From Rhina ancylostomus (taxonomy: Eukaryota), in contig JARFYF010000074.1 in the NCBI GenBank assembly GCA_030265395.1, positions 86,768,288 through 86,832,287 of the forward strand: a DNA stretch of 64,000 nt, written 5' to 3'. This document shows, in pieces, positions 1-64,000 of this stretch (positions are counted from its first letter, which is position 1; every line of letters begins with the position of its first letter). The translations under genes and the position numbers were made by a program. The notes beneath the pieces were generated by a model. The model worked only from the letters and a program-made list of their open reading frames with translations, made no database searches and had not been told where the DNA came from.

Positions 1-182
1 GTGGTCTTCTTAAAACATGTGGGAACCTGAGGCTGAAGCAGGGAGAGGTTAATTATGTCTGCAAGTACTTCTGCCAGCTGATCAGCACAAGATCTGAGCA
101 CATGGCCAGGGACACCAGCTGGGCCAGGTGCTTTCCTCGTGTTCACTCTCTGGAAGACTGATCTTACATCCTCAACGGTGAC
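1..182 (-). mobile_element. Rex1/Babar LINE RT fragment
   Basis: The reverse strand reads VTVEDVRSVFQRVNTRKAPGPAGVPGHVLRSCADQLAEVLADIINLSLLQPQVPTCFKKT, homologous to 26170-26345 of the Rex1 copy in this window. Confidence 0.85.
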
Positions 183-1449
183 CACAGTTTAAGTTGCATT
201 GCATTTGTTTTCTGTCATAACAACAACCATTAGATAACTGCCAAAATGTCTAGAAATGGTCATTAATTTATAATTATTCCTTAGGATAAAAACTGTAAAC
301 ATTGGAAAGAAAGAACACAATAAATATTGGATTTAACTCAAGAACTTATATTGTCTTGTATCCAAAATCTAATTTTGCACTTGTGTGGAACTTCTGAGTG
401 CTACATGTAACAAAATAATCAGTGGATATGAAAGGATTGTAAATTTGCTCCTGGTTTTGGTGCACAGAGAAAGTCCTTGTCCCTAGAGACCAGAGAGGCG
501 ATCCTTTCAAGTCCAAGTACAAACAGCTATAGCCACAGGTTCACAGGCACTGTTTTGAATTTTATTCACTTTCAAACTGAGTAAATAAATTCAACATCAA
601 TTATATTTAAAAGAAAACAAATGAATAATCATGAGTGAGGGGTGGAGATCAGCAAAGCAAGATGAGGATGGACTATTAGCACACTTAGGAGAATGGTCCA
701 GAAATGTCTGAACTGGTCATTGAAGAAAAACACTACAAAGTAAGATCTGTTTTGCAAGAATGTAAAAGAACTTGTAAAAGAACTGGGGCTATAACTGTAA
801 AATGCACCATCTTGTGAAAAGGACAATTTCTACAAAGTGACCTGTGATACCAGCCTTACACTCCTTGAGTAAGCTGTACACCACCCAGTGCCTTGACAAT
901 CCTGTGTGCTATTTTTAATGTGTTTGACTTAATAGTACGCTCTTCCTGATGTAGTATGCTGTTTTACCTTTGGGTATCGGAGTTCACTAGGCTAAAATTC
1001 CATGGAGTCACATTAGTCTCATGCATTAATATCAAAGGGAGGTCTATGGAACCCCCTTGAATTGGCAAAGATCTCCTCAGACTGAGCTGAGACCATCTTA
1101 TTTATCATTAATTTTATTTCCTCCTGATAAAGGGTAAATCCTTCTTCTGGAGGAAGGAAAGCAGTCAAGAGACTAAAGTATGGGGCAGGGAATGTCTGTT
1201 GTTTGATTTAGGAAGCAAATAGGAAAGGAATATTATTTTGGTTATTTGCACTAAACATGGCTGCTGGCTGTACTCACCCACATGTCAGTGCAACTGTGTG
1301 TGCTGAGGTGAGATTCTTTCACATATGTTGGCATCGCTGTGATAAAGATATTCGCTGTATCGTTATAAGTTCCAGGATTTTGATCTTATGGTAGAAAACA
1401 AAAGAGTGTTTTTTTTACCATCAGTGTCAAAATGCTGAATGGTTGGAAG

Positions 1450-1770
1450 TCATGGGAACTTATGGCATAGAAGAGCCATTTTGGCTCATTGTGTCCATCC
1501 AGATGAGAAGGGCACTTTGAGCAATCCTTCTTCCCTGATCATAATCCACAGCCCCTTTAGGTTAAAGTGCTCATTGCTCATCCAGGCATGATTTTAATAT
1601 GATGAGTGTTTCTACTTCCACCACTCTTTCAGGCAATGAGTTTCAGACAAACGCCACTCTTTACTTGGAAAAATAAATTCCCAGTTCTTTTATAATCCAT
1701 CCACCCATTACCTAGACCTGTGACCTCTAGTTATTAACTCTTCTGTAAAGGGAAATAGATTCTACCTGTT
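1450..1770 (-). mobile_element. Degenerate CR1 LINE 3' end
   Basis: Contains ccaccactctttcaggcaatgagtttcagac...gaaaaataaattc, the reverse complement of the CR1 C-terminal 'FF..RVV..WN.LP..VV' region. Confidence 0.6.
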
Positions 1771-2693
1771 AGGTCTCCCCCCACCCTCCACTTTCTCACT
1801 CCAATTCAGTCTATGCCTCCCTAACATGAACTTCCAGATGGTACTCTTCTCAGCTGCCTGCTTCCTGGTCCTAGTAGATGGAAGGAATATGGGTACAGAA
1901 GGTGTTATTGATGAGTTGGGTGAGTAATTGCGTTGTATCCTGTAGATCCCAAACCAAAGTGCTCTGATAGTCTGGAGAGTGAATATTTTAATGGGGTCCA
2001 AATATATCCCGACATATTGTTTTATAATAGTATCATGCTTTATTTTTGTACTTTTTAAGTAGTCCTCTCCCATTCAGACTACCTCAGAGACCTGGAAGCA
2101 TGTTCAATGTTACCACAGGTCTGACTACAAATAATACAGAGTTTGGAGAAAGGGCCAAAAATATCAAGGCATGTTTCCTAGCATAATTGTCGATGTTTAA
2201 AGCAGGTCTATACACCACCATTATAACCAACCAGCACTGCCCCTAGTTAAGTCACAGTTTCATCAACCTCCAGAACATGAACACAATGTTACTGAACTTA
2301 CTGCAGCATCACAATGACTGAAAGTGACGCTGGCTTATTTTCCACACATTACTTTATCGTGCTGAGAGTGAGTATTGCTGAACAGTCGAACCTAGGAACA
2401 GAACATCTGGCAACAAGTTTAAATAAACAATGGTTGGACCTTGGTCTGTCTTCTAGCTGAAGATTACTTGAGTTATAAAAACAAGAAATACTCAAAACAC
2501 TTTTCATGTCAGGCAGTGTCTGTGGAAAGAAAGATATAATTAACATTTCAGATTGAAGACAATTTTTCCAAACTGGGAAACCACTTGAGTTATAGAAATG
2601 GATATCGAATGCATTTTACAACACAATGGAACTGTGCAGCCAGATTCACAAAAAGTTGCACATGAATCAACACCAGCCCTTGTCTGTGATTCA

Positions 2694-3455
2694 TTTGGCA
2701 GCACTCCAGCCTTTGAGTCAGAAGGTTCAGGGTTCAAGTAACTTTCCAGAGACTTGAGCACAAAATTCCAAGCTAACATTCTAATTCAGTGCTGAGAAAA
2801 TATCACGTTGTTGGAGAAGCTTATTGTTGGGTGAAATGTTAAGTGAAGGCCTCATTTGCTCTCTCAGATCCCATGACACTGAGGAAGAGGGCAAAGGTTA
2901 TAAGGAGCCAATACCTACCCCTCAATTTTAATGGTTTGTTTGTTATCACCATGCTATGCACAAATTGGCTCCAACATTTGCTACATTACAATACTTCAAA
3001 AAGTACTTCATTGGTTGCAAATTCTTTGTTAGATTCTGTTTTAAATGCTACTAATATCTTACCCAAGTGTTGCATTCTGTCATTGCTGCAATGGAGGTGA
3101 TGTATTTTAGATGAGACCTTAAACAAAAGCCCTCTCAAATTAGCCTAAGAGATCCCACGGCACACTTTGTAGAAGGATGGGGAATATCTATCAAGTGCCC
3201 TGGCTGATTTTCATCCCATGAAGTCACAAAAACATATTTGCCTAGAAAATCTTCCCATTTGATAGCAGTCAATTTGCTATATCGNNNNNNNNNNNNTCAG
3301 TGCCCTGCTTTCATGTGGGAGCTTCTGTGCACATTTTGCCTGTTACATTTCCTTAAAAGTAGCAGTGAAAAAAAACTTCAAAAAATACTTCATTGACTTT
3401 AAATTTCCTTTGGACATCTTGAGACTTAAAAGTTGTGCAAAGGCAAATCTTTTGT
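2694..3455 (+). mobile_element. Two adjacent Deu-domain SINE (SacSINE1/AmnSINE-like) remnants
   Basis: A tRNA-like head (gagtcagaaggttcagggttcaag) is followed by Deu-core-like segments (ggaggtgatgtattttagatgagaccttaaac, gatcccatgacact/gatcccacggcac) and a tail cttcaaaa..tacttcattg that is present twice. Confidence 0.7.
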
Positions 3456-5109
3456 TATACTCATTTAAGTAGTAAATTGCAAACTTTGATTACAATAAAA
3501 AGAGGAATCTAAAGCCCTAGATTTATTTCCAGGAAAAGCCATAATTGAGAAAGACAATGAGATATCAAAAGGGGAGCATTTAAGATCAACCAAAAAGAGC
3601 AGGGGCTTAAAGTATCTTGTGATATGGTGGAGCTGCTAATACTGTTGAATGCTTTTTCCACCCTCTCTCCAAACAATTCACAACAGCAATATATCAATAT
3701 CACTCAAATTTCATGAGTTAGCCCACTTACATAATTTTTCCCAGATCCAGTTGGAAGTTTTGGCATATAAATGGAATATTCTAGTCAAGGGAATAGAAAG
3801 CTCTATTCAAATGGTTTTTAAAAGAGTGGGCCAATTAAAGTGCTGTAACAGGGGACAGAAAAGCTGGATGCATTTTGAAAGCCTCAAAAGTCATTTCTGA
3901 CCAGTAGTAGCTATTGCCAGAGCTAAATGAGGAATGTTATATTTTTGGGATGCATTTTCTACAACACTGAACTGGCAGCAGACTCTAAGCTGAAGATAGG
4001 AGCATCAAAACAAGGGTGTGCACTTCGCTGTAGCTTATTGGCAAGGCATTCATGGTGCTAATGCCTTTTATGCACATAATTATGTCATTATGTTCTATAT
4101 CTAATGACTTATTTATATATTGTGATTAAATAAACTACAGGGAGTGTGTTATGAAGCCATAAGTAACAGTACAAAATTAAGACTTCTTGTCTGATGACAA
4201 TTGTACTGGAAGAAGTGAATGCAAGCACCATCCTTATAAGATTAAATGATAACATATTGGGAAGGAGGTAAACCTGGAATGAATCCACAGCTGACTAAAA
4301 CTTCCACTGGCTGTGCCAGATCTGTTGTCTGTATTAGCAGCAAGTGTCCATCCAACAAATGGCACAGCTCTTCATTTGGTTCTTTGTTCAACTGAGCTTG
4401 TGAAGAAAGTTCCCTCTATTTATGACAGTGCTTGCAAGTAAGGAGTGAAGATCTAACAGAAGTTGGCAAATGAACGGCAGGCTCTATGCTATTCTCCGGT
4501 AAGAGAGCTGGCCACTTTTAACTCTGCAGCCTCAAAAACATCATTTGCACCCCACTCTTGCTAAAACTTAGCAATACTGAATGGGGACCAGAAGTCTGCA
4601 ATGGATGGGAAATCACACAGGGATTCAAATTTATTAGCTGTTCCCTCTGTTGCAGGGGTCAAAAGACAATTTACGGAGACCACAATACCACTCAAACCTA
4701 CTAGCTATAACTCTTATCCTCCTTGCATCAGTGTTGTTCCTCCCATTCAACACTTTTTCAAAGGCATCACAATTATGTCGGGTGACAAATCACAAATGCT
4801 CTAATTGTCATTAATTGATTAAATTAGCAATCAATTAACTGATTGACAAAACGTGTCTAAACCAAAAACTGGCAAATCCCATTAATAAGGAAGAAATATC
4901 ACAAACTTTTCTCAATGAACATTTGAAAATCAAATAAATATTACAAAACATATCAACCAACACTTGAATGGTGACTAAGCTAATTTCAGATACCATTTTC
5001 TTCCTTCTCTCAAGTATATGTATACAACAATGTAGCAATTAGGAAGAAATATTTCCTTTTGGAAAATTCTTCATGTAGCTTGCCCACAGGGTAGATTATT
5101 TACTGGAAA

Positions 5110-5785
5110 AAAGGCATTCAGAATTTGCGGAATACCTGTAACTATAGCACAACCATGGTTTATAAAGGCTGAGCAAAAAGATTGTGACACTGTTCCAGTC
5201 AAGAAGGGAGTGAAACAGGGTGATCCTCTCTCACCATTCCTGTTCAATATATAAAATATATAAGATATCTTTATTAGTCACATGTACATCGAAACACACA
5301 GTGAAATGCATCTTTTGCGTAGAATGTTCTNNNNNNNNNNNNNNNNNNNNNNNNNNNNNNNNNNNNNNNNNNNNNNNNNNNNNNNNNNNNNNNNNNNNNN
5401 NNNNNNNNNNNNNNNNNNNNNNNNNNNNNNTTTGGAATGTGGGAGGAAACCGGAGCACCTGGAGGAAACCCACACAGGCACGGGGAGAACGTACAAACTC
5501 CTTACAGACAGCGGCCGGAATTGAACCCGGGTTGCTGGTGCTATAAAGCGTTATGCTAACTGCTACACTACCGTGCCTGCCCATCTCTGCCAATATTGCC
5601 ATGGACTCCCTCGTTTGCTCATCAAAGGAGGCAATCATGGGTCTTAGATCATAATGAAGTATCTAACATTAGCCTTTGCCAGTGATACTGTGATTATCAA
5701 TGATTCCTATGCAGGGATGGTGAAAACCATCAACAATTTTTAGTCCTTCCGCAAAAACATGTTAAAATCAATAGTAAGAAAATCT
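5110..5785 (+). mobile_element. Fossil R2/NeSL-like non-LTR RT fragment interrupted by a SINE
   Basis: With the SINE removed, the frame reads VPVKKGVKQGDPLSPFLFNI|AMDSL, and further on TLAFASDTVII (a decayed LAFADD). These are RT core motifs with stops and frameshifts. Confidence 0.7.
5251..5590 (-). mobile_element. tRNA-derived V-SINE with Rex1-like tail, 6-bp TSD
   Basis: Reverse complement of the 36459-36760 element, with an internal gap. It is flanked by CAATAT at 5245-5250 and 5591-5596. Confidence 0.9.
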
Positions 5786-7409
5786 GCCAGTAGCAGCTCA
5801 CTGCAGATCCTGCAGTTGCTGCATCATTCCCATGTTAACCACTGGGTGAGTCAGATCCTTCATGAACACTCCCTGTGGCTGCCAGAATAAAGGGTGCCAT
5901 TTTTAGTGACCAGGAGAACACTGTATGGGCACCCTCCACACAATGGTCTGGCCCAAAGGGCATTGTGTAAAAATGGTCCCAAGCTACTGCAAGGCACTGG
6001 ATTATCAAGAGGCCAGTGATCGCAGCATCTTGCACTTAAGTGCTTGTACAGAGATGCTATGATTTTTGCAGGTGATGCCTGTGGACAGAACTGCAGCAGA
6101 AAACAATGATTGAGGCAGAGTCTGTGGAGCAGAACATCAGTGTTGCAGGAGGACTCTTTAATTTGAGTAACAAAGCTGTTTTGCTGTGGGATTTTCTCCT
6201 TGTTTTACTGTACATTACAAATGAAGGCCATGCATTTCACAATATTGCTCCAATTTCTGTTAGTGAATCAGACATTAGTGCTTAATACAATTTGTACATA
6301 AAGATACAGGCACATGAGATCAATTTCTAGACTTCAGATTCCATTGGTTTTGTTATCTATATTATAATCTGTGTTTCATTGAGGAACACCTTTATTACAA
6401 CAGTGATTGGCTTGATTGCCAGTCTGCATTGATATCTTGGTTTACCATCTGATTGTAACCAACAAGGGGAATAAATTTGTTATGATTCCTAATCAGATGT
6501 TATTCAGTGGCATCTGATGAAAATGCTTGTATACCATAGGTGGCAAATTGGCAGTAATATCTCATGATTGAATAGTCTCCCTATCTGGTTTCAGACATGC
6601 AGAATGGTCAAAGGAGCAAAATATTGTACAATATCTGTGGAAGCAATCAGTGCATGCCTTCATGTGAGGATGACATTGGAAAGAAAGCAATGGAGTTAAT
6701 CCAGCTATTCTTTCTCCCGAAGTACATGTCAAACACTTCAGGAGACTGCACACTGTTAAAACATGTTACCCTCTGAATTAGTGTTTACCAATAAAAGAGG
6801 GATATAACAGATTGCCATTCCAGCCTATAATGTTCAACATGAGTAACTTACTTATATTCAGTCTTAGATTGGTATCTCACATTAAAGCGATAGGAATTCC
6901 ATATTTTTGACATGGGTGGAAAGTGATTCTTACAGACTGGAGACACCTGTACTGTGTTTTACTCTCACAAATTAATAAAAGCATAAATGTGCTTTGGTGT
7001 GAAGTGAGTATTTTGCTCATTTTTTTCTAAATCTAAAAAGGTGATAAAGCAGCTTTGTTCCACAGAGCACGAGAAGTTAAGTCTGGGAGAAATGGAATGC
7101 CAGATAGTGATCAGGTCTTTGAAGGTTAGTTTGATTTGGCACAGTGTGCTTTCTAACTGAATTCTGTTATCTCTGTGACTCACACACATCTTCATGCATG
7201 AACATAATAAATTTTCATTGCCCATCCTTCTGTTCAAACAGAGGAATATCCCAGTGGACTAGTAGGCTTTCACAATGTTTGCAAAACATTACAAATCCTT
7301 TAGGAATTCTGGCTGAGAAGTTGGATCACATTTATATCAACAACAGTTCCCACTTATACAGATTTTGATAAGACCAACTTCAGACAAAATCTGACATTGT
7401 GCCATATGA

Positions 7410-7626
7410 GCTGCACTGTGGCACAGCTAGTAGAGCTACCACCTAACAGTTCTGGTGACCTGCATTCGATCCTGACCTCCATTGTGTCTGTGTGGAGTTT
7501 AACCTTCTCTCTGTGGGTTTCCACCCGGTGATCCAGAAATGTGGGGAGAATAAATAAAAATGGGATCAGTGTAAATGAGTGGTTGATGTTTTGGTGGAGT
7601 GAAGGCCCTGCTTCTATGCCGTGTGG
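7410..7626 (+). mobile_element. V-SINE (HE1-like, CR1-type tail), degenerate
   Basis: A box (gtggcacagctagtag), B box (ttcgatcc), V-domain start tgtctgtgtggagttt...gtgggtttcc and tail gaaggccctgcttctatgccgtg. Confidence 0.7.
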
Positions 7627-7815
7627 CATTATCAGGAGGTGGCCAAAAGAGGTAGATCTTAAGGAGTGTCGTAATGAGAAAAGAGAGGAGAGAGCTTTAA
7701 GGAGGAACACTTCAATGCCCAATTTTCCCCAACAAACAGGTTCCAGATGTTCATTTCAGTGAAAACTGGAATGAATACTACAGGAACAACTTAACCCATC
7801 ACAGTTGATGGGAAT

Positions 7816-8157
7816 TTTTTTTACCAAAATAAACTTTATTCATAATAAAAGTCAAACTATATACAATTATAACACAGCGTAAGCCTTTACATTCTTGTAC
7901 AGATCAATCATTAGTGTTACCTTTTTATATAAAAAACACAGCACCGATGCCACGCGTGTGGCTCCCTAGGGGCTGCCCAGTCCCGTATTTACAATATTTA
8001 AGGGGCTTTGTCGCCTGACCCCGCCCCTCCCTCTCCAGTGGCAGAAGAACCCCAAACTGTGGTCCTTCCCCATCGAGCCCTTGCGTTGGCTGCACACAGA
8101 TTCAGTGCGTCCCTCAGCACATACCCCTGCGGCCTTGAATGTGCATTCCCCTACGGC
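7816..8157 (-). mobile_element. Tx1/L1-clade LINE 3' end, 5'-truncated, with poly(A) and TSD
   Basis: The reverse strand encodes YVLRDALNLCAANARARWGRTTV (ORF2 C-terminus), followed by a 3'UTR with AATAAA and a short poly(A). TSD TGATGGGAAT at 7806-7815 and 8158-8167. Confidence 0.8.
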
Positions 8158-9222
8158 TGATGGGAATGTTCTGAGAATGAGAAGGAGGTGCCAGAGGGCA
8201 CAATTCTGTATTCAGGCACTGTTCCTGCCTCCCAATATCCTAATTCCCCTTTCACAGTCACTGAGGGCAGCTGCTCCAGCTCTGCTTTACATTGTAAGGT
8301 CACAGTCCATTTCTGCCAGCGGCAATACTCATATCAAAGGTATCCGGAAACCTTCATAAAGTCAAACATTGCAGCAGAACCTGGCAGCAGCCTTTACAGT
8401 GCTCAGGCCAGGCCATAGGGAGGGTACAGGCTGAGTGTTGCATAGGATTCCTCGTGCATCCCTTGCAGCATTTGCCCCACCCACCAGTCCTGATAAAACA
8501 CAGGCTGGTTTGAGACAGGACACAACAGGCCGCAATTAAATGTTAAAGTGAAGCTCAGAGGAGATTGCTGTCTGAACTCCACTCTCCCCAACCATGTCCT
8601 GAGTCAAAGCAACTCCTCAATTTTTGTTTTCTCTGGGCACTCCTGAGTAAACGATGCCGCTTAGTGTGCAGATAGAGAGATGCATGGCCTCAGCAGAATC
8701 ATTTGTGGAGATCCTGGGAACTCTACTCTGGTGGGATTAAAGTCTATTAAACAATCTTTATGCCACAGATTAAATCACTGATTAATAGAGCGTGTGGCCA
8801 ACCAAAATAAACAGGAATTCAGCACTGAATCTCTGACATCGCAGTTGCGTCTGGTAAAAAATGCATGAGATTTATACTGTTAATTAGATTCTGCTACATT
8901 GTACATGTTGCAAGCTGACTTTTGTGGTGCTTTTGAGTTAAGTTTGACAAAATCTCAGTGTACTTCTCATCAGTTTTCACTTATCATATTGTTCAATAAT
9001 TTATTTCTCCTACATATTCTGAATTGTGTTATTGTTTCATATAATTGGCGTGTTAATTTGGCCCTTTGAATTAACAAAGTCTTAATCATCTTTGTTGTGT
9101 TCCTAATGGTTTCTCCACTTCCTTCAACATTAACTGTATATTCCTTTTCCCACCAGCTTCCTCCTTACAGTCAGGCTGTAATCGTAACCAAGGATGAAGT
9201 AGTGATGGGTGTATGAAGTACA

Positions 9223-9788
9223 CCATAAGACCAAAAGATATAGGAGCAGAATTAGGCCATTCAGCCCATCGAGTCTGCTCCGTCATTCATTCATGGCTGA
9301 TTTTTTTCCAACCCCATTGTCCTGCCTTCTCCCCGTAACCCTTAGCCCCCTTACTAATCAGGAACTATTAATTTCTGCCTTAAATACACCCAGTGACTTG
9401 GCCTCCACAGCCCTCTTGTGACAATGAATTCCACAGGTTCACCTTCCTCTGGCTGAAGAAATTCCTCCTCATCTTAGTTTTAAAGAGACATTCCTTTATT
9501 CTGAGGCTGTGCCCTCAGATCCTAGACTCTCCTACTAATGGAAACATCCTTTCAACGTCCACTCTTTCTAGGATTTTCAGTGTCTGGTAGGTTTCAATCA
9601 GATTCCGCGNNNNNNNNNNNNNNNNNNNNNNNNNNNNNNNNNNNNNNNNNNNNNNNNNNNNNNNNNNNNNNNNNNNNNNNNNNNNNNNNNNNNNNNNNNN
9701 NNNNNNNNNCCGCGCCCCCCCCCCCCCCATCCTTCTGAAGTCCAAGTACAGGCCCAAAGACATGAAACACTCTTCGTATATTAAGCAA
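9223..9788 (-). mobile_element. CR1 (HER1-like) LINE 3' end
   Basis: The reverse strand gives ..NLIETYQTLKILERVDVERMFPLVGESR.. plus the typical tail gggctgaatggcctaattctgctcctatatct. Contains an N gap. Confidence 0.85.
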
Positions 9789-9924
9789 GGATCTCCTGAG
9801 CTATTTCTATGCTTCCTTCCCGCAGAACATTGAGTGGGTGGGTATCTGCATGCGTGCTGGCCACTCTGCCTGAAAATATGGTGCCCTCACCATTACCAGG
9901 AAATTGTGGCACCATGTATTACAG

Positions 9925-10215
9925 CTCCAGGGATCTGTGTGGAGTTTACACGTCATCTCTGTGACCTCGTGAGCATCCTCCAAGTGCTCCAGTTTCCTCC
10001 TAGATCCCAAAGACTTGCTGGTAGGTTAGTTGGCACCTATAAATTATTGCTTAGGTCAATGGCAGAAAGAAATAGAGGAGAGTTGATGGGTGTGTGAGAG
10101 AGAATATGCTGCAGGGATACAGGGAAATAGGAAGAAGGGGAATGGAACTAATAGGAGTAATCCCCTGGGAGCCAGTATGGGTGAAAAGGCCTCCTACTGT
10201 GTCATTAAAAGTGTA
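9925..10215 (+). mobile_element. Degenerate V-SINE with CR1-type tail
   Basis: V domain tctgtgtggagtttacacgtc...gtgctccagtttcctcc..atcccaaagac and tail gggtgaaaaggcctcctactgtgtc. Confidence 0.65.
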
Positions 10216-10683
10216 AGGTGCCCGATTTTTCATCCTTTTTATCTTAGAATCTCTAAAGATACCACCTGTGCAGGATAAACCCATACCCCAGTTCAACCCT
10301 GCACAGGGATGCCCCTCTGCAATGGGGGAGGGAAAGGAGGTCTGTCAACATGTCTGACACCATCAACTCTATCCAAAGACTGGCACTGCTGTGGTTATAC
10401 CAGCTGGGTAAGAAACATGCATTTAACGTGGAGAGACACTTGGCTTGAGCAGTTTGCAATTAGACCAAAGGGTTGGGAAGCTTGTGTGCCAGCTGCCTAG
10501 AGGGAGAGGTTACACATTTTTACTGCACTTCACTGCCCAATTTTCCCAGAAAAACAGGTTCCAGATGTTCATCTCACTGAAAACTGGAATGGATACTGAA
10601 GGATGAATTTAACCAATCAAAACCAATAGGAATGTTTTGGGAAAGGGACTGAGGTGCCTGAGGGTTGTGCAGTACAGCATTCA

Positions 10684-10942
10684 AAACCCGAGAATCAAAA
10701 AAAAACTGGACGTCTGAAATAAAAACAGAAATTGCTGAAAACTCTCAGCAGGTCAGGCAGCAGAGAAACAATTAACGTTTCAGGGCGAAGGTCCTTCATC
10801 AGAACTGAGGAAGAAAGAAAGTCTTGGGCACAAGACTTCCTCTTTCTCAGTTCTGATGATAGGTCTTCAACCTGAAATGTTAACTTTTTCTCCTTCCACA
10901 GATGCTGCCAGACCTGCTGAGCGTTTCTGTCATTTTCTGTTT
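10684..10942. mobile_element. Palindromic Penelope-derived element with two inverted minimal hammerhead motifs, 7-bp TSD
   Basis: Imperfect inverted repeat centred on aagtcttg-ggca-caagactt. CTGATGA...GAAA cores lie on the + strand (10848-10884) and the - strand (10768-10807). TSD GCATTCA at 10677-10683 and 10943-10949. Confidence 0.8.
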
Positions 10943-11462
10943 GCATTCAGCAGCTATTCCTGTCTCCCAGCATTGTAGCCCCTCTTTAACAGTCAGTGAG
11001 GGTTCTGCCTTACATGGGTCAGGACAACAATGGAGGAGCACATATCAAAAAGTTGCTTCCCATGTGGATGTATTTGGAAATGCTTGGTGCTTTGTCCGGC
11101 CTGTCTGACAAGTTGCAAGGGATGGGAAGGATCATAAGGTCCACCTCCAACCTCTCATTTTGACTTCTTGTGGAGATACAAGGCCATTATTTTCAGTACA
11201 GAAGTGGTGAGCACCTCACTGGTGGGCAACTTGAACATTCCCATGGGGCAGCACCTGATGGATCAGGTTCCTGCTTCACTAAGTCTCAGAGAGACATCCA
11301 AAGTCTTTGTGTTTCATGGACTCTCGCTGTTCCATTCAGCAGTTCTTGTTGTCACCAGCAGGTGATTATAAAGGATGCCAGCTGAAACCACAGTGTTGTT
11401 GCTGAGAAGCAGAGTACTCTCATGTATTAACTGATGATCAGAATTGGGTTGGGTTGGGTTGG

Positions 11463-11698
11463 GTCAATACGGTAGTGCAGCAGTTAGTGTAACGCTATTA
11501 CAGCACCAGCGATCATGGTTCAATTCCCGCTGCTGTCTGTAAGGAATTTGTACGTTCTCCCCGTGACTGCGTGGGTTTCCTCCAGGTACTCCTGTTTCCT
11601 CCCACATTCCAAAGACGTATGGGTTAGTAGGTGTAATTGGGTGGTGCGGGCTCATTGGGCTGAAAGTTATCGTGCTGGATAAATAAAGTTTTAAAGTA
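11463..11698 (+). mobile_element. tRNA-derived V-SINE (short-tail variant)
   Basis: A box cggtagtgcagcagttag, B box ggttcaattcc, a complete V domain, and an end gggctgaaagttatcgtgctggataaataaag. Confidence 0.85.
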
Positions 11699-14034
11699 AA
11701 GGGTCCAAAGGCTTTGACAGCAGCTGAGTGATCTGAGTCACAGCAGATACACAGTCTATTGTCCGTCCGGTCCAGGGAGAAATCTGTTGTCATCATGGAG
11801 CNNNNNNNNNNNNNNNNNNNNNNNNNNNNNNNNNNNNNNNNNNNNNNNNNNNNNNNNNNNNNNNNNNNNNNNNNNNNNNNNNNNNNNNNNNNNNNNNNNN
11901 NAAAGTTTTGGCCTCTTTCAGGATATTAGAACCTCTCCTCCCACTGCCTCTCACTGTGACTTTGTGATAATGCTCTATGTGGCAACATTGATTTCCCAAA
12001 GTCCAGCATTATCTGATACCTCATTGTTTAAAAAATTATTTTTGAATCAATTTTGGACCCAGATAGCTGGACAAATAGAGGAAACACAACCACTGAGTCT
12101 GTTGTAGTTAAAGAAGTCATGAAATTAAAGACTTCCAGGACTAACCTGTACTAGGATTGGCCATTGTATGGATGGTAGTCCCATTTTAGATGTGGAGGTT
12201 ATGATATTAAGGACCCAGTGTGCCTCCCTTTAGAAAGTATCACCAGACACCTGGAGTGGTGCAGACATCAGAATCCAATGATATTCTCCACCAGCCTCCT
12301 GGCAGCCCTGAGGCACTCGGCTGCACTCAGTAGAGCTTGATGACACACATGGCATTTGATATGTGTTAGCTGAATTTCACAAATTGCATGATTCTTGCAT
12401 AAGAGCAGTGATTACAAGATGCACACACAGATACAGTGATTTTCAAGAGCACAGTTAAATGCTCGGCGTATCAGACATTAGCCAAGTGGCATCATCTGGG
12501 CTGGAGTGCAGTATTTGAGCATTGGATTGCCAGCTGATACTGGGGCATGTTTTACTGCCTTAGAAGCAGCATCAGCTGATCAGGAAAGGATGTTTTACTT
12601 TTTACACCAGGTTATCCATCATCTAACTCAGAAGCTGGACAAAATAATGAGATTACAACTTAAAAAACTAAAGTAATTACTTGTAAATAATTTTGAAATA
12701 TATGAAAAGGTTTGCATTTTCCAGGACCCTCTGCTTCTCTAACCAGCTTGCTGTTCTATGTGGACCACAAACTCTGGGACACAGGCTCTGGGTCTGACTT
12801 AGCCAGATCCTGGTTGAATTTAAGGCCATTTGAGAAAGTGTTCGGTAAGGGAGGAGGTGTAATATTGTGTGTGCCATAAGGTTGGAGGGATTTTAGCCCC
12901 AACATACCTCCCCTATTCTGTTGTTAACGATATGTTTAGCAGAGATCCCCATGCTCATGAGACTGTAAAGATTTTTTGAAAATTCATATAATCCCTTGAA
13001 CTCAACGGAATTTTGTTTTTTGTGAATATTTCTTTAAACATATGAAAGGCTATAGTGCTATCACAGATTACCCTTGGCATTGATTGATACAGTGAGTCAG
13101 AATACTGTCCTTTCAGACACAGGATCTGTGTTTGAATCCAAGAGAAATAAATGAATTAAACACAGTTCAGGAAATATTTACAAAGGAGTCAGTCGTTAAG
13201 TCCATAACTCTATTCATATCTCATTTGTAGTTGACATTTTGTAAAAAAAAAGCATTCAGTCTCTAAAATTCACCTTTATACAAAAGTATAATTAAAAGGC
13301 ATTTCTGAAAGGATTTTGAAAACCTTCTAAAAGTGGGCTTTCGGCCTTGCTTTTTCTACCACTGGAAAATACAGGTAGAGTTGAGAAATAGAATGACGCA
13401 AATCTGTGGTTTCCTCAGACATCACACCCTGAATTGTGCCTCAATTGCAGCTGCAATATTTCTTCCACAACCTGTTTTCTGGTAAATTGCATAAAATAAA
13501 ATCTAATTCTGCAGCAGGCAATTCCAAGTTACTTTTTACCATGATCGGCTGATTTTTAACCTATCTTGGACTTAAAAATCCAATGCAAGAAAATCCCTAA
13601 AGATTTGAGGAGCAAAGTTAAAACTACAGTCACTTTCCTCTCAATCTGAGCTTTTCCCCTGCTCCTTCCAATCTTCACATATTTGAGGCTACATTCTTGC
13701 AGCTTTTCAATGGGCATATATGCTGGTTTGGTTGTATGGTTGTTGTAATGCTGCTGCGTCTGTAAGTACCATGTCACATAGTGTGCTTTGAACTGTTAGC
13801 TGTTTTTAGAAGCTTCCAGTGGTAATAACTGTGGAGCCACTTATAATAAGCGGTTGTGCCTATTTTGCAGCTCTGGAAGTCAGTATGAATTCCATCTCAC
13901 TGTCAATCAGAGAACACAGATCCTACATTAGGTAGCACTGCCCCCACCCAGTACAGTTTATTCTGTCTACATGACTCACCTACACTCCCTAGATCCCACT
14001 CAGTTTATTCCTCCTCACAGCTCCTTTCTGCTAC

Positions 14035-14175
14035 CTGACCTGAACCTTCCCACAGATGCTGCCTGTCAGACTTGAAACATTTACTTTGTTTCTCTTTCCA
14101 CGGATGCTGCTTGACCTGCTGTGTGTTTTCCACTTTACTTCAGATGTCCAGCATCTGCAGTTTGTTTGATCTTCA
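14035..14175 (+). mobile_element. Penelope-derived terminal-repeat fragment (partial tandem)
   Basis: Two gatgctgc units, then tgaaacatttact (decayed 3' half of the hammerhead) and the tail ttcagatgtccagcatctgcag. Confidence 0.6.
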
Positions 14176-14777
14176 TTTGCTGTCCTCCTCCCTTGTTGCC
14201 TTCATGCACTTCTTCAACATTGAGCCACTCCTATTTCCAAGTGGCATTCTAAACTACTCAGTCTGACATTCCTTTCAGGTCTGTGGTCAAATTCTTTTGG
14301 CTTCCCAACACTGATAGTTGATGTTCCCAAAGCACACTGTCTCTGGGGTGTACAATCCATCCTTCTTGATCTTACCACTAATTTTAATACAGCTTCCCCT
14401 CTAACCCGTCTCCTTTACCATCCAGCTACATGAGCTGCCCAACTATTGTTCTACTGCTGCTAATCTGGACAGCAACATATTCTCTTCCCTCCTAGCCGCA
14501 GTCGTGTCCGTAGCTTCCCAGTTTTCTTACTAATCTGCATTAATTCACTTAGTTCCATCATCCACATCATTCCCATTTTTGCCAAACCAGGAGGATTGCC
14601 AGGAATCTAAAGGCAAGCGTCTACTTACTTGAAGTCAGTCCATGTATTACAATCATTAAATTCATATTCCATTAATCTACATATACCTCAATATGGTGAT
14701 AAGAAGAGATCTTGTTTGCTGATTTCATTCACCCACGAGGCAACAAAACTACGAACTCTCTGACAGCTCTCTACAAT

Positions 14778-14885
14778 TGAAACATTAACTCTGTTTCTCT
14801 TTCCAAGGGTGCTGTCTGAACTGCTGAGTGTTTCCAGAATTTACTGTATTGATTTCAGATTTCTAGAGTCTGCACTTTCTTTGAT
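14778..14885 (+). mobile_element. Penelope-derived terminal-repeat fragment
   Basis: tgaaacattaactctgtttctct...ctgctgagtgtttccag...atttcagattt, the same family as 10870-10942. Confidence 0.6.
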
Positions 14886-14984
14886 GTTCTTTCCAAACTT
14901 CCTAGTCCAGAGTGTTATAACAGCAGATATAGACCTCCACGGGAATAGTTGCCTGGCTATAATGGGTCAGATCAATAATACTAT

Positions 14985-15360
14985 TACAGAGGTATATAAA
15001 ATCATGAGGGGCATAGACAAGGTGAATGGTGACAGTGTTTTTCCCAAGGTAGGAGAGTCTAAAACTAGAGGACATACAGTAGGTTTAACATGAGAGGGGA
15101 AAGATTTAAAGGGGACCTGACGCACAACTTTCCACACAGGGTGGTGGGTACGTGGAACAGGCTGCCCGAGAAAGTGGTAGACGCAGGTACATTTACAACA
15201 TTCAGAAGACATTGAGATAGGTACGTGGATAGGAACGGTTTAGAGGGACATGGGCCAATTGCAGGTGAATGGGATGAGCTCAGGCAGGCATCTCAGTCAG
15301 CATGGCCTACTTAGCTGAAGGGATGTTTCCACATTGTATGACTCTATGGCTCCATGACTA
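14985..15360 (+). mobile_element. CR1 LINE 3' end
   Basis: Encodes TEVYKIMRGIDKVNGDSVFPKVGESKTRGH and ends with the tail gtatgactctatggctccatgact. Confidence 0.85.
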
Positions 15361-16029
15361 AGGATCAATATATGTGTTTGATTTGACTGATTGCTTTAAT
15401 GAGAAACTTTCTGTAATTGTTATTGACAAAAGAAATCAAATTTATATTCTGCACTTCATAACGTTTACCATTCAATTAGATTTACAATCAAATAATGAAG
15501 GCTTTAAAATCCAGAATTATAAAATTTACAATTGCTGAGGTGATTGATGAATTACATAGAATTACAATGCAGGCTGGTTATTGTGAAATGTGAAGGCTTT
15601 TTCATTTTTTGCCCTGGTATCAACTTCATTGTATGAAACAGAGTTATTGCAAAAAAGTAATCTGTTACTGACCTGACGTTTTAATATTAATGGTCTGTCA
15701 TTCTTTTAATGAGCTGGAGAGTGAAGTCATCGTCTCAAGTTGCTTGTGAAGTTAGAATTATCTAATTGCATAAGTATGGGAGAGATGGGAAGTACTACAG
15801 AGCCATGAGCAACATACAAGTATGAAGTTAACATGCTTGTAGTATAATGACAAATATTGTTGGGGAGCCCTACAGAGAACTCTGATACAATCGTTATACC
15901 TGGACTACACAATAAAGTGCTTTAAGTATCCAATTTGTATTTGTTGAGGAAAATTATCAACAGTCATTTTCTAAAGTGTAAATTAGTCACTTGATGAGAT
16001 TGAAATGAAGATTAAGTTACTTGTTTTCC

Positions 16030-16330
16030 ATTATTCATTCTGGTGATTTGGCTGTGACTGTCAAGATCAGAATTGACACCACTACTGTCCTTAAGAAGAG
16101 TGTATAGAACTGTCTCCTTGGACCACTCCAATTCTTAGATGATGGTATTTTAACATAGCAGCTACAGAAAGATTTCCAGGATTCTGAGTCTGTGCTGGCA
16201 ATATACCTCCAAGTCAAGGTGCTTTGTGATTTGAGGCAACTTCCCATGCGCCTGCTGCCTGTGTCCTAGATGGCAGAGATTACTGGATTGGGAACTTGTA
16301 TTGCCAGAATTTAAGTTGTGCTCATTTCTA
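16030..16330 (-). mobile_element. Degenerate LINE 3' end (CR1/L2 group, same family as 17010-17425)
   Basis: ttccaggattctgagtctgtgctggcaatatacctccaagtcagg is the reverse complement of the 17340-17400 segment. Confidence 0.55.
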
Positions 16331-16719
16331 ACTGTTCTCTGCTTTAAGATAATTGGTAACAGAGCAGCCTCCAGGCAAAAAGGCACTAAGAACCTATTGA
16401 GACCAAATTAATTACACCACATGGATGTAAGCCTGGATTTTAACTCTAGATGGGAGCTGTGTGAATGAAGGAGTGCGTGGGCAGGGAGAGAAGTGGTTTC
16501 TGAGGTGAACAATGATCTACCTGCACCCACAACTCCATCACTAAATACTAAGACCAAACCCCCCCTCCCACCCCAACATTGCTCACAACATGAAGGCAAT
16601 TTCAGTGTTGGCCAAGGATGTGGCCAGTCTCAACTTTGGAGCTTCAGAATCACTCCCAACCTTTACATGCGCAGAAGGGAGAAGCAGGGTTCTGAGTGGC
16701 AGGAGACCTGTGCCAAGGA

Positions 16720-16945
16720 GTCATAGAGTCATACATCACAGAAACAGGCCCCTCACCCTACCGTGTCCATGCTGACCATCAATTACCCATTGCAGCAATC
16801 CCATTTATCAGCACTTGGTCAGTAGCCTTCTATGCCTTGGCAATTCAAGTGCTCATCCAGGTACTTGTTAAATGTTATGAGATGTACCTGCTCCCACCAC
16901 CACTTCAGACAGTATGTTCTGGATTCCAATCACCCTCTGGGTAAA
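16720..16945 (-). mobile_element. CR1 LINE 3' tail
   Basis: gtcatagagtcatacatcacagaaacaggccc...caccctctgggtaaaaa. Confidence 0.75.
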
Positions 16946-17009
16946 AACTAGAAACTGAACTGAACCTGACAAGAAACTGAATTTGAGTAGCCAAATACAC
17001 AATGTCTCA

Positions 17010-17425
17010 AATACACCATCTACAAAGCTCAAGGCAGGAATGTGACGGGAAACTCTCCACTTACCTGGATGAGTGCAGCTCTAACATCTAAGAACCTCGA
17101 CACCATACAGAACATAGCAACCCACCTGATAGGCACCCCATCCACAACCATTCACTCACTCCACCACCGATGCACAGTAGCAGCAATTTGTACCCTCTAA
17201 AAGATGCACTGCAGCAACTCACCAAGACTCCTTAGACAGCACCTTCCAAGTGCATGGCCCCTACCAGCTAGAAGAACAAGGGCAACAAAAACATGGGAAC
17301 ACCACCATCTGGAAGTTGCCCTTCGAGCCACACACCACCCTGACTTAGAACTATATTGCCATTCCTTTGCCCTTACTGGGTTAAAGTCCTGGAACTCTCT
17401 CCGTCCTGAACAGCATTGTGGGATA
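17010..17425 (+). mobile_element. CR1/L2-group LINE ORF2 C-terminal fragment
   Basis: Decayed TIYKAQ.R.V...SPL.WMSAA...K.LDTIQ..A..LIG motif. A homologous copy lies on the - strand at 44600-44690. Confidence 0.7.
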
Positions 17426-18299
17426 CTGTGATCTCATGTACAACCTCATCTATGGCTTGACTGCTTTTCCCATGGAGGCCAAGAACATGGTCACTCTCAT
17501 CTTTGGAGCCTCATAATTATTCCAGAATGCTCCTGCCAATATCTACCAGGTCTCACATTTTGCCTCTCACTGCTGCACTTCATCTACTTTCCCTTCAGCC
17601 TACAGGAGCTGGTAGAGTGGGCATGGGCATTAGCCTACATTGCAGCCTTCTCTAAAGCACAGGCACTCAGTGCATTCTGTCCTCACAAAGTCTTCTCTGG
17701 AAACTTCCTGTCAAGAACACTTGGTTGTAGACCTGGAGGGTCTTCATGGGGTCCCTGCATAAAGAATGTGCCTCTTGCTGAGACTTTTCTTCACCAGCCT
17801 ATGCAAGCCCCTTAGATTCCTAGGGACTCTCCCCCACCCTCTTCCTATCACTGCAGAATCCATCCATTCAGTAGTAACATCTCCCAGTAATTGGAAAAGT
17901 GTCCCTTTAAGAACTGGCTGCAAAGAGTGCACCTGCTGAGCTATGTGTGGAGAAGTGAGAGAACTTGCAAAACAATAAGGAACATTCTGCTGAAGCTAAC
18001 TGTTTTAGAGAGGCATTCCACTGGGAAGCCCAAGGGCAATCTCACAATCAAAGTCCTTGCTCTTCATGCAACTTTCACAAACAACATTAGAGTGATCCAT
18101 AATGCTGTTTCAAGGCCAAAAGAACAAGGAACAATTTCAAGGCAAAGGTATTCTTTCTAAAACATACATTGAGTTTTCTTGAGAGTCAGAGAACAAGGGC
18201 AGAAAGCTCAGAGTGGGAGTGGGATGGAAAATTGAAGTGAGAGGGACTGGAAGCTCATTGGAGGACTGAATGGGGGTGTTCAAAAAACAGTTGCCCTCT

Positions 18300-18930
18300 C
18301 TGCATGAGTGGCAAAGGCTGCGCATTATATTCAAAGAAGTGGAAGTATGTCACTGTTGCCCTGTCATCTCTCTTCAGTGAAGAAGGAAAGTGCCTCAGAC
18401 TGCCTGATGATCATGCAAAGGGATTCAACTCCATGGAGAAAATGAGTCGATAGTGCCAATGATAATGTTGCAGAGAATGCCACGTTTCACTGACAGAGGC
18501 AAGAAGAGGCTGGTCCAGGGAAAGAAAAAATAGTCAAAATATGGAGAAATATATTTTGCAGGGCGCCTCCTTGAAAGAAAAATTAAATGAAATTTTTTCA
18601 GGCTGGACCTTAGTGAATGGGATGCAGCAAGTTCAGAGAGAATAGGTGTGAACGGATGAGCTTAGTGGAAAGGTTGAGAGCGCTTGTATTGCATCAGAGT
18701 TTGCAATAAAAAGATCTTGTGGGAGGAGTCCGGGTTGATTGGGGATTCTGACAGAATCTATTGTGTGGGATGAAGACACCAGCCTGAAGAAATGAGCAGA
18801 AAGGCAAAAGCAGTGGAAGGAAAGCTCCATATCATATTGAGGTCAAGATCTGTTGAGATTCAGCTGAGGCCTCTGGTGAGGACCAGTAGCAGAGAGCAGA
18901 GGGTCAGAAGGGATGCTGCAAGGTGTGACA
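18300..18930 (-). mobile_element. Penelope-like element ORF fossil (N-terminal and RT region)
   Basis: The reverse strand gives SIPSDPLLS..VLTRGLS..YDMELSFHCFCLSAHFF..GLLPQDLFIANS and further on ISPYFDY and RLIFSME. These resemble PLE motifs (IPSDLPLS..VLSKGLSF..DAELFFRRLRLRAHFF; LIFTMDVQSLYTSIP). Heavily frameshifted. Confidence 0.6.
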
Positions 18931-20224
18931 TTGGAAGAACAGGTGGAATCAGAGGAAAGAGATGGGCAGAAGGAGCTCGAGGAGCTGTTGAAGTTTGTGA
19001 TCATTGCTGAAGCATCAGGTGAGGCGAAGGATGTACTGGAACTGTGTGAGCGAGAGGTTGAGAACACACTTGCTGACACATGGAGCTCAGAGTGCAGCAA
19101 CAACAGTGATTCAACAATTGCTGGACCTCTGTAATTGTCTGTGGTTCTAAATGCAAGCGGTGTAATTCCAGTTGGAATTCCAGTGAGACAAGTCAGAACC
19201 AGAGACAAAAACTGTTAATCCTCTCAACTGTTTCTAAAAGCACACATGGTGCTGCTCTATTATAGTGGCAAACATTTAGAAGCACAATCTAAGACTGCTT
19301 CTATCCCTTTAAGTAACTATATATATAAGCAGACTGGATTCTGAAAACTAAATTGTGTTGACATTATTACCAGTTGACCTCTGACCAGCATGAGAAAGAA
19401 ACTAGAAGCAGGGGCCAGAAAACTACTTCATTTCTTAAATTCTAGTTGAGTCTCAGTGTCACTTTTGAGCACAATTCCCAAGTTGTGAGTGGGAAATAAC
19501 TACACAATTGAGACCAGGTGCAAGGGGTCACTGACCTTCCACCTCTGGATAGAACCAGTAGACATTGTTCCATCCTGAGGTAGTACAGTATCCTTTGCCT
19601 CCAGGAATACTTCACTTTTGACTAGAGTGGGGTTTGATGACAACCCTGTAATATAAATGGAGCATAATTCTCAACACATTTCAACAGTAGAAGCATTAAT
19701 AATCAGCATTTCCTTTCTTGGAGGAAGGAATTCTGTGATATTACAGTGGAAAATCTGATTTCGCTGTGGAAATGTTTTGCCATGTATACTGAGGCAGATT
19801 TCTGGTTCATCCTAATGTTAATGTTCCTAGTTACAGTGGATACCCTGGATTAATTATATACTATTGCACTTGAACCCAAACATGTACATTCCTCTCATGT
19901 ATAAAGCAGATGAAAAATAGAAACTGCTTTTATTCATTTTCCACTGCAAACATTAAGGCACACAATCTGTTTCATGAAACAGAACTGTATCATAGTTTGG
20001 ATACGAAGCATCTTTGATACTTGATATATTCTGATATTGACTTCCATATAGAATGAAAGATTTTATTCAATACTTGCAAAGGGTCACCATAAAGTGGGCT
20101 TTGATTAACATTTGAATAGTTTGGGTAAGCAGCTGACGTGCCTCCTGGGGAAGCTTGCCCGTTCCCAAGAGAATAATTTCGGCCACCTGACCTCAGGAGC
20201 ATTGCAGTCCAGGAGCAGGGCTCT

Positions 20225-20371
20225 GGGCAGGCATGGTAGTGTGGCAGTTAGCATAATGCTTTGCAGCGCCAGCGACCCAGGTTCAATTCCAGCTGCTGTC
20301 TGAAAGGAGTTTGTACATTCTCCCCGTGTCTGCGTGGGTTTCCTCCGGGTGCTCCGGTTTCCTCCCACATT
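20225..20371 (+). mobile_element. tRNA-derived V-SINE 5' part (cut by gap)
   Basis: gggcaggcatggtagtgtggcagttagc...ggttcaattcc...V domain; same family as 36459-36760. Confidence 0.88.
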
Positions 20372-21029
20372 NNNNNNNNNNNNNNNNNNNNNNNNNNNNN
20401 NNNNNNNNNNNNNNNNNNNNNNNNNNNNNNNNNNNNNNNNNNNNNNNNNNNNNNNNNNNNNNNNNNNNNNNNNNNNNNNNNNNNNNNNNNNNNNNNNNNN
20501 NNNNNNNNNNNNNNNNNNNNNNNNNNNNNNNNNNNNNNNNNNNNNNNNNNNNNNNNNNNNNNNNNNNNNNNNNNNNNNNNNNNNNNNNNNNNNNNNNNNN
20601 NNNNNNNNNNNNNNNNNNNNNNNNNNNNNNNNNNNNNNNNNNNNNNNNNNNNNNNNNNNNNNNNNNNNNNNNNNNNNNNNNNNNNNNNNNNNNNNNNNNN
20701 NNNNNNNNNNNNNNNNNNNNNNNNNNNNNNNNNNNNNNNNNNNNNNNNNNNNNNNNNNNNNNNNNNNNNNNNNNNNNNNNNNNNNNNNNNNNNNNNNNNN
20801 NNNNNNNNNNNNNNNNNNNNNNNNNNNNNNNNNNNNNNNNNNNNNNNNNNNNNNNNNNNNNNNNNNNNNNNNNNNNNNNNNNNNNNNNNNNNNNNNNNNN
20901 NNNNNNNNNNNNNNNNNNNNNNNNNNNNNNNNNNNNNNNNNNNNNNNNNNNNNNNNNNNNNNNNNNNNNNNNNNNNNNNNNNNNNNNNNNNNNNNNNNNN
21001 NNNNNNNNNNNNNNNNNNNNNNNNNNNNN

Positions 21030-21100
<71 letters not shown>
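21030..21100. repeat. (CA)n microsatellite abutting an assembly gap
   Basis: About 35 perfect CA units are directly visible. Confidence 0.98.
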
Positions 21101-21102
<2 letters not shown>

Positions 21103-22659
21103 TCTTTAAGGAACACTCACTAATAGTCCTAGTCCGTAACAATATCTAATATAGAATAAACTGCACCTTGGATCAACTGGTAAACAGCTTGAGGCAAAAA
21201 ATGGTTTGATCGCATTTGTCAAAGTGCTTAGAAACCCTATGTTTGGACAGTATTTCTTAATGAGATTAAATTTACTTCCATTGAACGCCTTACTTAACAA
21301 ATGTTACCATTTTATGTCTAAATATTTCAAAGGAAAGTTCACCAAATAGTTTCTCTGAATTACAACATACTGTCATTAACAATTTCAAGCATGTTGCTTC
21401 TTCAGCCAGATTTAAGCATAAATGATAACAGACAAAAAAGATTTCTTCCCTCGTTATGTCCAGTCAGATGGGTAACATCTACTTCCTCTTAACTTCAACC
21501 ACAAGAACTGCGTCTGTCAGCACAACCGATGGACACAATACCAGAAACAAAATGAAGAATCTGAGATAGACAGAGTAGCCCCCGACTGACGTGAACACTC
21601 ACTGTGACATCTTCATGGTAAACACTATTTATTGGATTTGTCCTTCATATGGTTCTGTTTTAGGGGTTCATGCAGGTTTAACAGATTAAACAATAACTTA
21701 CTACATAATCATAAATATTAAAGAATCATAAAGAATACAGCCCAGAAGATGCCACTCAGTACACAGGGGCTACGCCTAGCTGCTTTTTTGGCTTGAGTTA
21801 TTTATTCTCATCCTATTTTGCTGTCTATTTTCATGTTATATTTTTTAAATACATTCAATTCAATTAGAAACTAATGTTGTAATCTCTGCCTAAGTGAAGT
21901 TCAATAGGGACGGAAGCCTGTCACTGTACTTGGTTTGTCCAGTGGGTGATCCAGTCCCACACCAATGTGGCTGGCTCTTATTTGCCCCTTTTAGAGACTT
22001 GCATACTTCTCAAGCCATGTAGAACTAGGCAATATATCACAAACTTCCCAGTGATACCTTCATCCTGAGGACAATTTTTTTTAAATATACCCGGTATAAA
22101 GCAGTCAATATTCCAATAGGAGGAAAACTCTCACTATTTCACTGGAATTCACTGTGGTTACTTTGATTGTAATTTGATCTCAATTTCTCTTGATAGACAA
22201 AGACTTCTAACATTTAACTAGGTTGCCAGTTGAAAATAGACCAATAGAGTACAAGAGGAAAATTCAGTGTTCACTTATATTTAATTTGTGAGTGGACACC
22301 AGAAAAATAAATACCAATCCAATTTATTTGTGTCCTTCAAGGAAAGAATCCCATTATTTCCACCTGCCTTAGCCTATTTGTAACTTCTGTAACATATTGT
22401 GGCATTGACATTAATCAGCACTAGGAAAGCATGTTTTATGTAACCCACTACTGTACCCAGGCCCAATGCATTGTACACAACAAAAGAGACCTTAGCTACC
22501 TCTGCCAGCCACTTCAATGAACAATTATAAGAATTACTTGCCTAGACGTTCAACCCCATCGATCTTATCAATGTGGTAAAACTTCAGAGGCAGTGTACAA
22601 CATGCTGTTATGATTTTACAGCTTGTATAATTACTTATTTAGTGCTACCAATAGGGTCA

Positions 22660-23230
22660 ACTCGGAAGCATGCAGGGTCCAGATTTCTGGACTCTCCCTT
22701 GAAAGACTTGGTGGGGAAGGGGAAAGTAGAGGAGATGTTTAGTATCCTAGGAAGGCCTTGAAGGTCAACACCAGGAGTCAAGCACCAAGGAGCAAGGACC
22801 CAGATGCAATAAGTTCAATGATTGCGCATGTGATCAATATGAATGCATCTTCAGACATTATATTCTGCCAAATGCAACTCATACTCAGTTACTGCCACCT
22901 CACTCACCTGCCAACAATTTCTATTATGTAGGACTCAATCTGTTATTGATATGTTCCACCTCATCCTCACACTCTTAGCATGGCACAAAGTTCTGACCCA
23001 GCCTTCTATTTAACCATAACAGCTACATCACCCAAGCCACACTTAATGATGCCTTGATTTAATGACTAAAATTTCCTTTTGCCAGAGAAGCAGAAAGGTG
23101 GTACACACTAAATGTGATAGGGCCTATGCATAAAGAGACAGCAAGTTGCAATCTCCTAACTTCATTGGAGGACAAGGTATTACATTCACTGAGGCCTTGG
23201 TTGTTGAGGCTGTGAGCAGCAGCAGCATTA
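22660..23230 (+). mobile_element. Possible PIF/Harbinger Myb/SANT-like ORF fossil
   Basis: KHAGSRFLDSPLKDLV...KVNTRSQAPRS and, in another frame, ..CNKFND resemble the RAPRFS..LE.LV...VNA....R...QC.KKFNDL pattern. Very degenerate. Confidence 0.4.
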
Positions 23231-24155
23231 AAACTATGTTATGATTACTGTGTTCTTAATGCAATGTCTAAATCACACTTCCTCCTTATTCCACATTCTC
23301 TTCTGATTTACAAGCCACAGACACTGGGAACGTGTGTTACTTTCACTGCGCTATCCCCCTTCCCATCATCATCGCCTGACCCTGGTGCCTTGGTCCATTA
23401 GGAGAAATAAAAAAGAAGACAGTGATGATGAACACTTACTGGCACTCAATTTCAGACTCACAGCCAGCAACTCAAATCCTGGCACTAACCTGAAATCTAG
23501 AGAACAATTTGCAGAGAGGATCTGTACATGGTGAGACGCCTGACATGAGTGGTCAGAAGCCAAGGCAGGAGATAGCCTAAGGAAAATGTAGTTCCAGTCC
23601 AGCAGAGGTTGAATTGCCCTTGATTTCCCTGAGGACTCAGAAGAAGAAATGAACAGAGCAGGTTACAGAAGAAGAATGATTGATAGCTACAACAAAATCC
23701 TTGTGCCTGCATCCAATGCCAAGGACCAGGGAGGAGACCAGGACTAACTTACCCCAGGTTTTGCATAGTTCTCAGAGCCTGCCTTTTCCAACTCTGCTTG
23801 CAAATTTGTGGACTAGAGCACCAGGCACCCAAAGTGAATGCTCAGTGTCACTTGGCACCATGCAAGCATAGTCTGTCATCACCATGGCTACGGATTACAA
23901 TATTCAAATTGGGCTTGCAGGGTGTCATGGTGCCCAGTAACCTGTCATCCTGGGATTGCAGTGGCATTACCAAGCCTTGTGGACCACAAAACTGTTTTCC
24001 TCCCAGGATGACAGTGATTGTTCGTTTACCTCTGCCATTCCACCAGGACCCTTGCTGTTGCCTGCAGCCAGCTAGCCAATGAAGACTGCCATCTTCCATG
24101 CTGAAATCAACAGCTGAGCCTCTGGGCCTTCTCAACCCAGAGTTATTTGAGGTCA

Positions 24156-24285
24156 GATGAAGGGTCTCAACTCAAAACATTGACCGTCCATTTCCCTCCG
24201 CAGATGCCGCTGAATCTGCAGCGTTTCCCCAGCTGTTTGGTTTTTGCTCCAGATTTCAGCATCTACAGCCTCTTGTATCTCTTAT
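24156..24285 (+). mobile_element. Penelope-derived short element beginning at a decayed hammerhead motif
   Basis: gatgaagggtctcaactcaaaacattgacc...cagatgccgctg...ccagatttcagcatct. Imperfect TSD ttatttgaggtca (24143-24155) / ttatctgaagtca (24286-24298). Confidence 0.7.
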
Positions 24286-24879
24286 TTATCTGAAGTCATC
24301 CTCTGTAATCACCTCCACTGAAAGGTTTTTATTTAATCCTTAGCAGGCTAGGGGCATCACAAATTTGGCATTCAAAGATACATTCACCCACTATACGAGG
24401 TCCTCAGTTGACCTCTGTTCCCATCACTCGGCATGTATCCCGACCCCTGCCGCTTTAGTACACTTCTGCTATTTTGAACCTTCATCTCAAGGCCTCAAAT
24501 TCAACACTCAAGAGGCCTGTGAGTATCCTACCATTCTTCACTAAGGTCAGGCTGACTGACCCAGTGTGTCTGCCAGCATATTCCCCAGCATCAATGCATC
24601 TTCCCCTTAAGAGGTGCAAGTTAATTTTAACTGCATAGCCATTGTACTTAGAGATTGCTAGGTATGTAGGGAGAGCACGGTTCTGGGATCTCAGGCACTT
24701 CCTTCATGCCCTCTTGCATCACCATTAAGACAATTTCAGGACACCATGGCATCTCACTTCTTCCTTGACTGACAGAGTAAAGCTCAGCCAATCAAAACTC
24801 TCACTTGATCAGCCAATAGGAGCAAACAGTTAGAGATCTTAAGAACCAATCTTAAGAATCCCGACCACAAAGAGCGAGT

Positions 24880-27870
24880 GCAGCAACAGGAAGCTCAGGG
24901 GAGGTCTCCATTGTTTCAGAAAACATGGCTGCTGGGGAGGTCTGCAGGTAAAACTGAAGCGCAGAGCCAAAAGGCCCCCCTCCCTACCTCCTTCCTGGCT
25001 CATGTACAGTCTCTAGAGAACGAAATTGAAGACCTCAGAGCAAGACTGCAGTACCAGAGGGACATCAGGGACTGTTGTGTACTTTGCTTCACAGAGACAT
25101 GGATCAATCCCGGTACTCCAGACACAGTGCTCCAGCCTGAGGGCTTCACTATCCACCGCATGGACCAGATAGCAGCATCAGGTAAAGATGTGGTGGATTT
25201 TGCTTAATAATTAATTCCTTATGGTGCACAGACATGGCGGTTCTGTCTCAGTCCTGCTCCCCTGACCTGGAACATCTGGCGATCAAGTGTCGTCCATTCT
25301 ATCTGCCGAGTGAGTTTTCCACCATCATCCTGGTAGCAGTGTCCATTCCACCTCTGGCATATGTCAAGCTGGCACTGGAGGAGCTGAGCACCATGATCAG
25401 CAGTCATGAGGCAGTGCACCCCAATGCCTTCCCTTCGCTAGGTTGAAGACTCTGACAAACTACCACCAACATGTCACCTGCAGAACCAGTGGAGCCTACA
25501 CACTCGATCACAGTTACACCACCATCAAGAACACACCGTGCCATCCTGCGCCCTCACTTTGGCAAGTCCGATCACCTGGCTGAACTTCTACTCCTGGCAT
25601 ATAGGCAGAGACTGAGGACCACTGCACCCATGGTGAGAACCACGAAGGTATGGTCAAGGGAGGTGGAGGAGCATTTACAGGACTGCTTTGAATCGGGGAA
25701 CTGGACCATATTCAGGGATTTATCTTCAGATCTGAATGAATATGTCGCGGTCTTCACTGACTTCATCAAGACCTGGTGGATGAGTGTGTGCCTTCAAGAA
25801 CATACCAAGTTTCCCCGAATCAGCAGCCCTGGATGAACCAGGAGATTTGCAGTCTGCTAAGGGCTAGATCTGTGGCGTCCAAGACCAGTGATCTAGAACC
25901 CTACAAGAAGTCCAGGTACAACCTACAGAAGGCCATCGTGAGTGCAAAAAGGCAATTCCGTGTGAAGTTAGAAACACAATCGGATGCACGACAGCTGTGG
26001 CAGGGTCTGCATGCCGGTACTTCCAATAAGGCGAAACCTAACAACATAAATGGCAGTGATGCTTCACTCCCTGATGTGCTCAATACCTTTTATGCATGGT
26101 CTGAAAGGGAGAATAACACAAAACCTGTGCAAATCCCTACAGCATCCAACAACCCTGAGATCTCTGCCTTGGAGGCTGACGTCAGAACATCCTTCAAGAG
26201 GGTGAATGCTCGCAAGGTGTCAGGCCCTAATGGTGTACCTGGATGGGTACTGAACATCAGTGCTGACCAAATGGCTGGAATGTTCAAGGACATCTTCAAC
26301 CTCTCACTACTGCAGTCAGAGGTCCCAACCTGCTTCAAAAGGGCAGCAATCATACTGGTACCAAGAAGAGCAGGGTGAGCTGTCTCAACAACCATCGCCT
26401 GGTAGCACTCACATCTACTGTGATGAAGTGCTTTGAGAGTTTGGTCATGGCTAGAATTAACTCCTGCTTGAGCTAAGACCTGGACCCACTGGAGTTTGCC
26501 TACCACCACAACAGGTCGACAGCGGACGCGATCTCACTGGCTCTCCACTCGGCTTGGAGCACCAAAACAAGTGACAGGCTGCTGTTTATTGTTTACAGCT
26601 CGGTGTCCAACACAGTACAAATCACCAAGCTTCAGAACCTGGGCCTCTGTACCTCCCTCTGCAACTGGATCCTTGACTTCCTTATCAGGAGAACACAGTC
26701 AGTGCGGATTGGTAACAACATCTCCTCCTCGCTGACAATCAACACAGATGCACTTGAAGGATACGTGCTTAGCCCACTGTTCTGCTCTCTCTACACTCAC
26801 GACTGTGTGGTGAGGCACAGTTCAAACACCATCTATAAATTCGCTGATGACACCGTTGTTGNNNNNNNNNNNNNNNNNNNNNNNNNNNNNNNNNNNNNNN
26901 NNNNNNNNNNNNNNNNNNNNNNNNNNNNNNNNNNNNNNNNNNNNNNNNNNNNNNNNNNNNNAACACAGGCACACCTCAAGGATGCGTGCTTAGCCCACTG
27001 CTCTACTCTCTCTACACTCATGACTGTGTGGCTAGGCACAGCTCAAACACTATCTATAAATTCACTGATGATGCCACTGTTGTTGATAGAACCTCAGATG
27101 ACGATGAGGAGGCGTACAAGAGTGAGATAGATCAGCTGGTTGAGTGGTGTTGCAACAACAACCTTGCACTTAACATCAACAGGAATTGATTGTGGACTTC
27201 AGGAAGGGGAAGTTGGGAGAACACACATCAATCCTCATTGAGGGGTCAGTGGTGGAAAGAGTCAACAGCTTCAATTTCCTGGGTGTCAACATCTTGGAGG
27301 ATCTATCTTGAGCCCAAAACATTGATGCAATCACAAAGAAGGCATGCCAATGGCTCTACTTCATTAGGAGTGTGATGAGATTTAATATGACACCAAAGAC
27401 AAAGCGAATTTCTACAGATGTACAATGGAGAACATTCTGAATGGTTGCATCACAGCCTGGTACGGAAGCTGCAATGCACAGAATCAAGAGGCTGCAGAGG
27501 GTTGTAGACTCAGCCAACTCCATCACGGGCACAACCCTCCCCGCCACAGAGGACATCTTCAAGAAGCTGTGCCTCAAGAAGGCAGTATCCATCATTAAAG
27601 ACCTTCACCAGCCAGGACATGCCCTCTTCTTGTTACTACCATCAGGGAGGAGGTACAGAAGGCTCACATTCAACATTTTAGGAACACCTTCTTCCCCTCT
27701 ACTATCAGATTTCTGAACGGTACATGAACCCATGAATACTACCTTGCTATTCCTCTTTTGCACTATTTATTTGTTTTTGTAAGATAGTAATTTTTATGTC
27801 TTGCACTGTACTGCTGCCGCAAAGCAACAAATTTCTTGACGTATGTGAGTGACAATAAATCTGATTCTGA
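24880..27870 (+). mobile_element. Near-full-length, inactivated Rex1/Babar LINE (APE endonuclease + RT)
   Basis: Frameshifted pieces read CCVLCFTETW, CSPDLEHLAIKCRPFYLPSEFS, FGKSDH, PWMNQEI, LCNWILDFL, LSPL..SLYTHDCV..HSSNTIYKFADDT and RLQRVV. The 3' tail is gtgacaataaatctgattctga. Multiple stops are present. Confidence 0.92.
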
Positions 27871-30599
27871 GGGTGCCAAACAGTGGTGCACAGGATTTGG
27901 NNNNNNNNNNNNNNNNNNNNNNNNNNNNNNNNNNNNNNNNNNNNNNNNNNNNNNNNNNNNNNNNNNNNNNNNNNNNNNNNNNNNNNNNNNNNNNNNCTGC
28001 TTGATTTTCCAGTCAAAGATCATGTCTTATTCATCCATTGCACTGTCTAATTTACCCCTCAGAGAGTTTAAATAAGGCTGTCATTCCCCTGGGCCAGGTG
28101 CCTTCCAGAACCTAAATTCAAGGAAGTTAGTACAGTGGAGGACAGAAATTCATTGGGAACATCTTACACCTATCTGTCAATTTAACCATTCTTGCCAAGT
28201 AGGTGAGGAGAAGCCTGGAAATGGATTAACGTAGAGCTTATAAATAATGGAATGAAAGTATTATCACTGGTTGTGGGCATTGTACAGAGTGTATCTAACT
28301 GATACATTTTCGAAGATAGCTCACTGAGCTGTTACTGCACTGAAACACATCGTTCTGTTCTGAATTTAGGACTGGAATGGATCCAGTATCGTGACAATGT
28401 TTTGTTTATCCCCATCGGTGATGGATAAAGTCCTTCTCAAAATGCCTAACTGCTGACCACTGAAGCAATATTAAACTACTTGGCCAGCCATTGGCATCAA
28501 TTAGATCCTTATGCATATGAAGTGTGATCCTTCAGGGCTTTGAACAAAACCAGGAACAAAACCTGTAGTGCAAAGAATTATGAAATGCCATTATTATGAA
28601 ACAACAGATAAGGAAGCAATAATTGGTAAATTTCTACTGAGTGCTGGGCAGCCTCAGTGACACGATAAGTAGACTGTGTTAATGGTAGTCTACATTTACA
28701 ATATCCTTGAAGCACTGAACAATTGTTTTCTTATTAAATGTCCTTCATCTTAGTGCTCCCATTTCCCACTGTTTTGCTTTTTATAGTATTTTGGGGTTAA
28801 TTTTTCTTGACAGATTGAAATATATTTAATGAGAATTAAACAGCTCCCTTCTGCCATCATCTAAGCCTCAATTTTCCAAACCAATAAGCCCCCTTATTTC
28901 TTTATTTGTCCGGGCAGCTCAGAGGAATTCCTCCCAATGGAGACCCAATCCCTGATTTTCCAAAACAGGCTGAAGGCTCATCCTATTTTCTTTGATTCTT
29001 CCTGGAGACTGTGCAATTTATTGAGAATATGGGTGGATGGTGAAGGGTTCAGGGCAGTGGAGGAAAATGGCAGTATTGCCACATGAAGATTGCACCATGT
29101 CTAAATGCCACAACCTGGTGGAGTGCTTGTTTTTTCCTGTCCTTTTCATGGGTTTGTAGTGAATTGCACAACACCTGGAATGCTGTGCCACTCTAAACAT
29201 ACCTACATGACCAGTGCTGGCAGATAAAAAGCCAAACAAGTAGCAGAGTAAGATCTTTTTGAGTCTTTCTGTAAGTGCAGGCCAATCTCATTCCCTTTGG
29301 TGTGAACTCATTTGATGAAAGGGATTTTGTTAACAAGGTTGTTTTTGACTGCGGCATGTTACCATGGCCAGAAGCAGCAAACATCAAGTCCCAAGTTCAC
29401 AGAAAGTTATGATGGTCACCTGTAATTAAAATAAACTTAGAAAATGCATCCTTCAGAGCACAGTCAATCTGAAGAATGAGTAAATTCATCCCTAGCCTTT
29501 AAGCAGTGGATATTTGTATTTCTGGTTTAAAATCCTAAATACTCAGAGCTAGCCTGAAGGCAACTATTGATGTGACTTCATGACATGGCAGTGAGGGAGT
29601 GCCAGATGGGAGGGTTGACCATGGCAAGAGGGGAAAAGGGAAAGGTGGCAAATGAGCAGGGCAGAGAGAGGTTATCAGCAACAGAAGATGGCTGGAGGCT
29701 TGTTCCTTGTGGCAAAGACACTTACCCGGTGGAGCAGGCAGCTCCTCGCCCCCTTTCATTGCTGGTTTCTCGACTAGCCAGAAACCCACACAGCAACAGG
29801 GAGTTCTAAACCAGACTCCCAGATGCACTGTGGTACCGTGACTCCAATATGTTAATGGCGGCTCCTGCCTCTCCCCATTGAAACACTCAAACACTGTGTT
29901 GCTGTAGAAAGACTGTAGTTCACACATTGCAGGGAAGGTTCATGTTTTCAGCATTTGTCATATTACTCTCTTCAACCTTCCTTCTGGCTGGGGTGTGAAG
30001 GAGAGAAGTTAATATCCAGGCTATTGCAAGTGTGCTTGTCCTTTGCTATCCGGGTCCAAAACTAAGCCCACTGCCTTCTTCTCTTCTCTTTCAATTGGCA
30101 TGTGTCTTCCACTATTTCACATACAGATTCAATTTTGTCCTGGGTGACGTAATGGCCCTAGCTCAACACCTCTCTGCAAGCAAGCATTTCACGTTCCAAC
30201 GAAGTATTTCTTTCCATTTTCTTAATAATAATTTAAGTGCATCCTCACTCATTTCTAAACAAGTGAAGGATTAGAGTGGATTTTAACATGAAGCACAAGG
30301 TGGATGAAAGGATGCAGGGACACGCTAAGAGTTGACTGGTGTCTAAAGGAAGATCCAAACTGTGACCTAAAGTTGGCTTGAAACTTCCTTTTACCCACAC
30401 AGGGCAGCGCCTTTTGCCAGGAAACCAAGTCACGCACTAAAGAACAGACACCTGATATCACAGGTCTCCAGCACCTTTTCCTGTCTTTATTAAGTGGCAT
30501 ACATAGAGAAAATGAACAGTACAGTCAGCCTTGTAGGTGTTGGAAGCTGAGAAAGACTTAGCTCTAGAAAAAAATACAGCTTGTCACAGTACTAGTGGG

Positions 30600-30790
30600 C
30601 ATGAAACCAGCTATTGCCCAAACCCATTTGGTTCATTAATGTCCTTCAAGGAAGAGAGATTACCCTCCTGCTCTGGCCTAATTGTGGCATCAGACCCAAC
30701 AATGCATTAAAGTCTTAACTCCTCATTTCAAGGTCATATAGTGACAATGATGCCAGCAAGTCTTTGTATTGTAAATGGATAACTGTATTA
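30600..30790 (+). mobile_element. Degenerate SINE/LINE-tail repeat (related copies near 21910-22070 and 22320-22420)
   Basis: Shared motif ggttcattaatgtccttcaaggaag...tctggcct...cagacccaacaatg, compared with tgtccttcaaggaaagaatc at 22331. Confidence 0.45.
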
Positions 30791-33700
30791 AAAAAAATTA
30801 TGGGTGCAGGTTACAGAAACAGGGAGTGGAGCTTAGGATAGGAAGTCAAGTGGTTTCCACGTGTGCTTTGGAGCTTGTCTTGTATATACTTCCTGCATTC
30901 CCCTGGGTGTTGGCTTAGTTGATGAGCTTGCTAGAGAGGACAATAGAGCAAGAAGATCTAAACCACAACATTGGGGTAGGGGGATGATCCTGGAGGGCGA
31001 TTTGATCTTGGGGTACAGTCCAAACTTGGGGAGAGGGTGGTAGGTCCCCGATCCTTGAGAAGGATTAGTGGCAGTTTGGTAGGAGTGTGTGATGGGGACA
31101 GCTTAGAAGTCTGAGAGAATTATGAATCCTGCAGAGCTAACCGCCATCAATCTGAAGCTGTCCTCACCTCCCTTCAGCTGCTGGGAAACTCAATTGGCCA
31201 GCATTAGCTACAAAGCAGGTTAAATCAGAGGCTACAGTCTTAATAAGATATTTAAACTGACATTCTGCCTCCTGGATCTGAGCTAACTTCCTGCCTTTTG
31301 CCCTGCCTCTGTCAAACCCAGTGGTGGGTACATTGGAAGTGCTTTGAGGTGAGGTCTCAGATGTTTAATATTTCATCATCTGAACTGATACTTAATGTTG
31401 TGTGTTAAAGTTCAATTCATAAGCTCTCTGTTATTCATTGGCTGCACAGTGGAACCAACGGATACTCTGAAGGAAGACGTGGGGAGTTCTTTTTTCCCAG
31501 GGTGATTTGTTTCTTTCAATCAAGTGATATATCACCTGTCAAATTACAGGACAGACAAAGTAGCTGTTTAATTCATGTCCTGTGTCTTCCTGACTCTAGA
31601 AGATATTCATAAATCATCAATAGCCCCCAGTAATAATGATTGCATGGGATTACGTAATAGCACAGGAAAGGGCCATTTGGCCCAAACTGCCCATGCCAGC
31701 AATTGTACTCCTCTTGAGTCTCCTCCCATCTTTTCTGATCTAAATATATCTGTATAGCCCTTGATTCCCTTCTGTTGCATATGCTTGCCTAGCCTCCACA
31801 TAGAAGTATCAATATTATGTAGCTTCAACTTGTGGTAGCATGTTCCACATTCTCAGCACTCCTTGATTAAAGTTTCTTTTGAATTCATGTGGATGAAAAG
31901 TAACATTGATGTGGCTTTCAGTGCTACATCAGAAACTGAGACATCCATTTTGTAACCAGCTAGAGTTTCAATTCCTTGTGTTCACACAGGTTGTAAAGCG
32001 GCTTGATTTAAACCAACATTAAGAACCAAGCCACATCAAAAAACTGAAGTACTTTAATCTGCAATGTATTGAACAAAGAATCTTTTACCTGCAGCATTTC
32101 AAAAGTAAGAAGGCAGAGCATGATTTAACTGGATGTTAAATTTAACTGTGTAATTGCAGTTTGTAAAAATATAAGCAAAATAACTTCTGGAGTCCGAAAA
32201 GAAAAATCAGAAACAGATCAAAGAGGAGCTGGTTGGCTCCCACTAACTCTGAACAGATGTATGTAACTTAACATCCTACTGAGATTTTGTTCAAACATGT
32301 TATTTAAATCACAGTCCACTGAAGCTAATCCTCTGTAAAGTTCACACAACAGCTTTAAAATGAAGTAAACCTCAGAGCTGCTGTAGGTTGCCCTAATGAG
32401 AACTCGTCAGTACAAGCTGTCTGTGGCAGAGGAATGCAATGTTTGTCAAAGCTGTCATAGGCAAATTTTCTTGCTTGAGTCAACTGAACTGATGGCTAAT
32501 ATCTGCTCAGCCTGCTTTGGAGATTTATTAACTTGTGCTTAGAGCTCAGAAGAGCATCATCAGACCCACTGGTCCATGCTGGTGTTTTACTCCATCTAAG
32601 TCTCACTCCCTCCTTCGTCTTAGTCTATCCCCTCTTCCCTCATGTGTTTATCTAAGTTCATCTTACGTACAAGAATATTTCTTAACACACATGTCCTGGT
32701 GACAAATGAACATTGTTTCAGTGTTTGTTCTGCTGAGTTGTGCTTGCAAGTGACATGTTGATAGGTTTTCATTAGCAGACCAAGAGTTCACTGAAGCAAT
32801 TTGTTTTACTGTCCTGTTCTTCCTTCCGTTCCAAACCACAACACCAGAGGAAACTTGCATCTCATCAGCTCAGACACTTGGAGCAAAGGGTTCCAAACAA
32901 TTGGTGCTCGTAGATATTAGCTTTTCAGCTGTTTGCTAAATTGGAAAATTGGTGTCCATGCATACTACTAATGTATTTTACTGACCTCACATTCGAGCTG
33001 CATGAGATCCCTGTGTGTCAGATGCTATAGGCTGCTGTGGCAGTACTGATCGATGTTAGAATCAAGACACATTACATGATGTTTGCAGAGGTTGCCAAAG
33101 ATCTCTTCAGTTATAGGCCCACCACTGCTGCCTCCAATAGCTCCTGATGCCCAAGGTTTTACCCACTGTTGATCCTATGTTTGCCTTCATTTGGTGTGGA
33201 CCATTGCGGGCTGAAGAGCCTGTTCCTGTGCTGTTCTGTTCCATGTGCTATGGACCACACAAAGTAAGTCGAGCAATCCAGGATAAAAGTTGGGTCGGTG
33301 TAGAGAGAGCCAGTGAAGGCCATCTTGGAATCCTGAGGGGTGGTCCCATTCAGCAATCAGTGGCTGGGGACTGGGGTGGTGCTCAAAATGTGGGAGGAAG
33401 TAGAATTCCCCAGAGGAGGGAGAAACCAGAGGATGGTAACCAAGAAGGGGTGTCAGGGTGGGGTAATCAGAGGATGGATAGCAGTGGGGAGAAAAGGAGT
33501 GATCAGGGGATGAGGAGGGTGGAGAAAATCAGAAGATGGGGTCCAGAATGGGGTTGTGAATAGAGGATGAGAGGAAGTGGGATGGAGCAGTCAAAGAATG
33601 AGATAGGAGCCTTCAATGAGAGCACCTAAGGGTTGAGATGGAAGTTGGGGGTTTGGGTAGATTTAGCTCTAGGGTCAGGGCTTGGGCTGCTTGGTTAGTT

Positions 33701-35469
33701 TTAAGTGGTGATTGGGGATATTGGTACTAGGGTTTGAGGGATAATAGGCACCCAAGGAATGAGAAGTACATTGCACCCTGTGTTACAGAGGGATTGCGTT
33801 CCTAGAAAACTGTCCATATCATGTTTTACCATAACACAAACCATTTTTTCCATGTTATAAGTGGAGATGGGAAGATTGCCTCTCAATGGCAATGCCCCTG
33901 TGGGTGAGTCATCTAAAGGCAAGGGAATTCTGATTGTATTGTAGGCAGATGAGAAAAGGTTGTTGCTTTAATTAACTAGAAATGGATGTTACATTGTTTG
34001 GTAAGGCATCATTGTACAAGTATCAATAGAAGAGAGTGCCTTGTCAGTTTCCATAGCAAATCTCTCAAGTGGCCTCCCACTGTGAACTGGCAGCCTGCAA
34101 TTGTTGTCCTTGGTTCTCTGTATGCATCTTATGTTTATTATTACATAAATTCTGTCAGAGAAAATTTTTATTCGGCATCTAAAATTTTTGGTAGTGGTTT
34201 GTGAATTCAGTAACGGTGAATTTACACTGTCTGAACTGCCATAATGTGGGGACACACTGTGTAAGCTTACCCTGGGGGTTTCCATTCCAACACTCTGCAA
34301 TGAAAACAATGTTGTCCTGGGAATATTCATGAGGGGATAATGTTACTGATCAAGTTAGGCTCACGAGCATGACCCATGCCAGGAACTCCATGGTCAAATT
34401 CTCCTAATGATGCAAAATTACTGGAAATTGTTGTTATGGTGTTTCTGTCCAGAATGCGATTTCAACCACATGGTGCTGGAGTGAGCAAGACCATGTGAAT
34501 GAGCGTGCAAACTTCCAGCTGGTACCAGAGGTGCAGTCTCCGCTCCCTCTCCCCTGGCATGAGCCCAGCCACAGCCGGCTCACACTCTCTAAGCAGCACG
34601 CCAATGTAAGGCAGCTTGATTTCATCAGAGCGCAGCTGTTCAAGGACAATCAGCATTTTGTCAGACAGGACAGTGAACTTCCCACAGGCAGCACCTTGAT
34701 AATTTGAAGTGTAGTAATCATTTTTTGACAGCGTTATTTGAAGGGAAAGGCAAGCAGGAAGCGTAACTCTTCAGACACCTCCTGAGCCTTGCCTTACCAC
34801 ACAGTCCCACACACATCGGAGATCATCGTTCCCTGGTGCACGGTGCAATATTTAGAGACCCCTCCCCCAATCCCCCACCCCATTGCCTCACCTCCACCTC
34901 ACCGAAGAAGATATGTCTGATATAGTGCTTACTGCTGTAGAAATGGATGATGACAGCAGCTATGAGGGTGCATCTTGAGTGCAGGCACCCATTCCCCTTG
35001 GGCACACAAAAAAGCAAAGAAGCTTATACTTTGCATTGCTTGCATTGAAAATATGTTACATATGATTTTTATTTACAGTTACATGGAAGTATTAGTAAAT
35101 AGTACATTGTTATTTTTCCTCAGAATATAAAAAGGAATAAACAGTCACTTCTGTTCCAAAACTTACTGTAAAACTGGTACAGATTACTTTGTTTAACTAT
35201 GGCCTTATGTGGAGTTCACTCTGTAAACCTGTCTTCACACCAATCCCTTCTCCCACAGCCTCCAAACTACAGAACCAGGGTGTCAGCAGGTCAGCTGCTC
35301 TTCTCCTTGGAAGATTCCAATGAAGGAAATTACGTGAGCTGTCAGCGATTGCATCAGCTGTCACACGTCCAAAGGGTGTAAAAATTAGAGAGAGCTGATT
35401 CCCAGAAACTGTCTCCGGCATGATAATTCAATATAATAGATTTCATCTGGAATCATTAAATAACATGCC

Positions 35470-36850
35470 AAAGAAAGCTATTCAGGCAATCATGCTTGTA
35501 CCTGTTGCTGGGACAGACTCCTCAATTAGTCCCATATCCCTGTTCTTTCCCCCTTCAAGATCCCCCATTGAGATTATGATTAGGTCGTATCCAGCCACCC
35601 TTTTTTAGTGGTACATTCCAGCACAAAACAACTCGCACACTAATTCTCTTTCTCTCATGTCTCCTCCGGTTCTTTCACTAATTAGTTTATATCTGTGTCC
35701 TTTAGTATTTTGCAACAAAAAAGATTGCTACTTATGAAATTTATTGAAACTATTCTTGATTTTAAAAACTGATCAAATTTTCTATTAACTGGAGAACATC
35801 TCTAGCCTTTCCAGCCTCTCCATATATCTTGGAAGTCTTTCATACCTTGTCACATCTTAGTAAATTTTCCCCTGCACCCTCTCCAAGGGGTTGGCACCCC
35901 TGCTACATCACCATGCCAGAACTGCTCACTGTGTGCCCATGGCCTCACCAGTGGTCTAGAAAGGTTCAGTTTTGCCCCATTTTTAAAGCCATCTTTATAA
36001 ATACGCCAGTTTATATCAAAGTTGCTCATTCTTTCCCACAAAATGATCATTTCACACTTTTTAGTTTTAAATTTTCTCTGCCATTTACCACTGGTCCATC
36101 CAAAGCTTCTGTAATGATTTTCCTCAAAGTTTGTTACATTTCCCTAATCCATATCATCAGCAAACTGACCTATGTATCCAAATGTAGGTTATTTAATATA
36201 AATTATAAAGAACTGCACTGCCAATACCCTGGGGAAAATGCTTCAATCTATAAATGACCCCTTNNNNNNNNNNNNNNNNNNNNNNNNNNNNNNNNNNNNN
36301 NNNNNNNNNNNNNNNNNNNNNNNNNNNNNNNNNNNNNNNNNNNNNNNNNNNNNNNNNNNNNNNCTATAATTCTCCCATTTCTATTCCTTAGCCAATTTTT
36401 CTTCCAGGTAACTTCTGGCTCTTTCTTCCCCTGGTTTTAGTTAGCCAATGAATCTAGAGGGCAGGCACGGTAGTGTAGCAGTTAGCATAACACTATTACA
36501 CTGCCAGTGACCCAGGTTCAATTCCGGCCACTGTCTGTAGGGAGTTTGTATGTTCTCCCTGTGTGTCTGCGTGGGTTTCACCTGGGTGCTCCGGTTTCCT
36601 CCCACATTCCAAAGGCGTACGGGTTAGGAAGTTGTGGGCATGCTATGTTGGCACTGGAAGCGTGGCAACACTAGCGGGCTGCCCCCAGAACACTCTACGC
36701 AAAAGATGTATTTCACTGTGTGTTCCGATGTACATGTGACTAATAAAGATATCTTATCTTATTTATATTGTATGGTATTTCACCAAAGGACTTCTGAAAA
36801 TCCATTTACATAATATCAAGAACACAATTCTCAAGATCCCCTTTGCTCAC
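35470..36850 (-). mobile_element. Old CR1 LINE fragment (host of a V-SINE)
   Basis: The reverse strand shows ..LVRPWAHSEQFW (decayed LVRPHLEYCVQFW), FADD (atcatcagcaaa) and DFQKSF (aaggacttctgaaaatcc). Confidence 0.65.
36459..36760 (+). mobile_element. Complete tRNA-derived V-SINE with Rex1-like tail
   Basis: A box ggtagtgtagcagttag, B box ggttcaattcc, V domain gagtttgtatgttctccc..gtctgcgtgggttt..gggtgctccggtttcctcccacattccaaag, and tail tttcactgtgtgttccgatgtacatgtgactaataaagat(atctt)2. Confidence 0.92.
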
Positions 36851-37075
36851 TTTATCAGAAAAGAGTTACAGAGAAATGTGTGCCAACCACCTTCTCAAAA
36901 ACATAGATATATGTTGCTAACTATTTTATAATTGCTTGATCAATCTGTTTGTCACCAATTGCCACTTTAGTAGTGTCTTCCACATTCCAACAGTGATGAC
37001 ACTAAAACTAATTCATTAGCTGTAAAGACTTTTCCGTGTCATTCTGTGTCGTGAAGGGTCTTAAGTAAGTATAAG

Positions 37076-37345
37076 TCACGGTAGTGTAGTGGTTAGCAAA
37101 ACACTTTACAACACCAGTGACCCAGGTTCAATTCCAGTCACTGTCTTTAAGGAGTTTGTACGTTCTCCCCGTGTCTGCATGGGTTTACTCAGGGTGGTCC
37201 GGTTTCCTCCCACATTCCAAAGATGCACGGGTTAGGAAGTTGTGGGCATGCTACGTTAGCGCTGGAAGTATGGCGACAGTCACGGGCTGCCCCCAGAACA
37301 CTCCACGCAAAGGATGTATTTCACTGTGTGTTTCTTACCTTATTT
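37076..37345 (+). mobile_element. Second copy of the same V-SINE, 3' tail shortened
   Basis: Colinear with 36467-36725. Confidence 0.9.
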
Positions 37346-40300
37346 CTTTCCTTCAGGTTCCTTTGAACTCACAGAACAAAGCATGCCAGTTTGTAATTTA
37401 AAGCACAAACACAATACCACAATTCTTACCAACAACGCATCAGGGTACATTTTCCTTTTCTCTGTACCTGGAGATCCATCATTCACAAGACACACTGTGA
37501 AGGAANNNNNNNNNNNNNNNNNNNNNNNNNNNNNNNNNNNNNNNNNNNNNNNNNNNNNNNNNNNNNNNNNNNNNNNNNNNNNNNNNNCTGTCCCTGCTGT
37601 AGGTAGAAAACAGGTGTGGAAGAAACAACCTCAGCTCCCAACCCATTTTATGAAAGGATCTGCTCACTAGGGGCACATGCAAATACCTGGTGCAATAGTT
37701 AGACATTAAAAGCAGTCAATGGCCTTAACTTTGATTCGCAATTTCTTTTGGCAGAACCCAGGCACCCTGCCTGTGCCAGAAAAGGAAAACGTGTGAGCAG
37801 CTACATCCTCACAAACACAGCCCACAGCAGAGTCCAGGGGGAAAATCCACCCCAACTTACTGGTAAATATGGTGCAAATGAACTGTCTTTGGATTTCACT
37901 TCTTCTCTTTCTTAATGTGGGGAACCATCCTCATAATTCCCTGAAATTCTGACTTCAAAACCACAACTTCAGAGCTTTTAAAATTCAAGCTTGGCATCAT
38001 GCAGCTATTAATTCTTCATATAACATCATTGTTGCTACTCCCTCCAACAGCGGTGATGCTTTGATGGGCTTTGGCCCTTTGTCAATTTATATTTGAGACT
38101 TCTATCACTGGCGGTCTTTGAATACAGTATCCCTAACAAATGGATTGGTTTGGTGAATTATTTTGCCGCTGAGAATTACAGAGATAACAATTCAAGCATA
38201 GCAAAATCTGATCTGAAGTGATTAAATATTACCCTGATGACAATAAATTACTCTTCCATGCATGCTTAATGGATACATTGAAAAACTTTTTGTAGAAATA
38301 ACTCAATTATTAGGGACATCCTCCAGCACACATTAAGCACTTACCTGGGTGATGGGCAAACAGTACTTGATGCTTTTACAGGCAGGGAAGAGAACAGGTG
38401 TAGGGGAATGGGCAGCCCTTATTGTAAGAGTTGTAACAATGATTTACAATTCACCGTCACTCACTGCTCACACGATGATAAAGATTAAAAAGATCCCAAT
38501 GTAATTTAATATCACGTGATAAAATTACCATTATTGTCCATTTTTCTAACCTTTTCTGTCCTACTCTTTTGAAAGCTTTCATTATTGCAGCATCTCATTA
38601 TTGTAATCCCAGGTTACAGGCTGAGGCAGTACAGCTGCATCTGACACTGTTGTCACTCAATGTCCATACACTCACTCTCAAAGATTCATTCATTCACTCA
38701 CTGATACAATCACTCATCTGTGCTCAGATACATGCTCATTTTCATTCACACACACACACACACAAACTCAAAGTTATCATTCACATACACGTTCAAAGTC
38801 ATATAATGAAGTCTTTTGTCTTACCTATCCTGGTAGTGAGAAACCATTTTACATTTAATATAACTCTGGGGAGTGTAAAATAATTCATTACAGTATTGCA
38901 CAACATATTACTTGCCTATACCATAAAAAGCATAAATACAAGGATTAAGATAATTAATGGCATTTTAAAAAAAGTAGGCAGTTAAAAATATCCCATGCTT
39001 GTTCTATTTCTGCAGTTTTATAATCTGTTTTCAGAAAAATTGTGTGCTACTGACATCAACAAGCAGACTAACAGAGCAGTCACTGAGAACTGCTTTAAAG
39101 AAGAGGCTCACAAAAATTACATTTACAGTAGCAACATTCAAAATAAGACTGTGGACAGATGAACAAAACAGTATATTGGGTTGAGGGAACATCCATAATA
39201 TGATTAGTACTCAACCATGGGAGTTTCCACTATAAAATTACAGAGATAACTCACTCCCTCAGGGTCTCCTGTTCAGATAAACTGTTCTGATTAAGATGAT
39301 GCTGAAAATATGAACAAACTGCATATTTATTTCTCACATCAGTGTCACAATGGATATGTCTTAACAAACTGGCCACTAATTAAAATGTTAAATATTCATT
39401 GTTAATGTTGCCAGTTGTGTCATTAACAGTTCAGGAACAGGATACTGTTGGGTTCTGCCGACTGCTAACTGAGCAGCCCCTCTGTAAACAAGTTAAGATG
39501 AAAAAAAGCAAACAAGCCCAGACTTTGCTTCTTATGAAATATACATGTTTACTTATCTACAAAAATAGTTGGTAAGGGTATTTAAAATCCTTCAAACTTA
39601 AACACTGAGGTCTCAACTCTAATTCTGCCTTGGCAGAAAGCAGCTAGGAACTGTTAAAGTGGAGCAGAGATTTACCTATTCCTCTCCTGCCATAGTCTGG
39701 TCAAATGTATTTTTGTTATAAATGAACATATTATTAGCAAATTTTAACTTCATAATCTCAATACACAAAAATTACAATTAAACCAATTTACACCATTTCC
39801 CTTTATATCCAAAATCCCCTATGAAAACATCTTTTCACTTTGTTCCTCTTTAACTGTATTGAGAGCTCATCCAGCAGTATGCTGTCTGCTAAATCTGTGG
39901 GAAGAAATAAAACAAAACATAAGCAGAGTGTGTCAGGCAATGATGTATCAATTCCTGTGGATGATCAGTGTTGTCACCAGTGGATGACAAAATTAGTGAT
40001 GAATTGGAGGATACGCTTTGTTGCATGGCCTTTTAATGTTCATCTAAAACGAAACCCTAAATCTAAAACTTTCAGTGTTTATCCAAGAACTGATGGGTTG
40101 CTTTATCCTGCCATGGTTGGTTGATGATTGTTGCAACTATTTCCTCAGTCAAAGATCTTTCCTCATTATGTATTCAATATAATACAAAATATTATGTGAA
40201 CTTCCTTCAATCAATCTCTGGAGAAAGAAGGATCACTGTACAATTGTAGCACTACTCATTTAGGACTAACAATAAAGTTGAGTTAACTTATTGACTTCAA

Positions 40301-41303
40301 AGTACCAGTCTATGTAAAACATCTCAACCATTGCAGCTTTCTGGGCCCCCTTTAAGTGTGCTGGTAACATCATCAAGGCCGAGGCCTGAGTATGGAAGCA
40401 ATGATGGCTTCACTGCCAGGACTAGCCTTCTGGGAATCGTTGCCCTGGCCAGAAGAGGCCCTGCAAGGTAAGGGTTTAAAACATTTTTTTGTTTCCTTAT
40501 GGGCCANNNNNNNNNNNNNNNNNNNNNNNNNNNNNNNNNNNNNNNNNNNNNNNNNNNNNNNNNNNNNNNNNNNNNNNNNNNNNNNNNNNNNNNNNNNNNN
40601 NNNNNNNNNNNNNNNNNNNNNNNNNNNNNNNNNNNNNNNNNNNNNNNNNNNNNNNNNNNNNNNNNNNNNNNNNNNNNNNNNNNNNNNNNNNNNNNNNNNN
40701 NNNNNNNNNNNNNNNNNNNNNNNNNNNNNNNNNNNNNNNNNNNNNNNNNNNNNNNNNNNNNNNNNNNNNNNNNNNNNNNNNNNNNNNNNNNNNNNNNNNN
40801 NNNNNNNNNNNNNNNNNNNNNNNNNNNNNNNNNNNNNNNNNNNNNNNNNNNNNNNNNNNNNNNNNNNNNNNNNNNTTGTTTTACTTTTCTAAGATTTTGG
40901 GAGCCTTTCCAATATTGCTACAACAGGTAAACAGGAGCTTCCCTCGGAAAACCCATAACTGTTCTGTTACAGTTATATTTTAGTCTCAGGACTTTATCTC
41001 CAGGCTGCAAATGGAAATGCTTTAAGAGATGCCTCAACATGTAGATCATGGTCACCATGAGGTGACAATGCTGATCTGTGAAATCACTCCTGTCATGGCA
41101 ATCTTGATCCAGATGAGCAGTAAAGACACGGACCCAGAAATCCATCAGCATTTGAAAACAAGTGCAAAATTGGCAATTCCAGGGGGATATGCCATTGTGA
41201 TCTTGTGCCATTGGGAGTAATTTTTCTACATGCACACAATTTAAGACATTGTGCACATGAATAATACTGGGGGTGCAAGTGAACAAATCTGCAAGATGTG
41301 CCA

Positions 41304-41500
41304 GAGAAATAAAGGACTGCAGATACTGGAATCTAGATGAAAAACACAATGATGCTGGAGGAACTCAGCAAGCCAGGCAGCATCCATGTAGAAAAGCAAG
41401 CGAGTCCCGATGAAGGGTCCTGACCCGAAACATTGACTACCTGCTTTTCTTCATGGATGCTGCCTGGCCTGATGAGTTTCTCCAGCATCATTGTATTTTA
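41304..41500. mobile_element. Palindromic Penelope-derived element with one central hammerhead-like motif
   Basis: The arms aatgatgctggaggaactcagcaagccaggcagcatccatg / catggatgctgcctggcctgatgagtttctccagcatcatt flank the motif agtc-ccgatga-agggtcctgaccc-gaaa-catt-gact at 41403-41438. Imperfect TSD caagatgtgcca / caagatacgcca. Confidence 0.8.
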
Positions 41501-42419
41501 CAAGATACGCCATCATGGCTGTAGTTATTAAAATGGCATTTCTCAACTGGAGCCAATTGGGGACGGGTGCAGCAGTTTGGGTTGAGCCGTCATGAGGATT
41601 CCTGAGATGGATTTTGGAGTCGGCATCCTGCTTCTCCCATGCTAGACTTTATATTGTGGCAGTCCCATAGATACCCAAGAAGAGGATTGGCGTGCTTAAA
41701 TCATTGCAGGATGTCATACGTCACTGTTGTACAAAAATTGGCTGTCCTGTTTTGTACCTTACAAAAGTGACTGCACTTCAAACAACCTCAATCACCTCTT
41801 AAAAATGTAAAAGGTGATTTTATTACATTTGTTATTATGTCTTTTGAAATGTCTTGCAGTCATCCTTTGCTTTGTTCAGCCCTCACAGGGACATCTGAAA
41901 ATTCATTATAGTTGGAGACAGCATGATGAAATTGGCTCTGTACTTGCTTGAACTGTGCATGCTGTAGATCAATTGTTTAAATATAGCAACAGAGGGAGGG
42001 ATGTTCTAAACTGCGGGCAGTACTGAAATAGTAAGCATAGTAAATAATTCTGAGGCCAAAAAAGTGGGAGATGGAGTTTAACATCAGTAAATGCGAGATA
42101 TGGGTGAGCAGGAGATATTGTGGCTCAGTTTCATTAATATTAACATGTCACATGAAATCAAATTAATAGAAAGGGCAGGACATATTCTGTAGAATGTTGC
42201 TGATATAAATAAATATTTGTAGACCAGTTGGAGGTGTTTATATTAGAACAGCAAGATTACAAACTATTTGGTGGAGGAGTTTAACATTAAGCTTTTTGAT
42301 GGAGGAGTTTAAAATTATGACAAAATCGAAATGAATAGGAAGCAGAATAGTTCCAATGATAAAGATATCTAGAAAAAAAACAGCAGTTATAATTAAAACT
42401 TTAAGGCTTTAAATAAAAA

Positions 42420-42680
42420 AGAGACTTGCATTTATAAGCACCCTTCTAACTGTGATATGTGACTTGACCAGTATTGTTTTCCAGTGACAGAAATGTGATT
42501 ATTTAATGTTGATTGGGAGTTAAGTATTAGGTAGGACACCACGGGTAACTTTCTTTCAAAATTATGCCATTGGCTCTTCTACATCTTCAGAGATGAAAGG
42601 GGACATTGTTTCAATGCATATCTGAAGGAGAGAGCCTTTAACAATATTGCATCATAACCTCAGCCTTGTGTTTTCAGTGT
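42420..42680 (-). mobile_element. Degenerate Deu-type SINE
   Basis: gacttgcatttataagcacc (tail, reverse complement) and tgccattggctcttctacatc...atctgaaggag (Deu core, reverse complement). Confidence 0.5.
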
Positions 42681-44307
42681 TCTGATACTTCCTGGCAGAG
42701 GACTCTAAAGTTGAAGTTAGTGATAAAAGATCTTCAAATCAATAACTGGAAGGAAAAGGGATGAAGTGATATAAGTGATATAATGGGTCTTTATGATGAG
42801 GACACCCCTCATGTAAAAAGCAAACATAAACATGGATTAGCCAAACTGCCTATTTCTATGTTGAATTTCCTTTATTAGCCCTTCTTCTGTTGCAATGACA
42901 ACTAAGTGGTCCNNNNNNNNNCACATTTTAAAAAGTGACAAGCCAATGCATGTTGTTTTTTCAACGATGTACAAAATCAGTCAGTGAAAGTAACAGACAT
43001 TGACTGAAAGTATTTAGCACGAGATGAAACATGACCTGTCAGCTGCAGAATTCAGTGTTAAATGAGATGGAAACATGGTCAATGGCAGAACAAAGTGAAG
43101 GAGACACAGAACCTCGTTTAACTAGAGTCTGAAATTCCCAGTTAGTTTAAATAACTTCAACTCACACTTACATAATTCATCTAATGTAACAAAATCACCT
43201 AATATACTTCAAAGAAGTGGTTGAGGGTGTTTGAATTGGAAAGGACGCTGACCAGGAGTGGAAAAATTCAGGGTTGTGGCCAAATATTTAGTAAAAAAAA
43301 ATAGATTTAAGAGAGCTCTTAAACATAAGGAGCAGGCGGTTTAGGAAGAGAATTCGGGAATGAAGTAATTTGATGTCTGAATGCTGCACCAGTATTAATG
43401 CACATAATTGTACAGCCAGCAAATTTTAGTAAGGAATACATATTACGAATTGAGACAAGGTGCTGGCTTACTTTTGACCATGTTCTGTTAGATTCACAAA
43501 AGCAGTATCTCACACTTAACCTCCCACTGCTTCTAAGATGTTTCTATGTGTATACACCAATATTCAGTTAAAAATGCCACTGTCTAGTCATAAATTACAT
43601 AAAATTAAAATGAATTATCATTTATCATGCACTTTGCCAGGAACATAAACAATTATATCAATGGAATTTCATTTCACCAGGTTTGTAAATTGCTTTACGG
43701 GGTATAAATTACCAAACTTTGCATATTTTCCTTACTTTCCCTTTTCTGCTCTCTCTTAATCTAATGTTTCTTTCCCTCTCCTGTTTATAAATTCTATACA
43801 AATGGACATTGAATTTACTCACTCTAACCACTCTCTTTCATTTCTTCCTCTGTTTATTTCTCAACATTGAAGCCATATTCATTGAAGAAATGCACTGTTT
43901 GGTCCTATGGCTCACTNNNNNNNNNNNNNNNNNNNNNNNNNNNNNNNNNNNNNNNNNNNNNNNNNNNNNNNNNNNNNNNNNNNNNNNNNNNNNNNNNNNN
44001 NNNNNNNNNNNNNNNNNNNNNNNNNNNNNNNNNNNNNNNNNNNNNNNNNNNNNNNNNNNNNNNNNNNNNNNNNNNNNNNNNNNNNNNNNNNNNNNNNNNN
44101 NNNNNNNNNNNNNNNNNNNNNNNNNNNNNNNNNNNNNNNNNNNNNNNNNNNNNNNNNNNNNNNNNNNNNNNNNNNNNNNNNNNNNNNNNNNNNNNNNNNN
44201 NNNNNNNNNNNNNNNNNNNNNNNNNNNNNNNNNNNNNNNNNNNNNNNNNNNNNNNNNNNNNNNNNNNNNNNNNNNNNNNNNNNNNNNNNNNNNNNNNNNN
44301 NNNNNNN

Positions 44308-45800
44308 CACTGCAGTCCTTCTAGTGAAGGTACTCGCACAATGCAGTTGGACAGGGAGTTCCAGGATTTAGACCCAGTAACAATGAAAGGACAGCGATAT
44401 ATTTCCAAATTAGGATAGCCTGCAGGTGCTGGTGTTCCTTTGTCCTTCATAATGATAGTCCAGGTTTGGGAGGTGCAGATGGAGTGGCTGAGGCAAATAA
44501 CTCCTGTGTATTTGTAGACAACACACTGTGCTCCAGCAGCAGATGGAACAAATGATTGTTGGGATGCCAGTCCTGAACTGCTGCAGTTCTCCAGGCCCTT
44601 CGGGATAGCGTCAAGCTTCTTGAGACTTGTTGGAACTACACTCATCCAAGCAGGTGGAGAGTATTCTATGAAGTTCTGGACTTGTACCATGTAGTTGGAG
44701 GAAAGGCTTATCTGAGTCAGTCACCACAAGATACCCGATACCTGACCTGCTCTAGTCACCAGGGTAATTATGTGGCTGGTCCTATTGAGTTTCTGGTCAG
44801 TGGTGACCCTTATGATCATGATGGGGTTTCGCCCATGAAGATGGTCATTTCCTGGCATTTCTGTGGCAAGATTGTTACTTGTTACTTGTGTTTCTAAGTC
44901 TAGCTGCATGCAGGTAAGAATTGCTTCATTTGCTGAAGCCTCAGGAATTGAATGTTGTATAATCATCAGCAAACATGTTTTCTGACATTACAATGGAAGA
45001 AAGGTCATTGATGGAGTAGCTGAAGATGGTTGGGCCTAATTCCTGAGGAACATTTGCAGAGATGTCCTAGGACCGAGATGATTGACCTCCAACCACAAAC
45101 ACCTTCCTCTGTGCAAGGTAAGATTTCATCCCCTCATGAGTGCTTTCTCTTTGATGTTGTCTGGACCCATGGCCTGTGTTGTAACCAGTGCTCTCAGCCA
45201 TTTCTTGATATGATCTGGAGTGAAGTGAATTGACAGAAGACTGGCTCCCATGAATATCTCAGGAAGAAGTCAAAGTGGATCACCTCTCCAGTGCTTCTGG
45301 CTGAACATGCACTCGAATGCTGAGCTCTGCCATTATTAAGGATGGGGATGTTCTTGAAGCCTCTTCCTCCTATTAGCTGTTCAATTGTCCACCACTTTTC
45401 ACAACCAGATGTGGCAGGACTGCAAAGCTTTGGTTTGATCTGTCTATTGTGTGTTTTAGCACATGTATGTTCCCGTGTTGCAGCTTCACTGAGCTGGCAA
45501 TTCATAATTTATAGGCGTGCCAGTGCTGTTTCTGGTCCACACTCCTCATTGGATCCACTGGCTTGATAGTTATGGCGGAGTGAGGAACATTGTGGGGCAT
45601 GAGTTTACAGATTGTACTGATGTACAATTCTGATGGTCCATGGTGGCTCATGGAGGCCCAGTCTGGAGTTGCCAGATTTGTTTTGTGTCATTTCCACATT
45701 GTCTTCACAAGGACTTTTCAGTGTTCACTTTTCCCAGTGTTATCATGGACAGAAGCAACTGCCACAGGTAGTTGGTGTGGATGAATCAAGTATATTAACC
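44308..45800 (-). mobile_element. CR1/L2-group LINE ORF2 fragments
   Basis: The reverse strand gives IEYSPPAWMSVVPTSLKKLDAI, DQKLNRTSHI and KLCSPATSGCEKWWTIEQLIGG. Confidence 0.75.
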
Positions 45801-46064
45801 CTGTGTAGTTCACCCATCACCCCAAAATCTCAGTTTTAAAATTTATCCTTTACCATTGGCCCCTTGCACCTCTGTAAATGCCTCCAGCCCTACACTCTCC
45901 AAGTGTATCTGCACACCTCTGGAACATGCTTGAATTTAAGTGACCACTGCTTTCAGCTGTTAAGCTCTGGAAATGCTCGCTAAGCCTCTCTGCATCTTTA
46001 TTTCTCTTTTCCCCTTTAAACCTTTTTGACCAAGATTCCCTCATCTGTGTTAACATTTTTATGT

Positions 46065-46200
46065 AGACACAGGAGACTTCAGATGCTGGAATCTGGAGCA
46101 GCAAGCTATCTGCTGGGGAACTCAGCGGGTTGAGCAGCATCTTGGGTGGGGGTGGTGGAAAGCAACTGACCACGTCTCGGGTCGAAGCCCTGCATCAGGA
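46065..46200 (-). mobile_element. Penelope-derived short element ending at a hammerhead-like motif
   Basis: The reverse strand starts tcctgatgcagggcttcgacccgagacgtg and runs through gatgctgctcaacccgctgagttcccc to ccagattccagcatctg. Confidence 0.75.
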
Positions 46201-46227
46201 AAAGTTATCAAACGAATGTCTGGCCCA

Positions 46228-46410
46228 GAGACACAAGGAATTCTGCAGATGCTGGAATCTTGAACAATACACACAAAATGCTAGGGAATTCATCGGGGTC
46301 AGGTAGCATCAGTCCTAATGAAGGGTCTCGACCTGAAATGTCGACTGTTTATTTCCCTCCATAGGTGCTGCCTGACCTGCTGAGTTCCTCCAGCATTTTG
46401 TGTGTATTGC
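46228..46410. mobile_element. Palindromic Penelope-derived element with central hammerhead-like motif
   Basis: The arms caatacacacaaaatgct / agcattttgtgtgtattg flank cagtc-ctaatga-agggtctcgacct-gaaa-tgtc-gactg (46310-46347), with a perfect stem I cagtc/gactg. Confidence 0.8.
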
Positions 46411-46449
46411 AAACAAAAGTGTGATTTGGTATCAATTNNNNNNNNNNTA

Positions 46450-47513
46450 TTGTTTGCTAACTTTTCGTGACGCGTCTTGGGGCTTTTATTCCCTGAAGAA
46501 ATACAAATACAAGCATCTTGGCATTGACTGGACACAGCTCTCAGGGTTGCAAACGATGCCCAGAAAGGAAGGATATAAAACGGCCAAGAAGCAATAGCAG
46601 AAACCTTTCTGTGATAACGGCGATTTCTTTGTGTTTAATTGATCCCGAGCAGTAACCCTGCTTGTGTTGCATGGAGGGGAGCTGGCCGGTGGGTTAAAGG
46701 AGTCCCGGTCACAGGTCACCCTTGCCCCGTGGGTGAGGTGCCCTGTGTGAAGCCGCGGGAGGGAGGCGGTGNNNNNNNNNNNNNNNNNNNNNNNNNNNNN
46801 NNNNNNNNNNNNNNNNNNNNNNNNNNNNNNNNNNNNNNNNNNNNNNNNNNNNNNNNNNNNNNNNNNNNNNNGCGGTGTTGAGCTGGGAACTGTGTGGAGT
46901 GGGCCAACTTGTGCTTTGTGAGGGCGGCGGTGTGTGGCCGGGACCCCCCTCCATTCATCCCTCCGCCAGACTGACACCCAGAGAAGGGGAAAGGCGAGGA
47001 GTTCACCCTCTTCCCTCCACTCCCTCTCTCCTCACCCTCCATCTCCCGACAGTCGCCAGGCCTCACCAGGGGAAAGGCGGGGGGAGGGGGTGCTCTCCGC
47101 TTGTCCTTACTGGAAACTCGGCAAACTCCGGAGAGAGGGCAGCCCCTGCGAATCATGGCGTCCCGAAAGCCCGAGGGCTCGGCGGGAGAGGAATNNNNNN
47201 NNNNGAGCGCCCGGGTCCGGCGTCCGACTCCTGCAGCGGACAAAAGGGAGCGCCCCAGCGAGAGCAGCCTGCCGCGGGCAACCGGAGCCTTCCGCCGCCC
47301 TTTCCTTGCCGGGATTCGGAGGGGGAGGCGGGGGAGGGTGGAGATGGTTCACCTCGCTCTGCCCCAGCCCGTGTCCGGTTTGAAGGAGCTGCAGTGATCC
47401 CTGGCGGAGGCTGAGCCCCGCAGTAGCAGGGCTGCGAGAGGTGTTGCGCCGGGCTGTGGGGCGGACTTGCCCCCTCCCCCCGGGGGTGTGAGTGGGAGTT
47501 GGGCGGGCAGCCG
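46450..47513 (+). promoter_or_regulatory. CpG-rich putative CCDC80 promoter / 5'UTR region
   Basis: GC and CpG content rise sharply against a CpG-depleted background. The region contains TATAAAA at 46574-46580, a CRE-like TGACGC at 46468-46473 and GC-box-like GGCGGG/GGGCGG motifs, 0.7-1.7 kb upstream of the ATG. It is interrupted by N gaps. Confidence 0.65.
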
Positions 47514-47613
47514 NNNNNNNNNNNNNNNNNNNNNNNNNNNNNNNNNNNNNNNNNNNNNNNNNNNNNNNNNNNNNNNNNNNNNNNNNNNNNNNNNNNNNNN
47601 NNNNNNNNNNNNN

Positions 47614-48015
47614 AGGCTGGGTCTTTATTCCTTGAAGAGTAGGAGATTGAGAGGTGACCTTACAGAGGTGTATAAAATCATGAGGGGTACAGATAGGGTG
47701 AACACATGGTCTTGTTCCCAGAGAAGGAGAACTGTAAACTAGGTTTAAGGTGACGGGTGAAAGGTTTAAAAGGGACCTGAGAGGTGACTTCTTCACGCAA
47801 AGGGTGGTGCTTATATGGAACGAGCTGCCAGAGAAAATGATTTGAGGCAGGTACAATAACAGCATTCAAACGACATTTGGATAAGTACATGGACAGGAGG
47901 GATTTAGAGGGATATGGGCCAAACTTGGGCAAATGGGGTTAGCTTCAGTGGGCACCATAGTGGGCATGGACGAATTGGGCTGAAGGACCTGTTTACTTGC
48001 TGTATTACTCTATGA
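47614..48015 (+). mobile_element. CR1 LINE 3' end immediately upstream of the CCDC80 start
   Basis: Encodes RLGLYSLKSRRLRGDLTEVYKIMRG and ends with the tail gggctgaaggacctgtttacttgctgtattactctatgac. Confidence 0.88.
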
Positions 48016-48149
48016 CAAGCCCTGCACCCTCACTCAAACAGTGGAGGCTCCTTAAGTCACTGGGTAAACATGAAGCTGAGGACGGGTGAGGCAGTTACTA
48101 CCTACAGAGAGATCACTGAGCAGCAGCAGGGTAATTTGGGGCTGAGGGG

Positions 48150-48800
48150 TGTTGGGCTGGGGGGGGGGAGGGAATCGCAGACCGGCGAGGGGTTAGCAAC
48201 ATGAGGGGGTCCGGCTTCCGGCCGCTCGCCTCGCTGCTGCTGGTCTGGCTGCTGTGTGACTGCGGGACGTTGTCGGCGGCGGGGAGAAGGAGGCAGCTGA
48301 GACCCGCCGCCGGAGCTCAGGGACCGGGCAGGATTCCCCAGCCGGGAGGTCCCGCCACCGCACGCAGGACGACGGTGCAGAGAGACGACAGCAGGTCGCT
48401 GACAGGACGGAGCAGGCACCCCAGCTACCCCGTCAGGGGGTCCCGTTCGGGAATGGTCCGGGACACCAGCAGAGCGGCGCGGAGCCGGGTGGCCCGCGTC
48501 CCAGCTTCGGGCACCCCCAGCCTGCTGTCCGGGATGGTGGGCAGGCAACGGCTGTGGGTCATCTCGGCTCCCCACCCCTCGGACGGTTACTACAGGCTCA
48601 TGCTCAGCCTCCTCAAGGACGACGTCTACTGCGAGCTAGCGGAGAGGCACATCACCCAACTGGTACTGTTCCACCAGGAGGGAGAGGTGGCCGGAAAAGT
48701 CAGGAAGATCAGCAGCGAGGGGAAAATCCTGGAGGAACCTCTAGACACCAAGACCGTCCTCAAGCTGCTGGACTTCCTGAAACTGGAGAAGGGAAAATTT
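48150..48800. promoter_or_regulatory. CpG-island-like segment over the 5' end of CCDC80 coding exon 1
   Basis: Dense CG dinucleotides around the start codon, fading towards the Lys-rich 3' part of the exon. Confidence 0.6.
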
Positions 48801-49958
48801 AGCATGGTCTTACTGAAGAAGAACCTGCAGTTGGAAGAAACGTACCCTTACCCAGTGAGACTGGAGGCGATGTACGAAGTCATTGACCAGGGTCCCATTC
48901 GGAAGATCGAGAGGCTGAGGCAGAAAGGCTTTGTGCAGAAGTGTAAGGAAGCCGGCGTAGAAGGGCAGGTGGTTGGAGCCGACGAAGGAGAGAAGAAGAA
49001 AGTGGAGCAGCCCAGGCCAACGCCAAAGAACGAGAATACAGAGGTGACCCTTCCAAAGGAGACTAAAGAAAAAGCTCCAGAGAAAGAGAAAAAGAAAAAG
49101 CCTACGGTGAGGAGGCCCATCAGGATATCACTGAACACACATGGAGGTTCTAAAATCGTTAGGACAACTGCTGTGCCCAGAACAATCCCAACCAGATCTC
49201 CTACAGCCATCAGCACCACCACAACCACTGCCACTCCCACCACCATCATTGTTCCCTCTCCAACAGGCGGTGAGAGACAGTCGTTCACAAGGTCTCATGT
49301 AATGTTTTCTCCATTGCCGCCAAGGTCTCACAGACCTCCACTGGTTGATGAAACTCCTTCAAGGTCTTCAACTGAGGCTAACTCACACAGAGATGGGCAT
49401 CGGGCAGCGAGCATCCCTAGTGGCAGCAAATTCCTGCAGGAGCCTACCCCAGGAACAACAACTACTAGGCCAGGTTATACAAAAGTACAGACTAGTAGAC
49501 GGAAGTACAGTCAGACAGACAAAAAAGAGGGGAATTATCGCCAGAAGGGCCTGCCAGTGGCACCTGGTCAACGCAAGCCTCCCAAAGTCAAGTCACCAAA
49601 ATCAAAAACTACAAATAATAAAATCCTAACAAATGAATATGAGGATAAATATCAGCCTGAGAAGGTCTCATCCCCAAACACCAGCCAAGTGGTCGAAGTG
49701 GAACATGGACCGCAGAAAAAGCCTAGCAAGCCAGTCAAGACTGAAAAGAAGAAGAAGAAGCCTGTGAAGAATAAAAAAACAGGGAAGAAAGTCAAACCCT
49801 TACCGAAACCTAAACCTACAAAGGAAATTAGTCACAATAATAAAAAACCCAAGAAGGCAATCAAGAAAGGAGTTTTTAAACAACCTAAGAAGATTCCAGG
49901 AGCAACAAAGTCACTGGCTTCTATTCTCAGCTACTATGAAAATAGGCGACGACTAGTA
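48201..49958 (+). CDS. CCDC80: CCDC80 coding exon 1: signal peptide, first DUF4174 (DUDES/P-DUDES thioredoxin-like) repeat, Thr-rich and Lys-rich linker
   Basis: ATG in good context (gcaacATG) followed by a hydrophobic signal peptide (LASLLLVWLLCDC). The translation RLWVISAPHPSDGYYRLMLSLLKDDVYCELAERHI...LKLEKGKFSMVLLKK...YPYPVRLEAMYEVIDQGPIRKIE...QKGFVQKCK...GVEGQVV closely matches vertebrate CCDC80 as I recall it. The exon ends ENRRRLV at a phase-0 donor GTAAGT (49959-49964). Confidence 0.96.
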
Positions 49959-50640
49959 GTAAGTGTTCCAACTGTTAAAGTGATGGTATCTTTGTTAATG
50001 GCAAGGAAGAGTAGCCGCAGTGAGATTACATGAACATGGCAGGATAGTGTTTTCCAAAGTGGGGACATACTTCACCTCATGATCTCAAAGCCAAAAACAA
50101 AGAAAAAACACTTAAAACCATGGCCCCAGGATGTTTTTGAAAGGTTGCATGTACTGATAGCACTAATGAACAATGAATATTTGATAATAAGAAACAATAG
50201 AAATCCCATCAAATAATGCTCATTGGTTTCTGATCGCTGAACATAACCATTATTCAATTGAAGGAAAAAGCAAATCAAGGGTAATATTTCTTTAAAGCAA
50301 GTTGCTATTTTTATAGAAAAGTGATACACTAAAATTTCGACAGACCTTTTTTCTGAGTTACCAGGAACCATAGGAAGAGAAACTGCTGGTTAGTTCTATA
50401 TTGTCTCCTACAGGTGCTGGCCCTGTGTTTCCCAACCCAATTCTGAGTGTCCCAAGGGCTCAGTTAACTAAAACAAGATCAGTATTTTAGATTATGTTCG
50501 GAACAATAAAAACCACCATAGACCTATTAGCTTTTAACAGTTAATGAATAGTAATCTGGTTGATAAACTTACAGTCCATTATTATTTTTTTTGTTGCTTC
50601 GATAATTCCTTGTCAGAATTTTTAAAAATATAACTGGCTG

Positions 50641-50760
50641 CAAAAATAAAATACTGCAGATACTGAAAATCTGAAATTAAAAAATAGACAATGTTGGAAA
50701 TACTTAGCAAGTCAGTCAGTGTCTCAGGAAATTAAAACAGAATTAACTTTTCATCAGAAC
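50641..50760 (-). mobile_element. Penelope-derived terminal-repeat fragment (CCDC80 intron)
   Basis: ctgcagatactgaaaatctgaaat...aacagaattaacttttcatcagaac, whose reverse complement begins gttctgatgaa. Confidence 0.65.
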
Positions 50761-51739
50761 ACAATTAGCTGCAGTCTGGTTTACAGTAAATAAATTAGTT
50801 TTACCAGGAGAATAACAATAGAAAAATACACAGATTATTACAGTTGTTGGCGTACCAAAACAGAAGTTGTAATCTATTTAATGCCTGCTCTGGTCACAAA
50901 ATCATTCATAGTCAAAAGAAGATCTATGGAGAGGTGCCAGCACTATAATACTTGAGAAATTACATTTCAGAACAAATTCTTTGAACTGTTTATGTAGTTT
51001 ATGTGTGGTATGGTTGCTAAAAGTCTTGGGACTGAATCTGATGTTGTGCCAATGGGTTAGAACCTTTCAACTTCTAACAGATGATGGATTTTTAAATTCA
51101 GAAGCAGTGCCTTCTAACTTTGTAAATCTCAGGACAATACATTAGAAATGCTCAAACAAAGAATGTGGTTTATGTGTAAGATAATACCTCTTCAATAAAT
51201 GAGCTCATTTTCATGCTGTAGCCTGAGAGACTCAATCCAGTAAGGCTTCAAGCTGCAGTGTCTCACAAACTTTCATAATTTTTTTGTTCAATATGTTAAT
51301 TAAACTGTTTCTCACATTTAGAATTTCAATTATTACATTGTCAGTTCAGCTATTAAATATTTTATGCTAGGATCTCAAATTCACAGTGCAGACAAGATCA
51401 GTGGCAGAAGCTTGTAAGGGAACTGCTCGAGGTCAGTGACAGATGTTCATAAGCCACTGTTGGTTGGAGTGGATCACTGGTGCCAAAAATGAACCAGTGA
51501 TTATTATATGTGAGATAATGGATACAGTAATCACATATGTGGTTCCCTGATAGTTTAGTGTGTAAATGCCTAAGCTTGCAGACCTAACAAAGAGAGGCTT
51601 ATGCTTAGTTTTAGCCATTGGAATGAGTACAAATGGCTGGTGCATGAGATTGAGGGGAGAAAAATCAGACAGATTTCCTTCTTTTGATTGCAAGTCAAAG
51701 CCCCAGTTGATAAGTACAAGAGTTTGGATGTCAGATGAT

Positions 51740-53940
51740 CATAGAAAACTACTGTCAGGTAAGGTCAAAAGGAAATCTAGACATATTATATATGTGCATA
51801 AAGACCAAGAGGATAACTAAGGAAAGCAAAAGGTCCATTAGGGACCAAAAAGACGTGGAAGTAGAGAATGTGGATAAGGTCCTCAATGAATGTTTTTGTC
51901 TGTCTTCACAAAAGAGGGTGATGATGTTGCAGCTAAACTGCAGAGGTGTGATAAATTGGATGGTAATAAAAGAGTTTAGTAAAAATAGTTTAACAAGGTT
52001 TGATTAAAAGAGTGTTAAAGAGCTTAGTTTCTTTGAAAATAGATATGTTGTTGGACCTGGATGAAATTTTTCTCAGGATATTAAAAGAAGCAAAGGAAGA
52101 AATCAAGGAGACTTGGACCATTATTTTTCAATCTTTTTTTGGCTGCAGGAGTGGTGCCAATGGCTTAGAGGAGTGTTAATATTGTGCCATTGTTTAAAAA
52201 GGAAAAGTTAAAGTTGATCATCACAGGTCAGTTAATTAACTTTGGTGGTAACTAAATCACTGGAATCAGATCCAGGGGAATATATAAGCTGTTAACCTGT
52301 GTAGAAAGACAGAGGCTAATCAAGGACAGTCAATGTGGATTTGTTAAGGGAAGGTCCTTTCTGGTTAACAATTGAATTTTTTGGGGAGGTAATTGATGAC
52401 ATGGATTTTATCAAGGCTTTTGACAAGATTCCACTTGGCAGGCTATCCAGAGTAAAAGCCCATGGATGGAAGGAGAGTGACAAAGTTGGTTTTGTGGCTG
52501 GAAGGTTATCTCTTTTAGGGTTCCATAGGGCTTAGTACTTGGCCTCTTTCTTTTCGTGTTATAAATTAATGATTTAGATTTAATTGTAGTGTTCATGACA
52601 GTGAAGTTTGTAGACAATACAAACATTGGTCATGTGATTAACAGTGAGGAGAAAGGCTTTGGACAGCAGCAAGATATAGGTGGACAGATCTGCCCACCCT
52701 AGCTCCCTTATGTGGTTCCATGCTCCACATTAAAGGATAACTAAGGAAAGCAAAAGGTCTGTTAGGGACCAAAAAGATGTGGTGGTAGTAAAATTGTCAA
52801 AAGCCTTGATAAACCTGCAGCCCTTTGTTGCCTCCACCTACCACCTCCCAGGCTCTATTTCCATCCTTCCCTCCTCCAACTGCCAATCACCCCTGCTCAC
52901 CTGAGTCCAACCTATCGCTTGCCTGCTCTCGCCCCACCCCTTCCCCTTACCTCTGTATATTGGCTAAATCCTCCCGACTCTTTCAGTCCAGATAAAGGGT
53001 CTCAACTCAAAATATCAACTGTCCATTTCCCTTAACATATGCTGCCTGGCCCTCTGAGTTCCTCTAGTAGCTTGTTTTATTTTGCTTCAGATTCCAGTAT
53101 CTGCAGTCTCTTGTGTCTCCAGAAAGCTATAGGTGGTCTGTTGGGCATAAAAGTGACAAAAATAATTTATTCCAGAGAAGTGAGAAGTAATTGATTTTGG
53201 GATGTTGCAACTGGACAAGGAAATGCACAATAGATGGGACCATTGAGAATTGTGAAGGAACAGAGGGACCATGGAGAGTAAATCCATAGATCCTTAAAAG
53301 TAGCTGGACAGATCAATAAAGTGGTTAGAAAGGCATAGGAATGTGTTCCTTTTTTAACTGAGGAATTGAATATAAGAATATGCCAGAAATGCATAGAATA
53401 CTAGTTAGTCCTCAGCTTGGGAATTGTGTTCAGTTCCAGTCATCATATTACAGGAAAGACTTGATTGTATAGGAGAGGTTACAGAGAAGATTGATGAAGA
53501 TGTTGCCAGGACTGGAAAATTTAAGCTATGAGAAAGGATTGAGTAGGTTGGGGTTTTCTTTGGAACAGAGGAGGCTCTTGGGAGACTTGACTGAGGTGTA
53601 TAAAATTATGGGGGACTTTGATAGAATAAATGAGAAGAAGCTGCTTTCATTAGCAGAGGGTTCAAAAGCCAGAGACCATAGATTTGAAGTAATCAGGAGA
53701 AAAATTGGAGGGGAGATGAGGAAAAGGGTAATTTCACCCAGAAGGTGGTAGGAGTCTGGAACGCACTGCCTGAAAGGGTGATAGAAGCAGAAATTATCAT
53801 TACTGGAGGTGTACTTGAAGAGTAGTGAACTCCAGAGCTACAGAACAAATGCTGAAAGGTGGGATTAGGCTAACTAGCTCTTTTGCAACTGACCTGAACA
53901 TGATGGGGCCCCTTCTGTGTTGTAGAGTTTCTTGGATCAT
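51740..53940 (+). mobile_element. CR1 LINE ORF2 fossil interrupted by a Penelope-type insertion at 52684-53123
   Basis: Encodes DMDFIKAFDKIP, a KFVDNT motif (decayed KFADDT) and KMLPGLENLSYEKGLSRLGFSLEQRRLLGDLTEVYKIM, followed by a CR1 tail. Confidence 0.85.
52684..53123 (+). mobile_element. Penelope-type 3' end insertion with composite 5' junction and TSD
   Basis: A pyrimidine-rich PLE-type UTR, a decayed hammerhead (cagtccagataaagggtctcaactcaaaatatcaactg) and the tail cagattccagtatctgcagtctcttgtgtctc. TSD aagatataggtgg (52671-52683) / aagctataggtgg (53124-53136). Confidence 0.75.
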
Positions 53941-53994
53941 ATCAGCTACAATGTTCCATGTGAATTACAATTAGCTCACTGTCTAGGCTCATAA

Positions 53995-54440
53995 AGAATG
54001 TGCAGAGGGTAATGAGAAGATTTACAAGGATGATACCAGAGGGTGTACATGTCAGGAAAGAATGAACAGACTAAGGCTCTTTACTCTTGACAAAAGAAGG
54101 ATGAAGGGTGACATAATAGGGGTCTTTTGAATTATCAAAGGTTTGAAAGAGCGAATACAGAGAGAGTGTTTTCACATTGAGAGGAGTGTAATGAAAGGCC
54201 ATCAATTTGAGATAGTCAACAAGAAAACCACAGGGAACTCAAAAGAAGGTAAAGAAGTTTCTGATTTGATTGTTACTGTAAAGAGTGAATAAAATAAATA
54301 GCACAGATGTATTTAATGGGAGATTGAAGAAGCCATTGAGGGAGAAAGGAATGGAAGGTTACATTGACAGATGTAGATAAGGAAAGACAGGAGGTAATTC
54401 AAGTGAAGGATAAATGTCAGCATGGACTGATGGACCACGT
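53995..54440 (+). mobile_element. Older CR1 3' fragment
   Basis: ..RRFTRMIP..ERMNRLRLFTLDKRRMKGDII, a CR1 C-terminal pattern. Confidence 0.65.
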
Positions 54441-54626
54441 ATACTATATAAGAATGGACTGAGTTGCATGCAGAAATCTGCCAAGAATCAGCAAGTTCAA
54501 AATTAGGGGCAAGAGAAAATTCTCAGTTTGAAGTGCTCTTAATTGATGTCAATTCTGTAAAAGTAAATCATTAGCACCTGTCATGACAGTGGATAGGAAT
54601 AAGAATAATTGCAAAGGCCTTCCAAC

Positions 54627-54821
54627 TTAGAATTAGAATCAGGTTTATTATCATTGATGTATGTCATGAAATTTGGTGTTTTGCACCAGCAGTACAGTGC
54701 AAGACATAAACATTAAAATAAGCTACAAAAAATAAATAAATAGTGCAAAAGAGGAATAATGAGGCAATGTTCATGGGTTCACGGACCATTCAGAAATCTG
54801 ATGGCGGAGAGGAAGAAGCTG
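54627..54821 (-). mobile_element. Rex1/Babar LINE 3' tail
   Basis: Reverse complement of about 27690-27870 (cttcttcc..ccatcagatttctgaa..ttcctcttttgcactatttatt..gataataaacctgattct). Confidence 0.88.
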
Positions 54822-54899
54822 AATAGACCTTAATTCCAGTCATAATAAACAATAGGCTGGAATCTCCCTATTCCCTAATTCCTAAATGATGCCAGCCTT

Positions 54900-55310
54900 T
54901 GGCTGAGAAGGCCAAGACCACGTGTAGACTAGGTGACCATTTTGCGAATGGCCACCTTTTGAGCTTCCAGTTCCATGTTGTTTCAAGTCCCCTCCCACAT
55001 CACCCTGTCAGCCCTCAGCCTCCTCCATTGATAAGCCCATGTAAACAGGAGGACAATACCTCGTATTCCACTTGGGTAGCCTACAGCCCAATGGCATGAA
55101 TATTGAATTTTCCACTTTCAGGTAACCCACTCCCCCCGTGTTCCTTTCCCACTCCCACCAGCCCACCCAGCTTCTCTCTTCCTTTGTTCACCTTTTCCAT
55201 CCCCTCCCTCCCCTCATTACCTGAACTCATCACCCTCTCCCATCTGATTCCATCAGCCCTCCCTTATTTGCTTCCATCTGCCCATCATTTGCCTCTTCTC
55301 TCAGCTGTCA
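54900..55310 (+). mobile_element. Penelope GIY-YIG endonuclease C-terminus and 3'UTR fragment
   Basis: KTTCRLGDHFA...YLVFHLGSLQPNGMNIEFSTFR* followed by a C-rich UTR, matching the PLE terminal motif LIFRLG.LQP.GMN.EF. Confidence 0.75.
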
Positions 55311-57059
55311 GTGATAAGCAAATGAGGCTAAGAAACTAATTTATCCTGGTCCTACCACCAGCCTCATCTGAGATACTAGGATCACTTCCAAGTGCGGATG
55401 TGAATCAATATCAGACTAGCCAATTGTTGTAAAGAAGAACAAACAGTTAGGAAGAAACAAACACTGTTGACCTGGAATGTTGTAGGAAATTAGGGATGTG
55501 AACTTTCCTTCAGCGCAGTGAGAAGTTAAATAGTTATTTCAAAGAAATATCGCTATAATGACTTCCCGTCTAGTCATTTGTTGTGGCAGAAATTCTGTAT
55601 CAAATAATAGTGCCATGCTTATACCAGACATTCCCATGTTCCTTCATGGAAGCTCCAGAGTCCACTGTGGGGCTGAGTGTAAGCCCATGGTGCTCTAGTG
55701 GAGTCCTCATGGATTCCAATTCAGCAGTGTAAGTTTCACCAGACTCCTCAGCTGCCTTACAAGTAAATTTTCCCACTCCAGCTGCGCCAGGTTAACACAG
55801 AGCAGGTACAGTAGTCCCATTCAAATGAATGGATGGCATTGGTTACTTGGAAAAATATTAAGAAGTACTTCAACAGCTTTGGCAGCCAGTGGGTCTGGGG
55901 GCAGGGCCACGATGACTGTTGGAGTTGGGCACCCAGCAGGTGACTGTGGCTGGATCTCTGTAGAAGATCTGCCTCATTTTTAAATATGGATTATCTTCAA
56001 ATTAACTCACTTGGATGAGCCACCTGACATTCACTGCAGGCAACAAATTTCTGAGGTAGACTTGTAGCCCAGCACTTGACAGAGTGTGGGAAGCTTTACT
56101 CTGTATTTAAGCTGATTTGGGATTATTTAGTATTGACAGTCAAATGGAAGCTGTTTTGCACCCCAGCACTAACATCAAACATCTGATGTCACTAATACTG
56201 CAGGACACCTGGGCAAGATAATACCATTTGTTGAAATGTTTTTGACTGCAAAGATGTTCTCCACCGTAGGCTTTGGGAATTCTTTTGTGCAGTTTGGTAT
56301 AAAACACCTAAATGGTGTTGGCAATGAACAAATGAAGGTCTATCTGCTACAATAGAATAACAGCAAGTGTTGTGACCCACATGCGTGCAGTATTAGTAAT
56401 TTGTTGGAACTCCCTAAGTCCTGGAATTCAAAATATTAAAAGCATGGGGAGAAATGTTGTCAGCACCAATGAGCAGATTTATCTTTAACTAATACTTGAA
56501 CTGACAGGCTTGCACCTCAACTCCCTTCCAAATTTCCAGTTGTAACATATTTATTGATGCAAAGCCAATGAATCATAGAGATAGGTTTTAGATCAGAACA
56601 GTGCCAAATTATTATATGCTATTTTAACACATTGTTATCTGACACGAGGCTGCGAGAAGAAATTAGTCTGTCCTCCTCTCACCAGATAAAATGTTTCTAA
56701 AAATGTGCAGCATCAGGTGATTTGATTGATAACATGATCTTATCCAACTTTCCAAGTATCCCAGTCAATTAAACTGAATTTCAGGGACAAGCTGTTTTTA
56801 GTGCTGGGAATGAATTTCTTGGTGTAACTCCTTCCAGTTCAACTCTTTCTCTGTGGTATGGGCACGCAACTTTGCCATGTCAAATCCTAGGGCTCAGATT
56901 TGAGCCTATCTGCTGTCTCGCTGCTTTACCCATTGATCATTAGATCTGGCTGGATCATACTGAGTGTCTTTGAATATCCCAAAAACTAACAGTAACTTCC
57001 TTCTATTCCTCAGATACATCAATGGTAGACATACAGTCAGCTTCCACAGATATTGATGG

Positions 57060-57262
57060 CATAAAGTTTAAAAAAAACTTGAAATACTTAAGAATGTAGG
57101 TAACAACCATGGGGAGAAAAATGAAGTTGACTTTTCTGTTCAGTGGTGTTTCAATAAACTTTGGCTCATTCTTTCTCCACAATTACTACCTGACCTGTTG
57201 AATGTTTCCAGCATTTTCTTCTTTTATTTCAGATTTCTAGCATTTGGAGCATTTTGTCTTTA
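57060..57262. mobile_element. Highly degenerate palindromic Penelope-derived element
   Basis: The right arm reads cctgacctgttgaatgtttccagcattttct..ttttatttcagatttctagcat; the left arm is decayed. Confidence 0.5.
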
Positions 57263-58485
57263 TGCTAATGGCCTCCATTTCTCCTCCATCTCTTGTTTCA
57301 AGGCCTCCATCATCGCTACTCTGTCAGACCACTTGTTCAACACCCAGTTCTGTTTTAGACATACTTTTCTTTGCATATTGAGCAATGCAACTACTTTTCC
57401 ATCAGTTTCAAGGTACTCTTCACATACTTTCTCCGGCTGTATCTGACCATTCACAATGTGACCTCTCCCATTCACAATGGGAAAGACAAAAGGAAAAACT
57501 TTTTTTACACAGTGCTTGGTTATGATTTAGAATTCAGTGCCTGTAGGGGTGATTAAAGTCAGGGTTTTCACAAGGAAATTGGATAGGTACTCGGGGGAAA
57601 TAATTTGCTGGGCCTCAACAACGAGTGGGAAATGGGCCAATGTGGACGTGGGCTTAATGCTTCTTTCTGTCCAGTGGTGATTTTATGAAATTACCTCAGC
57701 ATCTTGCTTGAGGTAACCTTTCCTTACCATCCCATCATAGACATTAAAATTAACCCTTGTTTTATTGCTAGATTTGGCACTTACGCTGGCTTATCAGCTG
57801 CTGAATATTCGTGCACACCGCTGTCACTTCTAGGCTCAGCTACCTTAAAGTTTTACTGATGCATCAATTCTCCATGAATTTCAGCTTCTCTAACACTATG
57901 CTGTCCACACACCATCATTATTTTATCCACGATAGCATGGTCTTTCAATACTGATTTATTGTTTTACAAATACTTCTACAGTTGCCAAGTTTTGTTATTA
58001 AAATTATCAATTCCATTAGCCCTAATATGATGCTTTGGCATTTATTTCACGCACATTCAGACACCATCAAGCTGTAGGGGCTTGACAGAATTCAAAGTAC
58101 CAGGCATAAATATTAGCAGCAGGCTTTTTATTCTCTGGTAAATTTTAACAACACTTAGTCATTTCAGAGTGATCATACTGAATTATTTTAGGTGTGTTGT
58201 CTTCAATGATATGTGTTAACAAATTGGCAAGTATCTGACTCTGTCCTTCTTTCAAAGCAGCTATCCCTCACAGTAGTAAACAACAACTCTACTGCAATCT
58301 TTGTAAAATTAGAATGGACTGTTTGAAGTTTCAGGGGATTATTGTATTCAGTAGTCTGCTGACTTATTGTCACTTTGATGGGTAATTTTAAGGGCACAAT
58401 ATGAATAAGAAAAATACTTGATTTCAGAATAATGGCATTTGGAACACTAACTTTTTTTCCAATATGAACTCCTTCTTACCCATAG

Positions 58486-58642
58486 CTTATCACCTCTCCA
58501 AATGACCAAAACAACATGTACGAACAGCAGCGAGATGAATATTTAGAGCATGTCTGTGAAATGGCATTAAGAAAAATCTCAATCATCACCATTTTTGGGC
58601 CCTTGAGTAACAGCACGATTAAAATTGATCATTATCAGCTGG
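58486..58642 (+). CDS. CCDC80: CCDC80 coding exon 2 (start of second DUF4174 repeat)
   Basis: Acceptor ccttcttacccatAG precedes LITSPNDQNNMYEQQRDEYLEHVCEMALRKISIITIFGPLSNSTIKIDHYQL+g, followed by donor GTCAGT at 58643. It is in frame with exon 1 and matches the CCDC80 motif ..ITAP..NNMY.QQRDEYLE..C.MA.RKIS.ITIFGP..NST.KIDH.QL. Confidence 0.95.
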
Positions 58643-59059
58643 GTCAGTATTCCATTCTTTTTTTTCCTTCTCTTTGTAAAATAATATCTAGAATTTCTTC
58701 CATAACTTTGATTCACGGCTGAGATGTTTGGCATATTGTGCATTACTGTACCGGTGTTAGACATAGCACTGCTGTAAGTGATGTGCAGTTTTGCCCTGTA
58801 TTATGCTTGCCGCAGGTTTCTCCAAAAGTCAGAGCAGCACCTCATATGTGGAGCCACTTATACACTTTGTTATTCCTGCCTGTGTGCCTACCCAGCTATA
58901 GTGAAACTCCGCATTATGGCAGAAACAAGAGCCAATGGTGTGTATCTTGTTTAACGTGGCTATGTTCGGTGTATAGCATACTTTTAATTAATGGATCAAA
59001 TTCATGCTGGTAAAAGGTCACAGTGTGTATCCCCAAACTCCTCCATGCATTTTGTGTCT

Positions 59060-60140
59060 AAAAATCTATTTCCTGCTTAAACATATTCAGTGACTTGGTC
59101 TCCATAGTTTTCTGTGGCAGAGAATTCCACAGATTCACCAGCAGGTCTCAAGGTCTTTTCCCATATCCTGAGATAGTGACTCTTGGTTTTAGATTCACAG
59201 GCCAGGGAAACATTTCCCCCCCCCCCACCCTCCCCCCTCCCCGCGGGCCCAAACTGTCGAAACTTGCCAGAAGATTGTACATTTCAATGAGAACTCCTTT
59301 CACTTTCCTAAGTTCTAGTGCATAAAGACCTAGTTTCTAATCTCTCCTCATACAACAATTCTGTCATCCCAGGAATTAGTCTAGTGAACCTTTGCTTTGC
59401 TCCCTGTACGACAAGTATATCCTTTCTTAGGTGTAAGGAGCAAAATGCACACAATGCTCCAGGTGTGCTCTTGTCAAAGTCCTGTATAGTTGTACTAAGA
59501 CATCCTGTTTTTATACTCAAAACTTCTTGCAATGAAAGCCAACATTACGTTTGCCTTCCTGACTGCTTACTGCACCTGAATGTTTGCTTTCGGTGACTGG
59601 TGTAGAAAGACACTCGTATCACTTTATGCATTAATATTTCCCAATCTACCACCATTTAAACTAATACTATGCTTTGTGTTTGTCCTGCCAAAGTGGATAA
59701 CTTCAAATTTATTCACATTATACTATTACATTATTCACATTATTTGCCTGCTTGCTCAGCTTTTTTTAAATTGCCTTAAAGCATTTTTGCATCCTCCTCA
59801 CAACCCCACCCAGTTTCATATTGTCCGCAAGCTTCAAAATATTACATTTGGTTTCCTCATGCAAAGCATTGGGATATTGTTAAGATTAAGACCCAGGCAT
59901 TGATCCCTGGAGATGCTGCACGATGCCCAAAAAAGACATTTATTCCCCAGCACCATTTCTGTTAACCAATTTTCATTTTACATCAGTATTTCACATGCCA
60001 TCCCTTATGCTTTGATTTTGCATACTATCTCTCAGGAGGACTTTATCAAAGGCCTAAAAATTCAAAAATCCCACACCCACCAGTCCTCCTATCTCTATTC
60101 TACAAGTTGCATCCCCAAAAAAGCTCCAGTAGGTTTGTCA
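59060..60140 (-). mobile_element. CR1 LINE fragment (CCDC80 intron)
   Basis: The reverse strand gives HLRKDILVVQGAKQRFTRLIPGMTELLYEERL. Confidence 0.82.
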
Positions 60141-60790
60141 AAATGTGTTGGCAAAGCATGTCCATCACCACCCAAAAAGAAATAAAGCTTATGTAACCTT
60201 TGGTTTATGCAGCCTTTATCAGCACTAAGCATATAAAGCAAGGAAGAAGACGAAAGTAGAGGGGAGGCGAGAACAGGAGATCTTGATCACTACTCCAAAA
60301 TTCACAAGGTGCATTTAAAGTCAACAATCATTCTTTGGCTCACGAGTTCATGATCTGTGCAGGGGACCAGGCCTCTGCAACTGGCTACATTTTAGTTCAG
60401 AAAATGTTCTTCAAAGAGTTTGGCTGCTCAGTATAGATATAGTAAGCTTGTTCCCAATGCACAAATTGAGAAGGCAAATGTGATTCTTTGAAAGATATTG
60501 TCCTTGTTCCAGCAAAATTTAAAATCTAAAGGGTTTAAATTATCAGTGGCAACTATATTCTCTAATATGGTAGCAGCCACTGTTTGCTTATTTTACCCAA
60601 TCAATAGTGTGAATGGTGTGCTTCCAATATTGTTAAAATGGATATTGTTGAAAATGCTCCAGACTCTTGTTCAGTGAGTAGTTTTTTCATATCAGATATT
60701 CTATAACAAATGCCAATGATCTCTTTTGTGTCAGGATGTAGTTTACTTATTTGTAAAGATATTAACTGTGATGTATTTTATTATTTTAAG

Positions 60791-60924
60791 ACAATGAGAA
60801 GCCAGTGAAAGATATAAGGTACAATGACCTGGATCAAGTTATCATCACTGAACTTCGCAAAGAGTATGGGTTAACTGAGAATGAGTTCTTCATGGTACTA
60901 ACTGATTTAGACATGAAAGTAAAG
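60791..60924 (+). CDS. CCDC80: CCDC80 coding exon 3
   Basis: Acceptor ttttattattttaAG; the phase-1 junction g|ac gives D. The exon reads DNEKPVKDIRYNDLDQVIITELRKEYGLTENEFFMVLTDLDMKVK and ends at donor GTAAGG (60925). It matches the CCDC80 motif DNEKP...DQ..I.ELRKEYG.T.N.FFMVLTD.D..VK. It is absent from the ORF track. Confidence 0.95.
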
Positions 60925-61206
60925 GTAAGGCAAAATTATTTTTCATAGAGAGCATCTGGCATGTCTTAATATATGGGTTCACTAATTAAGTTTTAGTAGC
61001 CTTTTCACTTTCTGCAGCTTATCATTTTAAACACATTAAGTATTTGGGTTGTCCAGCTTTATTTTCTTTCAGTACTCTCCCCCTTTGCTTTGAGACTTGA
61101 CTTTTGTTGTGCTGTGACATCATGGACACCCTTCAGGACCTTATCCATTTAGGGCAGCCGATTTGTGAGACTAAACAGCAGGCCATTTTACTGTGAAGAG
61201 CTTCAG

Positions 61207-61246
61207 CCATGCCTGATAGCTTTCACCCATGCCTGATAGCTTTCAC
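61207..61246. repeat. Perfect 20-bp tandem duplication
   Basis: CCATGCCTGATAGCTTTCAC occurs twice in tandem. Confidence 0.95.
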
Positions 61247-63149
61247 CCAACAATCACACAGCTACACTTCTCAGTACAGCCTAATCATGATCAGGATCAG
61301 AAATTCCTTTTTTAACAATAAAACTGGGCATGTTCTATAGTCATTGATTCTTCAATGAAATCACAGAAACAAACAACTTTGAAATCCCCCAGTGCCTTGT
61401 TTTTTATGGAGAAAAGTAACTGTTCTCTGTCTCTGCTCGTGAGGAGTTTCACTACCGAGGTACTTGAGCTGATTCTTCCTATTCTCACATGTCCACTGTT
61501 ACTGGGGTCAAGTGTAGCACTGCGGTTGCTGCTCCAACCAAGATCCCACAGACTAGGAGCCACACACATCTTATCAGTGTGAAGAACCACACTTGTAAAC
61601 TTTTAGTGTATCAAAATATGATCTTACATACACAATATTTGGGAATACTGTTTGAACAGAGTCCTTGGTTACTGTGACTAGCACACTGAAAATAAACCAA
61701 GCCTAGCATCATTTTACCCTGCCTTTGGATACAGTAGAATGATCACTCTATCAACCCATATGGCTTAGGTTATGGTCTATGAAGCTAAATCAAGAAATTA
61801 GGGGCAGAAAAGATTAACATACTACACTTCACTTGACTCCAGAATGTTTTACTTATATCTCCAAGGATACAAAAATAATAAAAGAATCAACACTCAACTA
61901 GCTCTCCATATGGTACTGAGGTTGAAACAACATCTTGTACCCTGAAACATGTGTAGTCTATTTCCCAGGGAGCTTTCACATGCTCAGTCCTACATCTGCT
62001 ACAATGCAGCTCCTTAATTCTCAAAAAAAACTGTAACAAATTTTCTGGACAGAGTTTAAAATACAAGCAGTTAATCCACTAGATTTGCGTAATTGACAAT
62101 GATTTTGATCTCTTTTCTCTCGGTGCTTCAGCCATGTTGCAGGTACTTTGGATGAAGCTTCTAAATCATTGGCTAAAACTTTGGTGAAACGGGTGGCTGC
62201 AGAGTTTTGTGGCGGTCAGGCGTCGCTGTGTCTTTTTGTACTAGCTTGTAAGGCGGCCATGCCACTGGCCCTGCAGTTACATGAGTGGTTGGTCCTCAAT
62301 CCTCTCTGACACACTTCATGTCACTTGGGTATTCAATTGTAGTGCTGCCTTGAAAGAGAACCTCTTCATCGCTGACTCCTCTGGCCACAGACAAGATGAG
62401 CAGCAGCCTGATCTGCAGCATTGCAATAAAGTCTGAAGAACCTTTTCAGATTACCCTATCTTTCTTATACCCCAGCACATGATGCTGGGAAAAACCACTG
62501 CATGAAAATTAAAAGTGAAAGCCTCCTTGGCAGGAGCTTGAATATCTACAAAGAAACTACCATTGGACCTGGGCTGCAGAAGGTTCTGCTCCAGATGCCT
62601 CTTGGTTTGTTGCACTAAATATACAATGCAGAAAGGCTTTGCTAGACAGACATATAGACACAGCTGCTGGCTTTCTCCATAGTATATTTTGGATAAACAA
62701 GCAATATTCATGGACCAATCCTCCATTTCATTTTAATAAGAAAGCCCTATGAAATCCAAGTACTGCAACTGAAGAAAAGCCGAGCTGGTCCTCTGGACCA
62801 TGATTCATGTAGGTTGTTTTCTACCAACAGTTGTGCGCTGCCACTCACTTGATGCTACGTCTTTAACATCTTTTCTAAGTCCTTTGTGACGTGTGTGGCT
62901 ATGTGTGGGAATGAGAGTGAAGCAGTGGAACATTAAGTGTCACCCACTGCTTAAGGTCACTTACTGTGCCATGAGATACAGAAAACCAGATGAACAGAAA
63001 AGTCCCAACACAACTCCCTTGTACAGAACTTGCATTGCAATGGGAGACTCCAAGTCTTTGAGAGGGAAGGAGAACGCAACATAACTAGACTTAGTTGCTA
63101 CTTGGCCTGAGCTAAGGAAGCTTTCCTTCATAAAAGTCCACAGTCTCTT

Positions 63150-64000
63150 GTATCCATCAATTCCAGCATGGTATTGAGCATGATATACAGGCATGGACTG
63201 AGGATTGGTTAACAGGAGATGGAGAGTAGGAACAAATGGGTTATTTTCTTGTTGGGAGGCTGTGATTAATGCTGGTGCTTCAGCTTTTTACATTCACATC
63301 AATGATTTGGATTTGATGGGATCAAGTGTGTGAAATCAAAATTTGTTGATACGAAACTAGGTGGTAACATGGACTGTGAGGAAGTTACTGAGGGGGTTCA
63401 AGGAGATATAGATAGGTCAGAAACACAGATGCTGGAAATCTGAAATAAGAACAGAAAATGTTGGAAACATGCACCAGGTCAGGCCTTATCAGTGGAAAGA
63501 GAAACAGATCTGCTGAGAGTTGGAATATTTTCTGTTTTTATTTCAGATAAAGAAGGTTAATTATACAGGAAAATACATGGCAGATGGAATGTAATGTGGA
63601 AAAATGTGAGATCATCACTTTGCAGAAAAAGAAATACAGAAAGGGAGAATATTTTTCAAACGGTGAGAGACTGAAAATTACTGGTGTCCAGAGGGACCTG
63701 GGGGAGTTGATGGGAGTATGGGGAGAGCAGATTACAGAGAAAGTAAGTGGCAAATGTGAGCCAGCATAGACTTGATGGGATGAAATGGCCTTCTATTATA
63801 TCTTAAGGATGCATGGAGGAAAAAAAAACTACTTGTACACAAATCACTGAAAGTTAACACTGAGGTAGAGTAAGCAGGCAGGAAAACAACTGGTAGATTG
63901 ACTTGTACTCAAATCCTCTTGCAATAAAGCCAGAGGTATGTTGCTCCAATTATATGTGGTCCTGATGAGACCAAATCTGGAGCACTGTGTCTAGGTCTGG
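63150..64000 (+). mobile_element. CR1 LINE RT fragments with nested small elements
   Basis: ..AWTEDWL, FTFHINDLD, KFVDTKLGG, WQMECNVEKCEII and LMRPNLEHCV motifs. Confidence 0.8.
63421..63548. mobile_element. Short palindromic Penelope-derived element nested in CR1
   Basis: Arms atctgaaataagaacagaaaat / attttctgtttttatttcagat; the hammerhead segment is absent. Confidence 0.7.

Follow-up and report, generated by a model that had tools for sequence, protein, structure and literature searches.

Two truncated Penelope-like element ends, placed head to head and carrying minimal hammerhead motifs on opposite strands, form an imperfect hairpin in Rhina ancylostomus that is probably one old insertion

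Our analysis of a 64,000-nucleotide (nt) stretch of the Rhina ancylostomus genome (contig JARFYF010000074.1), here referred to as the window, indicated that the imperfect hairpin at positions 10684 to 10942 very probably consists of two 5′-truncated pLTR ends of a Penelope-like element (PLE) joined head to head, which likely represent one old insertion and likely have no function today. This architecture, i.e., inverted pLTRs, a one-sided tail, and minimal hammerheads on opposite strands, is already published, and the window locus taken alone is a decayed insertion scar of little weight.

An inverted-repeat comparison of the window revealed an inner imperfect repeat of 52 nt (10763-10814/10841-10892, 81% complementary) and an outer one of 45 nt (10718-10762/10903-10947, 80% complementary). 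The segment 10670-10960 folds with −129.4 kcal/mol (z of −12.4), none of 200 shuffled sequences folded as well, and the hairpin forms on both strands (−122 and −121 kcal/mol). The preliminary description of this locus, made from the letters alone, had proposed a hairpin of about 260 bp; the inverted arms and the fold bear this out, but the paired part covers only about 220 nt (10723-10942), and the left end is a tail without a partner. The longest perfect base-paired run is 14 bp, and the two arms differ by 22% when aligned with each other. The features of the locus are as follows.

10677-10683, plus strand: left copy of a candidate target-site duplication, GCATTCA (from the sequence; plausible rather than proven)
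10684-10722, minus strand: one-sided 3′ tail of the left arm, 39 nt, unpaired in the hairpin (from other copies, the fold, and the arm alignment)
10723-10826, minus strand: left arm, a 5′-truncated pLTR end of a Penelope-like element (from genome copies and the profile)
10769-10807, minus strand: minimal type I hammerhead motif of the left arm (from the sequence, family columns, and fold; activity predicted from the motif)
10819-10838, no strand: junction private to the locus, in which AAGTCTTG and CAAGACTT form a perfect 8-bp stem around a 4-nt loop
10831-10942, plus strand: right arm, a 5′-truncated pLTR end without a tail (from genome copies and the profile)
10848-10885, plus strand: minimal type I hammerhead motif of the right arm (from the sequence, family columns, and fold; activity predicted from the motif)
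10943-10949, plus strand: right copy of the candidate target-site duplication, GCATTCA (from the sequence; overlaps the expected start of the family tail)

A search of the organism's own genome with the arm yielded 4276 candidates; 40 were scored, and nearly all of them matched one arm only, at 82 to 90%. A profile was built from 36 of these scored arms, with one subfamily as the training set. Run over 100 stretches of 10 kb at arbitrary places in the genome (889,074 called bases), it identified 212 arms; the reversed control gave none. The density is thus about 1 arm per 4.2 kb, or approximately 470,000 to 530,000 arms genome-wide when extrapolated from these 889,074 bases, and the window contains 15 of them. 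To the column majority of the sampled arms, the left arm, which carries a 10-nt deletion, is 84% identical and the right arm 82%; the left-arm tail is that of the family, except that it lacks 9 nt internally and shows a few additional bases.

Upstream of longer copies, and in the same orientation, lies a decayed frame with a YIG/CxxC endonuclease-like C terminus, which may be Neptune-like. It was found closely upstream of a same-strand arm at the query locus and at 10 of 19 further loci fetched. Pfam matched none of three decayed endonuclease fragments and gave one insignificant match in a set of five; given this null result on the fragments themselves, their identity derives solely from longer homologues. 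A profile of five fragments retrieved 16 longer proteins, the named ones being from skates, rays, and a shark. When six of these were scanned, four gave GIY-YIG matches, none of which reached the curated cutoff (E values of 3e-4 to 8e-3), and two gave RVT_1 matches, one of them at 5.6e-19. The combination of a reverse transcriptase (RT), a C-terminal GIY-YIG domain, and a terminal-repeat hammerhead characterizes endonuclease-bearing PLEs (PMC8557442). As judged from sequence, the arms are the hammerhead-bearing pLTR ends of an abundant endonuclease-bearing (EN+) Penelope-like retroelement; the family profile and the upstream endonuclease C terminus agree here with the preliminary description, which had related the arms to the minimal type I hammerheads and inverted terminal repeats of Penelope-like elements. 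None of the copies recovered was full length; the four candidates with long open frames were N-rich, their frames running through N.

Several further observations concern coding remnants. The window contains another decayed Penelope-like endonuclease C terminus (55066-55250, plus strand) and frameshifted RVT_1 fragments (26477-27189, plus strand; E values of 4e-6 and 9e-9), which probably belong to a decayed non-LTR element. The endonuclease fragment also occurs in annotated skate and shark proteins (P0009, P0017, and P0019; receptor-transporting protein 3-like and neuromedin-U receptor 1), likely as repeat contamination of the gene models, although exonization may also account for it.

The core letters CUGANGA, GAAA, and UH are present in both window arms, and the CTGATGA...GAAA cores lie at 10853-10877 on the plus strand and at 10802-10777 on the minus strand. 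In the minus-strand motif, the 5′ strand of stem I (10807-10803) is followed by CTGATGA (10802-10796), a damaged stem II, and GAAAC-GT-T (10781-10774); the palindrome AACGTT occupies 10774-10779, and the cut is predicted after 10774. The plus-strand motif comprises CTGATGA (10853-10859), a 4-bp stem II, and GAAA-TG-T-T (10874-10881), with the cut predicted after 10881. The latter motif, with its stem III AATGTT, had been recognized correctly beforehand. For the minus strand, an intact catalytic core had been noted. This holds for the core letters, and AACGTT is present as well, but stem II keeps only two of four pairs in the family register. In the plus arm, CpG decay from AACGTT to AATGTT has abolished the stem III palindrome, and the stem III self-duplex is at +0.8 kcal/mol, compared with −3.5 kcal/mol for the minus arm. 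A stable helix II and a palindromic 15.2-16.2 segment are therefore never found together in one window motif. The covariance-model search suggested in the preliminary description detected no Rfam hammerhead family in 9000-13000 at E values of up to 10 (seven weak unrelated hits), which is not surprising, since minimal hammerheads (min-HHRs) are defined by a separate descriptor (PMC4209133).

The column frequencies of the family reproduce the min-HHR layout, namely, a helix I of 4 to 5 bp, an extra base after A9, a helix II of 4 to 5 bp, and GAAAC-GT-H, and the hammerhead core is present in the column majority of the sampled pLTR arms. One stem I pair reads T-A in 37 arms, C-G in 26, C-A in 21, and T-G in 10; the T-A/C-G covariation separates two subfamilies (Fisher p of 0.0013), yet few events lie behind it. 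This compensatory change between subfamilies suggests that selection probably acted on the motif in the source elements. The core columns are conserved no better than the downstream ones (0.85 versus 0.82 and 0.87 versus 0.87). Among 60 single arms spanning the motif, seven kept the core, and one kept the core together with both stems and the palindrome. The window arms belong to the GUU subfamily, and GUU is among the cleavable triplets (PMC3138052).

Two features of the family near the hammerhead should also be mentioned. The stretch upstream of it resembles a 3′ splice site (a CTAAC-type branch point, a pyrimidine tract, and CAG) and ends inside the 5′ strand of helix I; it is seen at L005, L008, L011, L012, L018, L025, and L026, about 30 nt upstream of the core. 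The window arms (10838-10850 and 10805-10820) have kept the tract and the CAG and have lost the branch point. An intron of a D. virilis element ends at helix I (PMC4209133). In one family copy (L007, 1519-1610), a reading frame beginning at an ATG within the core (CTG-ATG-A) runs through the arm, much as the anole ORF starts at stem II.

In models of read-through RNA of either strand, the core is buried, as had been proposed, with a pairing probability of about 1 and a predicted opening cost of 25 to 26 kcal/mol. Such a transcript would hold a single sense motif, preceded by its antisense. The nearest other arms in the window lie more than 3 kb (plus strand) and more than 8 kb (minus strand) away, neither with an intact core, and tandem same-strand hammerheads, as retrozymes need, were not found at the locus. 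Single minimal hammerhead motifs were not cleaved, and dimers only to a low degree (PMC4209133); the anole hammerhead depends on the element's own protein (PMC11167929). Both window ribozymes are predicted to be inactive.

Three related organisms (B, C, and D) have the insert at the orthologous position: contigs of all three run from the flanks into both of its ends, and contigs of B and D cross its center; no contig from the four runs spans the whole stretch. Since the arms differ by 22%, the insertion would predate the splits of these organisms. Divergence inside the insert equals that of the flanks in organism D (8/108 versus 75/1012, 7.4% in both) and is close to it in organism B (4/204 versus 24/1028, 2.0% versus 2.3%), and thus shows no sign of selection in B and D, although these are small samples in which the core positions are hidden and the pile-up of copies masks single differences inside the arms.

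These comparisons bear on the idea that the hairpin is an exapted RNA. The preliminary description had raised a self-masked ribozyme or an siRNA/ADAR substrate; as an exapted element, the hairpin would be a ribozyme switch, or such a substrate under selection, with an effect on a gene in the vicinity. The stability of the hairpin on both strands, its fully paired and intact cores, and its retention in three related organisms would all suit such a role, and a coding exon lies 37 kb away: the window contains a 632-codon frame (48135-50033, plus strand) with a DUF4174 domain (E value of 2.6e-27), which presumably resembles the large first coding exon of CCDC80. However, the insert has diverged as its flanks have, the two orthologous center contigs show five and three gaps inside it, the arm mismatches give six G-U pairs on each strand and thus no strand bias, perfect pairing is short, the stems are damaged, and hammerheads of this kind are inert singly. 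With no second same-strand copy at hand either, a masked-ribozyme or siRNA/ADAR function is unsupported, and we consider exaptation very improbable.

The orientation of neighboring arms supports the reading of the locus as an insertion scar. Among sampled arms no more than 300 nt apart, 29 neighbor pairs were head to head, 13 tandem, and 3 tail to tail (p of 2.6e-6 for 29 versus 3), whereas this bias was gone for neighbors more than 1 kb apart (10, 25, and 20, respectively). As many as 58 of the 212 sampled arms sit in head-to-head pairs, and in 25 of 29 pairs the two arms were of one subfamily, compared with a chance proportion of 0.5. By extrapolation, there are about 64,000 to 72,000 such pairs genome-wide (tens of thousands are probable), including some 11,000 to 12,000 that span both cores. 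The retention of both cores in the window stands against the scar reading to some degree, as they were intact in none of the 29 sampled pairs, five of which span both cores, and only a small minority of single arms keep the core; the 150 to 170 pairs with both cores intact that are expected genome-wide by chance nevertheless account for such a locus. Arms are frequent enough for two of them to have landed side by side independently, but the excess of head-to-head orientation and the subfamily concordance argue against two unrelated insertions. An assembly artifact is contradicted by the 22% difference between the arms and by contigs of the same and of other organisms that cross the center (X1 record 3, X2 record 10, and X4 record 26). 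Together, these two explanations have hardly any probability left.

The preliminary description had also envisaged a family of non-autonomous hairpin retroelements in which the transcribed hairpin is mobilized as a whole, and had named a different inversion point in every copy as evidence for independent products instead. Other palindromes of similar size do exist (L003, L024, and L032), some of them with target duplications. However, an exact pattern for close head-to-head cores yielded six palindromes with six different centers. Arm start positions were scattered among the 29 sampled pairs as well, with the reservation that start points from a profile trained on one subfamily are noisy at 20 to 25% divergence, and the 76-nt center of the window hairpin matched only itself in a genome search that skipped very common words. 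A palindrome mobilized as a unit is therefore largely refuted, and a hairpin family of this kind has very little probability. If head-to-head scars form at each landing, the palindrome itself is not the mobile unit. Two more head-to-head pairs lie in the window (41310-41511 and 46236-46411), each with one tailed arm and with different junctions.

The ends of the insert are consistent with the published insertion units, in which an inverted 5′-truncated copy stands head to head with a one-sided tail of 30 to 40 bp and a target-site duplication (TSD) of 8 to 10 bp (PMC8557442 and PMC3846280); the 39-nt unpaired left end of the window insert matches such a tail. Copy ends of the family cluster at two positions about 25 to 30 nt apart. 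A clustering of 5′ starts near the hammerhead carries little weight, since the profile was trained on one subfamily. Exactly one arm was tailed in 20 of 28 pairs, compared with 13.9 expected (p of 0.017), at a threshold picked after the end distribution had been seen; over five thresholds the count ranged from 18 to 22 of 28, with p from 0.08 to 0.002. One of the 29 pairs lay at a locus edge and was dropped from these counts.

The 7-base duplication at the window locus is plausible. GCATTCA does flank the insert, as had been claimed, but 7.8% of mismatched 40-nt flank pairs also share a 7-mer, so that the match is near chance level, a second 7-mer repeat, CAGCATT (10675-10681 and 10968-10974), flanks the insert too, and the right GCATTCA overlaps the place where the T-rich tail of the family would start. 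No empty site was seen among contigs from four runs. Across the family, direct repeats of at least 8 nt, and up to 15 nt long, flanked 5 of 42 pairs, compared with 0.9 expected; this test used 44 pairs, 15 of them not randomly chosen, two were dropped for edge or N, and for the window locus the flank examined began 3 nt into the right GCATTCA, with the result that a different 7-mer was scored. Pairs with clear flanking direct repeats of 15 and 12 nt (L070, about 2370-2630, and L003, about 1440-1740) are better cases for target-site geometry than the window locus. The subfamily concordance and the enriched flanking repeats indicate that the pairs likely arise as single events.

An insertion scar is thus the highly probable reading of the locus, and several routes could have produced it. 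Priming from both nicks, to which we assign an even chance, would proceed as follows. The element endonuclease would nick both target strands about 7 bases apart, and reverse transcription would be primed from both nicks, at the start site at the tail end in one case and about 30 to 40 bases further in in the other. Both copies would halt just upstream of the hammerhead and be joined or closed at the center. Two-nick priming with one start site per nick would yield head-to-head arms, one tail, and a duplication. In line with such a route, the PLE protein of the anole both cleaves and extends the two strands, prefers ATT, and starts reverse transcription at two adjacent sites that bound the tail (PMC11167929).

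Within the same scar reading, fold-back of one cDNA is somewhat less probable than priming from both nicks, and other routes are unlikely. A cDNA that stopped upstream of the hammerhead would have folded back and primed itself, or else the center was made symmetric later by template switching; these two variants together are possible but doubtful as an account of the locus. The window junction motif has three matches in the genome, two of which are the window's own arms, so that it occurs at one other place, compared with 770 exact matches for the family motif, which has AACTTG at this position. The private symmetric 8-bp center suits fold-back better than two independent cDNAs, and junction palindromes were taken as products of self-priming in PMC3846280. 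The window arms are also 78% alike, compared with a same-subfamily background of 73%. Across pairs, however, the similarity of the arms hardly exceeds that of same-subfamily copies (0.727 versus 0.701, p of 0.06, and 0.722 versus 0.708, p of 0.32), and arm-to-arm identity, once subfamily is controlled for, cannot separate the fold-back and two-primer models. Moreover, most sampled junctions are asymmetric and show no visible stem. If a tail-primed cDNA had simply folded back, the tailed arm should in every case be the longer one. This does not fit the 13 adjacent one-tail pairs, noisy as their start points are: the tailed arm reached further 5′ in seven, the untailed arm in five, and one was a tie.

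Second-strand synthesis and the origin of inverted ends in PLEs are still treated as open in PMC8557442 and PMC11167929, and the value of the family lies in the number of its minimal scars: ends, tails, and junctions can be measured in thousands of them, so that counts can be set against rival integration models. We tentatively propose that the approximately 65,000 head-to-head stubs may be a genome-wide record of paired priming by Penelope-like elements, a proposal that is at present more likely to fail than to hold. A protein dimer would prime from both nicked strands, one at each of the start sites bounding the tail, and the two cDNA ends would be joined or closed into a hairpin. If true, paired priming would account at once for the inverted pLTRs and the one-sided tails, and the family would be a large built-in source of double-stranded RNA (dsRNA) in cartilaginous fishes. 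Head-to-head scars may in any case be a large dsRNA source for editing, if they are transcribed.

We found no publication on head-to-head PLE ends in sharks or on their counts, although the supplements of PMC4209133 and of a 2026 preprint (10.64898/2026.07.22.740005) may list chondrichthyan motifs; the available part of the preprint samples one chondrichthyan and treats only tandem forms. The non-LTR retrozymes described there and in PMC6155905 are, like the window element, non-coding, pLTR-derived, and equipped with a type I hammerhead. However, their hammerheads are tandem on the same strand, whereas those of the window are inverted, with a single one per strand. The family shares with the Anolis PAc element (Poseidon; PMC11167929) the frame-opening hammerhead ATG, seen in one family copy, the two end clusters about 25 to 30 nt apart, and an ATT inside the candidate target duplication; in contrast to PAc, no intact ORF was found in the shark-side family.

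The metazoan PLE min-HHRs (PMC4209133) resemble the window motifs in being of type I, with a helix I of 4 to 5 bp, an unpaired base between 9 and 10.1, a palindromic 15.2-16.2 segment, and no loop 3. Dual min-HHRs on opposite strands are described in the same source, including Schistosoma pairs that lie 100 to 700 bp apart. The window subfamily differs from these by GUU at the cut site and by G-U or A-U, not G-C, at 10.1-11.1, and the window locus by cores that are only 50 bases apart and by damage to both motifs. The closest likeness of form is to the insertion units of EN+ Penelope-like elements (PMC3846280 and PMC8557442), with which the locus shares head-to-head arms, a tail at one end, an outer short direct repeat (here a candidate duplication), and a small junction palindrome. 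Having neither an ORF nor a direct pLTR pair between its arms, the window locus is the smallest form of such a unit, and compared with the published units, the head-to-head form is very frequent in this genome.
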